A DNA stretch of 64,000 nucleotides from a virus (lineage: Duplodnaviria > Caudoviricetes): positions 96,001 through 160,000 of the IMG/VR virus record IMGVR_UViG_3300010346_000241; one strand, written 5' to 3'. The notes under the pieces were generated by a model that worked only from the letters and a program-made list of their open reading frames with translations, was not told the origin of the DNA and did not search any database. Positions 1 through 64,000 of this stretch are shown in pieces. Within the stretch, counting starts at the first letter, position 1. The number at the start of each line of letters is the position of its first letter. The position numbers and the translations under genes were made by a program.

Positions 1-40
1 TGTTCTTGATCGCTTTAATAATAGCTGATCCTGTTAGCAT
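1..40 (-). CDS. 5' end of a gene running off the left edge (MLTGSAIIKAIKN...)
   Basis: ATG at 38-40 (minus) preceded by AAAGGAGG; only 13 codons visible. Confidence 0.6.
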   Translation of the reverse strand, partial: MLTGSAIIKAIKN

Positions 41-84
41 ATGAATGCCTCCTTTCCAAAGTATTAAGACTTCTTAGTCTCGAC

Positions 85-114
85 ATGATAATATATAACC
101 TAGTTACATATTAT
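85..114. promoter_or_regulatory. Divergent pair of putative early-type promoter motifs (TATATTAT minus, CATATTAT plus)
   Basis: YATAYTAT motif recurs upstream of many small genes and resembles the phiKZ early TATATTAC element. Confidence 0.45.
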
Positions 115-164
115 TGTGATGTACACCCAAGGGTATACATCAATCTATTAAAGGAGGTAGTTCT

Positions 165-560
165 ATGATCATGAAGAATGTAACAGTTTGCTTTACAGAT
201 GCTACAGTGGCTGCTATCAGAGACAAGAATGTCGACTTCGATAGAAGAGTCAATCTATGGGCGACTGTGATGTGCATGGCTAACAAAGCCTACAACGAAC
301 ATGACAAGAACAAAAGAAACATAGGAGGGAAGTACGATTACTCTATGGGTTATGTACTTCTCTGCGAACTGAACAATGAGTGTGAAGAAGCTATACCTGG
401 TATGGCGCTTCTGAATGCACTCGACACATGGACCGATGGAGAGAACGAAGCCAAAGCTGTCGATGAGATGTGTAAAGACTTCTTCGACGAAGTTGGCTTG
501 TTCGAAACAACCAGAATCTTCGAGTATAATAAGGAGGAAACTAATAATGGAAAACAGTAA
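165..560 (+). CDS. Hypothetical protein, 131 aa
   Basis: ORF with AAAGGAGG RBS. Confidence 0.8.
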   Translation: MIMKNVTVCFTDATVAAIRDKNVDFDRRVNLWATVMCMANKAYNEHDKNKRNIGGKYDYSMGYVLLCELNNECEEAIPGMALLNALDTWTDGENEAKAVDEMCKDFFDEVGLFETTRIFEYNKEETNNGKQ

Positions 561-1350
561 GAGACTCAAGAAACAACTTATAGCTCTTCAGGAGGAACTA
601 TATAGAGACTATCCTGGTATATACAGCTTCAAGGCTATCATGGAAAGTATAAAGGATTTGATTGATCCTATATCCATGAGAGCATATGACGAAATATGGA
701 ATCTCTATAATGAAGCACCTGACTTCTGTACTAATGACGGAGAACCCTATTATAAGGACTTCAATCAGTTCATCTGTAATGATACTAGAAATGGTACAAT
801 CAGAGATGGTATCATTAGCCAAATCTATACTATAACAAGAGAGAATAAGATTGAGCTAAAAGACGACTCGCTCGATAAAGTCAACAAGACAAACAAGTCT
901 AAGTTGTACTTTATTCTTAGATACTTATACAATGATATCACTATGGCTAAGATAAGCTTCAACCTTCCAGATGGAACATGGATGCCAGTAGATACAAGTT
1001 ATCTCTTCAACTTAAGAGACATCTTTGAAGATCTGAAAGATGATGAAATGATAAGTATATTCAATCGTCTGTTGGGTTCTGTAGAGATGAAGACTCCACC
1101 AATTTCTAACAATGTCGATGAGGTAGTAGCTGCTATATGCCAACCTCCAGCAATGCAGTGTGTTAACATGGATCTCATAACTGGACTTGAAGCAACCATC
1201 AAGACTAGAATAGATGCTGAGACAGATACTACTCTTATCAATGCAGTTAATGGTATGCTTGATATAATGAGTTTTGGTAGCTATAAGATTGTAGACATCA
1301 AACGTATGATCGATCTCTGTGAAATCCCACCGTGTATAAGAGGTGAATAA
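547..1350 (+). CDS. Hypothetical protein (start moved to MENSK)
   Basis: AAGGAGG upstream of ATG 547; in frame with the 415 ORF. Confidence 0.8.
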   Translation: MENSKRLKKQLIALQEELYRDYPGIYSFKAIMESIKDLIDPISMRAYDEIWNLYNEAPDFCTNDGEPYYKDFNQFICNDTRNGTIRDGIISQIYTITRENKIELKDDSLDKVNKTNKSKLYFILRYLYNDITMAKISFNLPDGTWMPVDTSYLFNLRDIFEDLKDDEMISIFNRLLGSVEMKTPPISNNVDEVVAAICQPPAMQCVNMDLITGLEATIKTRIDAETDTTLINAVNGMLDIMSFGSYKIVDIKRMIDLCEIPPCIRGE

Positions 1351-1351
1351 T

Positions 1352-1501
1352 ATGGATAAGAAGTTCATCGACAGATCAGACTGCAAATATCTTGTCAACT
1401 ACAACGAATGCTGTTTTGGACTGTTCGAGTGTAATGGTTGTATGGAATGTGAAGATTACGAACCTAGACCTTCTATTGAAGATCAGGCCGACCAGGAGTA
1501 A
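1352..1501 (+). CDS. Small Cys-rich protein, 49 aa (MDKKFIDRSDCKYLVNYNECCFGLFECNGCMECEDYEPRPSIEDQADQE)
   Basis: Manually translated; GAGGTG RBS; six Cys; followed by a terminator. Confidence 0.65.
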   Translation: MDKKFIDRSDCKYLVNYNECCFGLFECNGCMECEDYEPRPSIEDQADQE

Positions 1502-1511
1502 GCAAAGATAG

Positions 1512-1544
1512 AGAACGGACCAGTTAAGGTCCGTTCTTTTTTTT
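1512..1544 (+). terminator. Intrinsic terminator
   Basis: AGAACGGACC/GGTCCGTTCT stem plus T-run between convergent genes. Confidence 0.85.
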
Positions 1545-1545
1545 G

Positions 1546-4389
1546 TTATCTAACGATTCTCTTCATTGCTTCCAGTCCGTATCTTAACGTGTTGTTGGTG
1601 ATCTTAACACCGTTGTCTGAGAAAGGTGTGCTGTTGTAGTATGCTGCGAAGTTGAAGTTCTTGTCGAGACTGCTCATGTGTTTGAAGTTGGTCTTAAACA
1701 CATTCATAGCTATGCTTCTCTGTCTAACAAGTTTGTTGTACTCGTCTACAGGAACGTTTCTCTTCTTCATTCTCTTCTCAAGCTCTGCTATGATGTACCA
1801 CATCTTAGCAAGCTCATACTTCATACCCTCTTCGTTGTTGGTGTTTCTATAAGTCTCAAGAAGAGTTACACTGTTGTCTATTTCTTCATCGAAGTCTATA
1901 TTTCCAGTAGAACACTTATAGATGATCAGATTGCCTTCTTTATCAAACTCCACAGGAAACTTCTTCATCTCATTGAAGATTGATACCGATTCATGGAACC
2001 TTTCTTTTTTAGCGATCTTATGATACCAACGCCACTTATACGAATACTCCATAACAGTCATCTCCTTGTTGTTGGTGAACTTCTTCCTTCTCTTAGCAGT
2101 AACCTTGTCTACTACTATAGAGCCAATGAACTTCACTTTACAAGGTTCGAGTATCCACATCTCATTCGTTACGTTAGCATCGAAGATATCACCATTCTTC
2201 TTGATAACTTTGTTGCTTCTGGTCTTGTACTCTGAGATAGGTTTCTCTGGTACAAAGACATAGATCTGCTTTCCAGCAAGATGAAGTCTCTTGTTAGGAT
2301 TGATGATAGCATTGAGTGCACCCTCTATAGAGTTAGAGAAGCAGATTCTGGGAGTCTTAGGGTCTTCATATCCATATCCGTCAGGATTGTTTTCAGTCTT
2401 GAACTTCTCGAGTTTCTTCTCAAAGTCCTTATCCTTCTCTTTCATACCTTTGATCCACTCTGGCACTCTTGGAGTAAGAGTCTTTTCATCGAGGTCTTCA
2501 TCGAAGGATAGATGATAGAAGGTCTTATTACCGTATGGATTAACTCCGTTCTTAAGGTCGTTCAGAGCCTCAGTAACATAGACATTCTCAACCACTGCTT
2601 CAGTAGTATCTTTGTTGAGAAGGTAGTCAACTTTCTTTTTTATCTTATTGCCGTTATACTGACCCGCTGGACCATCATACACTTTGAAGATAGTGTTCGC
2701 TCTTGTCTTGATACCATCATAGATGTCTGCTGGACTGGGCATATTGATATCCCTTACGAGATTGATGTTTCCAGCTTTCAGAATAGTATCTACAAATGTA
2801 CTGCATACCTGATTGTATTCATTGTCGTCAGGCTTGACGTCTTTCTTTCTGATGAATCTGGGGAGCATTCTGAAGTCGTAGTGGGTATCATGAGTCTTAA
2901 AGTCATAGACCTTCTTCTTCATGTTCTCTACTACTTCACTCTCAGCAAAGAAGCACCATACAGTAATCGGTACGTCCTTTATAGTCTCAAGCTTCTCCAT
3001 AACGAATCCAAGATTCTCTTTACGGAAGTTGTACGAATAGAGTTCCTTGAGATTGGGGTCAAATGATATACTAGCATGACTATACTCACTCTTAGTAACC
3101 TTCTGTATACCAGAAGATATGATAGGTGTCTTTCCTTTAGTGAGTACTATGAAGACAGGCTTATGTGTCTTCTTTGAAACTGCCTCTTCGACAACATCGG
3201 GAAGGTCATCTGGTACTATATCATCCATATTGATGAAGATATCTCTTGGTACACAGTTGTCTATGTAGTCGTTGATTCTCTTAGCAGCCTTAGCTCTGTT
3301 CTCTGGTGTGAAGGGTACTTCGGGATTCCATCCAAGGTCAAGTATACTCTGCTTTCTAGCAAGCAACTCTTCTTCAGTACCACTCTCTTTGATATCATCA
3401 TAATCCAAGTAGAGTTTGTTAAGAGTATTGATCCATTCAGGTGTGAAGTCTTCATAGACATGCTGAGCTATCATATTCTTATAAGAGTCAAACCAGGTAG
3501 TCGAAGAGATGTCTTTGGTAAGACCATCATTGTCAGCCTTCTTAGAATAGTAGTTATCGTTACCATGAACACCCATGTCTATCAACTCTGTAGGAGTGAA
3601 GTATGGAGTGTTGTTGAGTCTGCTCTTTATAGGTTTATCAACTTTCTTGCTCTCTTCAAGAGATTTAAGGAAGTGCTGTCCTACAAAAGTATTAGGGTCA
3701 TGGAACATCTCATCTACTATATTAGCTTCATCACTTTGAATGTCTGGTTCAAGTTTGCCGACTACATCACTATCTTTTGAAGTGTCAATATCCTTCAGAA
3801 GCTCACCCTTGATCTGGTCGTATCTCTGCTGATTGGACAGACCGTACATCATTCTTGAACCATCATCACTGAGCTTTCTCTGATGTACTGTAAGAGACAT
3901 GTAGTTAGCATAATGCTTCTCAAGGTCTTCAAGCTGTTCTTTAGCAGTACCACCTTCTATATCTGGTATAACGTAGATACCACTACCAGAAAAGTATGGT
4001 CCATCAGAACCCTCAAAGATAAGACCTTCAAAGTCAGAATCAGTATCTGTAGTGAAAGAATCGTTCTTAGCATTAACGATACTATCATCTGGGAATATCT
4101 TGAGACTGAGTTCTTGGTTGTTTGGTCCAAAGTCTCTTCTTTTGGCTTCTCTAGTATGCTTGATAAAGTCGGCTTTAAGAGCCTCATAGTGCTGCTGGTT
4201 TGTCATTCCATAGATCTGTATGGATCTATCATCACATAATCTCTGCTGTCTGATAGTCATTGTGGAGAGGAACTTAGTCCACAACTCTTCAAGTTCTTCA
4301 AGATTATTCGTGGGGGTTATAATCACATAATTAGATTCCCTAGCATACTTCTTCGCTAAGATTTCTTTATATGTATCTTCTCTCATCAT
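1546..4389 (-). CDS. Multidomain putative virion protein with permuted papain-like (NlpC/P60, YiiX-like) and ADP-ribosyltransferase-like domains
   Basis: SEYSHASISFD...NQVCSTFV (His before Cys); FYHLS...PRVP...EDPKTPRICFSNSIEGALNAI; AAAGGAGG before ATG 4389; late-type promoter upstream. Confidence 0.65.
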   Translation of the reverse strand: MMREDTYKEILAKKYARESNYVIITPTNNLEELEELWTKFLSTMTIRQQRLCDDRSIQIYGMTNQQHYEALKADFIKHTREAKRRDFGPNNQELSLKIFPDDSIVNAKNDSFTTDTDSDFEGLIFEGSDGPYFSGSGIYVIPDIEGGTAKEQLEDLEKHYANYMSLTVHQRKLSDDGSRMMYGLSNQQRYDQIKGELLKDIDTSKDSDVVGKLEPDIQSDEANIVDEMFHDPNTFVGQHFLKSLEESKKVDKPIKSRLNNTPYFTPTELIDMGVHGNDNYYSKKADNDGLTKDISSTTWFDSYKNMIAQHVYEDFTPEWINTLNKLYLDYDDIKESGTEEELLARKQSILDLGWNPEVPFTPENRAKAAKRINDYIDNCVPRDIFINMDDIVPDDLPDVVEEAVSKKTHKPVFIVLTKGKTPIISSGIQKVTKSEYSHASISFDPNLKELYSYNFRKENLGFVMEKLETIKDVPITVWCFFAESEVVENMKKKVYDFKTHDTHYDFRMLPRFIRKKDVKPDDNEYNQVCSTFVDTILKAGNINLVRDINMPSPADIYDGIKTRANTIFKVYDGPAGQYNGNKIKKKVDYLLNKDTTEAVVENVYVTEALNDLKNGVNPYGNKTFYHLSFDEDLDEKTLTPRVPEWIKGMKEKDKDFEKKLEKFKTENNPDGYGYEDPKTPRICFSNSIEGALNAIINPNKRLHLAGKQIYVFVPEKPISEYKTRSNKVIKKNGDIFDANVTNEMWILEPCKVKFIGSIVVDKVTAKRRKKFTNNKEMTVMEYSYKWRWYHKIAKKERFHESVSIFNEMKKFPVEFDKEGNLIIYKCSTGNIDFDEEIDNSVTLLETYRNTNNEEGMKYELAKMWYIIAELEKRMKKRNVPVDEYNKLVRQRSIAMNVFKTNFKHMSSLDKNFNFAAYYNSTPFSDNGVKITNNTLRYGLEAMKRIVR

Positions 4390-4416
4390 GAGTCCTCCTT
4401 TACACGTTGTATAGAT

Positions 4417-4428
4417 TATAGTGATGTT
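4417..4428 (-). promoter_or_regulatory. Putative late promoter AACA-tcacta-TA
   Basis: Matches the AACA-N6-TA motif seen at about 20 intergenic sites. Confidence 0.7.
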
Positions 4429-4434
4429 TCCGAC

Positions 4435-4470
4435 AAAAAATAAGGTGGCCGTGGAGTTACTCACGGCCAT
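4435..4470 (-). terminator. Intrinsic terminator after thyX
   Basis: GTGGCCGTG/CACGGCCAT stem with T-run on the minus strand. Confidence 0.75.
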
Positions 4471-4483
4471 TATATATATATCC

Positions 4484-5854
4484 TTAACTTTCTTTTGTTG
4501 CTATCACTTCTGCGTCGTCATCGTACTTCACCAGTACAGAATTGTAGAACTCCTTCAGTCCAGGAATCCAGAACGGGCTGGTGATATCGATACCCTGATC
4601 AGCTGCGAATTCTTCTGTATATCCCTTAGCCTTACACTCCTGAAGTCTGAGAAGAGTATGAAGAAGTTCCCAAGCATACTCTCTTATCTCAGCCTGAGCA
4701 TGAGGCTCACAACGAAGCTCAAAGAACTTCAGAAGTGAAGAGAATGTGAATGTCATGTAGATAGCATGGCACTGCACATTGCTAGGAAGGTATGCACGAG
4801 CATCTTCCTTCTTTATACCCTGCTTTCTGAGCTGGCCGTATATTTTACACAGCTCAGTACCAAGTGATTCCAGTGAGCACTTTTTCTTGATTCCGTAAAG
4901 ATCAATTTCGAACATATCCTCCTTAGGAAGATACTTGGCTACTGGAGGAACAGTGAAACCAGCATTGTCATAATTTACGTAACGCTGACTCTCCTGAGTG
5001 ATCGCATTACGATGTCTGACGAGCTGGTGAGTTGCCGTACGTGACATATTCTTGAAGAGTATGGTAATCGTACAGCATTCTCTCAATCCTTCACTGTCCA
5101 GCAATCCATGAGGCACCAGATAGCTTATTGCCGCAGCATTGTCGATATTCACTATTTCGAACTTGTCATTGTTCTTATATGATACAGTGAATGGTTTATC
5201 GATATCTCCAGCTTGTTCTTTTACCTGTTCTTCATCTTCGATGTCAAGTTCAGGATCAAGATCAAGCTGATTGATAGCGATGTTATCGATGAACTGGGTA
5301 GGATCCATGATCTCTGGTGCTACATTGCTCCAAAGTTCCTTTACAGTGCACTGGTAGAGTTGTCTACGGATATGCTCCATGAAGCAGTTCTCTTCTTCAT
5401 TCCAAGGGAAGTTGATGATGAGGTGTTTGAATCCTCTTATACTTCCCTGGAATATAGTATCGAATGTGTTTGTGTCTCTATTGGGGTCTGCTGCATTTGA
5501 AGAGACTTTAAGATACTTACACAGGTTACGTCTGTTAGTAGTTAATCTCAAAAGGTCTGGAAGATAGTCATCACTTGTACCATGTATAGCAATGATGATA
5601 TTGTTGTGCTCTACGATAGAGTCATGACCTGCCTGGACTCTCTTGCCGATATAAGTTTTAATCTCATCATAACTCTTGTTGTTATCTTTGATAGCATAAC
5701 AAGAGCGACAAGCATCATAGATGATGTGGATGCTGTCATTATAATAGAGAGGCTCACTTACTCCTGTAAGTGAGTGTCCCGTATTACTAAAGGGAAGACC
5801 CTGCGCTCCGTAGAACGCATTGAGTCTTGCCTTTTCTTCAGGTGTCTTCTTCAT
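4484..5854 (-). CDS. thyX: FAD-dependent thymidylate synthase (long, two-module form)
   Basis: SRTATHQLVRHR...QESQRYV motif, EDARAYLP, LRCEPHAQAEIR; N-terminal ACRSCY/GHDSIVEH; TAATG overlap with the upstream gene. Confidence 0.9.
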   Translation of the reverse strand: MKKTPEEKARLNAFYGAQGLPFSNTGHSLTGVSEPLYYNDSIHIIYDACRSCYAIKDNNKSYDEIKTYIGKRVQAGHDSIVEHNNIIIAIHGTSDDYLPDLLRLTTNRRNLCKYLKVSSNAADPNRDTNTFDTIFQGSIRGFKHLIINFPWNEEENCFMEHIRRQLYQCTVKELWSNVAPEIMDPTQFIDNIAINQLDLDPELDIEDEEQVKEQAGDIDKPFTVSYKNNDKFEIVNIDNAAAISYLVPHGLLDSEGLRECCTITILFKNMSRTATHQLVRHRNAITQESQRYVNYDNAGFTVPPVAKYLPKEDMFEIDLYGIKKKCSLESLGTELCKIYGQLRKQGIKKEDARAYLPSNVQCHAIYMTFTFSSLLKFFELRCEPHAQAEIREYAWELLHTLLRLQECKAKGYTEEFAADQGIDITSPFWIPGLKEFYNSVLVKYDDDAEVIATKES

Positions 5855-6921
5855 TAGTAGTATACCTCCTCTGGCATATAGTCTGCACATGTCTGGAACC
5901 TGTACTGTTCGTTACCTTTGTAGCAAAGCCCAGTAAAGTTATTGGTAGATAAGTAGTAGTTCCACCAGCTTACTATATCTCTGTTGATATCTATTGGCTT
6001 TCGCCATCCGATCTCTCCATTGATAGTCTGCGAAGTGTAGACTTTGATAATGTATCCGATGAACGGATTTACATAGTTCATGGCATCTAACTTTGGTAAA
6101 CAGTATGTCATGAAAAAGTTGTATATGAGGTTAACGTTCTTACGGAATACTTCATTTGTTTCGAAGATCTGCTCGTACTGTTTGCTATCGTCATTAAGAA
6201 TGTGTCTTCTTTCGATAACCTTATCAGAAAGTTCTTCAGCACAGCATACTGCAATAGTGATGTCAGTATGTAATGCTTCAGTTAAAGCTCCGATATCGAT
6301 ACCGTTGTGATTGATATGAACATCTACATCGTCATAGTCATCTTCGCAGTTGTACTTAAACTGGATTGACTTATCTTCAGATGAGTTGAGAAGAACTTTA
6401 AGTCTGTCTCTTATAACAGATTCAAACTTGATGTATCTTGCAACGAGTCTATCAGCTATCTCATCTCTGGTAGCAGTGGATACCAAAGTAGTCTGAGACT
6501 TCTTTGTCTTTGAAGCAGGTTTTATAGTAAGTTCTTCCTTGATCTTCTTAGCATAGTCATAACCTCCGTCGTCATGGACGTATGCGTAAAAGAATGTCGA
6601 CAGAAGTCCTCTGTCGTAGATCTTAATAACTGGCTTTCTGATTGTTTCAGATAAGAATTCTCTTGAATGCATATCAGTATTGTAGAGTCTTCCGAGAAGA
6701 AATGCATCCATGTATTCGTACATGTTGTTCTCATACTCGTCGGTCTTATCATCGTCTACTGTTGCCAGCCTTGTTGCTGGTCTAGTAGAAAATATGTGTA
6801 TGTGCTTTTTGGGTTCTGATGGAGTCTTATGATAAAGATTTACATCAAGCTCATCAAGAATAGTTCCTTTACCACAAGCGTCTGGTCCGTCAATGACGGC
6901 TCTGAATGAATTGTAGATCAT
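5854..6921 (-). CDS. Thymidylate/dNMP kinase-like P-loop protein
   Basis: IDGPDACGKGT P-loop and IYDRGLLSTFFY (DR motif); AAAAGGAGG before ATG 6921; frame stays open upstream to 7332. Confidence 0.7.
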   Translation of the reverse strand: MIYNSFRAVIDGPDACGKGTILDELDVNLYHKTPSEPKKHIHIFSTRPATRLATVDDDKTDEYENNMYEYMDAFLLGRLYNTDMHSREFLSETIRKPVIKIYDRGLLSTFFYAYVHDDGGYDYAKKIKEELTIKPASKTKKSQTTLVSTATRDEIADRLVARYIKFESVIRDRLKVLLNSSEDKSIQFKYNCEDDYDDVDVHINHNGIDIGALTEALHTDITIAVCCAEELSDKVIERRHILNDDSKQYEQIFETNEVFRKNVNLIYNFFMTYCLPKLDAMNYVNPFIGYIIKVYTSQTINGEIGWRKPIDINRDIVSWWNYYLSTNNFTGLCYKGNEQYRFQTCADYMPEEVYY

Positions 6922-7456
6922 AGTGTGATCCTCCTTTTGGTTGATATTATGATGTCGATGGAGCTGTAAGACATTACGCCCTCCAGAACCATTATACTTT
7001 TCAAAGTACTTACTTTCTTTATAGTCTACCAGCCATTCTGGAAGAATGTATGGTATGGTAGCTTGTACTACTACATTTGGTTCATTAGCATGCACTCCGC
7101 TAAGAAAAGTCTTCTCGCTATACTCAGATAAACTATCTGGTTGGTCTCCCCATTCGTCGGGATGCTTCATGAAGTATATCAAATCTGTCCACCAGTAGTA
7201 GCACTGCAGTTTGACTTTGTTATCTGGAACTTCCAGTATTAAGGCTACGGAATCATCTTCAAAATTTAGCTCCATAGAATTCTGAATGCTTTCCTTCAAC
7301 GCATCCGAATATTGGAGTATCTTGCCATCCATAGTAATCCATCATATCCTTATAAGGACCTACAAGATTGGATGCCTTTGTTGGTCTTGCAAAGTAGGGT
7401 TTCCAGTCTTGTAGTATACGTAAAGCTATTTGGTTTTGAATAGTAACAAGTTTCAT
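6922..7456 (-). pseudogene. DUF3841-like gene split by a +1 frameshift at about 7260 and running in frame into the kinase
   Basis: MKLVTIQ...YGAKF* then +1 frame EDDSVALILEVP...QATIPYILPEWL; AAGGAG before ATG 7456. Confidence 0.5.
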
Positions 7457-7493
7457 GTTATCACTCCTTTCGTAAGAATGAGATATCTCATTC

Positions 7494-9119
7494 TTACGAT
7501 TTGTTTATGAGACGTCTGTCGATAACGAACAGCTCCCCACATATTTTGCATCTGCACTTTATTACAGTGCCGTTATCGTATTCGATGTTCATATCATTAG
7601 CAGTATCGAAGTGTACTATTTTCTTCACGTCATTCCTCCATTCACTTGTAATCTTGGTTATAGCCTTATTCATTCCACTTGAGTCAAAAGTCTCAATGCT
7701 TATTTTAGGAATGCCATTCTTGTAGATATATGAGACTAATGCGTTATGAGCACAGCGATAGCAGTCTTCTTTATCACTCTCCGGGATTGATGATTGCTCT
7801 TTAGAAGCATACAAAGCTTCAAGCTTATCCAATCTATTCTTAAGTTCAGCATTCTCTCCAGCTAAAGAAGCTACAGTAGTCTCTAACTGATTGAATCTCG
7901 TATTAAGATACGGTGGATACGGTGGTTGTATAACTGGATTATTCAGTGTCGGATATGATGGTGCTGTACAGAAAGGAATATTGTATGGCATCGGATTAGT
8001 AGGTGCAGGAGTTCCCAGTTTTGTAAAGAGATCATTTATACTACACTGAGTTAACTCCACTGCAACTCTGGATATTTCAGTGCTATATCTAATCATAGCT
8101 TCATCAATTCTAGCGTGCTGATAGATGGAATAGATATAGTCTACAATGCAGTCTGGATAGAACCAAAGATGCTCAAGCTGATCTCCCATGAAGCTGTTAT
8201 AGATTGCTATACCATAGCTCATAAGAGCATGGACATAGGATAATATATTCATAGAAGCTATCTTTATAACCTCCTCCTCGAAAAGAATGCCTATGCTGCT
8301 GTCTTCTATAAGAGGATCGTTAATAAACTGATTGATCATACAAAGCGCTCTTAATGTAGTAGTATCACTATCGAATATAGAATCATCATCTACTTCGTCC
8401 CATTCTAACACTGTTTTACCCATCGATGTTGCTGTGGATGAAGTAAAGTTCATAAGCCAATCTGGAATAGTTCTTTCAGCGATCTTCAGACTAGTATCAT
8501 AGTCTTTCTCAAGTACACTATAGACATACGATACTACAAACTTTACTAAGTCTCTAGGGTCATATTCCTTTATACCGTTTTTGAATGATCTTGTGTTTTC
8601 AAGATCTTCACGCATCATTGCCATGTGGTTTATTGCTGGTAGAGTTCTAAACTCATCCGATGTAATGAATCTCCTATCGAAGTCTTTATGATCATTATAG
8701 TATGCAATCTTGTCAAACTGTTTATGATATAAAGAATCATAGGATGTCTTATATATCTCATCGTCTTGTAAGCTGTTCACAAACCAATCTAACAGATAGA
8801 TTAGTCTTGCTGTTGCTTTCATGTTCTGGCTTTCGAAATAACTGTTTGACATAAACTCTCTAAAGAGATCTAATGTGAAACGGTCATATAAGAAACCGTG
8901 TATACCAAGATCATTTGTGTTGAGAGAAGCAAGTTTGTTTATCTCATCTACTCCTTCTGAAGTGGTATAGATTTTAGAGTTCGCTTCTTTAGTAGTACCG
9001 ATTCTAGTGCTTCTTAGTACTCTCTTCTGTTTAATCACAAAAGAGTCTTCATCTGCAATAAAACTTTCAAGTGATTTAATCCAAGGTTTCTCATTCATAA
9101 TGATTTCTACATTGTTCAT
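7494..9119 (-). CDS. Hypothetical protein, 541 aa, with Pro-rich linker, coiled coil and C-terminal Cys motifs
   Basis: ORF with AAAGGAGG RBS; CYRCAH and CRCKICG. Confidence 0.8.
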   Translation of the reverse strand: MNNVEIIMNEKPWIKSLESFIADEDSFVIKQKRVLRSTRIGTTKEANSKIYTTSEGVDEINKLASLNTNDLGIHGFLYDRFTLDLFREFMSNSYFESQNMKATARLIYLLDWFVNSLQDDEIYKTSYDSLYHKQFDKIAYYNDHKDFDRRFITSDEFRTLPAINHMAMMREDLENTRSFKNGIKEYDPRDLVKFVVSYVYSVLEKDYDTSLKIAERTIPDWLMNFTSSTATSMGKTVLEWDEVDDDSIFDSDTTTLRALCMINQFINDPLIEDSSIGILFEEEVIKIASMNILSYVHALMSYGIAIYNSFMGDQLEHLWFYPDCIVDYIYSIYQHARIDEAMIRYSTEISRVAVELTQCSINDLFTKLGTPAPTNPMPYNIPFCTAPSYPTLNNPVIQPPYPPYLNTRFNQLETTVASLAGENAELKNRLDKLEALYASKEQSSIPESDKEDCYRCAHNALVSYIYKNGIPKISIETFDSSGMNKAITKITSEWRNDVKKIVHFDTANDMNIEYDNGTVIKCRCKICGELFVIDRRLINKS

Positions 9120-9649
9120 ATAGATTCCTCCTTTTGAATCTAGGTTTTGTTGTTTACATGTGTATGAATACCAGTAGTCTGACCATTCTACTGATACATC
9201 TATATAGTATATAACACACTCTTATATTGAGTAGACCTTAACAGGTTGGGAGGTTAGAGATTAAAGAACCAGGTTGAAGGTAAGATATAACTACACTACA
9301 GTCAGTCTTTTGTAGTAAAATATTACAGGGGGAACACCTAAATAAACATCTGATGGTGATACCGACGCGGGACGAACGGAGCAACGAAAGGGAGGGCTCA
9401 GGTGGAAACAAGCCAGTCGCGAGGGCGCGACTGGTTCCAGGAAGGACAACCAGGAAGGACTCTTAGGAGAGAGCAACCAGGAAGAACTAGACAAGGGTAC
9501 AGACGAGAAGAGTCAAAGAAGAGAGAAGCAAGAGTCCAACAACGCGCAGAACGCGATATATAATAGAGAGGAGAGAGGAGAATATCGTTTCGTTTTCATT
9601 TCGGATGTCTAAGATCAACCAAATCTAGCGAAAAGAGGTATATTACATC

Positions 9650-10066
9650 ATGATCAATCACAAGACACCTAAGAATGTACGTTATGGAGAGCCCTATTAT
9701 ACTAAGAGAGACAACTTTGGTAATAAGTTGAGCTATGTAGTATATGAGAGAGGTAAGAATAACAAGGCAGTTCCTATAGAGTATAAGTACGAATACGATT
9801 CCGATGGTCATAAGATTGCTTACTATAGATCTGATGGAGTCTTCAACTTATATGAATATGATAAGTATGGAGACTTGATATATGAAGTTGAGGGTAGTGT
9901 ATATACAGGTATCACTACAGAGCACTGGTATAGTGGAAAGAGAGAAATATTCAGAAGAAGAGTGGATGCTGAGACTATGCTAGTCCGCGAACATCGCAAT
10001 GGTGTACAGACTACTGAGTACTACAATCCCTTTGTGAGAATGTATAATAATCCACTCTGTCGTTAA
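9650..10066 (+). CDS. Hypothetical protein with YD/RHS-like beta repeats
   Basis: YEYDSDG, YEYDKYG, RDNFGN repeats. Confidence 0.65.
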   Translation: MINHKTPKNVRYGEPYYTKRDNFGNKLSYVVYERGKNNKAVPIEYKYEYDSDGHKIAYYRSDGVFNLYEYDKYGDLIYEVEGSVYTGITTEHWYSGKREIFRRRVDAETMLVREHRNGVQTTEYYNPFVRMYNNPLCR

Positions 10067-10150
10067 CTATATAGTATGGAGTGAATCCACTTCATCATAC
10101 TCGATGTATATCATAATGATTCTCCTTGTTCATATATGATAACCGAACCT

Positions 10151-10175
10151 CCCCTAGGGTGTGGGACCCTAGGGG
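10151..10175. terminator. GC-rich hairpin (terminator or processing stem)
   Basis: CCCCTAGGGT/ACCCTAGGGG perfect 10-bp stem. Confidence 0.6.
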
Positions 10176-10217
10176 AAACTTAGTGTTTATAGAGATAACT
10201 TTACTATAATCAAGCGA

Positions 10218-10292
10218 TAGGGTATAGCAAAGAGGAAATGCATCGGGCTTTGACCCCGTAATTCGTGGGTTCGATCCCCACTACCCTAACCA
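10218..10292 (+). tRNA. tRNA-Gln (anticodon TTG)
   Basis: Acceptor stem TAGGGTA/TACCCTA, anticodon loop CT-TTG-AC, T-loop GGTTCGATC, encoded CCA; TATAAT at 10205-10210. Confidence 0.93.
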
Positions 10293-10367
10293 AACGTTAC
10301 TGTTATATGTGATATACCTTCTAAAACGAATGTGGAGTACCGTAATGGTACTCCACATTTGTCGTGT

Positions 10368-13300
10368 TTACTTAAGTTTATCCTCTATCTCCTTACGATG
10401 TACGGTGTAGTCTTGCTTGATTCCCATAATATCCTTAACCTGACGGTCAAGTTCTACAAGGAACTTGTTAGCCATACCATGAAGAAGTGGTGTAGCACAC
10501 ATACGAGCATCAAATGATCTCATAGAGAAGAGTACATCGATTGGTTCATCTGGTCTGTATTCAGATTTAGGCTCCTTGCCCTTGGGGAAGACTTCTTTAC
10601 ATACACCCTTTTGAGCTCCGAGTGCGATAAGCTTGTCTCCTGTAGCAAAGTCATCCTTATACTTAACGTAGATCTCTATCAATACTCCAGATTCAAGGCC
10701 CTTGAGCTTTCCTGTGTTTGAGAGCTTCTGGTCATTGGTGTAAGACTGAGCCTTTACCTTGTCGTACTTCTCAATAGTCTTACGTATATCACTCTGCTTC
10801 TTCTCATACTCTTTTACTATCTTCTGGAGAGATGGAGAGAGTTCTGAGATTTCACAAGTTCTATACATCTTGATGTCTTCTACATAGCCAGTGTTATGTG
10901 ACTTGATGGGTATACGACCAAGAGAGGTTACTGTCTCTTCATCATCTACAAGGTTCTTAAGAAGCGTATTGACATCGTCATCTTCATAAGAGTTCTGTAT
11001 AACGAGAAGAGGATCACCCTCCTGGATAGGCTGACCAACCTTAACGAGATTGAACACATTGGTTCCCTTCTCAAGGTTGATATCAACCTGAGTGATGATA
11101 TCTGAAGACAGAGCTTCACATACATAGCTAGATACAGCAGTAGAATCCTCAAACCCTTCATCTGTAGTCATGATACCTACCTTAAGCAGAGCACCCTGAA
11201 CGTATGTAGGATTATCATCATATCCCATATGCTGATCATAACTCAAAGGATCATAGGCAATTACCTGTCCAGCCTTTACAGTACCGCCAAGCTTGTCTGA
11301 TGCCTTAAGCTTAACAGATGCATAGAAACCACCATCTGAGTTCTTGTAAACCTTGTTACGAAGATCTACATAGTCTATAGAGCCATCCTTGTACTTGACT
11401 ACTATATACTCATCAGTTCTCTCTACTATCTTACCGTCCTGCTTAGCACAAACTGAGAAGACATCTGGAGTGAAGTTAGCGAGAGCATCATCGGCACCGT
11501 TAGTTACGAGCAGAGGATCACCACCCTGTACACGCATACCATGCTTAGTTCTCTGAGTGAATGACATAGCAAGTCGGAATGGGTCATCATGTGTAGTACA
11601 GCCAGGAACAAGAGCTTCGTTCATAGCCATAGTATTGACATCATTCATGATATCTGTATTACCAGCAGTATCCTTAATGTATCCTCTCTTGCCAGCAATG
11701 TTGGCATTGACTGTAGTCTGTCTTACTGTACCAACTGTAGAAGCAAATCCAGTAGACATACCGAGTATACCATTCATAGAATCATCAAAGGTTCTCTTAT
11801 CAAGTGAGTAAGAACGTTCTGAGTTCATACCAGAGAGTCCCTTGAATGATACAGTGTTTACAGCCTCTGCGTAACAAAGATCGTTGATTGTAGAAGCATC
11901 TCCAGTAGTGTTGTCGAGAAGGATAAGGTCTATGATAGCAGACTGCTTGAGTGACATACTACCCTTACCCGTCTTCTTAAGACGAGTCCTATATTCGGCA
12001 TATGCCTTAGCAAGAGCCTTGTATGTATATCCAGCAACAAGTTCATTAGTTCTGAATCTGTTGCCTCTGATATCAGTATGCTTATTGTACTTAGAGTCAA
12101 CCAGCATATTTGAAGCATAGATAAGAGCAGAACAGAAGTCTGAAGGAATGTCGTATGCCTCACAAGTTCTCTTAGAGATAGGATCAAACATGAGGTCATA
12201 GAAGTTATCCAGACCGTCTGCCTTGATACGTCCACCAAACAGATCCAGAGCTTCTGTCCACATCTGCTTAGTATTGATATCCTTGATAGAGTATGTGTCT
12301 GTAGGAACTCCCTTAAGACCATTCATGAGCATAGATGATGAGTAGTTGATCTTGTAGATGAGATATGCATCAGAGAACTTGATGATATCCTCTGTTGTTC
12401 TATCATAAGAACGAGTCTCACTGATTCTGTATTCTACGTTAGCCTTAGAGAGAGTCTTAGTAAGTCCCTCACAGTAACAGCAGATTACAACTACAGGGAT
12501 AGTAGTAGTCATAATCGAAGCATCTGAGTAGGAATATCTTACACTAGCCTTACACTCATCGTAGATAGCCTTAAACTCAGGACACTGACAGAGGTATTCT
12601 GCTATCATCTGAGCACAGATGACATTGGTGTTGGGATGATAGATAATCTCTCCCTTAAGTGAGTCGTATCCTATAGGAGTACCCTGCTTAAGATCAAGCT
12701 TATCCTTATACTTCTCTCTGATTACATCCTGGTCGAAGTAGAATGTATAGTGTTTATATGAAAGCATAGAGTAAGTTGTACCAAGATCTATATAGTCTAT
12801 AGGAAGATCATACTTCAGTGAGCCGATGTAGTTGTTACCCAGCTTTACATTGATATGCTTTCCTTCAAGCTTACTGAGTGTCTTACAGATCTTATCAGCA
12901 TACAGATTACTCTTACCAAGTGAGGAGCCATATACTCTGAAGAAGATCTTGTTATAGTTAGTAGTGATCTGACAAACGTCCTTCTCGGTCTTTATGATAG
13001 GAAGATTCATGAGCTGAGCATTGATAGTTTTATCATTACCTCTAAGTCTCATGAAACGATTGTTGATGAACTTAGGGATATCGAACTTGAGAGTGAAACG
13101 AGTACCGTGTATATCTTCCATGTGAGCAGTCCATGTCTCTATGAGATCTTCTGATGTAGAAGTATCCTCAACATTGACATCTCTTACAGCTACAGGTACT
13201 GTTCTAGTACCGAAGAAAGAAAGGATAGCCATGATATCTTCATCTACATCATACTCCTTATTGAAGTTGATATACTGAAGATTAGACCACTGATCCTTGT

Positions 13301-15668
13301 TTATAGAGTTGATACTGAGTGAGGTCTTAGGAAGCTCCTCTTCAAGCTCAGTATCCTGTGACTTCTCGATGAGTTCCTTAACAGACTTACCCTTTACAGA
13401 CTGAGTCTTGAAGTTATCATTCAAAGTATTGATACGTGCTGTACGAGCACTAGATACCTTTATACCATTAGACTCTTCATCTGCGATGTCCTTGATAAGG
13501 TTAGCTATATACTCATCATTGTTGAGCTTCTCTATAGCTTCATCAGTAGAAGTGGATGTAGAAGCAGCATCGGCTATAGCCTTAGCTACCTTAACCTTCT
13601 TCTGAAGAGTGTCCTCTGTTTCAGCCTGCTTATCAGACTTAGCGGGTCCTACTTCCTTAGGAACTACCTTCTCCTTATCTTCCTTAGGAGTCGTAGTTTT
13701 AGTGGTAGTCTTAACTGCCGTTTCTGTCTTCTTAGGTTCTTCCTTCTTTACTACAGGCTTCGGAGTAGTCTCCTTCTTTTCGTCCTTAGAAGATTCTGGG
13801 AGTCTAGCCAGCTTGTTAGCAAGACCAGAGAGTGTACCCTTATTGCTAGCACCCTTAGTACCAGTAAGAGCATACATCTGGATACCCTGACTCTTCTCCA
13901 GCTTATCTACAATGTCTGTTACTATAGCATCTGGAGTATCCTGAACCATCTCATCGTCCTCTATAGGAGCCTTAGAGATGAGTGTACGGATATTGTTCAT
14001 GAACTTAGACAGAACATTCTTATCTAAGTCCTTGAAGTTGATCTTGAAGTATCCTGTAGCACCGAGGAAGATAGTATCCATATCTCCGAAGAGGGTACGA
14101 AGTTTACCTACCTTATTGGTTTTGAGAAGACGTATCATGATAGAGATAGGATTGATATTCTCTCTATAGTCAAGTACATCTCCAGTCTTCTTGTTCCAAT
14201 CAATAACTGGGATTATAAGGGTCTTCTTAGTGTAACCAGAGTTAACGAAAGCCTTGTTGTTGAGCAGTCTACCGATGAGATCGTAGTAGAGGTCAACAGC
14301 CTTATCGTTAACAAACGTGTTGTTCTTGTTTTCGAAGAATGCCTTGTTGTAGTAAGATGTATCTACATAGAGATTCTTCATCTTATAAGCAGGATAGTTG
14401 AAGTACGTAAACTTGATAGAAGGACACTGACTCTTTACAGCCTTGTAGATAGCAGTGATATCCTTCTGATTACGAATTCTCTCTGGGTAGAGTATCTGCT
14501 TGAGCTTAGCACTGTTACGAGCAACAGCATCTTCATTGAAGATATCGTCGCATATGATAAGCTGATTACCACACTGAAGTCCAAGCTCTGTCATAGCAGC
14601 TTCGCTGACTCTCTCTACCTTGTAGCTCTCTTCAAGAGGTACGGTTTCTTCCTTAAGAACAAGCTTGATGCTCTTTCTGGAAGCCTTTCTGTTGTCTATA
14701 CCAGTGAGTGCTTCACCCTTGAGAAGAGTCTTGTACTTTGTAGCTATACGAGTCATAACCTGAGTCATGTCTTCATCGTAATAGATTGTAGCGTACTCAT
14801 ACTTACCCTTCATGTTTGTCATGATATGACTTCTCATACCATAGATGAGCGCATTAGTACAGTACTCCTGATACTCTTCATTGGGATCTACATAGATAGT
14901 ACACTCAAGAGTCTTACCTGATGCGGACTCCTTACGACCGTAGATAAAGCCGACAAGCTCATTCTCGCCCTCGTGATATGCTTTCACGAGGATCTTAATG
15001 TCGTTTACGCTTCCCTTGAGGGTTATATCTCTACCATACTCCTTAGAGTAGAGCGCATCACACTCCTTGAACTCCTTAGTGATTGTAGCAGTATCCTTGA
15101 AGAAGTAGATATCGTAATCGTCAAAGGTCATCTCTTTGATAGGATGGTAGTACTTATGGAAGCGATTACCTTCTCCTACTTCGAGATCGGTGATATTATA
15201 CTTCTTGATAGCCTTTACGATGTTGTGAGCAAGAGTCTTCTCGTCTTCGGGATGTACATGGTTGAACATCCTTACTGCAGCACGCACATGGGCTTCATCA
15301 TTCAGAGGATACTTCCTCTTACTAGGAATGCCGAACTGCTTATCATCAAGTTTGTTTCTCTTGTCAGAGGGGAGCTTAGCCTCTACGAAGATATAGTCGA
15401 GGAATCTATCGGTAGAGTCTACAAAGCTCTGTATGTAGTTCTCTTGAGTAAGGATAGTATTGATACTCTTCTCAAGATAGTAGGACTGGAACCATGCTCT
15501 GTTGATGAACGTTTTAGAGTTGATTATTCCTATAGAAGATTCGAGGTTAGGGGTGAGAAGGATAACAGCACTACCCTTCTTGTTAGAGTCTTCATTCAAC
15601 GGTAAGTATAGCTTGTTGTTAGAGCTATACAGCTTATAGGGCTTAAGCTCATGTATATGAATACTCAT
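10368..15668 (-). CDS. Virion-type multisubunit RNA polymerase beta subunit (phiKZ gp178-like) with N-terminal accessory domains
   Basis: EGFEDS, GDKLIALGAQKGVCK, PIDVLFSMRSFDARM and other beta motifs; ends before the GEME region, which appears at 37864-38583; late promoter upstream. Confidence 0.85.
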   Translation of the reverse strand: MSIHIHELKPYKLYSSNNKLYLPLNEDSNKKGSAVILLTPNLESSIGIINSKTFINRAWFQSYYLEKSINTILTQENYIQSFVDSTDRFLDYIFVEAKLPSDKRNKLDDKQFGIPSKRKYPLNDEAHVRAAVRMFNHVHPEDEKTLAHNIVKAIKKYNITDLEVGEGNRFHKYYHPIKEMTFDDYDIYFFKDTATITKEFKECDALYSKEYGRDITLKGSVNDIKILVKAYHEGENELVGFIYGRKESASGKTLECTIYVDPNEEYQEYCTNALIYGMRSHIMTNMKGKYEYATIYYDEDMTQVMTRIATKYKTLLKGEALTGIDNRKASRKSIKLVLKEETVPLEESYKVERVSEAAMTELGLQCGNQLIICDDIFNEDAVARNSAKLKQILYPERIRNQKDITAIYKAVKSQCPSIKFTYFNYPAYKMKNLYVDTSYYNKAFFENKNNTFVNDKAVDLYYDLIGRLLNNKAFVNSGYTKKTLIIPVIDWNKKTGDVLDYRENINPISIMIRLLKTNKVGKLRTLFGDMDTIFLGATGYFKINFKDLDKNVLSKFMNNIRTLISKAPIEDDEMVQDTPDAIVTDIVDKLEKSQGIQMYALTGTKGASNKGTLSGLANKLARLPESSKDEKKETTPKPVVKKEEPKKTETAVKTTTKTTTPKEDKEKVVPKEVGPAKSDKQAETEDTLQKKVKVAKAIADAASTSTSTDEAIEKLNNDEYIANLIKDIADEESNGIKVSSARTARINTLNDNFKTQSVKGKSVKELIEKSQDTELEEELPKTSLSINSINKDQWSNLQYINFNKEYDVDEDIMAILSFFGTRTVPVAVRDVNVEDTSTSEDLIETWTAHMEDIHGTRFTLKFDIPKFINNRFMRLRGNDKTINAQLMNLPIIKTEKDVCQITTNYNKIFFRVYGSSLGKSNLYADKICKTLSKLEGKHINVKLGNNYIGSLKYDLPIDYIDLGTTYSMLSYKHYTFYFDQDVIREKYKDKLDLKQGTPIGYDSLKGEIIYHPNTNVICAQMIAEYLCQCPEFKAIYDECKASVRYSYSDASIMTTTIPVVVICCYCEGLTKTLSKANVEYRISETRSYDRTTEDIIKFSDAYLIYKINYSSSMLMNGLKGVPTDTYSIKDINTKQMWTEALDLFGGRIKADGLDNFYDLMFDPISKRTCEAYDIPSDFCSALIYASNMLVDSKYNKHTDIRGNRFRTNELVAGYTYKALAKAYAEYRTRLKKTGKGSMSLKQSAIIDLILLDNTTGDASTINDLCYAEAVNTVSFKGLSGMNSERSYSLDKRTFDDSMNGILGMSTGFASTVGTVRQTTVNANIAGKRGYIKDTAGNTDIMNDVNTMAMNEALVPGCTTHDDPFRLAMSFTQRTKHGMRVQGGDPLLVTNGADDALANFTPDVFSVCAKQDGKIVERTDEYIVVKYKDGSIDYVDLRNKVYKNSDGGFYASVKLKASDKLGGTVKAGQVIAYDPLSYDQHMGYDDNPTYVQGALLKVGIMTTDEGFEDSTAVSSYVCEALSSDIITQVDINLEKGTNVFNLVKVGQPIQEGDPLLVIQNSYEDDDVNTLLKNLVDDEETVTSLGRIPIKSHNTGYVEDIKMYRTCEISELSPSLQKIVKEYEKKQSDIRKTIEKYDKVKAQSYTNDQKLSNTGKLKGLESGVLIEIYVKYKDDFATGDKLIALGAQKGVCKEVFPKGKEPKSEYRPDEPIDVLFSMRSFDARMCATPLLHGMANKFLVELDRQVKDIMGIKQDYTVHRKEIEDKLK

Positions 15669-15693
15669 ATGAACTCTCCTTTCCAATTTAGAT

Positions 15694-15705
15694 TACTAAA
15701 ATGTT
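15694..15705 (-). promoter_or_regulatory. Putative late promoter AACA-ttttag-TA
   Basis: Consensus match upstream of the vRNAP beta RBS. Confidence 0.7.
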
Positions 15706-15790
15706 CAACAGCTCAATCAAGGCGCTTCGTAAAGGTGAATAGTTTTAAATACATACTATTGAGGTAGATCATTTGAAAGGAGGTCTTCAT

Positions 15791-16129
15791 ATGAAGACTA
15801 TAAACAACTACGTAAAAAACAGAGAAGCAAGGACCCTAATAAAAGCAATAGCCTTTGTAGGCTATATTGTTCTGGGTGTGATATGGTGGGGTGCATATAT
15901 CACCATATCGGTTATCTACCATTTCTTATGTGATATGGTAGAAGCTATACTCTATTGGCTAGAAGAAATCGCAGCTGCTAGATATAAACTACAGCAGTTG
16001 CATAAGAAGCTCTCGTATTTTGAGATGCTTGTGATCGTAATGGGTACGATCGCTATTCTTGCAGTACTAGGCTGTATAATGTACTTTTTGATGTTCTCGT
16101 TCACTGTCATTATCCCAACTGGATATTGA
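15791..16129 (+). CDS. Small membrane protein (two hydrophobic segments)
   Basis: AAAGGAGG before ATG 15791; two long hydrophobic stretches; CATACTAT early-type motif upstream. Confidence 0.75.
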   Translation: MKTINNYVKNREARTLIKAIAFVGYIVLGVIWWGAYITISVIYHFLCDMVEAILYWLEEIAAARYKLQQLHKKLSYFEMLVIVMGTIAILAVLGCIMYFLMFSFTVIIPTGY

Positions 16130-16173
16130 TAGGCGACAAATAGGGGGTGGCTGTTACGCCACTCCCTTATTTT

Positions 16174-18927
16174 TTATTCAAAGCTCCAGATTACGTTACC
16201 TGCTTCTGTGATGTGCTCCTTGTTTCTCAACCAGATAACATCACACTCATTCTGTGTATACTCACTGTTGTGAGAGATAAGTACACTCTGACTAGCATTG
16301 ACCATATCCATCAGACCTAAGAGAATGTCGAAGAAGCGTCTTCTGTTCTCTGTATCCAATGAAGCATCTATCTCATCACCTACTATGATATTCATCCTAG
16401 TAGAGACCTGACTAAGCATACTGATGCTAATGATCATACTAATCAATGCTACCTGAGCAGATGACATAGAAGTTATATCATCGTGATTAAGTCCGCCCTG
16501 TACTGCTATAGGAATACGGAACTCATCTTCTGTGATGACGAATGGAAGTATGTTAAATGCTCCCCCGAAGAGTCCTGAAAGCATCCAGTTAGCCTTCTCG
16601 AGTATCTTACTCAGATACAGTGTAGCGAATACCAACTGTATACCAGTAGTAGGAGAAGTATAGTACTTGATGACCTCTATCTTATCAAGCATCTCTTTGT
16701 TGGCCTTGAGATCGTCTATGTATGAGCCATAGAGTCTTCTAGACGTCTCCAGATCGGCCAATTCTTTTTTCATCGGAATGAGCTTCTCTTCGATTTCATT
16801 GATGCTTCCTTCACACTCATATATAGTCTTCTTAGCCTCAAGTAACTTAGACAAAGAGGACTCTAAAGTCATAACCTCAGCAGCAATCTCTTTGGCCTTA
16901 TCATTGAGTAGAGATAGTTTATTCATCTCTTCTATGTAAGCATGAACTTCTTCAAGCTTTCTTTCATCGGCCGTTATAGCCATATCGAGTTGAGCTATCT
17001 CATATCTATTGTCTTGAGTCTTCTTAAGAGTAATATCAAGCTCATTCTGAAGTTTGTTGATATCTTCAGTAAGCATGTTGATAAGCTGTTCATTAGACTC
17101 AAGTCTATCGATGTCACTCTGTATCTTTGAGAGGTTGTCTTGAATGTCCTTATACTCCTCGAATGAGTTAGCTACATAGAGATGATTGTAGAGGAAGTCT
17201 ACATACTGATTGAAGATCTCCATAGTCTTTACTACCTTACTATCTGAAGTGTAGTTGAAGTTGACAATGAAGTTGTATGCAGGCATGAACTCCTTAGGAG
17301 TGATAAGCTTGAGAGTAGATGAGATGCCGTTCACTTTAGCCTTAAGCATCTGAAGTTCACGGAAGCCATTCTCTACCCTTTCCATCCTCTCATACATAAG
17401 CTTAGCACCATTATACTCAGCAGTAGCGTTTCTGATGATAGACTCGTAGTCTTCATCACTACGATAGCTATCATACTCACGCTTCTTTCGTATAGCATTA
17501 GCGATGAAGTGACAATCATCAAATGTGCAACCATTAGGTCTAAACTCAAGAAGACCTTCAAATGAACTCTTAAGAGCTTCTTTAGTCTTAAGATCCTGCT
17601 TAACAGCATTGATAGTTTCTTTATGTTCCTCCATAGCTTTAGATGCAGCTTTCATGATAGAGAGTGAAGATAACTCTCCATCTCTTTCATGACCGAACTC
17701 TGATACACACTCTACAAGGAACTCTATATCAGCAAACTCTGATGATGAGAGTCTGTCTCTTACTTCACATAGAGTGCTGATACACTGCACAAGTGCGTCC
17801 TTAGTGAATGGAATCTCTAGAGTGTTGATGTTAAGCTTACTAAGCTCTTCTCTTATCTCACTGAACCTAGTCTGGAACTTCTTCTTAAGCTCTCTAAGAT
17901 ACTCAAGAGACTCACCATTGTTGACATCCTTAAGCTTCTGTCTCTTCTGGTTAATCTCTATAGTGTCAATCTCAGTCTTAGACATAAGAGTACCAATCTC
18001 TGTATTGAGTGAACTCTTCTTCTGTTTAGCAAGTTCTATCTGAGTAGTAAGATGAGCAGGATCAATCCTACATACATCTTGTCCTCTATACTTACGGTCG
18101 ATTACCTTTTTGGTCATTTCGATGTCACTCTCACACTTAGTCATCTCTGACATAGTATCAAGATACTTCTGGTTCTTAGTACCGTCGGGATCAAGAGTAA
18201 GAATAACTGCTTCTGCCTTAGACTTAAGGTCTTTCTCATCGTTGAGAAGCTCATCAGCCTGCTTAACTGCTGATGTGAGGTTCTGTATTCTAAGGTCAAG
18301 CTTACCTACATCACCTATAGTACTGAGACGACTCTCGATGTTCTTGATGACTCCCTTATACATGATACTCTTCTTGCTGAGAACTTTATACATGTCATTA
18401 TAAGCATCCACATTGTTAAGGATACTATTGACGAACTTCTTTCTCTCAGCAGGCTTCATATCTGCCATACCTCTCTTAGTACTACTAAGCTGAGTAAGAG
18501 ATAAGTAACAAGGATCAAGACTGAACTTGTCATAGATGATTTCCTTAGCAGAAGATACATTTCCACTAGGATTGAGATCAATCGCTGATGCTGGAGTAAT
18601 CTCATAGATGTGACCCTTAGGAGTAGCTCTATCTCCCTTAGAGTTCACTTCATAGACATACTCTATCTTATACAAGATACCAGTGTATTCGTCAAGATAT
18701 ACGATACACTTGTATGCTACCATTCCTGGGATGAATGCTGATGAAGGTTCTGGAAGAGGATTGAGTGCTTTCATGATTGTACTCTTACCAGAACCATTGT
18801 CTCCCTTAATGAGACAGATCTTGTGTTGGCATTTGGAGAAGTCGATAACAAGCTCGTTGAGCTCCATGCCATTGTATATACCTGCATAATTACGCAGTTC
18901 CAAGTAGTTTATACGCATAACGTTCAC
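16174..18927 (-). CDS. sbcC: SbcC/Rad50-like SMC ATPase
   Basis: Walker A GDNGSGKST, long coiled coils, central CTFDDC hook, signature MSSAQ, Walker B IIVGDEIDASLD, ISH. Confidence 0.9.
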   Translation of the reverse strand: MNVMRINYLELRNYAGIYNGMELNELVIDFSKCQHKICLIKGDNGSGKSTIMKALNPLPEPSSAFIPGMVAYKCIVYLDEYTGILYKIEYVYEVNSKGDRATPKGHIYEITPASAIDLNPSGNVSSAKEIIYDKFSLDPCYLSLTQLSSTKRGMADMKPAERKKFVNSILNNVDAYNDMYKVLSKKSIMYKGVIKNIESRLSTIGDVGKLDLRIQNLTSAVKQADELLNDEKDLKSKAEAVILTLDPDGTKNQKYLDTMSEMTKCESDIEMTKKVIDRKYRGQDVCRIDPAHLTTQIELAKQKKSSLNTEIGTLMSKTEIDTIEINQKRQKLKDVNNGESLEYLRELKKKFQTRFSEIREELSKLNINTLEIPFTKDALVQCISTLCEVRDRLSSSEFADIEFLVECVSEFGHERDGELSSLSIMKAASKAMEEHKETINAVKQDLKTKEALKSSFEGLLEFRPNGCTFDDCHFIANAIRKKREYDSYRSDEDYESIIRNATAEYNGAKLMYERMERVENGFRELQMLKAKVNGISSTLKLITPKEFMPAYNFIVNFNYTSDSKVVKTMEIFNQYVDFLYNHLYVANSFEEYKDIQDNLSKIQSDIDRLESNEQLINMLTEDINKLQNELDITLKKTQDNRYEIAQLDMAITADERKLEEVHAYIEEMNKLSLLNDKAKEIAAEVMTLESSLSKLLEAKKTIYECEGSINEIEEKLIPMKKELADLETSRRLYGSYIDDLKANKEMLDKIEVIKYYTSPTTGIQLVFATLYLSKILEKANWMLSGLFGGAFNILPFVITEDEFRIPIAVQGGLNHDDITSMSSAQVALISMIISISMLSQVSTRMNIIVGDEIDASLDTENRRRFFDILLGLMDMVNASQSVLISHNSEYTQNECDVIWLRNKEHITEAGNVIWSFE

Positions 18928-18947
18928 AACGTCCTTTCTCGCTAGAT

Positions 18948-18959
18948 TATAGTATTGTT
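18948..18959 (-). promoter_or_regulatory. Putative late promoter AACA-atacta-TA
   Basis: Consensus match. Confidence 0.65.
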
Positions 18960-19122
18960 AACGTACGTGTTTGGATTGATTATGGAGGATGCACTAAAGA
19001 AAAAAGGAATGGAGTCCCTTTCGGGACCCCTGAGTATTAAGATGTTGTAAACCATGAGTAAGGACAAGGTCTACTAAAGGCTAGAAGTTATAGTGGGTTT
19101 ATTTTGGAATAGTTTGTTATCC

Positions 19123-19316
19123 GACGGAGCGGACACGATAGATAGCTTCAAGAATGCTTTAGCAGTGACTGACAATCAAATACTTCCTACATCTGTTACA
19201 AGCTGCTCAAACAGGACGATTTACTCGCAACATGTATCGGTAAGCGCAGAGTGGTAACTCTAAGGGGATTAGAAGAGAAAACCCTGACTTGAAACTATCT
19301 ATCCTATCCGTCCGTC
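19123..19316 (-). ncRNA. Putative structured ncRNA, about 194-nt core closed by a ~28-bp stem
   Basis: 19123-19152 pairs with 19288-19316; G-U wobbles favour minus; AACA-tatcat-TG puts +1 on the first stem base; terminator at about 19000-19030. Confidence 0.7.
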
Positions 19317-19342
19317 AATGATATGTTATACTATGTGTAACG

Positions 19343-19576
19343 TTATACATATGCATTCAAACCTCTTAGACATATATTAGCATACAGTCCCATTGACAGA
19401 GGTCTAGGAGCTTTAGGATTCTTCCAATCTATATCGAACTCAGCACCACAGTTCTTACACCGCATACACCGAGCTTCTTTACCTTTACGAGTACTTACTA
19501 CTATGATCGCTAATCCATCAGTACCACAATTCGTACAGTACTTAGGTCCAGCTATCTTGAAAAGTGGCTCTGACAT
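19343..19576 (-). CDS. Small zinc-ribbon protein
   Basis: CTNC...CKNC; AAAGGAAG before ATG 19576. Confidence 0.75.
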   Translation of the reverse strand: MSEPLFKIAGPKYCTNCGTDGLAIIVVSTRKGKEARCMRCKNCGAEFDIDWKNPKAPRPLSMGLYANICLRGLNAYV

Positions 19577-19630
19577 ATTATCACTTCCTTTCATCAGATA
19601 GTTACGCATACTGTAAAAGACGAGAATGAC

Positions 19631-19654
19631 GCCCGAGGGAGCGCTCCCTCGGGC
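19631..19654. terminator. Strong GC hairpin after the holin
   Basis: GCCCGAGGGAG/CTCCCTCGGGC. Confidence 0.65.
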
Positions 19655-19680
19655 ACCACTTATGTTCATATTCACCAGGA

Positions 19681-20115
19681 TCATGTTTTCGCATCGTCTT
19701 CGGATTGATCGATTGGGGTATCGATCTCCTCTGATGTGGTAGCATCCAGGAGAACGTCATTGGAATCTTCGCCAGTCTTAGGGTCACTGGCAGACCCATA
19801 GTGAGATATGATCTCGGCAATGTCTATATCGAACCGTTTCTTCACAATTACACAGAGAGACTCATAAAGGCCAACAGAGGACAGTCCCAGGAATGCCAGT
19901 ATAATCACCTTTGACACTGGGTCTTTATCGTCAAAAGTTCCTGGTATCGCGAATCCAGCAATAATGGCGACTACGACATTACTAAAAGGGATATACTTGT
20001 TAGGGAACTTCTTGAAGGTACCTTTAAGAAACATACCTACTGTGAGACATGCTAATGATATGATTATACTATTGCCAAGAAATAGTTCGGAGACAGACGT
20101 TATGAAGTTATCCAT
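19681..20115 (-). CDS. Putative holin (KYIP-type)
   Basis: Three hydrophobic segments, NKYIP and GLSSVGLYE motifs typical of Bacillota phage holins, acidic tail; late promoter at 20134-20145. Confidence 0.7.
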   Translation of the reverse strand: MDNFITSVSELFLGNSIIISLACLTVGMFLKGTFKKFPNKYIPFSNVVVAIIAGFAIPGTFDDKDPVSKVIILAFLGLSSVGLYESLCVIVKKRFDIDIAEIISHYGSASDPKTGEDSNDVLLDATTSEEIDTPIDQSEDDAKT

Positions 20116-20195
20116 ACGATTCCTCCTTCCTATTACATAGATGTTTATGACAAAAAAGAAGAGTGGATATGATCCACTCTTCTCTCTGTAGTAGT

Positions 20196-20525
20196 TCAGA
20201 GCATATGTCTTATGACGATGCTACTTATAAAATCGTCACTTTCGATGTCGAACTTATTCCCATTAAGCACCAAGTAACCAATCGTATTGCAGAAGTATGT
20301 ACCTTCCCATGTAGTATTTGTGAGCACTACTACATCAGTGGCGTATAATGGCACTATGGAATAGAGACAATCGAGTGGGCCTTTAATCTCATCATAGTTC
20401 TCTTTATAGTTTTCTTGTTCGTCGACATCTTTGAGTTCAGTTAAGAACTCATACTTACTCATTCGTACATCGCCGACATGTAAGGCATTGTCGTCTGGTT
20501 TTACTCTATAGATCTTAGCATCCAT
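20196..20525 (-). CDS. Hypothetical protein, paralog of 20774-21151
   Basis: ELKDVDEQENYKENYDE vs SVKDVEKQEDYKNNYDE. Confidence 0.75.
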   Translation of the reverse strand: MDAKIYRVKPDDNALHVGDVRMSKYEFLTELKDVDEQENYKENYDEIKGPLDCLYSIVPLYATDVVVLTNTTWEGTYFCNTIGYLVLNGNKFDIESDDFISSIVIRHML

Positions 20526-20739
20526 TATAGATTTCCTCCCTAAATAAGTATCCGTCTGAGGTTCTTACAGTTTCGCCTGTCTCACGTTCTATATAATCTA
20601 TTATTTCTTCTATAACAGATTCTTTAGCCGCAACAATCGGTCTTGTTACTTCATTGCCGTTAATGAAGTCTGTCCACAAATCCGCCTTGAAAGCTTCTAG
20701 ATAATTAAGTATGCAATTTAGCTTATCACGGTCGCTCAT
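20515..20739 (-). CDS. Hypothetical protein, 74 aa
   Basis: AAGGAGG RBS, operon context. Confidence 0.75.
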   Translation of the reverse strand: MSDRDKLNCILNYLEAFKADLWTDFINGNEVTRPIVAAKESVIEEIIDYIERETGETVRTSDGYLFREEIYNGC

Positions 20740-20773
20740 TATTTCCTCCTTGATGTGTAAGAAGAAGGGTGGA

Positions 20774-21151
20774 TTACCTCCACCCTTCGGTTATTCTTAG
20801 GCACTGTACAATATCACATACAAGCTTTTTAGAGTTGATATCAAACTCGTCTCTTTTCAGTTCGTACCAACAATAAGATCTGTAGTAGTACACGCCATCA
20901 CATGAGTTCGAGTTTGTGATTTCTACTATGTCTCCTGTAGTTATCTGCAGCATTTTGGAGAGGATATCAAGAACACTAATCGATTCGTCATAGTTGTTCT
21001 TATAGTCTTCTTGTTTCTCTACGTCTTTGACCGACAACACAGGTTCGTAGTAGTTAAGATGGATCAGAGCATTCCAGACTATATTAGCAGTACAGATCCT
21101 GTTGAAATACTCTGGCTTGTCCCTGTAAATAGTAATGTCCATTCTTATCAA
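20774..21151 (-). CDS. Hypothetical protein, paralog of 20196-20525
   Basis: Shared motifs; start may be ATG 21142. Confidence 0.75.
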   Translation of the reverse strand: MIRMDITIYRDKPEYFNRICTANIVWNALIHLNYYEPVLSVKDVEKQEDYKNNYDESISVLDILSKMLQITTGDIVEITNSNSCDGVYYYRSYCWYELKRDEFDINSKKLVCDIVQCLRITEGWR

Positions 21152-21858
21152 CCCTCATCATTGTCCTGCTGAATCTTCGAGTTTGCTCTTATTGTAGGTG
21201 AAGTGATTATCATAGGATCGTTTATTTCCGTACACTTGATCTTCTTGATAGTGTCTTTACCTATGAGACGATCCATACATCCATTCTTAACTACGCTATC
21301 GAGAAGAGACTGATCACGAAATGTGATATAGTTAGTAGCTATAGAAGCCGCTTCCTGCTTAGATATGTAGTCGGAATCAGGATCCTTCTCGTTGTAGCAA
21401 TTGATGATATTTGCATAGTCCTGAAGATTAGTAACTGGGACAGAGTTTGTGTTGTCGAGAATCTGACTGACTGGAGTGCCGCCATTAGTAACAGCAACGT
21501 ACTCGTTGTCGCATACTCTTATGCCAGATGAGAAGTTCACTCCAGTAGGGAGATATACGTTGTTCTGTTTCATCATGTTTGATGTCAGTATAGAGTTTGT
21601 GAGAAAAGCTCTGGCTATCACAACGTTAGCCTTATCTCTTTCACGCTTCATGTCTGAGTAGTACTTACGAAAGTCTACCTGACATTCAATCATTTTTCTT
21701 TTGAGAGGATCTTCTTCCTCTATTACTTCTACAGATAATGCCTGTTCCGTTTCCTGACCAGGCTCATCTTCGAAGAAATCTGTTGAGTCGCTTGGACGTC
21801 CTATTCTCTTCTTGAAAGAGATCATACGGTTGAAGTCGATGTTGTTTGTGTCGTTCAT
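21148..21858 (-). CDS. Hypothetical protein, paralog of the C-terminal module of 22045-24651
   Basis: TNSVPVTNLQDYANI is identical in both. Confidence 0.85.
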   Translation of the reverse strand: MNDTNNIDFNRMISFKKRIGRPSDSTDFFEDEPGQETEQALSVEVIEEEDPLKRKMIECQVDFRKYYSDMKRERDKANVVIARAFLTNSILTSNMMKQNNVYLPTGVNFSSGIRVCDNEYVAVTNGGTPVSQILDNTNSVPVTNLQDYANIINCYNEKDPDSDYISKQEAASIATNYITFRDQSLLDSVVKNGCMDRLIGKDTIKKIKCTEINDPMIITSPTIRANSKIQQDNDEG

Positions 21859-22044
21859 AGTGTTAACCTCCTAATTACTTTTAGATGAATGGTTTATGTG
21901 GAAGCTTTCACGGGTGTTTATTCACTTCCTCTCAATATAATGTTATTTCCTTATCCTAATTTACAATTAAATTAGGATAATCGAAATAATAGGCTCGGTG
22001 ATTCTACTCACCGAGCCCACCATTCATCGAAAGTAATACTAATA

Positions 22045-24651
22045 TCACTTCTTGCTGTCCTCTTCTGCAGGTTCAATAGTGATATACTTCATTACAGTAG
22101 GAGATGTAGTAATCAAGAGATTACTGAACTCAGTCTTCTCAATCTCCTTAACAGTGTCCTCTCCTATAACCTTCTCAAGGCTGTTAGTATCCTGGAGCAT
22201 GTTCAGAAGAGCCTGATCACGACAACCTATATAGTTAGTAACTATAGAAGCTGCTTCTTCAGCTGTAAGGCCGTGATCTGGAGTCTGTTCTTTAACCATA
22301 TTGAAGGTTCCGAGAATGTTTGCATAGTCCTGAAGATTGGTAACAGGAACAGAGTTTGTTGTTGTAAGTACCTGATCTGATGCCGACTTACCATTAGTGA
22401 CTACAACAAGCTCACCATCAAGCATTCTTGTAGCATAAGGATACTTAACGTCCTTTGGGAGAAGGAAGTTTCTTGTCTCCATAGAACTATCTGTCATAAT
22501 ACCGTGAGTGAGAATAGCTCTAGCCATTGTAGCATTAGCTCTTGCTCTGTCACGTCTCATATCTTCAGCGTACTGAGAGATGTCTGCCTGGCATGCGCAC
22601 ATAGCATCCATGATAACTTTTGCCTGCTCTGGAGTAGGCATAGCAGGGTTGTTGGCTTCCTTCTTAGGAAGGTTGTCGTTGTTCTTCTTGTTCTTGAATA
22701 ATGGGAATTTGTCAAACATAATGTTTTCCTCCTTGATTGGGTTGGGATTAGGGTTTGTGTTGTTGAGTCCGAGAAGATTCTTCTCGTCTACTACGGGTAT
22801 ATTGAGAAACTCTTCTATAGCACTAACTGAGTTAAAATGACATAGATGAGCACTACAACCTATCTTAGATACGATCCTTGCTTTGGTAACGAGCATATCT
22901 TCCATAACTGCATCGAGTGCATTCCAAGCAGCTATCTCTATAGAGAAGAAGTATATGTCGTTATGTGCAGTAGTAAACCTCAGGATCTTACATCTTTCAC
23001 CTCTGACTTCGTCTTCGTATATGTTCTCCATAATTATCGTGTCATTGTCTGTGACGTAGAAAGTTGTTCCATTGAAACCGCCTATCATAGTATCCGATCC
23101 TTCCGATTCTGGTATGATCTGTTCTGGTTTATGTGCACTAAACTCTCCACAGTTATAGTATAATGTATCACAAAAGCCATAATCAGGATCAAATTTTAAA
23201 AGTCTTTCTTTATCACTGAGCATAGCGATATTCTCCATCTTTCTGTTTAAGATCGACTTAGAAGTATCAGACAGACAGTTATAGAAGCTGTCTGTACCTA
23301 TGACGAAAAGTAATGACTTAACGGAACAAACCATAAAGTCAAAGACTATCATACGCACAGATACTTTGCCGCATGCCGTATACACATCCCTATCAATCAA
23401 TACTCTATGAGTAAGATTTAACGGATCTTCGACAGCATACTTAATGAAGTAGTCTATTGAATCAGCGTTTGTTAAGTTCCAGCAGAACTGACGATATATC
23501 TTGGCTTCCTTGTGTGCATTGAGCATATATTCGAAAGCCAATATAAAGTTTGATTGTTTGCCTTGTTGTAAGTCCCATGCGGGCTTCAGTATATTAACCT
23601 TCAAGCCACTGATGCTTGAGTTAGATATAAAAGAGATCCAGCCTTCACAACTTGTATCTACTTTATAAAGCATACCATCGTTAGTTTCACGCTCTATAAG
23701 CTGTTCCATAGCTCCAGGACCGTCATAATGCTTTCTTTGAGTGAAAGGGTATCTGGTCATGCATGCTATGATGTCATCCCATTTGTAAGTGAAACTTGCG
23801 GTGCTATTGCTCTTAGGCTGATTAGGATCGGTAGCAATATGATTACATATATCGTAGATATTGTCCCTACAACTATCTTCCAGGTTCTCGAACCATTCTG
23901 GAAGAACGAATACGTATGGGAACGGATTCAATACGTATTCACCAGTCTTAGGATCTTTGAATCCTCCTCTACACTCCACTTCTTCGACAACAGAGTTTCT
24001 TCTATAGTTTGGCATCACATCGAAGATTATAATGTTGAAGAAGTTTATAAGATCACATTCGGTGTCGATAACCCATTCATGCTTATCGCAACCGCTGTAA
24101 CCTATATAACCGACAAGATCGGCTATCTTGTCAGTTTGCTCTTCATTGAGAGTCTCATATATAGCTTTGTGTATGTATATACGGTACTCACCAGATTTTT
24201 CCATTGTCTGAATGATCAAATGATATGGGACGTCATTGCGTAACGTGTCGAACTCTTCTTCATTCGTATCTCTGTCAAGACTGATATCGACCTTAAGTAT
24301 TATTGGTGGAAGAAAGATACTATGAGATATCGCTACGAGGTCATACATGTCAAATACAAATTTGTCATCGTCGTCCTTCTTAGTGTCATTTGTTATACCA
24401 TTGGCTATTACATAGTCTATGGTATCCCATATAGTCTTTCTGTCTATGCTTCCAAGCTTGTCAAACTCCTCTTCTGGGAAGAGGAATAAGTGCTTACCTA
24501 TGTTTACGACGTACAGATGGGAGGATTCATCCCTGAATCCTCCTTTATCTATTACTTCGTTTTCGGGATCAAAGTTTGGTTTATTTACATCCATGGTGGC
24601 TAGTCCTCCTTCTGTAGGTGCTCCGAATGTGGGTGTTGAATTGTACATCAT
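22045..24651 (-). CDS. Composite hypothetical protein with internal repeats and in-frame internal starts (24594, 22719)
   Basis: 868-aa ORF; repeated GGF-x-D modules; strong AAGGAGG sites before in-frame ATGs. Confidence 0.75.
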   Translation of the reverse strand: MMYNSTPTFGAPTEGGLATMDVNKPNFDPENEVIDKGGFRDESSHLYVVNIGKHLFLFPEEEFDKLGSIDRKTIWDTIDYVIANGITNDTKKDDDDKFVFDMYDLVAISHSIFLPPIILKVDISLDRDTNEEEFDTLRNDVPYHLIIQTMEKSGEYRIYIHKAIYETLNEEQTDKIADLVGYIGYSGCDKHEWVIDTECDLINFFNIIIFDVMPNYRRNSVVEEVECRGGFKDPKTGEYVLNPFPYVFVLPEWFENLEDSCRDNIYDICNHIATDPNQPKSNSTASFTYKWDDIIACMTRYPFTQRKHYDGPGAMEQLIERETNDGMLYKVDTSCEGWISFISNSSISGLKVNILKPAWDLQQGKQSNFILAFEYMLNAHKEAKIYRQFCWNLTNADSIDYFIKYAVEDPLNLTHRVLIDRDVYTACGKVSVRMIVFDFMVCSVKSLLFVIGTDSFYNCLSDTSKSILNRKMENIAMLSDKERLLKFDPDYGFCDTLYYNCGEFSAHKPEQIIPESEGSDTMIGGFNGTTFYVTDNDTIIMENIYEDEVRGERCKILRFTTAHNDIYFFSIEIAAWNALDAVMEDMLVTKARIVSKIGCSAHLCHFNSVSAIEEFLNIPVVDEKNLLGLNNTNPNPNPIKEENIMFDKFPLFKNKKNNDNLPKKEANNPAMPTPEQAKVIMDAMCACQADISQYAEDMRRDRARANATMARAILTHGIMTDSSMETRNFLLPKDVKYPYATRMLDGELVVVTNGKSASDQVLTTTNSVPVTNLQDYANILGTFNMVKEQTPDHGLTAEEAASIVTNYIGCRDQALLNMLQDTNSLEKVIGEDTVKEIEKTEFSNLLITTSPTVMKYITIEPAEEDSKK

Positions 24652-24747
24652 TGCGATGTCCTCCTTTAATTAAAATTTTGTGTATATACAAGAGGGGAAC
24701 CTCTCGTACCCCTCTATTGTATACAATTGTTGATTGTTTTACTCCTT
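24612..24747. repeat. 136-bp exact direct repeat, copy 1
   Basis: Identical to 57150-57285. Confidence 0.95.
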
Positions 24748-24750
24748 ATA

Positions 24751-25158
24751 TTAGAAGTATGATACTTCTGCCATATGCTGTCTGGCTTCCTCGGCCGCCT
24801 CTGCTTCAGTCATGCTCGTAGTCACTAATGGATTCTCTCCATCAGCTTCGAACTCATCCTTAGCATAGACTTTGAGGTAATCTAATGCGACATCCTTGAC
24901 ATACTCTAATGGTACTACACGTATCACTCCAGGAATGCCAATGAGATCACTCAGATTGATTGCACCAAATCGCTGCATACATGCACCACAGAAAGCGGTG
25001 CCGATATGGTTCTGTACATTAGTCCATCTCTGCACTCTTCCGTTCTTGTTGAGTGTTACATATTCAGTGTTGCGGAACTTAACGGTTAGCTTACCGTCCT
25101 TACCGCAACACGGACACTCTCCGATATTGATTACTTTGAATAAAGGTTCTGTCTTCAT
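24751..25158 (-). CDS. Zinc-ribbon protein
   Basis: CPCC...CGAC; N-terminal EPLFK shared with 19343-19576. Confidence 0.75.
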   Translation of the reverse strand: MKTEPLFKVINIGECPCCGKDGKLTVKFRNTEYVTLNKNGRVQRWTNVQNHIGTAFCGACMQRFGAINLSDLIGIPGVIRVVPLEYVKDVALDYLKVYAKDEFEADGENPLVTTSMTEAEAAEEARQHMAEVSYF

Positions 25159-25163
25159 AGTAA

Positions 25164-25406
25164 TCACTCCTTTACAGGATCAGTATACTTAACCTTACGG
25201 ATATCTCCTACTAGTACAGTCCTAGCATCTCCGTATACTTGAGTATACTTCTCTGGTCTGGTCTCCATAGCAGTGAAAGCCTTATAGTGTCCTCCCACTA
25301 ATACAGTACCAGGCTTATAGTTTCGGTTTCCTGCTTTTCTCTCAATCTCCTTGACCTTATCATAATGAGACTGAGAGAAGAGGAAGTAGCGTGTAAAGAT
25401 ATCCAC
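25164..25406 (-). CDS. Hypothetical protein, 80 aa
   Basis: GTG start with AAGGAGGTG upstream. Confidence 0.7.
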   Translation of the reverse strand: MDIFTRYFLFSQSHYDKVKEIERKAGNRNYKPGTVLVGGHYKAFTAMETRPEKYTQVYGDARTVLVGDIRKVKYTDPVKE

Positions 25407-25425
25407 TTCCTCTTCACCTCCTTCT

Positions 25426-27222
25426 TTAAGCTGCTATTGTTCCTATAGATATAGAGCCGTCGTCGACTAATGGAAGTTCGTTGACGACATCCACTACAGG
25501 ATCGTTGAGTTTCAGAGCTGCATTAGAGATAGACTCAATGAGCTCTTTATATGAGGTTAATTCCATCATAGTATCTGAGTTGGTTCTTCCAAGCATTGCA
25601 CTCTTAGCAAACTCAACTTCAACGATACTATTCATCTGCTTATACTCTTCATAGAGCTTATCCAGTTCATCACGACCCTTACAAGGTTCGTGGAAGTCAC
25701 TGAGATATCCGCCATCATAGAGCTTTGCATAAGGTACAAGTGTGCCAGACATTCCAGGATCACTGTTAGAAGAGTCAGTCATATCCAGACGACCAAGATG
25801 ACTTGGGTTAACAAGTTTATACTTGGTCTGTACTGCAGATGTCTTGTTCTCTCCAATACCTGAGATGCCCTTGAATGAATAAGAGAGTGGTACTATAGCA
25901 TCGTCATCATTAACCATGTTGTTGTAGGTGACGAGAGTACAACTACTCTTAAGCTGATCTATAAGATAGTGGTGTTTGATACCGATGATCTGCTTGAGCT
26001 TCTTCATTGATACCTTGTTAGCTGCATTGGCTACACGCTTGATGTTGTTAGCAAGCTTTCTAGCATAGTGAACAGCGATATACTCACCAAACCTTATTCG
26101 CTTAGCAGCAATGTTTGTGTTGTCCTTGAGTAACAATGCTGCATGGTTCTGAAGGATCCATCTGAGAACCGTATAAGCATCTCTCTTCTTATACTCATCT
26201 GTCACTCTAAGGTGATCATAAGTATTGTTATCGATAGAAACTTCGAACGATTCTCTGAATGATAAACCCTTGAACTTTGTTCTAGTCTTCAGCTCAGCTC
26301 CCTGAGCCTCCAGCCAATAGTCTTCCGTATAGAGATCAGCCCATGAATATCCCTGAGTAGCGCTCTTCACGAGACAATAACACATGCTCTGATACATGTA
26401 GTTGTTATCATAGAGATACTTCGGACAATATACATAGACCCCTGTAATCTCTGTAGGGAAGTAATAGTACTTTTCATCAAGCACTTCTGTACCTTCTATC
26501 TTCGTATATCCGATATCGTGCAGATTGAGGAACTCTATACCTCTATTAAGACCAAACTTACAGAGTATAAACTTCTCAGCAGATATCTTGTTAGCGAAGA
26601 TGTCACATACAAACTGCATACAAGGTATGGTTTCCTTATTGATAGTAGTAAGTTTCTTCTCCATACGATGTACAACAGTTCTTGAGAATGCTGACTTCAT
26701 GAATACAGCAGGGACCTTTGCAGATCCCATGCTAGTATTGTTGTAGGTCGATGCATCAACGATCTGATACATCGCAGAGTACTTACAGCCGTTGATTCTG
26801 AAGTAGTACTTATCAACGACTATCGGTACCTGAATGATAACCGAAGTGTCACACTTCTCTTCTTCAGTCTCAAGGTGATAGAAGACTTCAAGAAGCATAA
26901 CACTTGATGGTTTGAGATTGATATAGTCATACTCATTGAATCTCTTTCTCTTGTTATTAGAGTTAGACTCAAGTTCTCTAAGACGTTCCTGTACTTCGGC
27001 ATAAGAGGTTATCTCTTTGAAGCCAGTAACTTCTATCTTAAAGAACTGATCTCTCTGAGCTGAGAGTATGATATTCTTGAGGCATTCTATGATGTCACTG
27101 ACATCTCTTTTGAATAAGTCCTCGTTGAAGTGAGCTCTATGTGTTTCGTTATACACAGCAATGAAAGATCGCTGGTTAGGATACATCTGATAGGTCTCAC
27201 CATTTATCACTATTGGTCTCAT
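25426..27222 (-). CDS. Non-virion RNA polymerase beta subunit, N-terminal part (AR9 gp105 / phiKZ gp123-like)
   Basis: VPIVVDKYYFRING, KRIRFGEYIA, VNPSHLGRLD...SDPGMSGTLVP; TAATG overlap. Confidence 0.8.
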   Translation of the reverse strand: MRPIVINGETYQMYPNQRSFIAVYNETHRAHFNEDLFKRDVSDIIECLKNIILSAQRDQFFKIEVTGFKEITSYAEVQERLRELESNSNNKRKRFNEYDYINLKPSSVMLLEVFYHLETEEEKCDTSVIIQVPIVVDKYYFRINGCKYSAMYQIVDASTYNNTSMGSAKVPAVFMKSAFSRTVVHRMEKKLTTINKETIPCMQFVCDIFANKISAEKFILCKFGLNRGIEFLNLHDIGYTKIEGTEVLDEKYYYFPTEITGVYVYCPKYLYDNNYMYQSMCYCLVKSATQGYSWADLYTEDYWLEAQGAELKTRTKFKGLSFRESFEVSIDNNTYDHLRVTDEYKKRDAYTVLRWILQNHAALLLKDNTNIAAKRIRFGEYIAVHYARKLANNIKRVANAANKVSMKKLKQIIGIKHHYLIDQLKSSCTLVTYNNMVNDDDAIVPLSYSFKGISGIGENKTSAVQTKYKLVNPSHLGRLDMTDSSNSDPGMSGTLVPYAKLYDGGYLSDFHEPCKGRDELDKLYEEYKQMNSIVEVEFAKSAMLGRTNSDTMMELTSYKELIESISNAALKLNDPVVDVVNELPLVDDGSISIGTIAA

Positions 27223-27914
27223 TAGAAGCACCCCCCGTTTATACCTGAGTTGAGATCATAGGTTATCAGGGACTGCATCGGATAGACCGCAGAATTGATC
27301 GCATTGTCTGCTGTAGCTGTTATCTTCACATCAATACAGTTGAGTATCTCAACCGCTTTGTTGTATGAGATATCATTCTTGTTCTTAAGCAGACGCATGT
27401 TGTTGTTGTAGTTGTTACCCATTCTGTTCTCAAGGAACTTCGAGGTAACGTACTTGCTGTTAATGATGTTCTTACACAGTATCATCAGAGGTGTATCAGA
27501 CACCTCATCAATAGTGAGTCTTACCACATCATCTGGCTGATCCGACAGAAACGCTTTTCTCTCCTGCTCAACTAACTCTGCGTTAGCTGCAAGATACTCT
27601 GCCATTGTCGTCACATTGGAGAAGTCTACGATGTTTGATTTGGAGTATATTCCCATTTCATTCTGAGTAGGTGGTACTATAGGAATAAACGGACTACCCC
27701 CAGGACCATAGACTCCTGGCGTCATATAGAAGCCAGGAACACTAAGATCTACATTAGTAGTACGAACTGGAAGGATGTAATCCACATCCTCCATCATGAT
27801 ACATGTAGTCTTAGGGTCATACAACTCTGAGTTGTTCATATATTCTGTTGGACTTACGACATCGACTCTAACGCCATTGACGTAAGCCTGGTTGATTGGT
27901 GTCTTCGGTAACAT
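27222..27914 (-). CDS. Hypothetical protein translationally coupled to nvRNAP beta-N
   Basis: ORF, GAGGAGAG RBS, TAATG overlap. Confidence 0.8.
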   Translation of the reverse strand: MLPKTPINQAYVNGVRVDVVSPTEYMNNSELYDPKTTCIMMEDVDYILPVRTTNVDLSVPGFYMTPGVYGPGGSPFIPIVPPTQNEMGIYSKSNIVDFSNVTTMAEYLAANAELVEQERKAFLSDQPDDVVRLTIDEVSDTPLMILCKNIINSKYVTSKFLENRMGNNYNNNMRLLKNKNDISYNKAVEILNCIDVKITATADNAINSAVYPMQSLITYDLNSGINGGCF

Positions 27915-27992
27915 CTTATCTACTCTCCTCCTCTTAAAAATAATCGGGGAGAGAACTCCCCGATTACCTTGATTCCGCCTAGTAACTTCTTA

Positions 27993-28757
27993 TCATGTAA
28001 GATCTGCGTTACCTTTAGCGATGGCCTTCATCTCTTCGCCGAAAGTCATGGTCTTCTTCTTAAGACCACGCTCAACTGAGACTGTAGCTGTCGCATAAGT
28101 AACCCAGTGAGACTTATATGTCTCGAAGTCAATAGGTGTAGGAGCTTTACCTTCTGCTGTGAGTTCTGCATCATAGACTGTGCTGTCCTTGAACTCTACA
28201 GCGATAGCTTCATTCTCTGATGCATTTGCATCGAGCCAGTTGCAGATAGTCTTAACGACGAGAATAGTGATGCCGTTGAGAATCTCGACGTCATCGATTC
28301 TTCTGCAGTGTACATTGCTGAGTACGCCTCTGAGTGTGGGACCCCAAGGCATAATAGCCTGTATGTCATAGAATGGCTTCACTGCATCCTCAGGGATACC
28401 CTTGATATCCTCGGGATCGAAAGTGAAGTAGAAATTGTAGTTTCCATCGTCTCCCTCAGGGATCCACTCGGAAACGCAAGCCATAAGCATTGAACCTGCA
28501 CCCTTAGGATCTGAGAAGACGAGAGCTGTTTTGTGCTCTTTTGACTTCATTGCGTCAGCGCTCATGATACGTGCGCATGCGCCGATGAATGCTGAGAAAG
28601 GATATACGCTGTCATTACGCTGATCCTTCTCATTAGTGGTGTCGCTGATTACGAAATGTACAGCGTTGCCGTTTGCTCCGCTTCCTGTAAGCTCGCTGAT
28701 GAGTGCGCTTCTGAAAAGCTGGGGCATGTTTGTTTCTCTGAGTTCAAATGTTTTCAT
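27993..28757 (-). CDS. Hypothetical protein, 254 aa
   Basis: AAGGAGG RBS; both early-type (28817-28824) and late-type (28829-28840) motifs upstream. Confidence 0.8.
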   Translation of the reverse strand: MKTFELRETNMPQLFRSALISELTGSGANGNAVHFVISDTTNEKDQRNDSVYPFSAFIGACARIMSADAMKSKEHKTALVFSDPKGAGSMLMACVSEWIPEGDDGNYNFYFTFDPEDIKGIPEDAVKPFYDIQAIMPWGPTLRGVLSNVHCRRIDDVEILNGITILVVKTICNWLDANASENEAIAVEFKDSTVYDAELTAEGKAPTPIDFETYKSHWVTYATATVSVERGLKKKTMTFGEEMKAIAKGNADLT

Positions 28758-28857
28758 AGTGAAAACCCTCCTTGAATTGATATAATATAACAGGACTTGT
28801 TATCCTGTACATAAGCATAGTATATGCTTATATTCATGTTTGATACCCTATATTTTC

Positions 28858-31203
28858 TTACTGAAGGAACGCGTTTGGGTTCTTTCTGAACTCTTCTATA
28901 GGGATGATACGGATGAATGCTCCTTTAGCGTTATACTTAACTGCTGTAGCCACCTTGCTACTAGTATAACTCATAAAAGGAACCAGCAGAATGTCGGTGT
29001 TCTTAGTAACCGAACCTTCTGAACAATCATGACCAGCCTTGTTGAGAGCCATCATCATGTCGACGTCTCTACAACCAGTGAATCTGATCACTTTACGATT
29101 TGTGTTGTTCATATCTCCACCTATTATAAGATTAGGGAGATTCCTAATAGCTACGAGATCTTCCATGAAAAGTGCTCTCTCCTCAAGGACGGTCTGTATT
29201 GTCTTATCTCCTATCTTATTAGGCAACGATTGCATCTTAACAGACAACGTCATATTGTCGAGACATATAAGATCATCCAATGTGACCTTCCTAAGTATCG
29301 CCTTCCATTTCGTTGACGCTAAGTTACTGAAACCAAGACTTCCAAGCACCATATAGTCGAACTTATTGTCGTTCAGGAACGTAGATAATTGATCTATGAA
29401 CTTCTGACCGTCAGCAGCTCCAAGTGCTTTGATTACTCTTTCTTTCGTCATACCATTTACAAGGTCATTGAATCCTCTGAGCTTGAGAACCTTAACAGAC
29501 TCTTCAGCGAATCCTTTGAAACCGAGTTTGGCTATCATATCTGTTACCCTGGCTAAAGCTCTTCCAGGGCATGCGAGATTCACACATCTAGCGTTCTTGT
29601 CAGAGAACTCTAATGGTGTACCACAACATGGACAGTTCTTTGGGAACTCTTCCATTGGCATTGGGTTATATTGATTCTCTACAACATTGGCCTTCTCGAT
29701 GTATACCATGACATCGTTTCTGAACTCTGCTTGTAAGATATCACCCTTACGAAGACCAAGCTCATAGAAACGCTTCCATGAATGTCCAGAAGACTTAGTG
29801 TTGATTCCTCCGAAGAACTCTACTGGATTGTAGTTGATCATCGGAGTGATTGTTCCTTCTTTACCAACAGTATAGTCATACCCAATGAATTGAGTAAGCT
29901 TCTTCATGGTATTGAATTTGATCGCTATAGAGAACTGGTTTACTGAGTTCTTTCTACCAAGCTGAGCTCTTATCACAGGATCAACATAAGATACTACTAC
30001 ACCGTCATACTTGAACGGTATATCGTTTCTCATCTCTGCTGCTTCCTGTACGAACTTATATACTTGATACAGAACAGTCTGATAGTTTCCATGTATAACA
30101 GCATAACTCATATAGATACCGTTTGCATAGAACTTGTTCATGAACTCTATCTCTTCTATCCTATTCATCTTACCAAGATTCATAGTATTATCAGCCTTTG
30201 TTACACCGTCATCAGTGCTAAGACTTGTCTGAAGAGGAACGAGTGTGATATAGTGAGCATACTCACGAGCATCGGCTCTACTAGTAAGACCGATTACCGC
30301 ATTACGAGGGCTCGCATATCTTATATTATACTTTCTGTCGAGTTCCTGAAGAGCAAAGTTGTCTATTATCGCTTCAAACTTCATACCGAACTGCTCTATA
30401 GGACCGACTTTCTTAGCATACTCTTTGGCTTCCATAAACGGATAGCCCTGAAGCACTGAGGTAAGGTCTGTTGCCTTATCCAATCCAGTATCTCCTCTAG
30501 TTCTGGCAGATATTACCTCATCAGTTACATCTGCCTCTACAGAGATTCCATCATACTTAAGCTCACACACAAGAGTTATGTCGTTAGGATCGACTATACC
30601 CTCCTGTATATGCTTAGCCAGGAAGTCTCTTTCAAAGATAACCACATTAGGATTATCCCAAGCTTGTCTTTCTACTGCCTCCTGATTGAGCGTGAACTTA
30701 GCCTTATCAAGAGTTCCTACAAGCTGAGGATAGTTGTGTGCTGTGTTGCGGATACGTTTAGAAGCTTTAACTCCCTCTCCACCGAAATATGCTCTTCGAT
30801 ACGTGTTGTTGGAATAGATATCGTTTCTGAAGAGCATGTCATAATTGTTGTCTACCATTTGGAAGAGCGGTACTGGTCTCTGAGGAATGACGTTGTTGAT
30901 AGTCTCTCCATGAGGCTCGAAGTGTACTGGCTCTGCACCAACCTGATAGTTAGGATTGTATCCTTTATACATCTGAAGAAGGTTATCATACACTCCATCT
31001 TCCAGTACAAGGATAGATCTGTCTGTATTGTTGTAGATGATGTTACTGATATGCAGTATATCACCCACAATCTCAACCTCATGTGGTTCAAGATACTTAA
31101 GACCTAAAAACCTCACAACATGAGCGTTGATGTTCCTGATAGTTTCAGGTGTAAGATCAGAAGCATCTCCCTGAAGAAGATGCTGAATGATCTGCTTATA
31201 CAT
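28858..31203 (-). CDS. ligA: NAD-dependent DNA ligase
   Basis: ELKYDG adenylation motif, TRGD, DGVVV, AIKF, CPCCG...C...C Zn finger, C-terminal BRCT (FTG...SVTKNTDILL). Confidence 0.93.
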   Translation of the reverse strand: MYKQIIQHLLQGDASDLTPETIRNINAHVVRFLGLKYLEPHEVEIVGDILHISNIIYNNTDRSILVLEDGVYDNLLQMYKGYNPNYQVGAEPVHFEPHGETINNVIPQRPVPLFQMVDNNYDMLFRNDIYSNNTYRRAYFGGEGVKASKRIRNTAHNYPQLVGTLDKAKFTLNQEAVERQAWDNPNVVIFERDFLAKHIQEGIVDPNDITLVCELKYDGISVEADVTDEVISARTRGDTGLDKATDLTSVLQGYPFMEAKEYAKKVGPIEQFGMKFEAIIDNFALQELDRKYNIRYASPRNAVIGLTSRADAREYAHYITLVPLQTSLSTDDGVTKADNTMNLGKMNRIEEIEFMNKFYANGIYMSYAVIHGNYQTVLYQVYKFVQEAAEMRNDIPFKYDGVVVSYVDPVIRAQLGRKNSVNQFSIAIKFNTMKKLTQFIGYDYTVGKEGTITPMINYNPVEFFGGINTKSSGHSWKRFYELGLRKGDILQAEFRNDVMVYIEKANVVENQYNPMPMEEFPKNCPCCGTPLEFSDKNARCVNLACPGRALARVTDMIAKLGFKGFAEESVKVLKLRGFNDLVNGMTKERVIKALGAADGQKFIDQLSTFLNDNKFDYMVLGSLGFSNLASTKWKAILRKVTLDDLICLDNMTLSVKMQSLPNKIGDKTIQTVLEERALFMEDLVAIRNLPNLIIGGDMNNTNRKVIRFTGCRDVDMMMALNKAGHDCSEGSVTKNTDILLVPFMSYTSSKVATAVKYNAKGAFIRIIPIEEFRKNPNAFLQ

Positions 31204-31466
31204 TACTTTTCTCCTCCTTTCAACAGATTGTCGAAAATATCATCGTTGCAATCGGATCCGACTTTGTTTGCCCAATGGAACATGTAATCATACCGCTCAC
31301 CAGTGATCTGCTCATGGAGAAGATTGTGAAGAGTAGCGATTACATCAGGCACTGTGAAAACATCATCACCGACTGTGATTTTTTCATCAGAAAACATAAC
31401 ATCGGGATTTCTGAAAACATTATCGATCAACCATGAAGTGATTTCTTTAAGTTGTTCTTTTGTCAT
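31203..31466 (-). CDS. Hypothetical protein, 87 aa
   Basis: AAAGGAGG RBS; TAATG overlap with the ligase. Confidence 0.8.
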   Translation of the reverse strand: MTKEQLKEITSWLIDNVFRNPDVMFSDEKITVGDDVFTVPDVIATLHNLLHEQITGERYDYMFHWANKVGSDCNDDIFDNLLKGGEK

Positions 31467-31545
31467 GTCAAATACCTCCTTTCATAAGTTAGGTATGATG
31501 GTTTTCACCATCATACCCTTCTATATTATATGACCATTATAGACT

Positions 31546-33774
31546 TTACTCCCAAAGAGGTTTGAAGAGTAACTCCTGTTTCATTGGTTCGAAGAGCATC
31601 TTCTGAGGAACCTGCTCAAAAAGCATTTTCTGTGGTACCTGTTCGAAGAGCATCTTCTGAGGCATAATCTCAAAGAGCATCTTCTGATCTGCCATTTCAA
31701 ATACAGACTTAGTGACGATAGGTATCTTCTTAAACTTGAGTCTAAGTCCCATACCCTTCATGATAGCCTGAACCTTCTCTGCAGATCTGTTACGTGCATC
31801 CATATCGATATGAATATCTACATGGTATGGATCACCTAGAAGCATATCCATAACACTTCTTCGTGCTCTAGGTGACAGAGACATCAGCATAGCATTGATT
31901 ACTACTGTCTCTGAACTACAGTGGAGGAAGATCATTTTCTCCATCTCACCCCACTTAACTGGAGTCTTAGTGATAGCACATCTATACTCCTTAGATTCCT
32001 TACTCTTGCTATTCTCGTCCTTGATATTAGTCGAAGATGCAGAAGTAGCAGAGTGCTTTTCCTCAGCTTCCTGCTTAAGGATGTATATGAACTGTTCACC
32101 TACCGTAGATGGTTTACTAGACCATACAGTACGATAAGTTCCATCTGAGTTAGGGATAGAAACAAGGAGATGCTCCTGCTTAATGTAAGTGAACTTCTCA
32201 TAGAGCTTTCTGACCTTATCGAAGTCAACATATTCACTTATAGGAAGAAGAGAAGTATAGATTCCTTTAGGTCCTTCATTAGGATGAAGCATTGACTCTA
32301 TGAACAAGATAGCTTCCTGATCAGTATCAAAGTTATCGATTGCGGTCTTAAGGAAGTCTGCGAGATCTGGTGAAAGCTCTCTGTAGTACTGTTCAAGAAT
32401 ATCGAAGATCTCAACAGCATTGAGACAATTTGAATCAATGAAGTTAAGAATTCCTCTGCCGATACGATTGAGAGATAACTCTGAGAGCTGAGCTATATTA
32501 AGTCTGTTTACACAAGTACTCTCATCCCATATAATGTCGAGAGGAGTACCATCTGGAAGTTTTGGCATCTTCCAATCAGGCCATATGTCTGCGATAACGC
32601 CCTTACCACCGTTACGATTGGCAAGCTTATCACCTATAGATATAACATGATCACAGTACACAAGGAACTGTATTACCATATTACTAGAGATCTTACCATC
32701 TTCGATGAACTGTTTACCTTCAAGTCTACCCTTACAGGTATAGTACATCTCTTCAAGTTCGTACGATAACTTGTAGTCTTTGTTGTTGATGTAGTTAGCC
32801 ATCGCATCGACAAACTGTCTAGCGAAACGGTTCTCTTCATCATTATATGCTTTAAGCTGTCCCTCGAAGACGTTATAGAGTTCTCCCTCTTCACATCCTG
32901 GGGCTATCTGTTTGTTAGAATACACCTTAATATCTACGACTTTGCCTTCCTTAGGAACTATAGTCTCATCAGAGATCGTTATGTTTCTAAGAGACTCTCT
33001 AGATAAGGTGAATGCTGAGTTGTCTGAGTTGGCCTTTCTTATGGAGCAGAGTATACCATTCTTTGTCTCCTCTCCAAGATCAGGGAAGGCTTTATAAACA
33101 GTATCATCTCCATACAAGTTAAGAAGCACATCGTTATCATTCAACTTAACGGTTATGAGCTTTAACTCTGGAGAACTAAGCTTCTTACGGAAACCTTCTC
33201 TGATGACTACAGGGTCTTCAGTAGTTTGTGGAAGACTTGCATAAGTAGCAAGCGCATTTACACCAGCCTTATAGTTATCAAACTCATCAAAGCTGGTGCT
33301 CTTCTTATATACTTTTCCCTTAGGAATGACATCTCCTTCATTGAGAGAATCAAGATATTCATTGTTCCAAAGGAAACCGAATGTTTCGGTGTTGTGCTGA
33401 CAAACAGTACGAGTCACCATATTGAGCTCGTTACGTTCGTTTCTGATGATAAGATAGTACTCATGATCTGGATACATAGAGTATCTACTTATCTTAGCTA
33501 TTACTTCTTGTGAGTCTTCTGATCTTATAAACGCAGAAGACATGTGTCCATATCTGTTTTCTACTCCAGTACCAACAAGAGGAACTTCTGATTCCTTAGG
33601 ACACTTAGCTTGCTTCTTTTGGTTGGAGTGCATTATCTTTCGTGATGATGAATTCAGAGACTCACATGGCTGGAGTCCTGAACGACCAAGCATGAGATCT
33701 ATCTGATCCTGGCTGAATGTGGCATGTACCTCTGCAAATGCTCGGTCAAATTTTGGGTTCTGTTCCATTTTCAT
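31546..33774 (-). CDS. Non-virion RNA polymerase beta subunit, C-terminal part (AR9 gp089 / phiKZ gp71-73-like)
   Basis: GDKLANRNGGKGV, PDGTPLDII, NRLNIAQ, EKHSA, KWGEME. Confidence 0.88.
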   Translation of the reverse strand: MKMEQNPKFDRAFAEVHATFSQDQIDLMLGRSGLQPCESLNSSSRKIMHSNQKKQAKCPKESEVPLVGTGVENRYGHMSSAFIRSEDSQEVIAKISRYSMYPDHEYYLIIRNERNELNMVTRTVCQHNTETFGFLWNNEYLDSLNEGDVIPKGKVYKKSTSFDEFDNYKAGVNALATYASLPQTTEDPVVIREGFRKKLSSPELKLITVKLNDNDVLLNLYGDDTVYKAFPDLGEETKNGILCSIRKANSDNSAFTLSRESLRNITISDETIVPKEGKVVDIKVYSNKQIAPGCEEGELYNVFEGQLKAYNDEENRFARQFVDAMANYINNKDYKLSYELEEMYYTCKGRLEGKQFIEDGKISSNMVIQFLVYCDHVISIGDKLANRNGGKGVIADIWPDWKMPKLPDGTPLDIIWDESTCVNRLNIAQLSELSLNRIGRGILNFIDSNCLNAVEIFDILEQYYRELSPDLADFLKTAIDNFDTDQEAILFIESMLHPNEGPKGIYTSLLPISEYVDFDKVRKLYEKFTYIKQEHLLVSIPNSDGTYRTVWSSKPSTVGEQFIYILKQEAEEKHSATSASSTNIKDENSKSKESKEYRCAITKTPVKWGEMEKMIFLHCSSETVVINAMLMSLSPRARRSVMDMLLGDPYHVDIHIDMDARNRSAEKVQAIMKGMGLRLKFKKIPIVTKSVFEMADQKMLFEIMPQKMLFEQVPQKMLFEQVPQKMLFEPMKQELLFKPLWE
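31561..31710 (-). repeat. 27-bp (9-aa) tandem repeat QKMLFE x4 plus QELLF at the RNAP beta C-terminus
   Basis: Direct translation; copies differ at synonymous positions. Confidence 0.9.
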
Positions 33775-33853
33775 GGTGTGATCCTCCTTTGAAGATACAG
33801 ATTAGAGAGAGTGTGGGCTCTCTCCAATCCATAGTATATAACAACTCTCTGGT

Positions 33854-35113
33854 TTATGCTACGATATCTTCTTCTCTACTATTGAGTTTCATGTAGAGCT
33901 CCTGAGTGATGCCAGTAGCCTTAATGAACTCCTCGTCAGTAGCATTATCCATTCTATGGAGCATATTGTGGAGAACCTTGGTACAAGTGTCTAGGAAGAC
34001 ATTCTTGAACTCCTCGTTCTCAAAGAGTTTCTTCTTGAAGTTCTTCTGAGCGAACTTAACGTCCTGATAGCCGTCGATGTAAAGGTAAGCACCTGCACCC
34101 TTAATGAAACCATTGTCATTGAGCATATTGTAGAGTGTGAGGATTACATCAAAGCCGATGTCCTGATTGAAGATCATATCTGTACTTGCACCTGCACGGT
34201 TAGTGCGAGACTTAACCATAGTGATCAGTACGTGATTACCAGAAATACCAAGACCCTTATCTTCAGTAAGCTTGGTGTTATCATCAAGTCTGAAGATATT
34301 GTTTGCGATATAGAACGGAGTTACACCGCCAGGACAAGTCTCATCCTGCTTAAGATAGATATTCTGACCCTTAGAATGAGTGAATGCATTGATCTCAATC
34401 TTCTGGGTGATATGGTTAACGATGAAGACGATGATATTAGCTGCCTTACAGAGAGGAACTATTCTTCTCATTGTAGTAGCTATCATCTTAGCAGCTGCTG
34501 TAGTAGACATCTGACCACTAAGCTCTTCTTCCTGAGTCATTTTCTCAGGCATCAGCATAGCCAGTGAGTCAAGGATATACACTGTTGGCTGCATCTTGTA
34601 GATACGGTTACCTCTACTGTCAAACTTGCCAGTATCATAGGTAAATTCATCTGCATGCTCTGTCTTCTTGTCATAGATGATCTTGATAGACTTATAGAAA
34701 GTCTCAGTGCTGATACCTGCATTACGAACGATCATCTTTGTGTTAAGCTCATCAGGTGTCATGCCTGTAAGGATCTCATCACGACGACGTGTGATACCGC
34801 CCTCGATACTATCCTCGAAGATAGCTCCCTTATCGAAGCCTCTGATTATATTGCCTGCGGCCTGCTTGATGAATGTGGACTTACCACATCCTGAACGACC
34901 GATTACCATATTGATTGAGCCGTCTACGATGCCTACGCTATCGTACTCGAACTCTATACCTCTATTATTGTCAGTCACTCTGATGATCTGACCATTGAGG
35001 TAGTCAACGTTTGGGAAGCCAGTGCTGTACTGAACGTCAAACACTGCCTCAGTTTTCATGCCATAGTCCTTGGAATCCTTAACTGCATTCCTGAACATTT
35101 CTGTTAGTAACAT
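33854..35113 (-). CDS. uvsX: UvsX/RecA-like recombinase
   Basis: STGFPNVDYLNG, GRSGCGKST, YILDSLA, VNHI, VKSR, KGAGAYL. Confidence 0.85.
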   Translation of the reverse strand: MLLTEMFRNAVKDSKDYGMKTEAVFDVQYSTGFPNVDYLNGQIIRVTDNNRGIEFEYDSVGIVDGSINMVIGRSGCGKSTFIKQAAGNIIRGFDKGAIFEDSIEGGITRRRDEILTGMTPDELNTKMIVRNAGISTETFYKSIKIIYDKKTEHADEFTYDTGKFDSRGNRIYKMQPTVYILDSLAMLMPEKMTQEEELSGQMSTTAAAKMIATTMRRIVPLCKAANIIVFIVNHITQKIEINAFTHSKGQNIYLKQDETCPGGVTPFYIANNIFRLDDNTKLTEDKGLGISGNHVLITMVKSRTNRAGASTDMIFNQDIGFDVILTLYNMLNDNGFIKGAGAYLYIDGYQDVKFAQKNFKKKLFENEEFKNVFLDTCTKVLHNMLHRMDNATDEEFIKATGITQELYMKLNSREEDIVA

Positions 35114-35241
35114 AACTATTCCTCCTTGATTGGATCGATTATGAACACTCTTAGGTGTTCCTGTATTGAATAGTTTTGAGAACTATAAAGTCTTACAACG
35201 GGTAGAATTAGAGGGTGGAGTTAACCACCCTCACATTCTTT

Positions 35242-36579
35242 TTACTTGATTCCCTCTTCAGTGAACTCTGTAAGGTGCTTGCTAGTACCCATAGAGTGCT
35301 TAGGGTTTGAACGTGTCTTTCCGTCAGAAGTAAGAGGATTAGTCTTTACTTCTTCATCTGCCACCTTGCTAGTTGTGTCCTGAACATTCTCAGGCGCTGA
35401 GTGCTTCGACGTTCCGAGTCTGACACCCGACTTCCTCTTGTTGCGAGATAAGACTGCGCTAGCTTCATCGCTAGAAGCTGTTGCGAAGGAGTCAAGAAAT
35501 GAATCATCCCTTTCAACCTTCTTCTCCAGCTGAGCATTAGTCTCAAGCTTACCAAGAGTATCGAAGAAGTCATCCTCTGCAGCGTTCATCTGGTTGGTAG
35601 ACTTCTCGAACTTATCGTACATACTCATCAGCTCAGCCTTAGGCATGTTGATACCTGAAGCGATGACTCTGATGAAACTCTTCTGCTTAGGATTGTACTG
35701 TCTGTGGATGAAGAACTCCTGGAAGCCATTCCAACAGAGCTTCTTCTTGATGATAGAGAACGAAGTGTCGAGTACTTCTATAGTCTCCTCAGGTATGTTC
35801 ATGTAGATACCTACCTTAGTAGCAGAAGGCTCGAAGTCGAGTGAAGTAGTATTGTCGATCATATCGCCAACAAGCTTGTTGAACTGGTCAGCATTCTTGA
35901 TACGGTCTGACACTTCAACTTCACCAGCGAAGACTACACCAGGATTGGTGATAATCTTATAGTGATCAGTATCATCAATGTTCTGCTCGCAGTCTATAAG
36001 ACCCTGAGCTCCGATGATAGAGAGTGTCTTAGAGATATCCTCATTAGCAAGCTTCTCTGCAACGAAGATATTGCCGTTAGCTTCATTGAGGAAACGTCTG
36101 TTTGATACAGTGATGATTCCACAGTTAGCACCCTTAAGGTCTCTGAAGTAGTTGATTGTGTTCTGAAGACCTCTTACATCAGACTCGAAGCCTGTGATCA
36201 GTGTAATGATAACAGGAAGCTGCATAGAGTTACTGATGTACTGAGCAAGTACTACAGAAGAGCCGCTACCAGAAGCACCCTCTGAAGTAGTGATGATATT
36301 TACATAGTCTGTATATTCGGGGATAAGTTCCTCGAGATAGTTTGGGTTAACCTTGATAAAGTCGTTCATCAACGCACGCGCTGCGTCTCTTACTTTACCG
36401 CAACCTGCGTCAGGATCGTCTGAGATGATGATAGCAGTAGGTCTGTACTCTGAAGGGACATCTTTGATCGTAGAGTTAACTACGACACATCTGTTCTTAT
36501 CAAGTACACCATTGTCAATGGCTGCAATCATTGCCTTTGTAGCACCCTGACCACAACCGAATGTGAATGATCTAAGCAT
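35242..36579 (-). CDS. Tubulin/FtsZ-family GTPase (PhuZ/TubZ-like)
   Basis: FGCGQGATK, VNST, AGCGK, divergent signature EGASGSG, NIDDTD T7 loop, long disordered tail. Confidence 0.85.
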   Translation of the reverse strand: MLRSFTFGCGQGATKAMIAAIDNGVLDKNRCVVVNSTIKDVPSEYRPTAIIISDDPDAGCGKVRDAARALMNDFIKVNPNYLEELIPEYTDYVNIITTSEGASGSGSSVVLAQYISNSMQLPVIITLITGFESDVRGLQNTINYFRDLKGANCGIITVSNRRFLNEANGNIFVAEKLANEDISKTLSIIGAQGLIDCEQNIDDTDHYKIITNPGVVFAGEVEVSDRIKNADQFNKLVGDMIDNTTSLDFEPSATKVGIYMNIPEETIEVLDTSFSIIKKKLCWNGFQEFFIHRQYNPKQKSFIRVIASGINMPKAELMSMYDKFEKSTNQMNAAEDDFFDTLGKLETNAQLEKKVERDDSFLDSFATASSDEASAVLSRNKRKSGVRLGTSKHSAPENVQDTTSKVADEEVKTNPLTSDGKTRSNPKHSMGTSKHLTEFTEEGIK

Positions 36580-36603
36580 GGGGTCGATCCTCCTTTAGGA
36601 TTA

Positions 36604-36741
36604 TTATTCGTTGTCCTTCTTCTTGGACTCTTTATCAGCTTCAGTAGCCTTAGAGTCCTGTTCGTTGAGCGGGGTGAAACCAAGCTGAGCTCCTACATAG
36701 CCCTGCTCATTGATTACTCCGTAGTTGTTCTTATCGTCCAT
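36604..36741 (-). CDS. 45-aa peptide upstream of the tubulin (MDDKNNYGVINEQGYVGAQLGFTPLNEQDSKATEADKESKKKDNE)
   Basis: Manually translated; GAAGGAGGTG RBS; AACC-atacag-TA promoter at 36771-36782. Confidence 0.7.
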   Translation of the reverse strand: MDDKNNYGVINEQGYVGAQLGFTPLNEQDSKATEADKESKKKDNE

Positions 36742-36901
36742 AATAGCACCTCCTTCGGCACAATAGTGATTACTGTATGGTTTGCAGATTGTTTCGATAA
36801 AATATAGATGGGTTACATACTATTAAGATGTATATACAACGGCCACTTATAACCACTTCTTGGCTGATGTGTATAAATCTTATATGAAAGGAGGAGCATA
36901 T

Positions 36902-37654
36902 ATGCTTATAAACATGATGAATGATCTCATCTTTTATGACGATGACAACCTCGTCAGACAGGAATTCTCTAAGGAAGTTTGGGAACTTACCGAAGAGATA
37001 CAGAATGAAAAGAATCGTCTGACAGATTCTTTAGAACCAAGTATGATTCCAAAGGATATTCAGTCGATGCTTTCGTCCGTAAACTGGACGAGAACCCAGG
37101 CAATCAAGAACCTTATCTGGAACCCTTATCAGTATGAACCACTAACTGCAATAAGTAGCGGTAACCTGCTTTATAAGGGTAAGTACAGGATAAGAATATC
37201 CTTCATCCCACTCCCAAACAGAGCGGAAAGGATAAAACAGTTCAAGGATGGAGACCTATTTGGTGATATCCTTGTAACAGATATGGTGCGTATAGAGTTC
37301 TATACAGCAAAAGCACCAAAGAATACAAAGAGAGACCTTCCTATATGGAAGTGCATTACACCTCTTTGTATAAGTCATATAGACAGCACAACCAACGGTA
37401 CATGGAGCTGTTTTATGTATGACGAAACTGGAGCGAAAGCTTACGAGTCGCTCCGAAGCAGTACAAAGGCAATATTGGAATCGCCAGATGTGATAGATTT
37501 TAGTATCATGTCGATGATTCTGAATATTACAGATGCTTATAAAGTAAAATGCATAAACGCAGGTGTCGAATATGGTGAATGTGAACTGATCGTCAATGAA
37601 GACGGCACAATCGAATGTAAAAGAAAGAATGACTCTAATGTAGAGTCTGAATAA
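36902..37654 (+). CDS. Hypothetical protein
   Basis: AAAGGAGG before ATG 36902; CATACTAT motif upstream. Confidence 0.8.
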   Translation: MLINMMNDLIFYDDDNLVRQEFSKEVWELTEEIQNEKNRLTDSLEPSMIPKDIQSMLSSVNWTRTQAIKNLIWNPYQYEPLTAISSGNLLYKGKYRIRISFIPLPNRAERIKQFKDGDLFGDILVTDMVRIEFYTAKAPKNTKRDLPIWKCITPLCISHIDSTTNGTWSCFMYDETGAKAYESLRSSTKAILESPDVIDFSIMSMILNITDAYKVKCINAGVEYGECELIVNEDGTIECKRKNDSNVESE

Positions 37655-37673
37655 TGAAAGGACGTATAATATC

Positions 37674-37814
37674 ATGAACAAGGACTATATGAGTGAAACC
37701 ATTGAATCTTCTAAAGCGTTCGATGAAAAGTTTGGTATCTGGAACTTCAATGAATATGATAGTACTGAGCTATTTGTGATGCAAGTAATTCGTAATGCAT
37801 ATCAAATAGACTAG
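37674..37814 (+). CDS. Small hypothetical protein, 46 aa
   Basis: Manually translated (MNKDYMSETIESSK...AYQID); AAAGGA upstream; hairpin follows. Confidence 0.5.
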   Translation: MNKDYMSETIESSKAFDEKFGIWNFNEYDSTELFVMQVIRNAYQID

Positions 37815-37863
37815 GATATCGAAGCTGTAATAACCCCACCCCGCGAAGGGGTGGGGCATTCTC

Positions 37864-38583
37864 TTACTTCTCGATTCTTTTCTTTTTCATTGACAGAGTG
37901 TATGGAGTCATATAGTCCTCTTCCAACAGGTTTGTCATTATAAAACTTCCTATCAAGAAGACATCTGTTGTAGTTCTAGCTACCTGTGCAGTCTTAGGAC
38001 TCTCTAAGTCCTTCAATGATACTTGACCAGTAGTATTGATCATTGTATACATCTTGTTCTTAGCTTCCATATCATCTGCCTTAGCTCTGGTAACTTCTTT
38101 GATAGTATCATCGAGTCCTTGAAGTACCAAACTCTCAAGCTCTCTGTCACTCTCGATACCCTTACTGTTACCTACGATCTGTCCAGTCTTAGGGTTACGA
38201 GTATCGATGTTTGTGTTATAACCACTCTTCTTAGTGGCGAACTGTTTGAGCTTAGGAATGTTAAGATAGCATATGAAGGCTTCATACTCTCCTCCTACAG
38301 CAACACCATCTTTGTTCTCGTAGAGTTGAGGATTCTTTACCTTCTCCATCAGTGGTACGTTTATAGCCTTGAGTCCATTAAGACACTTCTCTGGGGTAAG
38401 TTCCCTTTCGAAGGCAGAAGTTTGTAATCTAAGGGGAAGTCTTCTCTTACAGAAGTTAAGGAACTGCTCATCTGTCATTCCAGCGAACAGTTGTTTATAG
38501 AAGTCTGAGTTAGCATGAGTAGGATCTATAGCATCAAATGCCTTATAGATCAAAAGTTCAGCTTTCTTACGGTTAGCATTCAT
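37864..38583 (-). CDS. Virion RNAP beta C-terminal fragment (phiKZ gp176 / SPN3US gp244-like)
   Basis: TGQIVGNSKGIESDRELESLVLQG corresponds to the beta GxRxGEME region missing from 10368-15668; late promoter at 38614-38625. Confidence 0.7.
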   Translation of the reverse strand: MNANRKKAELLIYKAFDAIDPTHANSDFYKQLFAGMTDEQFLNFCKRRLPLRLQTSAFERELTPEKCLNGLKAINVPLMEKVKNPQLYENKDGVAVGGEYEAFICYLNIPKLKQFATKKSGYNTNIDTRNPKTGQIVGNSKGIESDRELESLVLQGLDDTIKEVTRAKADDMEAKNKMYTMINTTGQVSLKDLESPKTAQVARTTTDVFLIGSFIMTNLLEEDYMTPYTLSMKKKRIEK

Positions 38584-39020
38584 AGTCTATGTTCCTCCTT
38601 ATAGAGTGTGTATTATAGGATTGTTAAAGTAAGACGATTCGACTATATATTCTAATAGTGTAAGTGGTTAAGGGCATAAGCCCAAGTGATTTTTAAGCCA
38701 TTTACACTGGATGTAAAATCTATATGACTCTATAGGAGAATGAGTCTTCATGCATTCAGGAAGAAAGGGTGTACCCTGATAGGGTGTCTCCAAATGGGAC
38801 CACATTGCTCAGCTCGTCCTTCGGTCAAAGGTGCAGCACCTACTGAGTATAGAATATGAACGCTAACATGAGGAAAAGAATGTGGACACAAGGATACAGA
38901 ACAAAAACAAACTGTTGTATTCTCGCAGCAGCATTCTTTCATTCGACACAACTTAGATGACCATACTATAAAAAAGAGTCTTCTGAGTATAGCTCTGAAG
39001 AATTAAAGACACTGATTCTC

Positions 39021-39281
39021 ATGTCCATCTACCATAGTGGTGAATTCATACCATTCAATATGGAATGCATGATTGACCACATATGTGATGACGACATCGA
39101 CATTGTTGCAAAAGGAACAAGCATACTGTATGAGCTCGAAGAGATCTGGGATGAAGAACTAGAGTGTGAGCCTACAAGACCAAACATGAACAGCAGCAGA
39201 GGTATGAGAAAACATTTGTCTTCACCTATCCTTCATCTGACGGTTACTGGTGCACCAGAGAGAAGCCTAGTAGATGCATGA
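39021..39281 (+). CDS. Hypothetical protein (possibly the 3' part of an interrupted gene)
   Basis: ORF lacks a clear RBS; in-frame TGA at 38958. Confidence 0.45.
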   Translation: MSIYHSGEFIPFNMECMIDHICDDDIDIVAKGTSILYELEEIWDEELECEPTRPNMNSSRGMRKHLSSPILHLTVTGAPERSLVDA

Positions 39282-39754
39282 TAAAAGTCGACTCTGGAGA
39301 TATCTCTGTCATGAAGCTGTCTGGAGTGGATCCTACAATTGATCAGACTGCTGTAATGGTAAGAGCAGCTATGGCAAGATCTATCATGATCCACGGATAT
39401 GATAGAAAACGTCGAAAGTATCCATTTGACGTAAAGACAAGGGTTGGGTATTCTGGTTGTAGAGATGTATCGTTAGATCTTTACGAGAAAGTACACAAGC
39501 ATTATCACAGGAAGTATACAGCGGCCGAGCTTCATATTTCTATGTGTGACAAAGTGTCTGACTTTGGCATGTATAGTGGTGATGCTGTTGAGATACTTTG
39601 GAGTCTTAGCGGTAAACCTTTCAGGTTCAATGATAAGATCTACGAAGGGGTAAATGAAGAAATGAAATCATTAGGGATATGTTTCTCTAAACCTCCTCGT
39701 AGGAACGACCTCATACTTACTAATGTAAGTTATGATCCTAAACGAGAGTGGTAA
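39278..39754 (+). CDS. Hypothetical protein
   Basis: ATGA overlap with the previous ORF. Confidence 0.65.
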   Translation: MIKVDSGDISVMKLSGVDPTIDQTAVMVRAAMARSIMIHGYDRKRRKYPFDVKTRVGYSGCRDVSLDLYEKVHKHYHRKYTAAELHISMCDKVSDFGMYSGDAVEILWSLSGKPFRFNDKIYEGVNEEMKSLGICFSKPPRRNDLILTNVSYDPKREW

Positions 39755-39765
39755 TCTGACATCAC

Positions 39766-39803
39766 AAAAGAATGAGAGGGCTGGTTCCTCTCATTCTTTT
39801 TTT
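39766..39803 (+). terminator. Intrinsic terminator (probably bidirectional)
   Basis: AAAAGAATGAGAGG/CCTCTCATTCTTTT plus T-run. Confidence 0.85.
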
Positions 39804-39809
39804 GTCGGA

Positions 39810-39821
39810 AACATCACTATA
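39810..39821 (+). promoter_or_regulatory. Putative late promoter AACA-tcacta-TA
   Basis: Within a 33-bp block identical to 4408-4440 (inverted). Confidence 0.75.
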
Positions 39822-39844
39822 ATCTATACATAAGGAGGTGCAAC

Positions 39845-41032
39845 ATGGCCAATTCTAACCAGATGACTAAGGTGATAGACACTAAGATCTACCCTCTGGT
39901 CAAGAACACACTATCCAAATCGCTTACTAAGTTTAAGTCTCTGATGTCGAACTTTATGTCTACTCGATCTAAGGGACTATATGATACTTTCCCTGCTACT
40001 CGTATGCTCTATGGACAACAAGATGCTGATATGCTATGTTCTGCTCTTGGAGTTAAGGCTAACGAGATACAAGGATTCATCAACGAAACCTACTACGGTA
40101 AGATAGCCAACTTTAACCCTAGAGCTGCTAAGGATCCTGTTACAGTGCTTTGCATGTGCATGATCAAGTACTTCTACTCTAAGAGAGATCAGAAGAACCT
40201 TGAGCTTGCTATGATCTATACTTGCTTCACAGGTAAGTTCTATCCCTCTATACACTATGCTCAGTACCCTAAGGCTGTTCCTGCAGACTACAGATTCGTG
40301 TGTGACTATGTGGTAAACAATGAACTTTCTGACAAGTTCCTTCTGAAGACAGAAGGAAACGTTATTGGTGTTATGCGAAACACCACTCAGACATGGATCG
40401 ATACCTATAAGGATAGATTCACTGGAGTGACTGATGATGAAGATTATGTTTATATCATACAACAGCTCCATGTACGTATCAAGTCCTTCATTAAGAACAC
40501 TGCTGAGGTCTACTACAAGTGTTACAATGACAAGGACTATCTCACATATGAGTCTGATGACATGAGCCAGGATAACTTCCGTCTTACTCGGAATGACTCT
40601 ACTAAGATAGACACCGCCGTCAACAGAACACTTACTTACATCACTTCCCATGATGTAGACTATCGTCTATGTAAGATGTGTAGTGATGAGAATGTTAAGA
40701 CTGATGAGATACGTTCTATCATCGAGAGTATCGTAAAGAACACTGATAATCTCGATCTGATGAGGGAGCTTCTCTACCTCATGGTATCTACATACTTCCA
40801 GAGTAGTAGTACTAAGGATGTAAGAGATATCGACTTCATCACATTCTCTATTAAGGCTAAACCTAACACGAAGAACAAAGACATTCTTCGTCAAGGTGAA
40901 GTCGTAGAGGAGTTGCTTATGGGTAACTCTACAGCATACTCTAGACGTAAGAGTCGTAAAGCTACACAACTCTCGTACAACAGAGCAATCCTTACATACT
41001 TCGCTCTGATTATAAACTCTGCAAACAAGTGA
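39845..41032 (+). CDS. Hypothetical late (probable virion) protein, 395 aa
   Basis: Long ORF, AAGGAGG RBS, late promoter. Confidence 0.8.
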   Translation: MANSNQMTKVIDTKIYPLVKNTLSKSLTKFKSLMSNFMSTRSKGLYDTFPATRMLYGQQDADMLCSALGVKANEIQGFINETYYGKIANFNPRAAKDPVTVLCMCMIKYFYSKRDQKNLELAMIYTCFTGKFYPSIHYAQYPKAVPADYRFVCDYVVNNELSDKFLLKTEGNVIGVMRNTTQTWIDTYKDRFTGVTDDEDYVYIIQQLHVRIKSFIKNTAEVYYKCYNDKDYLTYESDDMSQDNFRLTRNDSTKIDTAVNRTLTYITSHDVDYRLCKMCSDENVKTDEIRSIIESIVKNTDNLDLMRELLYLMVSTYFQSSSTKDVRDIDFITFSIKAKPNTKNKDILRQGEVVEELLMGNSTAYSRRKSRKATQLSYNRAILTYFALIINSANK

Positions 41033-41043
41033 GGTGAACTCTA

Positions 41044-42360
41044 GTGGGAATATATTCAATACAACCGAGAGACGAAGTACTTAACGAAGTATACTTCGGA
41101 GAGACTCCTGGCATCATGAGATGCTTCAATGCCTTCTCTACATGGAGAAGTAAGTATCTTATGGACAGAAAGCTCTATATGATGAACAGTGCTGCTGAAC
41201 GTGACCCTCTGTTGGGTAAGTTCGTAGCAGAGATTGAGAGGGAGTTTGGTCTTTACTCTTACTCATTCATCATCATCAACAAAGACCAGATCAATGCATT
41301 CACATTCCCATGCTTCTTCAACTTCAATAGTAACCTTAAGGGACCTAAGAGAGTTGAGTTTGGTAAGGACGGTTACAAGTTCAAGAAAGAATGTCAAGTA
41401 TCTATGCTGACTTGTATGTATGCTGGTCTTTTCTTCAACTCAGACTTCACCAATAGAGAAGTTTTCGCTATTATTCTTCATGAGATAGGCCATAACTTCC
41501 AAGACGTTATCTCTGATAAGATGCATACGTTAGGACAGTGTTCTACTATGAATAGAATTCTTCTTGCTGGTATCATGCTTGCTACTGGAGAGATGGAGCC
41601 TCTCATCTATCCATTCATGAATGATAAGACTTTTGGCGCTGTATCTAAGTCTTATAATGAGATGAACATCGGACAAAAGAATAGTATCATATCGTTTGCT
41701 AATACTATATACGGAGCTACAATGAATACTATCAATCTAGGAGTAGATCTTATGACACTATTCCTTCCTCCAATACTTATTCTTAATGCTGCTGTAAGGA
41801 CTATCAGAGATGCAGCTATAGGAGTGTTGTTAGCTCCATTAGTAAGGAGACATTCTTACTATGGCGAGATTATGGCTGACAAGTTCGCTGCTTATTACGG
41901 ATTTGGTAAGGATCTTGTTACTGGTCTAGACAAGCTGTCAGATTTCCGAAAAGGTGCAGGTATCAAAGCTAGGTTTATGGAGATTCCTATCTACTCTCAC
42001 ATTCAGGAACTCATTCTTCTTCCTCTCAAGTTCATATTCGACATTACAGACGAACATCCAGCTTCTCAAGCTAGATATAAGACTGTAATAGATGGTCTTA
42101 AGGATGATCTTAATCAACCTGGTATATCACCTAAGCTTAAGAAACAGCTTCAGTCTGATATAAAGGAGACTGAAGATACAATAGAAGAAGTTCTTGAGAA
42201 AGGTAAGGAAGTAGATGATCCTCGTTTCATTGAGAACTATATGAGGTCATTCCTCTATCATGCCTGTGGAGGAGACCTTAAGTATCTTCTCAAGAAGAAG
42301 ACTTTCGACACAGAAGCAGATGTTCAGCAGACCTACATTAAGAACACTAAGATCAAGTGA
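41044..42360 (+). CDS. Zn metallopeptidase-like protein (M48-like)
   Basis: ILHEIGH, EIMADKFAAYYGFG, DEHP motifs. Confidence 0.75.
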   Translation: MGIYSIQPRDEVLNEVYFGETPGIMRCFNAFSTWRSKYLMDRKLYMMNSAAERDPLLGKFVAEIEREFGLYSYSFIIINKDQINAFTFPCFFNFNSNLKGPKRVEFGKDGYKFKKECQVSMLTCMYAGLFFNSDFTNREVFAIILHEIGHNFQDVISDKMHTLGQCSTMNRILLAGIMLATGEMEPLIYPFMNDKTFGAVSKSYNEMNIGQKNSIISFANTIYGATMNTINLGVDLMTLFLPPILILNAAVRTIRDAAIGVLLAPLVRRHSYYGEIMADKFAAYYGFGKDLVTGLDKLSDFRKGAGIKARFMEIPIYSHIQELILLPLKFIFDITDEHPASQARYKTVIDGLKDDLNQPGISPKLKKQLQSDIKETEDTIEEVLEKGKEVDDPRFIENYMRSFLYHACGGDLKYLLKKKTFDTEADVQQTYIKNTKIK

Positions 42361-42395
42361 ACCTTATAATAAATTACTGAAAGGAGGAACACGTT

Positions 42396-43205
42396 ATGCC
42401 TAACGTATTCTTAGAAGATGACGACGAGCTCAAGAAGAAGAAAGACGACGAAGACGAAGAGCTCGACGACAAAAAAGACAAAGACAAGAAGGATGATGAC
42501 GACGATGATTCTTCTAGCGACGGAAATGACTATCTCGATGATATGGAGTCAGATGAAGATGACGATGATTCTTCTTCTGATGATGATTCTGATTCATCGG
42601 GTAACGATTACCTTGGTGACGAAGAAGATTCAGATTCGTCGGAGGATGACTCCGATTGGGGCGATTCCGATGGTGATTATAGTTCTAATGATTATCTCGG
42701 AGACGATGACTCTACATCAGATTCAGGAGAGTGTTGTCAGGAGACAGGACTCCTTGCCAAGCTCGCATATGCAATCGTCGTTGCAACCAATAACTTCGAA
42801 CACGTACACCTTATGTGTGCTGGTAAGAAGTTCGATACTATACACAACATGACAGACAATCTTGTCGGCAAGTGTTGGTATCTCATCGACATTGCAGCAG
42901 AGCTTGCTCTTGAGGATGAAGCTTGTGAGCTTGACAACTTCTGTAATGCTGCTAAGTACGTTCCTGAGATGGGTGTAGAGACTGAGAAGACTTATGACTA
43001 TGAGACAGCTTGTACAGCAGTCAGTGAGACTCTCAGAAAGCTCATCGATGTAACCAAGGAAGCAAGAGAGGCTTCAGACAAGTCTCACGTTCAGAGCAAA
43101 CTCGATGAGTGGCTCGCTACCTTCAACAAGGAATACAACTTCCTGATGAAGAGACGTATGAAGAATGTAGATGAATCTGCAGTGGTATCAAACGATTACA
43201 TCTAA
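42396..43205 (+). CDS. Protein with very acidic N-terminal half and ferritin/Dps-like C-terminal domain
   Basis: HVHLMCAGKKFDTIH...DIAAE resembles the Dps H-x-x-G-x-x-F-x-x-x-H...D-x-x-AE pattern; AACC-ttataa-TA promoter at 42360-42371. Confidence 0.6.
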   Translation: MPNVFLEDDDELKKKKDDEDEELDDKKDKDKKDDDDDDSSSDGNDYLDDMESDEDDDDSSSDDDSDSSGNDYLGDEEDSDSSEDDSDWGDSDGDYSSNDYLGDDDSTSDSGECCQETGLLAKLAYAIVVATNNFEHVHLMCAGKKFDTIHNMTDNLVGKCWYLIDIAAELALEDEACELDNFCNAAKYVPEMGVETEKTYDYETACTAVSETLRKLIDVTKEAREASDKSHVQSKLDEWLATFNKEYNFLMKRRMKNVDESAVVSNDYI

Positions 43206-43210
43206 GAGAC

Positions 43211-43244
43211 AAAAAAGATGCCCACTGGGGAACACCCAGTGGGC
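43211..43244 (-). terminator. Intrinsic terminator
   Basis: GCCCACTGGG/CCCAGTGGGC with T-run on minus. Confidence 0.8.
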
Positions 43245-43249
43245 TAAAT

Positions 43250-43550
43250 CATTGGGTTTAGATTCTTTGAATTGATTGCATACACAGTGGCTAGAAAATA
43301 TAGTGAATGAAGGGATGAATACGATTGGGAAACGTATTCTGATGTCCTACTTAACCCAATAGGTGGGAGCTAGTATGTTATATAGGTAGATTGACATTGT
43401 GTGAAATGAAACGGCATAGTTACTATGATAGGCTAGTCAATGTAAGATGGGGCTGACGCGCGTACTGCTCTCATATTTAAATCTCCCAATAGTATATCCA
43501 CTTCCTGGACGGGGTACAGTGTTGCTTGTCAGCTGATTCATCATTGCACT
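43250..43550. ncRNA. Putative structured ncRNA with possible pseudoknots
   Basis: About 390-bp gap without ORFs of 60 aa or more; several hairpins and complementary loop sequences. Confidence 0.5.
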
Positions 43551-43592
43551 TGGTTATAAGAGGTATTATATGAAGAGTAATCTCAGATGAGA

Positions 43593-44159
43593 TTACTTCT
43601 TCTTGTCTGATACCCAATCAGGGCAAGGTGACTTGACCTTGAGTCCTTCATGAGCAGGTACGATAGATTCAGCGTTCTCGTAGCGGATAGAACCATCCTG
43701 GTTAACGCCGACCTTCTTAGGATATCTCTTAGTTGTCATCTCAACGTCCTTGAGCTGAATAGAGATATTGCTCTTCTCTGTACCACCGAGATTTACACTT
43801 CTGCCTGTTCTGAGAGCTGTGTTTACGAAGTCCTTAGAGAGCTTTACCATTGTTTCAGCATCGCTCTTCTTAGCTTCGTATGTGTCAACGAGTGTCTCAG
43901 CCTCAGCCTTAGGCATCTTTGTTGTTGCAGACACAATGCCTGCTACCATTCCTCTGAACTCAGTTGCAGGACAGTGCTGTGTAACACCGCTGTTTGAGTA
44001 CTCAGAGTACTGGAAGTTTCTGTCGTTAAGCATTGCTTTCATTACTCTTACTTCATCTCTTGTAGAAGCACTCTTCTGAGTGAGATGAGTCTTGATGTCA
44101 TTGACGAGAGCGTTAACTCCCATCTCTTCTGTGTTGGCTGTAGCATTCTTGTTTGCCAT
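43593..44159 (-). CDS. HU/IHF-like DNA-binding protein (divergent)
   Basis: FVNTALRTGRSVNLGG...IVPAHEGLKVK resembles the HU body and arm; AGGAGG before ATG 44159. Confidence 0.5.
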   Translation of the reverse strand: MANKNATANTEEMGVNALVNDIKTHLTQKSASTRDEVRVMKAMLNDRNFQYSEYSNSGVTQHCPATEFRGMVAGIVSATTKMPKAEAETLVDTYEAKKSDAETMVKLSKDFVNTALRTGRSVNLGGTEKSNISIQLKDVEMTTKRYPKKVGVNQDGSIRYENAESIVPAHEGLKVKSPCPDWVSDKKK

Positions 44160-44163
44160 AGTT

Positions 44164-44346
44164 TTAGTCCTCCTGTTTAGTTGTAGTTTCATCGAACCTA
44201 TCTCTAGGATCGATCCTTATAAATGGGTTGACTGGTTTACTTTTACCATTAGTCCTAAGGAAGTCGTTGATCTCGTTTGGTGTCATTGAAGCGAGATGCT
44301 CTATGAAACTTCCCTTTTCGTAATGACTTTTAGTTGACTTTCCCAA
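44164..44346 (-). CDS. Small hypothetical protein, 60 aa
   Basis: AAAGGAG RBS; AACA-taatag-TA at 44373-44384. Confidence 0.65.
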   Translation of the reverse strand: MGKSTKSHYEKGSFIEHLASMTPNEINDFLRTNGKSKPVNPFIRIDPRDRFDETTTKQED

Positions 44347-44513
44347 GCCACCAACTCCTTTCTCGAGGAGATTACTATTATGTTCTGCTTGTGTAAAAGT
44401 GTATTCTGAAATCCTCCCAAATGGGTTCGTTTATAGATGTTGCTATAAAAACCCATCTTAGTGGTTATTCTTAAACATCTTAGTAACAATATCACTCAAA
44501 GGAGGTAAACCCT

Positions 44514-45392
44514 ATGAACAAAGATGTATGCGTTGGTATGATTATCAACGAGTCAGTCACTGAATCAGATTCTGTAGTTATCTCACAGGAAGGTGGCAGA
44601 GTCTATGCTACTGGTATACTGCAGGACCTTGAGATAGAGAACAGAAATGGTCGTATCTACGAGACTAAGGAAATGGATCCTGAGCTTAATGGTGAGCGTC
44701 TTCAGGAGCTTATTAAGGCAGGATACCTTAGAGGCCATGCAGGACATCCTTCCAGCAATGAACTCTCTATACAGAGTGTAATTGATCCTAAGCTTGTATG
44801 CGTACAGTTCGATAAGGTATGGAGAGATGGTAAGTATATCCATGGTAACTTCCATGGAACTAACAATGAACTTGGTGCTATGTTTAACCAGGATCTTATT
44901 GATGGATGTAAACCTGCATTCTCACTCAGAGCATTGGGCAGCGTAGATCGCTCTAAGGATGGTAGATGTCATGTAAGAAACATCAGAATCATCACTTGGG
45001 ACCATGTTATCTTCCCATCTCATAAGAGAGCTTACACAAGTCATCTCATCGATCCTAAGGATAAGAACAAAACTTTCAACGAATCTGCTATAATCGGCAT
45101 AAACGGAAAACCTCTCGTAGACAATGAACTTCACAGAAAGGCTATGATTACAGAAGCTGCTGCTACTGATGGTATACTCACTCCTATCATGAACCAGCAG
45201 GTATGTAACTTCATTAAGGAAGAGTCTGCTAACGTTAAGTTCATCGTTGATACATTCGAGACTTTGTATGAATCTGCTATCATCGTTGACGGTGGTAAGA
45301 GAGTTGCTCTGACTACTACAGACGGCATGAAGGTTATTGTTAACCTTGAGCAGTATGTACAGAACGCTATCATGGACTGGTGCAGTAAGTAA
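44514..45392 (+). CDS. Prohead core protease (T4 gp21 / phiKZ gp175-like)
   Basis: NRNGRIY, GHAGHP, FSLRALG, ITWDHVIFPS; late promoter at 44474-44485. Confidence 0.9.
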   Translation: MNKDVCVGMIINESVTESDSVVISQEGGRVYATGILQDLEIENRNGRIYETKEMDPELNGERLQELIKAGYLRGHAGHPSSNELSIQSVIDPKLVCVQFDKVWRDGKYIHGNFHGTNNELGAMFNQDLIDGCKPAFSLRALGSVDRSKDGRCHVRNIRIITWDHVIFPSHKRAYTSHLIDPKDKNKTFNESAIIGINGKPLVDNELHRKAMITEAAATDGILTPIMNQQVCNFIKEESANVKFIVDTFETLYESAIIVDGGKRVALTTTDGMKVIVNLEQYVQNAIMDWCSK

Positions 45393-45515
45393 AAGATACT
45401 CCGAGATCCCTAGTGGATCTCGGAATCTTTCTTTGTCTCCGTTATATATTATAGAGGTGTATAGAGTCGCTCAACTCTGTACAACACAATCTATTATATG
45501 AAAGGAGACAAAACT

Positions 45516-45980
45516 ATGAGTATATTTGCTCAAGTATCATCCACACCAGAATCAGTATGCGAAGAGATCTATCAGGAGAAGTTCACGGAGGATTATTATG
45601 TGAACTTGTACCTAGATAAGTTAGTAGAAACAGCTAAAAGATATATTATACAATCTTCAAGTACAATGAGTATCGATACATATATAAGAGTATTGATACG
45701 TGGTATGATCTACAAAGAATCAAAGAGGGCTATATCATTATCAGAAAAAGTTTCATACCCAGCCGTCTTGTATACTTTCGAGAGAATACGTGTACGTAGA
45801 TTTATAGGATGGGGTAGGAGATATTCTTTTGATGATGTACCTGTTGAATCATTCCTTTGCTATGCGATACTAGAGAATGAAATCATACAAGCATTCAAGA
45901 ACAAATTTGGAGAGGAGTTTAACTATGCAGAAATCTGTAAAAATCACAGAATACAAGAAGCCCTTAAACTTCACGTTTAA
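45516..45980 (+). CDS. Hypothetical protein
   Basis: AAAGGAG before ATG 45516; TATATTAT upstream. Confidence 0.7.
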   Translation: MSIFAQVSSTPESVCEEIYQEKFTEDYYVNLYLDKLVETAKRYIIQSSSTMSIDTYIRVLIRGMIYKESKRAISLSEKVSYPAVLYTFERIRVRRFIGWGRRYSFDDVPVESFLCYAILENEIIQAFKNKFGEEFNYAEICKNHRIQEALKLHV

Positions 45981-46260
45981 GCTATCAGACTATAAGACGA
46001 TAGAAGATATCAAGAACACATTCGGCAAGAGGATAGTCACTACAGCTCCACGTTTGAAGAGTGGAGACGATTATGCATACTTCCCTGGATGGACCATCAG
46101 AGAAATGGTACAGAAGTTCGATGGTTGCCTACTGGTAGCCATCGATGGTGAATACCGATTCCTTACACCATCATGGGGTGGCTATACTATGTTCGAAAAC
46201 TGGCCCGACTACCCATCTGTAAGGGTTATTATCTTTGACGGCTACTGGAACGTTCTGTAA
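45925..46260 (+). CDS. Hypothetical protein
   Basis: GAGGAG before ATG 45925; terminator at 46274-46303. Confidence 0.65.
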   Translation: MQKSVKITEYKKPLNFTFKLSDYKTIEDIKNTFGKRIVTTAPRLKSGDDYAYFPGWTIREMVQKFDGCLLVAIDGEYRFLTPSWGGYTMFENWPDYPSVRVIIFDGYWNVL

Positions 46261-46343
46261 TCAACACTAAGGGACCTGAGCAATACGCTCAGGTTTCTTT
46301 TTTGTTGAAACATCATGGTAAATACCTGAAAGGAGGCATTTGT

Positions 46344-47162
46344 ATGGATTACAACAACAAGCACCAAGAAGTTGAGGATACTAATCCTCTTGACACCTTC
46401 ACTCCGAATGATATTGATATAGTCACTATTCCAAATGACATACCAGAGTACGGTGTCCAGGACTATGATATGTTTGATGAGAAGGATATGGTTAGGTATA
46501 TGAAAGACCTTGAGAGATTTGTTAGGCAGTCTCTCGAATACAAGAGCATGGTACAGTATCTCAGGGAGTATATGGACATGAGAAACTGTGCATTTCTGCC
46601 TAACGTATCGAATGAGTTCACTCCTAAGATAAGGATAGAGATTCATCACTCTCCTATAACACTCTATGAGATCTGCAGTATCATCATAAGGAAGAGAATG
46701 GCTCTTGGAGAACTCCTTACTATAGAAGCAGTAGCATATGAGGTACTCTATGTACACTACTGTCTGATGGTAGGTCTTATACCTCTGTCAGAGACTGTAC
46801 ATGAGCTTGTACACAATCAGTATATCTATGTTCCTGCGAACAGAGTATATGGTTACTACAATGCATTTGTGGAACAGTATCATGACTATATAGACGTTGA
46901 ACTTCTCGATAAGTTAAAGATGATTGAGAAGCTTGCACAGGATCAAGTCTATAACGACTATATGCAGATACTTGAAAAGAAATATATTGCGATTGACATG
47001 GGAGACAACTCTCAAGTAGACCAGCTTGGGGCTACTCGTGAACTGCTTAAACAGCGTCTGTCGATTTTAAGAGATGGTGACGCTAGTTATACTGCTCCTC
47101 CTCCACAAGCTCCTGTAGAGCAACCTGTATATGTTCCATTGTTCCGTTCTCCGTGGGATTAA
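46344..47162 (+). CDS. Hypothetical protein with HNH-like motif
   Basis: IEIHH...LIPLSETVHELVH; AAAGGAGG before ATG 46344; late promoter at 46309-46320. Confidence 0.6.
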   Translation: MDYNNKHQEVEDTNPLDTFTPNDIDIVTIPNDIPEYGVQDYDMFDEKDMVRYMKDLERFVRQSLEYKSMVQYLREYMDMRNCAFLPNVSNEFTPKIRIEIHHSPITLYEICSIIIRKRMALGELLTIEAVAYEVLYVHYCLMVGLIPLSETVHELVHNQYIYVPANRVYGYYNAFVEQYHDYIDVELLDKLKMIEKLAQDQVYNDYMQILEKKYIAIDMGDNSQVDQLGATRELLKQRLSILRDGDASYTAPPPQAPVEQPVYVPLFRSPWD

Positions 47163-47217
47163 CAAAAAAGAAACGGTGGGAATCATCCCCACCGTTCCTC
47201 TTGTCGCTTTGATAAGA

Positions 47218-48591
47218 TTAACCGCCAAAGTTCATACCAGGAAAGTTTCCTGCAGGTTTCTCAAGTATCTCGTCATGATAATCGTACAGCTCTTCACAGC
47301 ACTGATTACTAAACAGTCTTCCAAGCATACTGATAAGCTGGTTACCTGCTATACCGTTCTTTATGTCGATATCGACTGTAAGCTCTCTAGTATCCTCATA
47401 GATACCCATATTATCAGGCTCAGGGAAACGAGTGATTCCGATGTTACCTTCATTATAATCACCCATGATGCTGAACTCTGACATGTACTGATTATACATA
47501 TCGTCAAGTTTAACACACTCAGGACACTTGAGAGTGATAGTGAAGGTCTTATCTGATTTCTCATTGAGTACTACATGCTGTGTACACTCTATAGCATGTT
47601 CGTATGTATCTACTACAGCAAGGAATCCTGTCTTATGACAGAACTTCACCCACTCTGGTGCATTCTCTTTTTCAGCCCATTCAGCAGGGAAACGAACAGG
47701 AGTAGAGTAAGAGCTTCTATCTGGGCGAACACAGATAACGTGATAGCAGTTAGGGTTACGATCATCGTTCTCTGGAAGTTTCCATGCTACGAGTTCGCAT
47801 CCTTTCTCTGCTGCGTATACTTCTCCAGCAGGGAAGAACTGTCTGAGCATACAGATCTTAAGTTCCTTACCAGACTCCTTCTTTACTGTCTTTATCTCAG
47901 CATTTATAGCAGCTTCCTTCTCTGCGATACGGTTGATATGAGAGTTAACAAGCATACGTCTGAAGAGATGAGTAAATGTCTGTACAGACTCCTCAAAGAG
48001 TGACTCATCGTTATCGCTGTATCCAGTTGTCTCGTTGAATGCATTGAAGTTACGGAACAGATCGCATACGGGAGACTTCTTAACTCCCATATCATGATCA
48101 TCCATCTGATGTACGAAACGATCAAACTCCTTGTAGTATGCTCTCATCTCTGGAGTCGTGTAGTACTCCCAGAGAAGTCCGAAAGCAGCATAGTTCTTGT
48201 GAGCTTCATCGAGTTCCTGATGATGATCGAAGTAGCCGTTCTCAGGATCATAACGACGACCGATATCACAGATGATAGAGTATCTAGTCCGTCTCTCTAC
48301 TGCGACTTTAGACATATAATCTGCGTTTTCAGTAATAGTAACCTCATGCTCCCATGCAGGTTCATTACCTTCGACAGGTTCAATTGTGTTTCTCACATAG
48401 CTTATAGGCTGTCCAGACATCATGATTCTGAACAGTGCAACACAAGCTCTATCGTCGAAGTGATTTACTCCTCCATGTACGAGGATAGAGTATCCTTCTT
48501 CTGTTTTCTTGATCTTATTGATCTTCTCTTCGTCGAACGGGAAGGGTTTCTTAGTGTCCTTTACGATAATTCCCATTGTGATTGTACCCAT
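47218..48591 (-). CDS. MYG1-like (DHH superfamily) exonuclease
   Basis: VHGGVNHFDD, DIGRRYD...FDHHQ, AAFGLLW, FCHKTGF. Confidence 0.8.
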   Translation of the reverse strand: MGTITMGIIVKDTKKPFPFDEEKINKIKKTEEGYSILVHGGVNHFDDRACVALFRIMMSGQPISYVRNTIEPVEGNEPAWEHEVTITENADYMSKVAVERRTRYSIICDIGRRYDPENGYFDHHQELDEAHKNYAAFGLLWEYYTTPEMRAYYKEFDRFVHQMDDHDMGVKKSPVCDLFRNFNAFNETTGYSDNDESLFEESVQTFTHLFRRMLVNSHINRIAEKEAAINAEIKTVKKESGKELKICMLRQFFPAGEVYAAEKGCELVAWKLPENDDRNPNCYHVICVRPDRSSYSTPVRFPAEWAEKENAPEWVKFCHKTGFLAVVDTYEHAIECTQHVVLNEKSDKTFTITLKCPECVKLDDMYNQYMSEFSIMGDYNEGNIGITRFPEPDNMGIYEDTRELTVDIDIKNGIAGNQLISMLGRLFSNQCCEELYDYHDEILEKPAGNFPGMNFGG

Positions 48592-48608
48592 GTGTATTTC
48601 CTCCTTGG

Positions 48609-48998
48609 TTAGATTGTGATGCTACCTAGATAAAGTCCTGTTATAGACTCCACATTGATAGTCTTGTTTTCGACATCTCTATAGCCAGTACAAGCTATAG
48701 AGATCTCTGGCTTTGGTAAAGCATCATACCATTCATTTCTGAAGAGCTCTATAGTAAATTGCTCATCATCATAGTTGATAACTTTACCTACGATGCTTAG
48801 TGCGTCTGGAACAATGTTGTTCTGGTCTTTAGGATCTCTCTGCATATAGACCCAACAGCATTGATCTGCAAATCTTGGGTGGGTGTATTTACGAAGAGCC
48901 TCTTCCATGCCCACATAGTGGTATCCATCAAGTTTACGCTCTTCATTCTTTTTAGTTACTCGCCTAGGGACTGTTACTATACGTACTCCACTAGCCAT
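48609..48998 (-). CDS. Hypothetical protein
   Basis: AAAGGAGG before ATG 48998. Confidence 0.75.
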   Translation of the reverse strand: MASGVRIVTVPRRVTKKNEERKLDGYHYVGMEEALRKYTHPRFADQCCWVYMQRDPKDQNNIVPDALSIVGKVINYDDEQFTIELFRNEWYDALPKPEISIACTGYRDVENKTINVESITGLYLGSITI

Positions 48999-49031
48999 AA
49001 CTAGTCCTCCTTTCATCCTAATAGTATACAA

Positions 49032-49628
49032 CTACAGGACTGTATTGACTCTCTTAAATATGAACTGAACCTGACTCTCTTTACATGAAGACTTATAGTA
49101 CCATCTCCATACCCATCTGTCGTCCATGAACTGTTTGATAGTACAACCATAGATTCCAGTAGGTAAGTATTTGAAGACTATCCAATCTGGATTACACGTT
49201 CTGTAGCTACTGATGACGTTAACTACAAACTGTACACACTCATCTTCAGTACCCTTATCTATAACTCCATATACTGGGAGATAGCCATCTGGGATAACGA
49301 GATGATATCCATACTGATCCTGATAGATGAGAAAAGTATAGTTATATCCATCATCGAATTCTATGTAGTAGAGTTCGAAGAATGTTGAGTTGAAGTATGT
49401 AGTGAAGTACCATGCAAGATATTCTGTGTAATCGTAGTTAAGACCACACTTGAAAGACTCGAACTGTTGTGGAGAGAGTGTTCTGTAGAGGGAGTACATG
49501 TTGAATGCTCCTCTAGGGGTAAACACTTCTTCCTTAGGATCCCAGTGTCCTATTTTGAATTCGTCTTTTAACTTCTCGAGAAGTTCCTCTATCTTCATCT
49601 TCGGTATCTTAGGTATTCGGTTATTCAT
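49032..49628 (-). CDS. Hypothetical aromatic-rich protein
   Basis: AAAGGAGG RBS. Confidence 0.75.
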   Translation of the reverse strand: MNNRIPKIPKMKIEELLEKLKDEFKIGHWDPKEEVFTPRGAFNMYSLYRTLSPQQFESFKCGLNYDYTEYLAWYFTTYFNSTFFELYYIEFDDGYNYTFLIYQDQYGYHLVIPDGYLPVYGVIDKGTEDECVQFVVNVISSYRTCNPDWIVFKYLPTGIYGCTIKQFMDDRWVWRWYYKSSCKESQVQFIFKRVNTVL

Positions 49629-49683
49629 ACTCTAACCTCCTTTCACAAAAAATAAGGGGTTGTTGTTAGCAACCCCCTATAGA

Positions 49684-50409
49684 TTACTTCTTAAGTTCCT
49701 TGTAGTAAGCTTTGGTATCCTTAAGAAGTTGTGCGTTATGCTTCTTAGCCTTCATGTCTGTGGTAGTAAATGGCACTGTATCATTTGGAACTCCGTTAAT
49801 ACAGAGTCCATTGATAACACCGCTCATCAGATCAATCGGATATCTTTCGTTGTTGAACACATTGATATGCTGACTGGTTTTCTCTACTCTATATTGAGGC
49901 CAATAATGAGCAGTATGCTTGAGATCTGGATCTCCGATATGCAGATGTCCGTGTATGTTGTACTTAGCATCTTTACACTTGAATGGCATGTGACTAATCA
50001 CTATGTCGCCTCTAAAGAGAATACACGGAACTACTTCATCGAACCCGAGATCTTTGTAGAGCTGTATGACATCGCTGTCATTGTTACCGATAACAAAGTA
50101 CTTCTTCTTGGCCTTCTTAAAGATACTGCAGATAGTGGCTAACTTTCTGTAGAGTGCTACTACTGGATAGTCCGAATAGCACTCTGAATCTACAAGGTCG
50201 CCCATGAAGATAATGATATCTGTATCCTTAATAACCCTCACTGCAGCGCCAAGGATATCAGCAGCGTTCTCTCTTTCATAGAACTCGCTAGTCTTCTTAT
50301 TGTATCTTATCAGATGCCAATCTGTCATCAGCCAGATATTACCGCCATTAGCTATAGTGAATTCCATCTGTGCGTTTATCTTTGCGTTGATTTTGATTGC
50401 TTCACTCAT
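49684..50409 (-). CDS. Calcineurin-like metallophosphoesterase
   Basis: TDWH, MGD, GNND, SH, HGHLH motifs. Confidence 0.85.
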   Translation of the reverse strand: MSEAIKINAKINAQMEFTIANGGNIWLMTDWHLIRYNKKTSEFYERENAADILGAAVRVIKDTDIIIFMGDLVDSECYSDYPVVALYRKLATICSIFKKAKKKYFVIGNNDSDVIQLYKDLGFDEVVPCILFRGDIVISHMPFKCKDAKYNIHGHLHIGDPDLKHTAHYWPQYRVEKTSQHINVFNNERYPIDLMSGVINGLCINGVPNDTVPFTTTDMKAKKHNAQLLKDTKAYYKELKK

Positions 50410-50462
50410 ATTATCCCTCCTATGAAAAGAAGGGTAGAGGTGTTATCCTCTACCCAAGTCTC

Positions 50463-52853
50463 TTACATATTCCAAGCTCCGAGTATACCAGAGTTGGCTT
50501 TGTATCCTACAGATACTGAGCTACCCATAGGAATTGTGTTCACCGCAATGTCTGAATGCTGACCATTAGTCGCAAGCACTCTGACAGTTGAAGCTTCGTT
50601 TACACCAAGTATAGCAACTATGCGGTCCCCCTTGACCAACCTTGTTACTGACTTTCCAGCCTTTGCTCTTCCAGAAGGAAGTGAGTCTGGTGTTATCTTA
50701 TTGATGTATCCGTTAGCGGTACATATGAGATACTCTGTACTATCGTGTCTGAGTACGCTCATGCCGTTTACTTCTTTGTTCGTACCTCCCATAGAGATAT
50801 TACCCTTAGCATTACGTTTGAAGAGAGGAATCTCTGCGATGTTGAGCTTTAATGCTTTACTCTGATTGTAGATGACTATATCTGCATTGTCACTATAGAA
50901 GAAGTTGACGCTGACTACATAGTCATCTCCATCAATCTTTGTATACACAAGACCGCTAGGTGGAACTGCTAAGAAGTCACCTATAGTCATCTTCTTAATG
51001 AGACCGCTCTTAGTCACTACAACAAGATGACCATCTTTATACTGCTCGAACAAAGGCTCATAGATAACAGCCGTTATAGGAGCATTGATGTTCTTGTTGA
51101 CTATTCTGATGTCTGTTCCTGGAGAAGACTTATCTGCGAATGGTATCTTAGATATCGGGATATTGTATATCTTACCCTTGATATCAAAGAGAAGCACATT
51201 CTTAGCGTTGTCTCCCTTGATAAGGAACTTCACATTGTCACCAGTTCTAGTGCCAGTGATATTCTCTTCTGGTCCGAACTTCTTGAGCATATTCTGCTCT
51301 GACAGAGATATCTTAAAGATACCCTGAGGAATACCAGATGCTTCTGCAGCGGAGATGACTCTACACTTTCTCTTATCACCATACTTTCTCTTGATCTCCT
51401 CAAGTTCGTCTATGATGATCTGGTCAAGTGCATCGTCATTAGCGATGATGTTTGCACATATCTTAGCCTCTGCTTCAAGCTGGTCTCTCTCTTCTTTGAA
51501 TCTAAGATACCATCCCTGTGAAAGCTTCTTAACTTCCATATCAATGATAAACTTAGCCTGAAGATCAGTGAAACCGAACTTCTTAATCAGATCCTCTATG
51601 AGCTCTGCATCGTTGACAACTTTCTTCTTACGAATAAGTCCAAGTACTTCATCAGTAACCTTCTTCGACTCAAATGCCCAAATGTAGTTGTTTACTACAT
51701 GTAGACGAGTCTGAAGTTTCTGATGCTTATGGCAGTAGTATCTCTGCTTAGTGATACGTCTGATATCAATGAAGTGAGTGAGATACTCTGTGTAGTTCAT
51801 TCTCTTTGTAGATACATACATTCCATCATCTACGAATACCTTCAGATAAAGACGGAATGTGTTCTGAAGTCTGGTGTTGTTATAGATACTCTCCTTAACG
51901 AAGTTAGGATCTACACCAGGTCTGAGAACGAGGATGTAATTCATATCATCGATATCTGACTCATCCTCGATGTCCTCTATACCGATGAGCTTATTATCCT
52001 TAACAAGCTTTTCGATGGAAGCTATGATGTTTCCAAGATAAGTGAGATTAGGACAACTGCGTATAGCAAGGACAGTACGTCCCTTATACTTCTTAGTCTT
52101 GCCGAAGTACTCCTTAATCTCTATCACACCTCTTACTTTGTATAAACCATAACCAGTTCTAGACATTTCCTTCCAGTCTGTGTCTATGATCTCACAAGCC
52201 TGAGTGTGATCAGGTATAAGGACTACCTGGTGATTAGGATCCTTGATAAGTCTGATAGTTTCATCAATTACCTCACAGATGTTATGTGAAGGCACATCAA
52301 CCTTATCACCAACGCTCATATGCATTGAGCCGTTTAACAGAAGAAGCGGAACCTTAGTAGGTAAGTACAATGGTTCAAAACTCTTCTTATCGTAGTTATG
52401 AGTCCAGTCTATGACATCCTTAAACTGCATAACTTCATCGAGTACTACGTCTCTACAGAATTCAGAGATAGCAGCCTCAGTATATCGTGGCGAAGCGCCA
52501 GTACTGGTATAAGTGTTACCAAAGTTACCCTGTCCAAGAAACAGAGGATACTTCGTCTGATACCAGTTTATCATTGTATAGAGTGCTGTTTGTATACCAG
52601 CATCTCCATGCGGATGGTCGTGAGCCATTGTCTCACCAATGATATTGGCACATTTGGTAAGACTAGGTCTTTCATTTTCCTTAAAGTATGCATGGCAATA
52701 CTCCCATGCACAATGTACAGTTCTTCTATGAACTGGGATAAGTCCATCGTTCATATTGGGAACACTTCTCTGCATCTCACAGTACAGAGCATAAGCTCTA
52801 TAGTCTCCGTGATACTCTCCCAACATGTTCTTTTCAACTATTGTTTCTGACAT
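50463..52853 (-). CDS. gyrA: Type IIA topoisomerase A subunit (GyrA/ParC-like)
   Basis: DGLIPVHRR, HPHGD, catalytic SPRYTE, C-terminal beta-pinwheel repeats; AAGGAGG before ATG 52853. Confidence 0.9.
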   Translation of the reverse strand: MSETIVEKNMLGEYHGDYRAYALYCEMQRSVPNMNDGLIPVHRRTVHCAWEYCHAYFKENERPSLTKCANIIGETMAHDHPHGDAGIQTALYTMINWYQTKYPLFLGQGNFGNTYTSTGASPRYTEAAISEFCRDVVLDEVMQFKDVIDWTHNYDKKSFEPLYLPTKVPLLLLNGSMHMSVGDKVDVPSHNICEVIDETIRLIKDPNHQVVLIPDHTQACEIIDTDWKEMSRTGYGLYKVRGVIEIKEYFGKTKKYKGRTVLAIRSCPNLTYLGNIIASIEKLVKDNKLIGIEDIEDESDIDDMNYILVLRPGVDPNFVKESIYNNTRLQNTFRLYLKVFVDDGMYVSTKRMNYTEYLTHFIDIRRITKQRYYCHKHQKLQTRLHVVNNYIWAFESKKVTDEVLGLIRKKKVVNDAELIEDLIKKFGFTDLQAKFIIDMEVKKLSQGWYLRFKEERDQLEAEAKICANIIANDDALDQIIIDELEEIKRKYGDKRKCRVISAAEASGIPQGIFKISLSEQNMLKKFGPEENITGTRTGDNVKFLIKGDNAKNVLLFDIKGKIYNIPISKIPFADKSSPGTDIRIVNKNINAPITAVIYEPLFEQYKDGHLVVVTKSGLIKKMTIGDFLAVPPSGLVYTKIDGDDYVVSVNFFYSDNADIVIYNQSKALKLNIAEIPLFKRNAKGNISMGGTNKEVNGMSVLRHDSTEYLICTANGYINKITPDSLPSGRAKAGKSVTRLVKGDRIVAILGVNEASTVRVLATNGQHSDIAVNTIPMGSSVSVGYKANSGILGAWNM

Positions 52854-53029
52854 GTGATATGACCTCCTTGTGTGATTATTGTAGAGTTCTGACCAAACTC
52901 CTTTATTACACCTATCTATAGTATACAATGGACACAAGAATTGGTGGAGGCTTGTGGCCTCCACCTTTTCTTGATTAAAGGAAGTTTCTCGAAACAGCGC
53001 AATCAACAGCGCTAGTAGGAGGGGATGTC

Positions 53030-53473
53030 TTATTCGTTTGCAGTGGAAGGAAGAACAGCCTCGAAGCAAGAGATGAACTTAACTTCACCTGTGTCTTTGT
53101 TGAGTCTCACTGCTGGCACGATCTTAAGGCTGCCGTTGTTGATAACGTCCTTAAGCTTTGTATAAGTTGCTGTAGGCATAGATACAGTGAACTTCTTGGT
53201 TTCGTTGTTGAACTCTCTGATCTCGCCGAGATCGATCATTCCCTTGGACTCGGAGCTATCAAAGAAAGTAGACTTTCTCATCTTAGCAGTGATAGCGCAG
53301 CAGTCGAAGCTACATGAATCGATAATAGCGATGAGCGTATCGATTATAGAATCGTACTTGTCTGAAGAACCGAGTTCAAACTCAGCGGTTGTGTACTTAG
53401 CTACTCTCGTAGTGTTCGGGTTAGGCTTTGTGTAGCCTTTCTTGTTGTTGTTGTACTTAGGGTTCTTGTTCAT
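53030..53473 (-). CDS. Hypothetical protein between the topoisomerase genes
   Basis: AAAGGAG RBS. Confidence 0.75.
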   Translation of the reverse strand: MNKNPKYNNNKKGYTKPNPNTTRVAKYTTAEFELGSSDKYDSIIDTLIAIIDSCSFDCCAITAKMRKSTFFDSSESKGMIDLGEIREFNNETKKFTVSMPTATYTKLKDVINNGSLKIVPAVRLNKDTGEVKFISCFEAVLPSTANE

Positions 53474-53599
53474 GATGATACTCTCCTTTAGATGTAGATT
53501 TTAATATCGCCCAATCGGGTTCGATTATATATATGTAGGATGAACAGTAAATGATTACGACAAAAAAGAAGGTGTGGATTGCTCCACACCTCCCTTTGA

Positions 53600-55963
53600 T
53601 CATCCTAAGATATCTTGTCTAGGCAGCTTTCCAATGCCCTTGAGAAGAAGATCCTTACTGTCGTTGAGCTTTCTCATCTCATTGATCTCACGATTGATAT
53701 CTTCAAACGTGTATCTTACGAGTAATCTCTCACCGTCAGGTCTCAGTGTACTTACACCAAGCATCTTCGGATTCATCTCACCAAGTCCCTTGAATCGCTG
53801 CAGATGAGGTGGTTCATGCTTACTGAATGCAAGTCTAAGTCCATACAGTGATACTACCTCTCCATTGAGCTTGAAATATGGTTCATTGGCGTTTAAGTAA
53901 CTCAGAACCATACCACATGCTGCAAGGAGTCTAGGTGTAAGATATATGTAGTGTGCCTTGTTTCCAGCTAAACCATCGAGAACAGTGATACCATTCTCAG
54001 TACGTACTTTCATGAATCTGTACTGCTTCTCTATGATCGACTTGAACTTCTTCGCCGTAAGGTCCTTATTGATAAGGATTGTCTCAAGCAGGAAAGGATC
54101 AATCGCATAGTTGGAAGCTGTACTCTCAAGTATGCTGATATAGTTGTCTGTTCTATCAAGAAGATCTGTGATGCTCTTTGTAGTCATAGGCTTACCATTG
54201 AGATCAGTAAGAACGTTGTCTACGGAGAACTTCTTCTGTATATACTGATAGTAGTCCTTCTTGTCGACAAAGTACTTATACTTATCTCTACCTATAGGAA
54301 CTCCAAATAACGGTGGTATTGCCGCGTAAACCATACCTGCCTCCAAAAGCGGTCTCGCATACAGTGCGATCAGCCTGAGGAGAAGTGTCAAGATATGTTT
54401 ACCATCAGGGTCAGCATCAGCCATGAATATAATCCTGGATATGTTAACCTTTGATATATCGAAGTTCTTACCATAGCCTCCACCTATGATTTGGAAGATA
54501 GAAGCTACTTCTTCGTTTTGGAATATTACGCTCGCTGGCTTCTCAAAAGCATTAGGTAACTTACCTCTTATGGGGTAGATTCCCTGAATGTTATTGTCTC
54601 TCGAGTTCTCTGCAGATCCGAAAGCTGAATCTCCTTCAACTATAATGAGCTCGAAGCCCTTCTTCATGTTAGGCTTCTTGAACTTATCAGGATAGCCCGA
54701 AAGGATAGATGACTTAAAAGAATTTGCCAGTTTCACCTTATCTTTATCCTGCTTCATTCTAAGCTCGATCACAGTTCTGAAGTACTTACAGAGATTCTGG
54801 AGATCAGTTGTATTGTTCTGACTCCACTTCTGAAGACCTTCATAAGTAGTCTGCGAAACGAATGGGAAGATATCCTCATTACTGAGTATCTCCTTGCTTT
54901 GGCCAGTGTACATAGCATAGAGATGGAATGTACTAATGACCAGTTTGAGTCCTTGCTTAATGTCGTTTATACCGCACACCAGCTTTACCTTGCTCTTTAC
55001 ATTAGCAAGATAAATCTTGTTCATGTACTCTTTGAAGAATCGTACAACTCCATCGAGTGCACCCTCAAGGTGTTTACCACCTTCAGTTGGACAAGTGTTG
55101 TTGAAGCTCAGATATTCCTCAAAGTTGTTCTCAACACTAGTGTCATAGGTAAAACATAAATCCATCTTCATCGTTCCATTGTCATTTTGTACAATGATCG
55201 GCGCAATGTATGGATTCTGGGTCATGTTGATCAAATGGGTTATCACCCCATCCTGATTGACTATATCCTCGCGGTGGATAACTCCATTCATGTCTATTCC
55301 TTCGAATGAACATGTTGTTCCTATTGGTGCCAACGGAACTATGGAAGCAACCAAGTCATATACATTCTCCCAAGTCAGACTAAACTTGTCAACGTTTAAA
55401 CATGCCTCAGAAGGGATGAATGTTATCACTGATCCCTGTTTCCCTTTGCAATCCTTCTTCGGGATTACTGTCTCGCCTTTCTTCGTGAGATGTCCCTCTA
55501 CGAATTCGGCGTGTCTTCCTTCGCCTAATACGAAGCTATCTATAATCATACTATGAGAAAGCATGTTAGTGACAGCACCGCCACATCCATTCTTACCAGC
55601 AGAGTATACACCCAGCTGTTTTTCATAGTTGGAACTTGTATGAGTCTGTCCGAAGATCTTGCCGATCATACCATGAGGTATTCCACGACCATGATCTGTG
55701 ACTGTAACTGCATTTGTTCGCTCATCAAATGTAAGCGATATATTAGCATCAAGAGCAACACCCTTCAGTATCTCATCAAGAGCGTTCTGAAGGATCTCTC
55801 TTATCATCGTTAAGAATCCCTTGTTACCTAAGGGTCCGATAAACACATCAGGAGTCTGACGGACTCGTTCTACAATGTCTTTGATCTCCTTGATCTGTGA
55901 CCCATAATTCTTAATCTGTTCTTCAAGAGATTCGGTGGTCTTCTTTTTTCTAGTGGTTGCCAT
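53600..55963 (-). CDS. gyrB: Type IIA topoisomerase B subunit (GyrB/ParE-like)
   Basis: EILQNALDE, DHGRGIP, EGDSA, PIRGK, DADPDG, RFKGLGEM. Confidence 0.93.
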   Translation of the reverse strand: MATTRKKKTTESLEEQIKNYGSQIKEIKDIVERVRQTPDVFIGPLGNKGFLTMIREILQNALDEILKGVALDANISLTFDERTNAVTVTDHGRGIPHGMIGKIFGQTHTSSNYEKQLGVYSAGKNGCGGAVTNMLSHSMIIDSFVLGEGRHAEFVEGHLTKKGETVIPKKDCKGKQGSVITFIPSEACLNVDKFSLTWENVYDLVASIVPLAPIGTTCSFEGIDMNGVIHREDIVNQDGVITHLINMTQNPYIAPIIVQNDNGTMKMDLCFTYDTSVENNFEEYLSFNNTCPTEGGKHLEGALDGVVRFFKEYMNKIYLANVKSKVKLVCGINDIKQGLKLVISTFHLYAMYTGQSKEILSNEDIFPFVSQTTYEGLQKWSQNNTTDLQNLCKYFRTVIELRMKQDKDKVKLANSFKSSILSGYPDKFKKPNMKKGFELIIVEGDSAFGSAENSRDNNIQGIYPIRGKLPNAFEKPASVIFQNEEVASIFQIIGGGYGKNFDISKVNISRIIFMADADPDGKHILTLLLRLIALYARPLLEAGMVYAAIPPLFGVPIGRDKYKYFVDKKDYYQYIQKKFSVDNVLTDLNGKPMTTKSITDLLDRTDNYISILESTASNYAIDPFLLETILINKDLTAKKFKSIIEKQYRFMKVRTENGITVLDGLAGNKAHYIYLTPRLLAACGMVLSYLNANEPYFKLNGEVVSLYGLRLAFSKHEPPHLQRFKGLGEMNPKMLGVSTLRPDGERLLVRYTFEDINREINEMRKLNDSKDLLLKGIGKLPRQDILG

Positions 55964-56073
55964 AAGCAGCATCAATCCTTTCCAATTTGATTTATTGCAT
56001 TGTTATGGGATGTGTAGGATCGATAAAAATAAGGAGGTGAGAGATTCTCTCACCTCCCTATGGGATGTTGCGC

Positions 56074-57189
56074 TTAAAGGCTGATGGTGCTAAATGAACC
56101 TACAGGTGCGGCAGGAGCTGCATTAGGAGCAGCTGTTGCTGTTGTAGTTGTAGGGTTAGCCATCGGAGGAACTGCAGGTGCAGCTCCAACTGTAGGGATG
56201 TTCATCATCTGAGGTGTAGCAGGTGCAGATGTTCCTGTCATAGGAGCTGCGGGAGCTGCTGTAACCTGTGCAGGCTGTACACTGTTGAACATCATTCCTG
56301 TGCCGCCGTTAGGTGCAGGAACTGTGAATGCGCCTGTACCTGCAGGTGCTGTTGATCCGTTAGCAGGCTGTGAAGCTACAAGCGGATTTGCGTCTGCAGT
56401 CATAAGACCTCCTGTGGGCATAGGTGCGAAACCTGCAGCCTGAGGAGCATAGGGATTAGCCATCTGAGGAGCATAAGGGTTCTGTGCAGGCATTGCTCCC
56501 GCCATAGGCTGACCGTACTGAGCGTACTGATTCATAGGCATTCCGTTGCCGTTGAACATAGGATAAGCAGCCTGTGCATACTGTGAGTACTGATACTGAG
56601 CTGCAGGGCTGTTCAGACCGTTAGCAAATGCTGTCTGATATGGATTTGCCTGGCCGAAGAATGCACCAGGATTTGCATACTGGAACTGCTGATTGTAAGC
56701 AGCTACATTATTTTCGATGCTCTTCTTAGCCTGACCATACAGACGAGGAAGCTTCGGGAAAGCTGCCTGGATGCTGAATACATCTCTTGCGAACTCAGGT
56801 GAGATCTCAGAGCCGAGATATGTCTTGATCATGTTGAGGATGTTGTGCATAAGCTCGCATACCTTAGATACGTCCTGCTCAGTGATTCTTCTGTCAACCT
56901 CGAAGCGAGTATGGCAACGTGTGCAGTAGAACTTAGCTACTGTGTTGTCATCAGACTCAACCTGGAGTACGTTCTGTCCGTTTGATGAAGGAGAGTGATT
57001 GCAGTGAGCTACTGCCATCTCTTCCTCAGTGAATACGAACTCGTTTCCGCCTGTTGAAGCCAGGAGTTTCTCTTCCTTAGCGGTAAGAGTAGAAACCTGA
57101 GGCTTCTCCTGGATAGGATTGATTACTGTTGAAGGATAAGGAAATCCTCCTGTAGGTGCTCCGAATGTGGGTGTTGAATTGTACATCAT
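56074..57189 (-). CDS. Protein with putative Zn-binding domain and long low-complexity P/A/Q/G/Y tail
   Basis: CNH...CTRC; about 200-aa C-terminus almost devoid of charge. Confidence 0.8.
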   Translation of the reverse strand: MMYNSTPTFGAPTGGFPYPSTVINPIQEKPQVSTLTAKEEKLLASTGGNEFVFTEEEMAVAHCNHSPSSNGQNVLQVESDDNTVAKFYCTRCHTRFEVDRRITEQDVSKVCELMHNILNMIKTYLGSEISPEFARDVFSIQAAFPKLPRLYGQAKKSIENNVAAYNQQFQYANPGAFFGQANPYQTAFANGLNSPAAQYQYSQYAQAAYPMFNGNGMPMNQYAQYGQPMAGAMPAQNPYAPQMANPYAPQAAGFAPMPTGGLMTADANPLVASQPANGSTAPAGTGAFTVPAPNGGTGMMFNSVQPAQVTAAPAAPMTGTSAPATPQMMNIPTVGAAPAVPPMANPTTTTATAAPNAAPAAPVGSFSTISL

Positions 57190-57285
57190 TGCGATGTCCT
57201 CCTTTAATTAAAATTTTGTGTATATACAAGAGGGGAACCTCTCGTACCCCTCTATTGTATACAATTGTTGATTGTTTTACTCCTT
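57150..57285. repeat. 136-bp exact direct repeat, copy 2 (probable donor)
   Basis: Identical to 24612-24747; includes the stop codon of the 57277-57819 gene. Confidence 0.95.
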
Positions 57286-57819
57286 GATTTTCGGATTCGA
57301 ATTCTCAAGGTTTGCCATGATTGCCGATGGGTTCATGAGCGGGAAGTCTTCGTTGAATCTCTCTACCTGATTTAAAGGAAGATCCTTTGAAGTAGAGGGA
57401 CTAGGATGTCCTGCAGCGAAGGTCTTCGGGTTTCTCATGTCCATGTATGCCTTTCTGTACTTCTCCTTAGTGCTGTCGTTTGTGATACCATCTGATATCT
57501 TGGCATCGAAGAAGTCCATAAGCATATTGAGATCTGCTCTTGCAGTGATTGATATGATAGCACTGTACTGGAATGCTCTGATCCTCATCGGACAGATATC
57601 GTACAGTTTATCATTGACATCGTTATTGAACTCTATTGAGTACATAACTTCGTTTGAGTCATCCCACATAATGCAGCTATTTATCTCGTCGACTACAGTG
57701 CTTCCATGATCTATCGTTACGATCAGGGGTACATCTATCTTCTTATCAGGATTAGCTCTAGCTGCATTAGTGAGCTGATGTAACTCTTTTCTGAGAGCTA
57801 CTACAGTTGCTTTATCCAT
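57277..57819 (-). CDS. Hypothetical protein, 180 aa
   Basis: AAAGGAGG RBS; AACT-tatcta-TA upstream. Confidence 0.8.
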   Translation of the reverse strand: MDKATVVALRKELHQLTNAARANPDKKIDVPLIVTIDHGSTVVDEINSCIMWDDSNEVMYSIEFNNDVNDKLYDICPMRIRAFQYSAIISITARADLNMLMDFFDAKISDGITNDSTKEKYRKAYMDMRNPKTFAAGHPSPSTSKDLPLNQVERFNEDFPLMNPSAIMANLENSNPKIKE

Positions 57820-57865
57820 AATTGTAACCTCCTTTGGTTAGTATTATAGATAAGTTGACTGGTCG

Positions 57866-58627
57866 TTAAAGCGTGAAGTCGTAACCAGTCAAAACGTTGA
57901 AGTCAAGCGGTATGCTCATTCTGTTCTGCAGATTGTTGTTTCTGATTACATTGAGCATAGATGACTGAACTTCCATGATGGAAGTTATGTCATTAGGCTG
58001 AAGTGTGTTGTTGCATACGCCGATATAGATTCTTGAGAATACTATTTCGATCTCGTTATACATCTTCACAAAGATATCAGCTATCCGTTTCTGAGACTGA
58101 TAAGCAGGATGATTACATGCTTCTGCCAGCTCTCTTGCATACGGAATGCCGCCTACGTATTTATTCGCATTAGGATTATAAGTACCATCAAGTGATGGTG
58201 CATATGCGAGCCACTGATAGTTATGATCGATCTTCCTAACAAACACCTGTTTGGACTGTGCATCCATTCCTTCTGTCTGTTCATTGATCTGACGCTGAAC
58301 CTGTACACAATAGCTTACATTGTTAAGCATTGCGAATGCATTGCTCATACGTCTGAAGAATTCGAGTCTGCTGTGGCATACCTGGATAATGGACTGAAGA
58401 AGATCTCTGTTAAGAAGTCTTGTTTCGACCATATCCTTGTTGATGTCGATAAGACCATCTTTGATATCCCTCAGGATATTATCGATAGCTCTTATCTTTC
58501 TGTCGGGTGAACTGAAGTCTCTGTCCTGGCCATTGGCCCATCCGTCCAGAAACTTCTGACCTTTTCTCTCAGCCTGATTATCGAACCAGGACTTACGAGG
58601 CTGTCTGGGTTTGTTGTTTTGTGCCAT
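57866..58627 (-). CDS. Hypothetical protein, 253 aa
   Basis: AAGGAGG RBS. Confidence 0.8.
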   Translation of the reverse strand: MAQNNKPRQPRKSWFDNQAERKGQKFLDGWANGQDRDFSSPDRKIRAIDNILRDIKDGLIDINKDMVETRLLNRDLLQSIIQVCHSRLEFFRRMSNAFAMLNNVSYCVQVQRQINEQTEGMDAQSKQVFVRKIDHNYQWLAYAPSLDGTYNPNANKYVGGIPYARELAEACNHPAYQSQKRIADIFVKMYNEIEIVFSRIYIGVCNNTLQPNDITSIMEVQSSMLNVIRNNNLQNRMSIPLDFNVLTGYDFTL

Positions 58628-58651
58628 TATAGTGTCCTCCTTGTGGCTAGA

Positions 58652-59368
58652 TTAGTTGATGTCCTCTCCCTCAAGTGATGTATACATGGTCTGCTGAACC
58701 TGTGGAGTACAAGGAGTATCGTTGTTAGCCTTGATCCATTCATCAATAGGCTCAAACGAACCAGATTCATACGACTTAAGGACAGCCCGCATATAGGCAA
58801 GCATATACTTGTCTATAGCCTTGGCATCTTTTTCGATACAGAGTCTGATGAACTGAAGGAGTGGTACCTTCTCTTCATACTTGACTCCTGTGCAGAGTAC
58901 GAATGACTCCTCATAATCTATAGGATCATAGAAGTCTTCCATATCTTCAGAGGTCAAATCGTGTATCATGCTCACTATCTTAGCAAAGCAAAGACCTCTG
59001 CCTTCTGCTGTTATCCATCTGGAGCGAGTCCAGTCTGGGGCCGTCATATCCTGTTCCTCTAATGTAAAGCATACGAGATACTCTTTGTTAGAATGTATCT
59101 GCTGTGGCTTCTGAGGAGCAGACTGTGGTGATGTACCTACTACTGGAGCCTGTGGGGTTCTCTTATTCTTAGTAGGTCTCTTAGTTGTTGTGGTTGCACC
59201 ATCTGCAACCTTGACTGTCTTGAGGTTCTTCTTAGCCTCATCTGCCAGTCTTGCTTCTTTTTCTCTGATAAGTCTGAGATCCTCTTCGGTAGGGTTAGCT
59301 TCCTGTGGTGTTACCTCACCAGAAACTGGATTCACTATACCGAAGGGATTGATAATCTCATCGCTCAT
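58652..59368 (-). CDS. Hypothetical protein, 238 aa
   Basis: AAAGGA RBS. Confidence 0.8.
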   Translation of the reverse strand: MSDEIINPFGIVNPVSGEVTPQEANPTEEDLRLIREKEARLADEAKKNLKTVKVADGATTTTKRPTKNKRTPQAPVVGTSPQSAPQKPQQIHSNKEYLVCFTLEEQDMTAPDWTRSRWITAEGRGLCFAKIVSMIHDLTSEDMEDFYDPIDYEESFVLCTGVKYEEKVPLLQFIRLCIEKDAKAIDKYMLAYMRAVLKSYESGSFEPIDEWIKANNDTPCTPQVQQTMYTSLEGEDIN

Positions 59369-59451
59369 AGTTTCAATTCCTTTCTGAGTCTTAGTATAGG
59401 TCTTGACTCAAAGGTATGATATGTAGTCAAAAGATGTTTTAAGACAACTTA

Positions 59452-59614
59452 TCCGTAGTGGACATTTCCACTACGGAAAGGTGGTGGCGGTTCTGTCAGC
59501 TTAGAGCCCCTAGTCTTTGATGGGACCCGCTTAGTAACTAGGCTCATTACTGTTATACTAATTTAACAAGAAGTACTGCTGTTAGAGCCTATCAGTGCAT
59601 AGCTGCACCGCCAT
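59452..59614 (-). ncRNA. Putative structured RNA (about 130-nt multi-stem core plus 3' hairpin)
   Basis: TGGCGGT/ACCGCCA closing stem, CAGCT/AGCTG, TAGGCTC/GAGCCTA, GGGTCCC/GGGGCTC; AACA-atatag-TA gives +1 at 59614. Confidence 0.65.
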
Positions 59615-59647
59615 ACTATATTGTTGTGAGTTTGTTAGATGATTACA

Positions 59648-60859
59648 TCACTCTTTTACATAAATACAAAACTTTCTAAAGCGAGTAGCTCCAACGTAGT
59701 TAAGTTTGTGATTTATGCTTTTGTTGAGTGACTCCTCTATGTATATGCCATTGTCATACTCAGAGCCTTGAGACATATGAGTAGTTATGGCATATCCAAA
59801 CTCAAATCTTTCATACTTTAGCATTGGGTCATTTCTTAAAGCTTCACGCTCTTTGGCATTAGCAGTGAAGTATGGATATGAACACTCCAGATTGTGAAAC
59901 ACATTACTTGCCAAATCATTAGAACCCATATCTGGAGCGAAGTCTAATATGAACTTCTTACTTTTGTTGTCATAGGAGTACTTAGGATCGTTTATACACA
60001 TTCCTAAGAGTCCATTGGTGAGACTGATACCATCTGGAGTTTCTATATTCCAGTTATTCTTGCGACATACTACTCTCTCACCATACATAGGTAGTTGTCC
60101 TCTGAAGCCATATGTAGCTCTCATAAGATCATTATAGTAGTCTCTTGTAACGTTTCTGCCACAGAGTATGATCTTTGACTTCAGAAGCATATCCATAGTG
60201 AGTTGGTTTCGATCAATAACGAGTGCATCTTTCCAAAGACCACAATGCGGTCGTAAACCGTTCTTTACCATCTGAGATATATAGACTATACCACTGTCTT
60301 GAGCCTGTCTCATGATCTCCGTGAGGAAGTGTATCTTTCGGGGATCATTCAGATATGCAGGCTTATCATGTACAGGTGGTAATTGATCTATATCTCCTGC
60401 TACTATGACAGGTATATGATGTTTCTCTATAGTACCTCTCATCTTAGGTGGTATAGTACTTCCTTCATCCACCAGTATGAGGTCTATATCTGGTAAAGAT
60501 TCTCTTTCAACGTACACTATCTTCATTTTAGGTTTGTTAGTCTTCGGGTCAATGACCTGATTACCTTTTTCATCTAAGACTGGTTCTATTACTGGCATAT
60601 ATAACCATGAATGTGCAGTCTTAGCATTCTCCATACCATGAACTCTCATATTGATTGCGGCCGCCCCAGTGTACGCAAGTGGGGCGACTCTGTGTCTCAT
60701 TATACCGAGATATTCGATTATAGTGTTTATCAGGTATGTTTTGCCTGAACCTGGTGGGCCAGAGATCTCAAATGGTTCTGATCTATCTCCTTTCCACCAT
60801 TCCATAGCTGCGTCGAACACTATACGTTGGTTAGTGTTCAGTGATGCATAATCATTCAT
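59648..60859 (-). CDS. SF1B helicase (RecD/Dda-like)
   Basis: GPPGSGKT, AYTGAAA, VDEGS, GDIDQLPPV, LTEIMRQ, YAITTHMSQGSEY, YVGATR. Confidence 0.9.
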   Translation of the reverse strand: MNDYASLNTNQRIVFDAAMEWWKGDRSEPFEISGPPGSGKTYLINTIIEYLGIMRHRVAPLAYTGAAAINMRVHGMENAKTAHSWLYMPVIEPVLDEKGNQVIDPKTNKPKMKIVYVERESLPDIDLILVDEGSTIPPKMRGTIEKHHIPVIVAGDIDQLPPVHDKPAYLNDPRKIHFLTEIMRQAQDSGIVYISQMVKNGLRPHCGLWKDALVIDRNQLTMDMLLKSKIILCGRNVTRDYYNDLMRATYGFRGQLPMYGERVVCRKNNWNIETPDGISLTNGLLGMCINDPKYSYDNKSKKFILDFAPDMGSNDLASNVFHNLECSYPYFTANAKEREALRNDPMLKYERFEFGYAITTHMSQGSEYDNGIYIEESLNKSINHKLNYVGATRFRKFCIYVKE

Positions 60860-61499
60860 AATGACGTCCTTTCATCTTCTTAGAGTAAACGATATAGTTG
60901 TCCAGAGCCGCACACTGATTGTATGCAGTTTCTCTATCTATTCCTTCTATCTGCATCATAAGATTGATGTAGCATACAGTATCTGTCATGAACTGATCTG
61001 AAGTAAGTCTAGTTCCATTATAGTCATCAAAGCACAGCTCAGCAGATTTGAGTTGGTTCTGACGACCATATATGTAGAATGACTTCACACTCAGATTTCT
61101 CTCTGCAGAAATCTTTGTGATGTATACAGTGAAGACTATCTCCATCATCTTGAGATTGAAGATAGGATCAAAGTTGACTATGTTTATGTCTCTGTTGTTG
61201 CCGATAACGGCAGGATATCTCATGAACTTGTTTCCGTTGTAAGGTAATGGTCTCATAGTATCATTATCTATGATGATGCCGTTACTTGTACCGATACCTG
61301 CATAGTACATGATATCCATAAATATGACTGATGGATCATATGTGAGAACTGTTCTGATAGCCTCACGATCTTTAGGCCTTACTGACTGTAACAGACCCTC
61401 TATACCAGTATAGGTGTCAAGATCAGGTATGCCTTTCTTATATTGACTTGCTGTAAGCTTCTTAAACGGAGAATAGTCAAGTGTATAAAGCATAGCCAT
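60852..61499 (-). CDS. Hypothetical protein, 215 aa
   Basis: AAGGAGG RBS; overlaps the helicase start. Confidence 0.8.
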   Translation of the reverse strand: MAMLYTLDYSPFKKLTASQYKKGIPDLDTYTGIEGLLQSVRPKDREAIRTVLTYDPSVIFMDIMYYAGIGTSNGIIIDNDTMRPLPYNGNKFMRYPAVIGNNRDINIVNFDPIFNLKMMEIVFTVYITKISAERNLSVKSFYIYGRQNQLKSAELCFDDYNGTRLTSDQFMTDTVCYINLMMQIEGIDRETAYNQCAALDNYIVYSKKMKGRHYE

Positions 61500-61558
61500 A
61501 TAGGTTCCTCCTTATTGTACTCCAGAACCATCTAATAAGTTATTCTGGAGGTGATTGA

Positions 61559-61906
61559 ATGGAATACTCGAAGTACAACTACGTACAGGAAGCTATCTTG
61601 TACGAAGAAGTAAACAAGTATGAAAATCCTACGGTCAAACATCCATTCTATATCAAGGCATTAGTACCTTTTGAAACAGAAGTTGGTAGGACTGTAGTGG
61701 TTAATAGATCTTACATCATGAACAAAGACCTTACTTGGTTGTCCACTAATAAGATGACTAGTGAAATCACGCTAGATCTTAAGATACCTAGAGAGATCAT
61801 GCTTGCCTATGAGGATAAGTTCATCCCTAAAGGTACTAAGTTCTTAGTCGCGTTCGTAGGCGGTAATATAAACAATGTACAGATCATCGGGAGGTGTTAC
61901 GAATGA
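61559..61906 (+). CDS. Hypothetical late protein (possible baseplate-associated)
   Basis: GGAGGTG RBS, AACC-atctaa-TA promoter; IPKGTKFLVAFVGG...IIGR resembles spike/hub OB-fold endings. Confidence 0.6.
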   Translation: MEYSKYNYVQEAILYEEVNKYENPTVKHPFYIKALVPFETEVGRTVVVNRSYIMNKDLTWLSTNKMTSEITLDLKIPREIMLAYEDKFIPKGTKFLVAFVGGNINNVQIIGRCYE

Positions 61907-62367
61907 AGTATAATAACTCATCTACCTACGTCAACTCTGCACAACAGGTTCCTTCAAGGACCTGTACTTTGGATGACTTTGTTAATGCTAAGCCATCTGG
62001 TCAGTTGTCATACTACTATCTTTCTCTGTTAGAGCCTGATACAGCGCATCACATCGAGTACGATGTATACAATGTCCTGTCAGACTACATACAGGATCTG
62101 AAAGATATGTCTACTAAGGTCAAGTTATCTGAGCAAGAGTATCTCAGATATCGTTTTAGACCTAAGCTCTTAGCCGACTTCCTCTATGGAAACGGAGAGC
62201 TCTATTACATTATACTGTGGCTCAATGACATTTGGTCTGTTAAAGACTTCAACTTCAGAGAAGTTCGTCTTATCTCAAAGTCTCAAATGTCTCAAGCACT
62301 CAGTAGTATCAATGGCTCCGAGAAGTCATTTATTGACTCCTACAACCAGTCCGCCTCTGCTACGTGA
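61903..62367 (+). CDS. Baseplate wedge (T4 gp53 / LysM-like) protein
   Basis: YRFRPKLLADFLYGNGELYYIILWLN. Confidence 0.65.
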   Translation: MKYNNSSTYVNSAQQVPSRTCTLDDFVNAKPSGQLSYYYLSLLEPDTAHHIEYDVYNVLSDYIQDLKDMSTKVKLSEQEYLRYRFRPKLLADFLYGNGELYYIILWLNDIWSVKDFNFREVRLISKSQMSQALSSINGSEKSFIDSYNQSASAT

Positions 62368-63999
62368 GGCTTCATACTCTTGTGGAGTCATAACTTCGAA
62401 CAGGTTTCTCTGTTCTATTATTCTGAAGAGAGGTGTATATAGTTCACCCTTCTTGCACTTCATATCTTCGTACTGAGAGCCTTCTATCTTGCTAAGACGG
62501 TTGATCTCTCTAGTACTAGCTATGTATGGATACATATCTATTCCATAGTTTGTCTTAAACTCCTTATTGAAGTCATCGACAAACCTCTGTTTGATAGAAC
62601 CCAAAGGATCAAGCATTAACGTATACAAGAATGAATATCGATCAGGTGTAAGAGTGCACTTAGTTGCACTCTTGCTCTTTGATGTCTTACCCTTCTTATA
62701 CTTATTCTTCTCATCTTCAGTCATCTTATCGAGATTTGGCATGACAGTACCACCTATAACAGTAGTCTTGCTCTTATCCTCGATACCTGCTTCTTTGAGA
62801 AGGTTCTTCTTGGTTGTCTCAGTAACTGCTGAGTTGAACCTATTAGAATTGTCTGGTATCATAGCTTCATCATCCACCATAATACCTTCATCATCACGCA
62901 TCTGCATCTCTACGAGTGTCTTCTTATGAACAGGCTCAGGTAAGCCTACATCTTCCATAAGACGCATAGAGAAATTGTTTGTGTAAGGATGATGAATGCA
63001 TCTCTTCTTAGTATTGATAAGAGGAGACTCTAAGTCTGCCTGGTATCTATTCTTAGCAAGTTTGATACCAAGGTACTTACGATGATTAACATCGAACTCT
63101 GGCACTATCATGAATGCCGCGTCGAGGTTATCAAGTATCTTCATAGACTCAGCTATGTTGTCTCTTCCGAGAAGATCTACAAGATCATCTGTTCCACTTT
63201 CTCTAGCTTCATCTATGTTTTTGTTTGCGCTTCTGTTGAACTGAGCTGCTGTAAGAACTGGAATGTGAAGCTCAGTTGCTATAGTCTTGAGCTCATTTGT
63301 TACAGCGCCAAGTCTAAGTCTCTCTTCAGATGCAGTAAATCTGTTAACTGAACGAATTCTGTTAAGATAGTCCAGAATGACACAGATAACTTCATATCCT
63401 GCTTCTTCAAGATCGTCTACTAAGTCGTAGATATATGAAGTATCCACAGACTCATTAGGCTTATATTTGACTACGATGTCTATCGGGTTGTCTGGTGTTA
63501 CTGCAAGACCGCCCTGTCTCATAAGCTGAATAGACTCGTTTACATCGTGATCTATAAGACTACCCTGTTCTGTTACCATCGAGAACTGACGTGACAGAGT
63601 TTCCTTAGGATGGTCTTCCATAGTCAGATATACTACACAAGGTGTCTTCGTAGGATCTTTACACTTGTAAGATCTATTGTACATCTTGATCTGATATGCT
63701 AAATTAACTAGGGTTGATGACTTACCTTCACCTTGGAGACCAAAGATACAGTAAGTTCTATCGGACTGGAAACCCCCTGCAAGAAGAATATTAAGTCCGA
63801 CCATTCCTGTAGCAAGTTTGTTGCCTGGGCTAGATAAGTCTGCATGGGTGTACATTACATAGTCTTCGAATATTCCCTCTTGCAGACAATACATTTGTTC
63901 ATCCGTCTTCTCTATACGATGACGACGGATAGCATTCTTGCTGTCATTTACAAGTCCCTTCCATTCTTCTACTATAGCAGGTTTCTGGTTAGGACTAGC
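62326..63999 (-). CDS. dnaB: DnaB-like replicative helicase (5' end outside window)
   Basis: GLQGEGKS, YLTME, LDYLNRI, ELKTIATELHIPVLTAAQFNR, KNR; frame open to the window edge. Confidence 0.9.
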   Translation of the reverse strand, partial: ASPNQKPAIVEEWKGLVNDSKNAIRRHRIEKTDEQMYCLQEGIFEDYVMYTHADLSSPGNKLATGMVGLNILLAGGFQSDRTYCIFGLQGEGKSSTLVNLAYQIKMYNRSYKCKDPTKTPCVVYLTMEDHPKETLSRQFSMVTEQGSLIDHDVNESIQLMRQGGLAVTPDNPIDIVVKYKPNESVDTSYIYDLVDDLEEAGYEVICVILDYLNRIRSVNRFTASEERLRLGAVTNELKTIATELHIPVLTAAQFNRSANKNIDEARESGTDDLVDLLGRDNIAESMKILDNLDAAFMIVPEFDVNHRKYLGIKLAKNRYQADLESPLINTKKRCIHHPYTNNFSMRLMEDVGLPEPVHKKTLVEMQMRDDEGIMVDDEAMIPDNSNRFNSAVTETTKKNLLKEAGIEDKSKTTVIGGTVMPNLDKMTEDEKNKYKKGKTSKSKSATKCTLTPDRYSFLYTLMLDPLGSIKQRFVDDFNKEFKTNYGIDMYPYIASTREINRLSKIEGSQYEDMKCKKGELYTPLFRIIEQRNLFEVMTPQEYEASRSRGGLVVGVNK

Positions 64000-64000
64000 T

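Follow-up and report, generated by a model that had tools for sequence, protein, structure and literature searches.

A lineage-specific peptide on the non-virion RNA polymerase and DNA-transaction enzymes of AR9-like jumbo phages as a candidate docking signal for a common hub

DNA enzymes in many systems dock on one hub via a short disordered motif, as in the PCNA PIP-box 'tool-belts' of archaea and eukaryotes, and the herpesvirus polymerase tails that dock on UL42/UL44. The C-terminal tip of SSB is likewise a short terminal peptide that organizes replication and repair proteins, while the BRC repeats of BRCA2 bind RAD51 through tandem Phe-centred motifs, with related single motifs found on other partners. 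In bacteria, the pocket of the beta sliding clamp and the motif that fits it are both widely conserved. Among phages, T4 has a sliding clamp, gp45, to which gp55, gp33, and the DNA polymerase gp43 all attach through hydrophobic peptides at their C-termini (PMC7892883, PMC2988020), and the MuC protein of phage Mu uses the host clamp for late genes (PMC12867686). A classical clamp is reported to be absent in the group of jumbo phages considered here (PMC7824862). The clamp coupling of T4 and Mu is the closest known logic to the system that we describe from an uncultured AR9-like jumbo phage, and our analysis likens the two, yet the phage peptide appears not to belong with the clamp-binding motifs.

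The window analyzed is a stretch of 64,000 nucleotides from the genome of this phage, a complete IMG/VR record of 229,448 bp that we refer to as G000. Positions 31546-33774 of the window (minus strand) form a single 742-codon ORF, which a first-pass annotation made from the sequence had named as a subunit of the non-virion RNA polymerase (nvRNAP). Homology and gene order agree that it encodes the C-terminal half of the beta subunit (beta-C): residues 29-681 match PHROG 3295 'RNA polymerase beta subunit' (E 9e-92), the Pfam match is RNA_pol_Rpb2_6 (PF00562), and the closest cultured relatives, at 30% identity, are those of AR9/PBS1, where AR9 gp088 (RefSeq) is annotated as the C-terminal half of the non-virion RNAP beta subunit. 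The AR9 gene order of UvsX, beta-C, and NAD ligase is also kept around the gene. Its conserved upstream neighbor encodes a UvsX-like recombinase (33854-35113, minus strand) that lacks the peptide described below, and enters this work only as context and as a hub candidate. We infer a 'late' role for the polymerase solely from its homology to AR9. DNA nearly identical to that of the window is present in bovine, sheep, and goat gut runs, as well as in sludge and wastewater runs. Contigs from RNA libraries cover the beta-C gene, and such coverage does not demonstrate transcription.

Beta-C ends in five tandem nine-residue units (residues 697-741; 31552-31686, minus strand), of which four are of the QKMLFE type and the last, QELLFKPLWE, is a terminal LF.PLW form. 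The ORF and its translation confirm the five tandem units that the first-pass annotation had described, Tandem Repeats Finder detects the 27-nt period (3.4-4.2 copies, 71-77% identity), the repeat is far beyond chance, and the last 53 residues of the protein are identical to the tail as given there. A degenerate sixth unit of the VFEMA type (residues 690-696; 31687-31707, minus strand) immediately follows the final conserved core element, and aligns with the first unit of homologous tails. The proposal that selection acts on the peptide is likewise borne out. Nucleotide differences among the four QKMLFE units are all synonymous (AAG/AAA, CTC/CTT, TTT/TTC, GAG/GAA), and the tail is spanned with no indels by contigs from two further samples, one a DNA run from bovine gut and the other an RNA library from wastewater, whose seven substitutions in 31546-31714 are all synonymous third-position changes. 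Because the codons differ synonymously both between loci and among natural variants, the pattern speaks for selection at the level of the peptide, and not for recent copying of DNA. In a single-chain AlphaFold2 model, which is blind to contacts with other subunits, residues 687-742 have a pLDDT of 31-40 and no secondary structure, and the tail is predicted to be disordered.

Alignments of beta-C with its cultured relatives end near residue 680, and the tail is missing from all of those compared: AR9/PBS1, Staphylococcus phage SA1, AgentSmith, and phiR1-37. Together with its predicted lack of structure, this absence places the tail outside the RNAP core. The uncultured homologues range in identity from 96% to 34%, and nearly all of them carry a tail of similar short hydrophobic units. 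At least two similar 5-mers are present in 86 of the 103 distinct homologous tails and at least three in 44 of them, as against at least three in only 2 of 103 for a control segment of the core and a mean of 1.47 copies in shuffled tails. The number of units varies from 2 to 5, and their sequence varies with evolutionary distance. By 75% identity the Gln is lost and the units are LFKPV-like; at 45-59% identity they are of the NPF, SPF, or LFT type, and in more distant homologues of the VTF, MCK, IEF, or AERVP type. Every lineage uses a hydrophobic core of its own (NPFIH, NPFKRI, KPFTI, SPFVRV, MVTF, and IIAERVP are examples), and the constant trait is a short, hydrophobic, strand-like core that is often led by proline. 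The tail is ancient, and spans the whole of a large clade of uncultured jumbo phages related to AR9. An alternative that was already disfavored, and that we consider barely credible, is that the tail has no specific function, being either a low-complexity product of slippage or a segment folded back into the RNAP. Slippage could create a 27-nt tandem structure, and a single-chain model cannot show the contacts between subunits that folding back might entail, but the changes among units and natural variants are synonymous only, the tails are conserved over the 103 distinct homologues, and, as described below, unrelated proteins bear this peptide too, in forms that covary.

The comparison of tails bears directly on the suggestion, made in the first-pass annotation, that the units resemble the clamp-binding consensus of bacterial DnaN. 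The five units of G000 do read Q-x-x-L-F, and beyond G000 the fit to Qxx[LM]F extends only to relatives that are at least about 85% identical. Aligned across homologues, the C-terminus keeps a tail of varying copy number, while neither the Q nor even the LF is kept: orthologous tails use NPF-, SPF-, VTF-, MCK-, or AERVP-type cores that lack Gln, and the conservation expected of a clamp-binding motif is therefore not observed. The peptide does share with the bacterial motif QL[S/D]LF (PMC9690074) its pentapeptide size, an LF end, and its location at the ends or in the linkers of polymerases, ligase, and proteins of repair, but it differs in having no conserved Q or LF, and in covarying with the phage genome. 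A search for a phage clamp gave no lead either. Unlike T4, G000 has no detectable gp45/PCNA-like clamp: six-frame searches of the complete 229-kb genome with PF00712, PF02768, PF00705, PF02916, and PF09116 found no clamp of the DnaN, PCNA, or gp45 type, a result that a very divergent clamp could escape.

The peptide of the beta-C tail, which we call a tag, recurs elsewhere in G000. The pattern [LMP]F.P[LMVI]W has three matches in the proteome of ~195 proteins, in beta-C and two small orphan proteins, all within the last 12 residues, compared to a mean of 0.003 matches in a shuffled proteome. Looser forms are found in the beta' C-half and in several other proteins. The DnaB-like replicative helicase (62326-64000, minus strand; 706 aa, PHROG 19, Pfam divDNAB/DnaB_C), whose gene extends 446 nt past the window end, has two tag copies near its C-terminus (~62386-62439, minus strand), recognized by sequence and by the covariation of this tip with the beta-C tail in other genomes. 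The helicase and UvsX also share an ending of small hydrophobic residues followed by Ala. A His-rich, HNH-like protein of 286 aa with a proline-rich linker (46302-47162, plus strand), which belongs to PHROG 12252 and is the counterpart of AR9 gp241, bears a C-terminal tag (47130-47159, plus strand), and the NAD-dependent DNA ligase (gene 28858-31203) has two internal copies in its N-terminal linker (30823-30873, minus strand). Gene starts came from a simple ORF caller, which makes some of the 'N-terminal' positions approximate, and with this proviso the N-terminal tags, all on the minus strand, lie in a small zinc-ribbon protein (25129-25149; gene 24751-25167), near the start of a second zinc-ribbon protein (19550-19570; ORF 19343-19684), and in a 254-aa protein (28701-28727; gene 27993-28757). 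The real start of the second zinc-ribbon protein is probably just upstream of its tag. In total, three orphan proteins of G000 are tagged.

For comparison with G000, we assembled six related complete or near-complete genomes, each of which carries its own version of the tag on the same protein families. The tags of G000 are less sharply defined than those of one of these relatives, G007, where 24 NPF-type sites are found in ~20 proteins, and 18 of the 24 lie no more than 40 residues from a terminus (24% expected). The ligases of G007, G017, G018, and G005 each bear the tag of their own genome, close to the N-terminal site of the G000 ligase in the case of G007 and G017, and further in, at residue ~466, in G005. 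Counterparts of the first zinc-ribbon protein in G007 have an N-terminal tag of the G007 type, while the positional homologue of the 254-aa protein there has its G007 tag at the C-terminus and not at the N-terminus. Among orthologues, the tag thus shifts between N-terminus, C-terminus, and internal linkers, as expected of a modular short linear motif, and what is observed overall is a movable motif of 5-8 residues in the disordered termini and linkers of unrelated proteins.

Carrier families, identified by PHROG, Pfam, and AR9 homology, include DnaB-like and SF2 helicases, NAD ligase, SbcD, the PHROG 12252 protein, zinc-ribbon proteins, and several unknowns. In several genomes the distribution is of the T4 type, the tag being found on four nvRNAP subunit families (beta-C, beta-N, the beta' C-half, and the fifth, promoter-specificity subunit) and on both halves of the split family-B DNA polymerase. 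When 77 core families were scanned, without preselection, for their best match to the tags of their own genome versus those of other genomes, the top ranks went to PHROG 12252, the fifth nvRNAP subunit, SF2 helicase, SbcD, and the exo half of the DNA polymerase, with a 324-aa protein, ligase, the beta' C-half, and the catalytic half of the DNA polymerase also ranking high. These top-ranked families are nucleic-acid enzymes only. Capsid, tail, and other structural families in the same scan had no tag, with scores of about 0.

As in T4, then, a short hydrophobic terminal peptide is common to replication and late-transcription proteins. The phage tag differs from the T4 arrangement in that it sits on the catalytic RNAP subunits themselves, and in tandem, and in that more than ten protein families carry it, with a sequence that is specific to the lineage and not conserved. 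The resemblance to BRC repeats lies in having a tandem short Phe-centred motif on one protein and related single motifs elsewhere, although the spacing in the phage is 6-12 residues, as opposed to ~35 in BRC. Full-text literature searches turned up no account of a jumbo phage with a tag network of this kind.

Carriers of one genome change together. In 10 of 16 independent lineages, the beta-C tail that most resembles the last 40 residues of the helicase is the one from the same genome (permutation p <= 5e-5). Inspection reveals this pairing in another nine lineages, which had initially been taken as tag-less. Judged by sequence, there is one peptide version per phage lineage, common to all carriers of a genome. 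Because the tag changes between phages whose core proteins are ~40% identical, whatever reads it must co-evolve with it, and a co-evolving reader is more in keeping with a hub that the phage encodes than with the cleft of host DnaN, which is conserved. The PIP box offers a similar contrast: many DNA enzymes share one short disordered motif in both cases, and a single hub is inferred for the phage, but PIP boxes are conserved over vast distances while the phage tag turns over at ~40% core-protein identity.

Host DnaN is accordingly an unlikely partner, and we give very little credence to the scenario in which QxxLF units occupy the hydrophobic cleft of the beta sliding clamp, and late transcription is tied to clamps that stay behind on the DNA after replication, as with gp45 in T4 and MuC in Mu. 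Such coupling of late transcription is established in both phages (PMC7892883, PMC2988020, PMC12867686), the units of G000 and its close relatives fit Qxx[LM]F, and the tagged set of DNA polymerase, ligase, and helicases resembles a clamp 'tool-belt'. Against this, orthologous tails retain neither Q nor even LF, other lineages have unrelated cores, and the genome-by-genome covariation points to a fast-evolving partner; rapid, genome-specific change of the tag is a poor fit to a conserved host clamp pocket. Of the proposal in the first-pass annotation that the tail docks multivalently on a clamp or other hub, tying late transcription to replication, the idea of a hub thus gains strong comparative support from a shared and covarying tag on replisome, repair, and nvRNAP proteins, while the clamp lead is not supported.

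The reading we prefer, and consider somewhat better than even, is that the disordered beta-C tail displays, in multivalent form, a genome-wide docking peptide that would be read by a common hub. This peptide is found on nearly all DNA- and RNA-transaction enzymes of the phage clade, and every carrier would bind at one and the same place on a single hub or scaffold, itself co-evolving with the tag. In this way the tag could gather the replisome and the late (non-virion) RNAP, along with enzymes of recombination and repair, together on phage DNA, and late transcription might be co-localized with, or coupled to, replication. A hexameric helicase would present six single tags, gaining avidity via oligomerization; with one beta subunit per RNAP, comparable avidity could come from tandem copies on beta-C and single tags on the other nvRNAP subunits. 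Such a hub would most probably be phage-encoded. Relative to the SSB tip, the polarity of such a system would be reversed, in that the phage enzymes carry the tag, and the probable phage SSB has a different conserved tip.

Our search for this putative hub covered ~45 core proteins, in which Pfam and PHROG scans recognized no clamp, OB-hub, or peptide-binding domain; an ESM Atlas look-up of the PHROG 12252 protein gave no useful information. Untagged core proteins remain candidates, including a PC4/YdbC-like ssDNA-binding protein (PDB profile matches at E 4.5e-6, with a separate conserved tip of its own), UvsX, the GroEL-like chaperonin, a 199-aa protein that is weakly IHF/HU-like, and several unknowns. 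One pooled complex prediction of tail residues 686-742 with two copies of the PC4-like SSB, UvsX, and the GroEL-like apical region 186-420 scored 0.01, which speaks neither for nor against binding. Mimicry of a recombinase polymerization motif finds no backing in the genomes compared, where UvsX N-termini are conserved and show no covariation with the tags. Several other proteins were considered as the hub and rejected: the 324-aa, 230-aa, and 254-aa proteins and PHROG 12252 are themselves tagged carriers, a 148-aa gene between the polymerase and the beta' C-half encodes a homologue of a virion protein, and an LRR protein is located in the structural module. An 80-aa protein co-transcribed with beta-N was set aside; its predicted fold is confident (pLDDT 91), and structure comparison brought up no convincing match (best VIA Z 2.2, Foldseek E > 0.2). 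Tag-less relatives were also sought for a phylogenetic profile and none were found; lineages with helical-looking tails are tagged as well, and there is therefore no contrast set from which to profile a missing gene. AR9 has no tags yet shares most core genes. In AR9, the motif SID[DE]V is found close to the C-terminus of just two proteins, the beta-N and beta-C halves, which are too few sites to call an AR9 counterpart.

A hub whose specificity changes would need at least ten carriers to change together. This is demanding, and could favor association of tag with tag. It is conceivable that the tags are homotypic stickers, pairing as short beta-strand zippers so that the RNAP tail and the helicase hexamer cross-link into a replication-transcription condensate, an explanation that we regard as doubtful. 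Beta-branched and aromatic residues are plentiful in the tags, it is identity of sequence within a genome that counts, multivalency is concentrated on few carriers, and the hub search yielded no match, all of which would suit such pairing. Most tags, however, have a proline and charged flanks, which are more typical of pocket-binding motifs, and the many single-copy carriers would cap, and not extend, a network.

Two further explanations invoke a dedicated reader of another kind. GroEL rings present seven hydrophobic peptide-binding grooves, and the tags might dock in the apical groove of the GroEL-like chaperonin that the phage encodes (positions 212038-213768 of G000), aiding the folding or assembly of split polymerases and large enzymes. 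Such a role would be in keeping with the GroEL homologue being a core gene of the clade, and with many carriers being halves of split enzymes. We nonetheless find it improbable, as carriers are solely nucleic-acid enzymes, including zinc-ribbon proteins of 90-140 aa, no capsid or tail protein is tagged, and AR9 has the chaperonin but no tags. Slightly less probable still is a degron or processing signal, by which a phage protease or modifying enzyme would dock on the replication and transcription enzymes and switch them together. The terminal location and shared carrier set of the tag are compatible with this, as are the small hydrophobic residues and Ala that end the helicase and UvsX, whereas five tandem copies and copies in internal linkers are unusual for degrons, and no tag-specific protease was recognized among the proteins scanned.

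Returning to the hub that we favor, a broader version of it can be offered tentatively, and with less confidence than the docking function of the tail itself. Clamp-less jumbo phages may use a hypervariable, phage-specific 'address peptide' that is read by a putative phage-encoded hub, a functional analogue of a sliding clamp or factory scaffold, in order to assemble a private factory for replication, recombination, and late transcription. If this is true, a tag that turns over fast would reserve the factory for a single lineage, for instance when relatives co-infect the cell or the host offers decoys.

No sliding clamp is known from AR9/phiKZ-type phages, and a shared peptide code is a possible clue to how their split polymerases, helicases, and nvRNAP are assembled on phage DNA. 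The peptide could be used as bait for the missing organizer, and pairs of tag and receptor could serve as orthogonal parts in synthetic biology. Lineage-specific turnover of one motif on at least ten proteins is also an unusual case of concerted molecular co-evolution. Finally, the tandem array suggests that late transcription by a multisubunit viral RNAP is physically tied to replication, a link that, to our knowledge, has so far been seen only in systems that use the host RNAP, namely T4 and Mu.

A PC4/YdbC-like single-stranded DNA-binding protein of 137 aa is encoded on the minus strand at positions 93133-93546 of the complete phage record, outside the window, and is recognized by its matches in the PDB (3pm7, E 4.5e-6; 2ltd, E 1.4e-5). 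Orthologues are present in all six related genomes, and this protein is probably the phage SSB. Its acidic tail finishes with a YYDP.EL-type tip, which is kept across genomes. This tip is a putative second docking motif that, unlike the lineage-specific tag repeated on the nvRNAP beta-C tail, does not covary by genome. The helicase (loci L087-L104) and UvsX (window 33854-35113, compared with its orthologues) end in most genomes with a small hydrophobic residue followed by Ala (VA, IA or AA), and these ends could represent a further terminal signal, separate from the tag. In the cultured relative AR9, the DnaB-like helicase gp007 (locus L179:3583-5268) has an Asn-rich linker followed by a C-terminal Gly-Ile-Pro-Phe, an ending that resembles the C-terminal tip of bacterial SSB; AR9 is otherwise devoid of the tag network.

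A minus-strand gene at window 25164-25406 codes for an 80-aa protein and, in five of the six related genomes, immediately follows the gene for nvRNAP beta-N. For this protein AlphaFold2 predicts a confident fold (pLDDT 91) with the order beta-alpha-beta-beta-alpha-beta, for which no clear structural relative was found in the PDB (best VIA Z 2.2). Among the clade's core genes is one for a phage-encoded GroEL-like chaperonin (212038-213768 of the complete record; PHROG 5725, E 3e-63), which adjoins the gene of the fifth nvRNAP subunit, as it does in AR9. In the gap that separates the stop codon of beta-C from the following minus-strand gene, an AT-rich, TATAAT-like string (window 31519-31545) may serve as an internal promoter of the ligase operon.

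PHROG 12252 is represented by two paralogues per genome (here window 46302-47162 and 176306-177235 of the complete record; gp241 and gp260 in AR9), only one of which bears the tag. Both share invariant His residues in the pattern HH...H...H..H, which suggests an HNH-like or metal-binding fold. A highly conserved basic protein of 199 aa (window 43593-44192, minus strand; 47-61% identity across genomes) resembles IHF/HU weakly in its C-terminal half, at a PDB profile E of about 1.6 that is not significant, and may be a phage histone-like protein.
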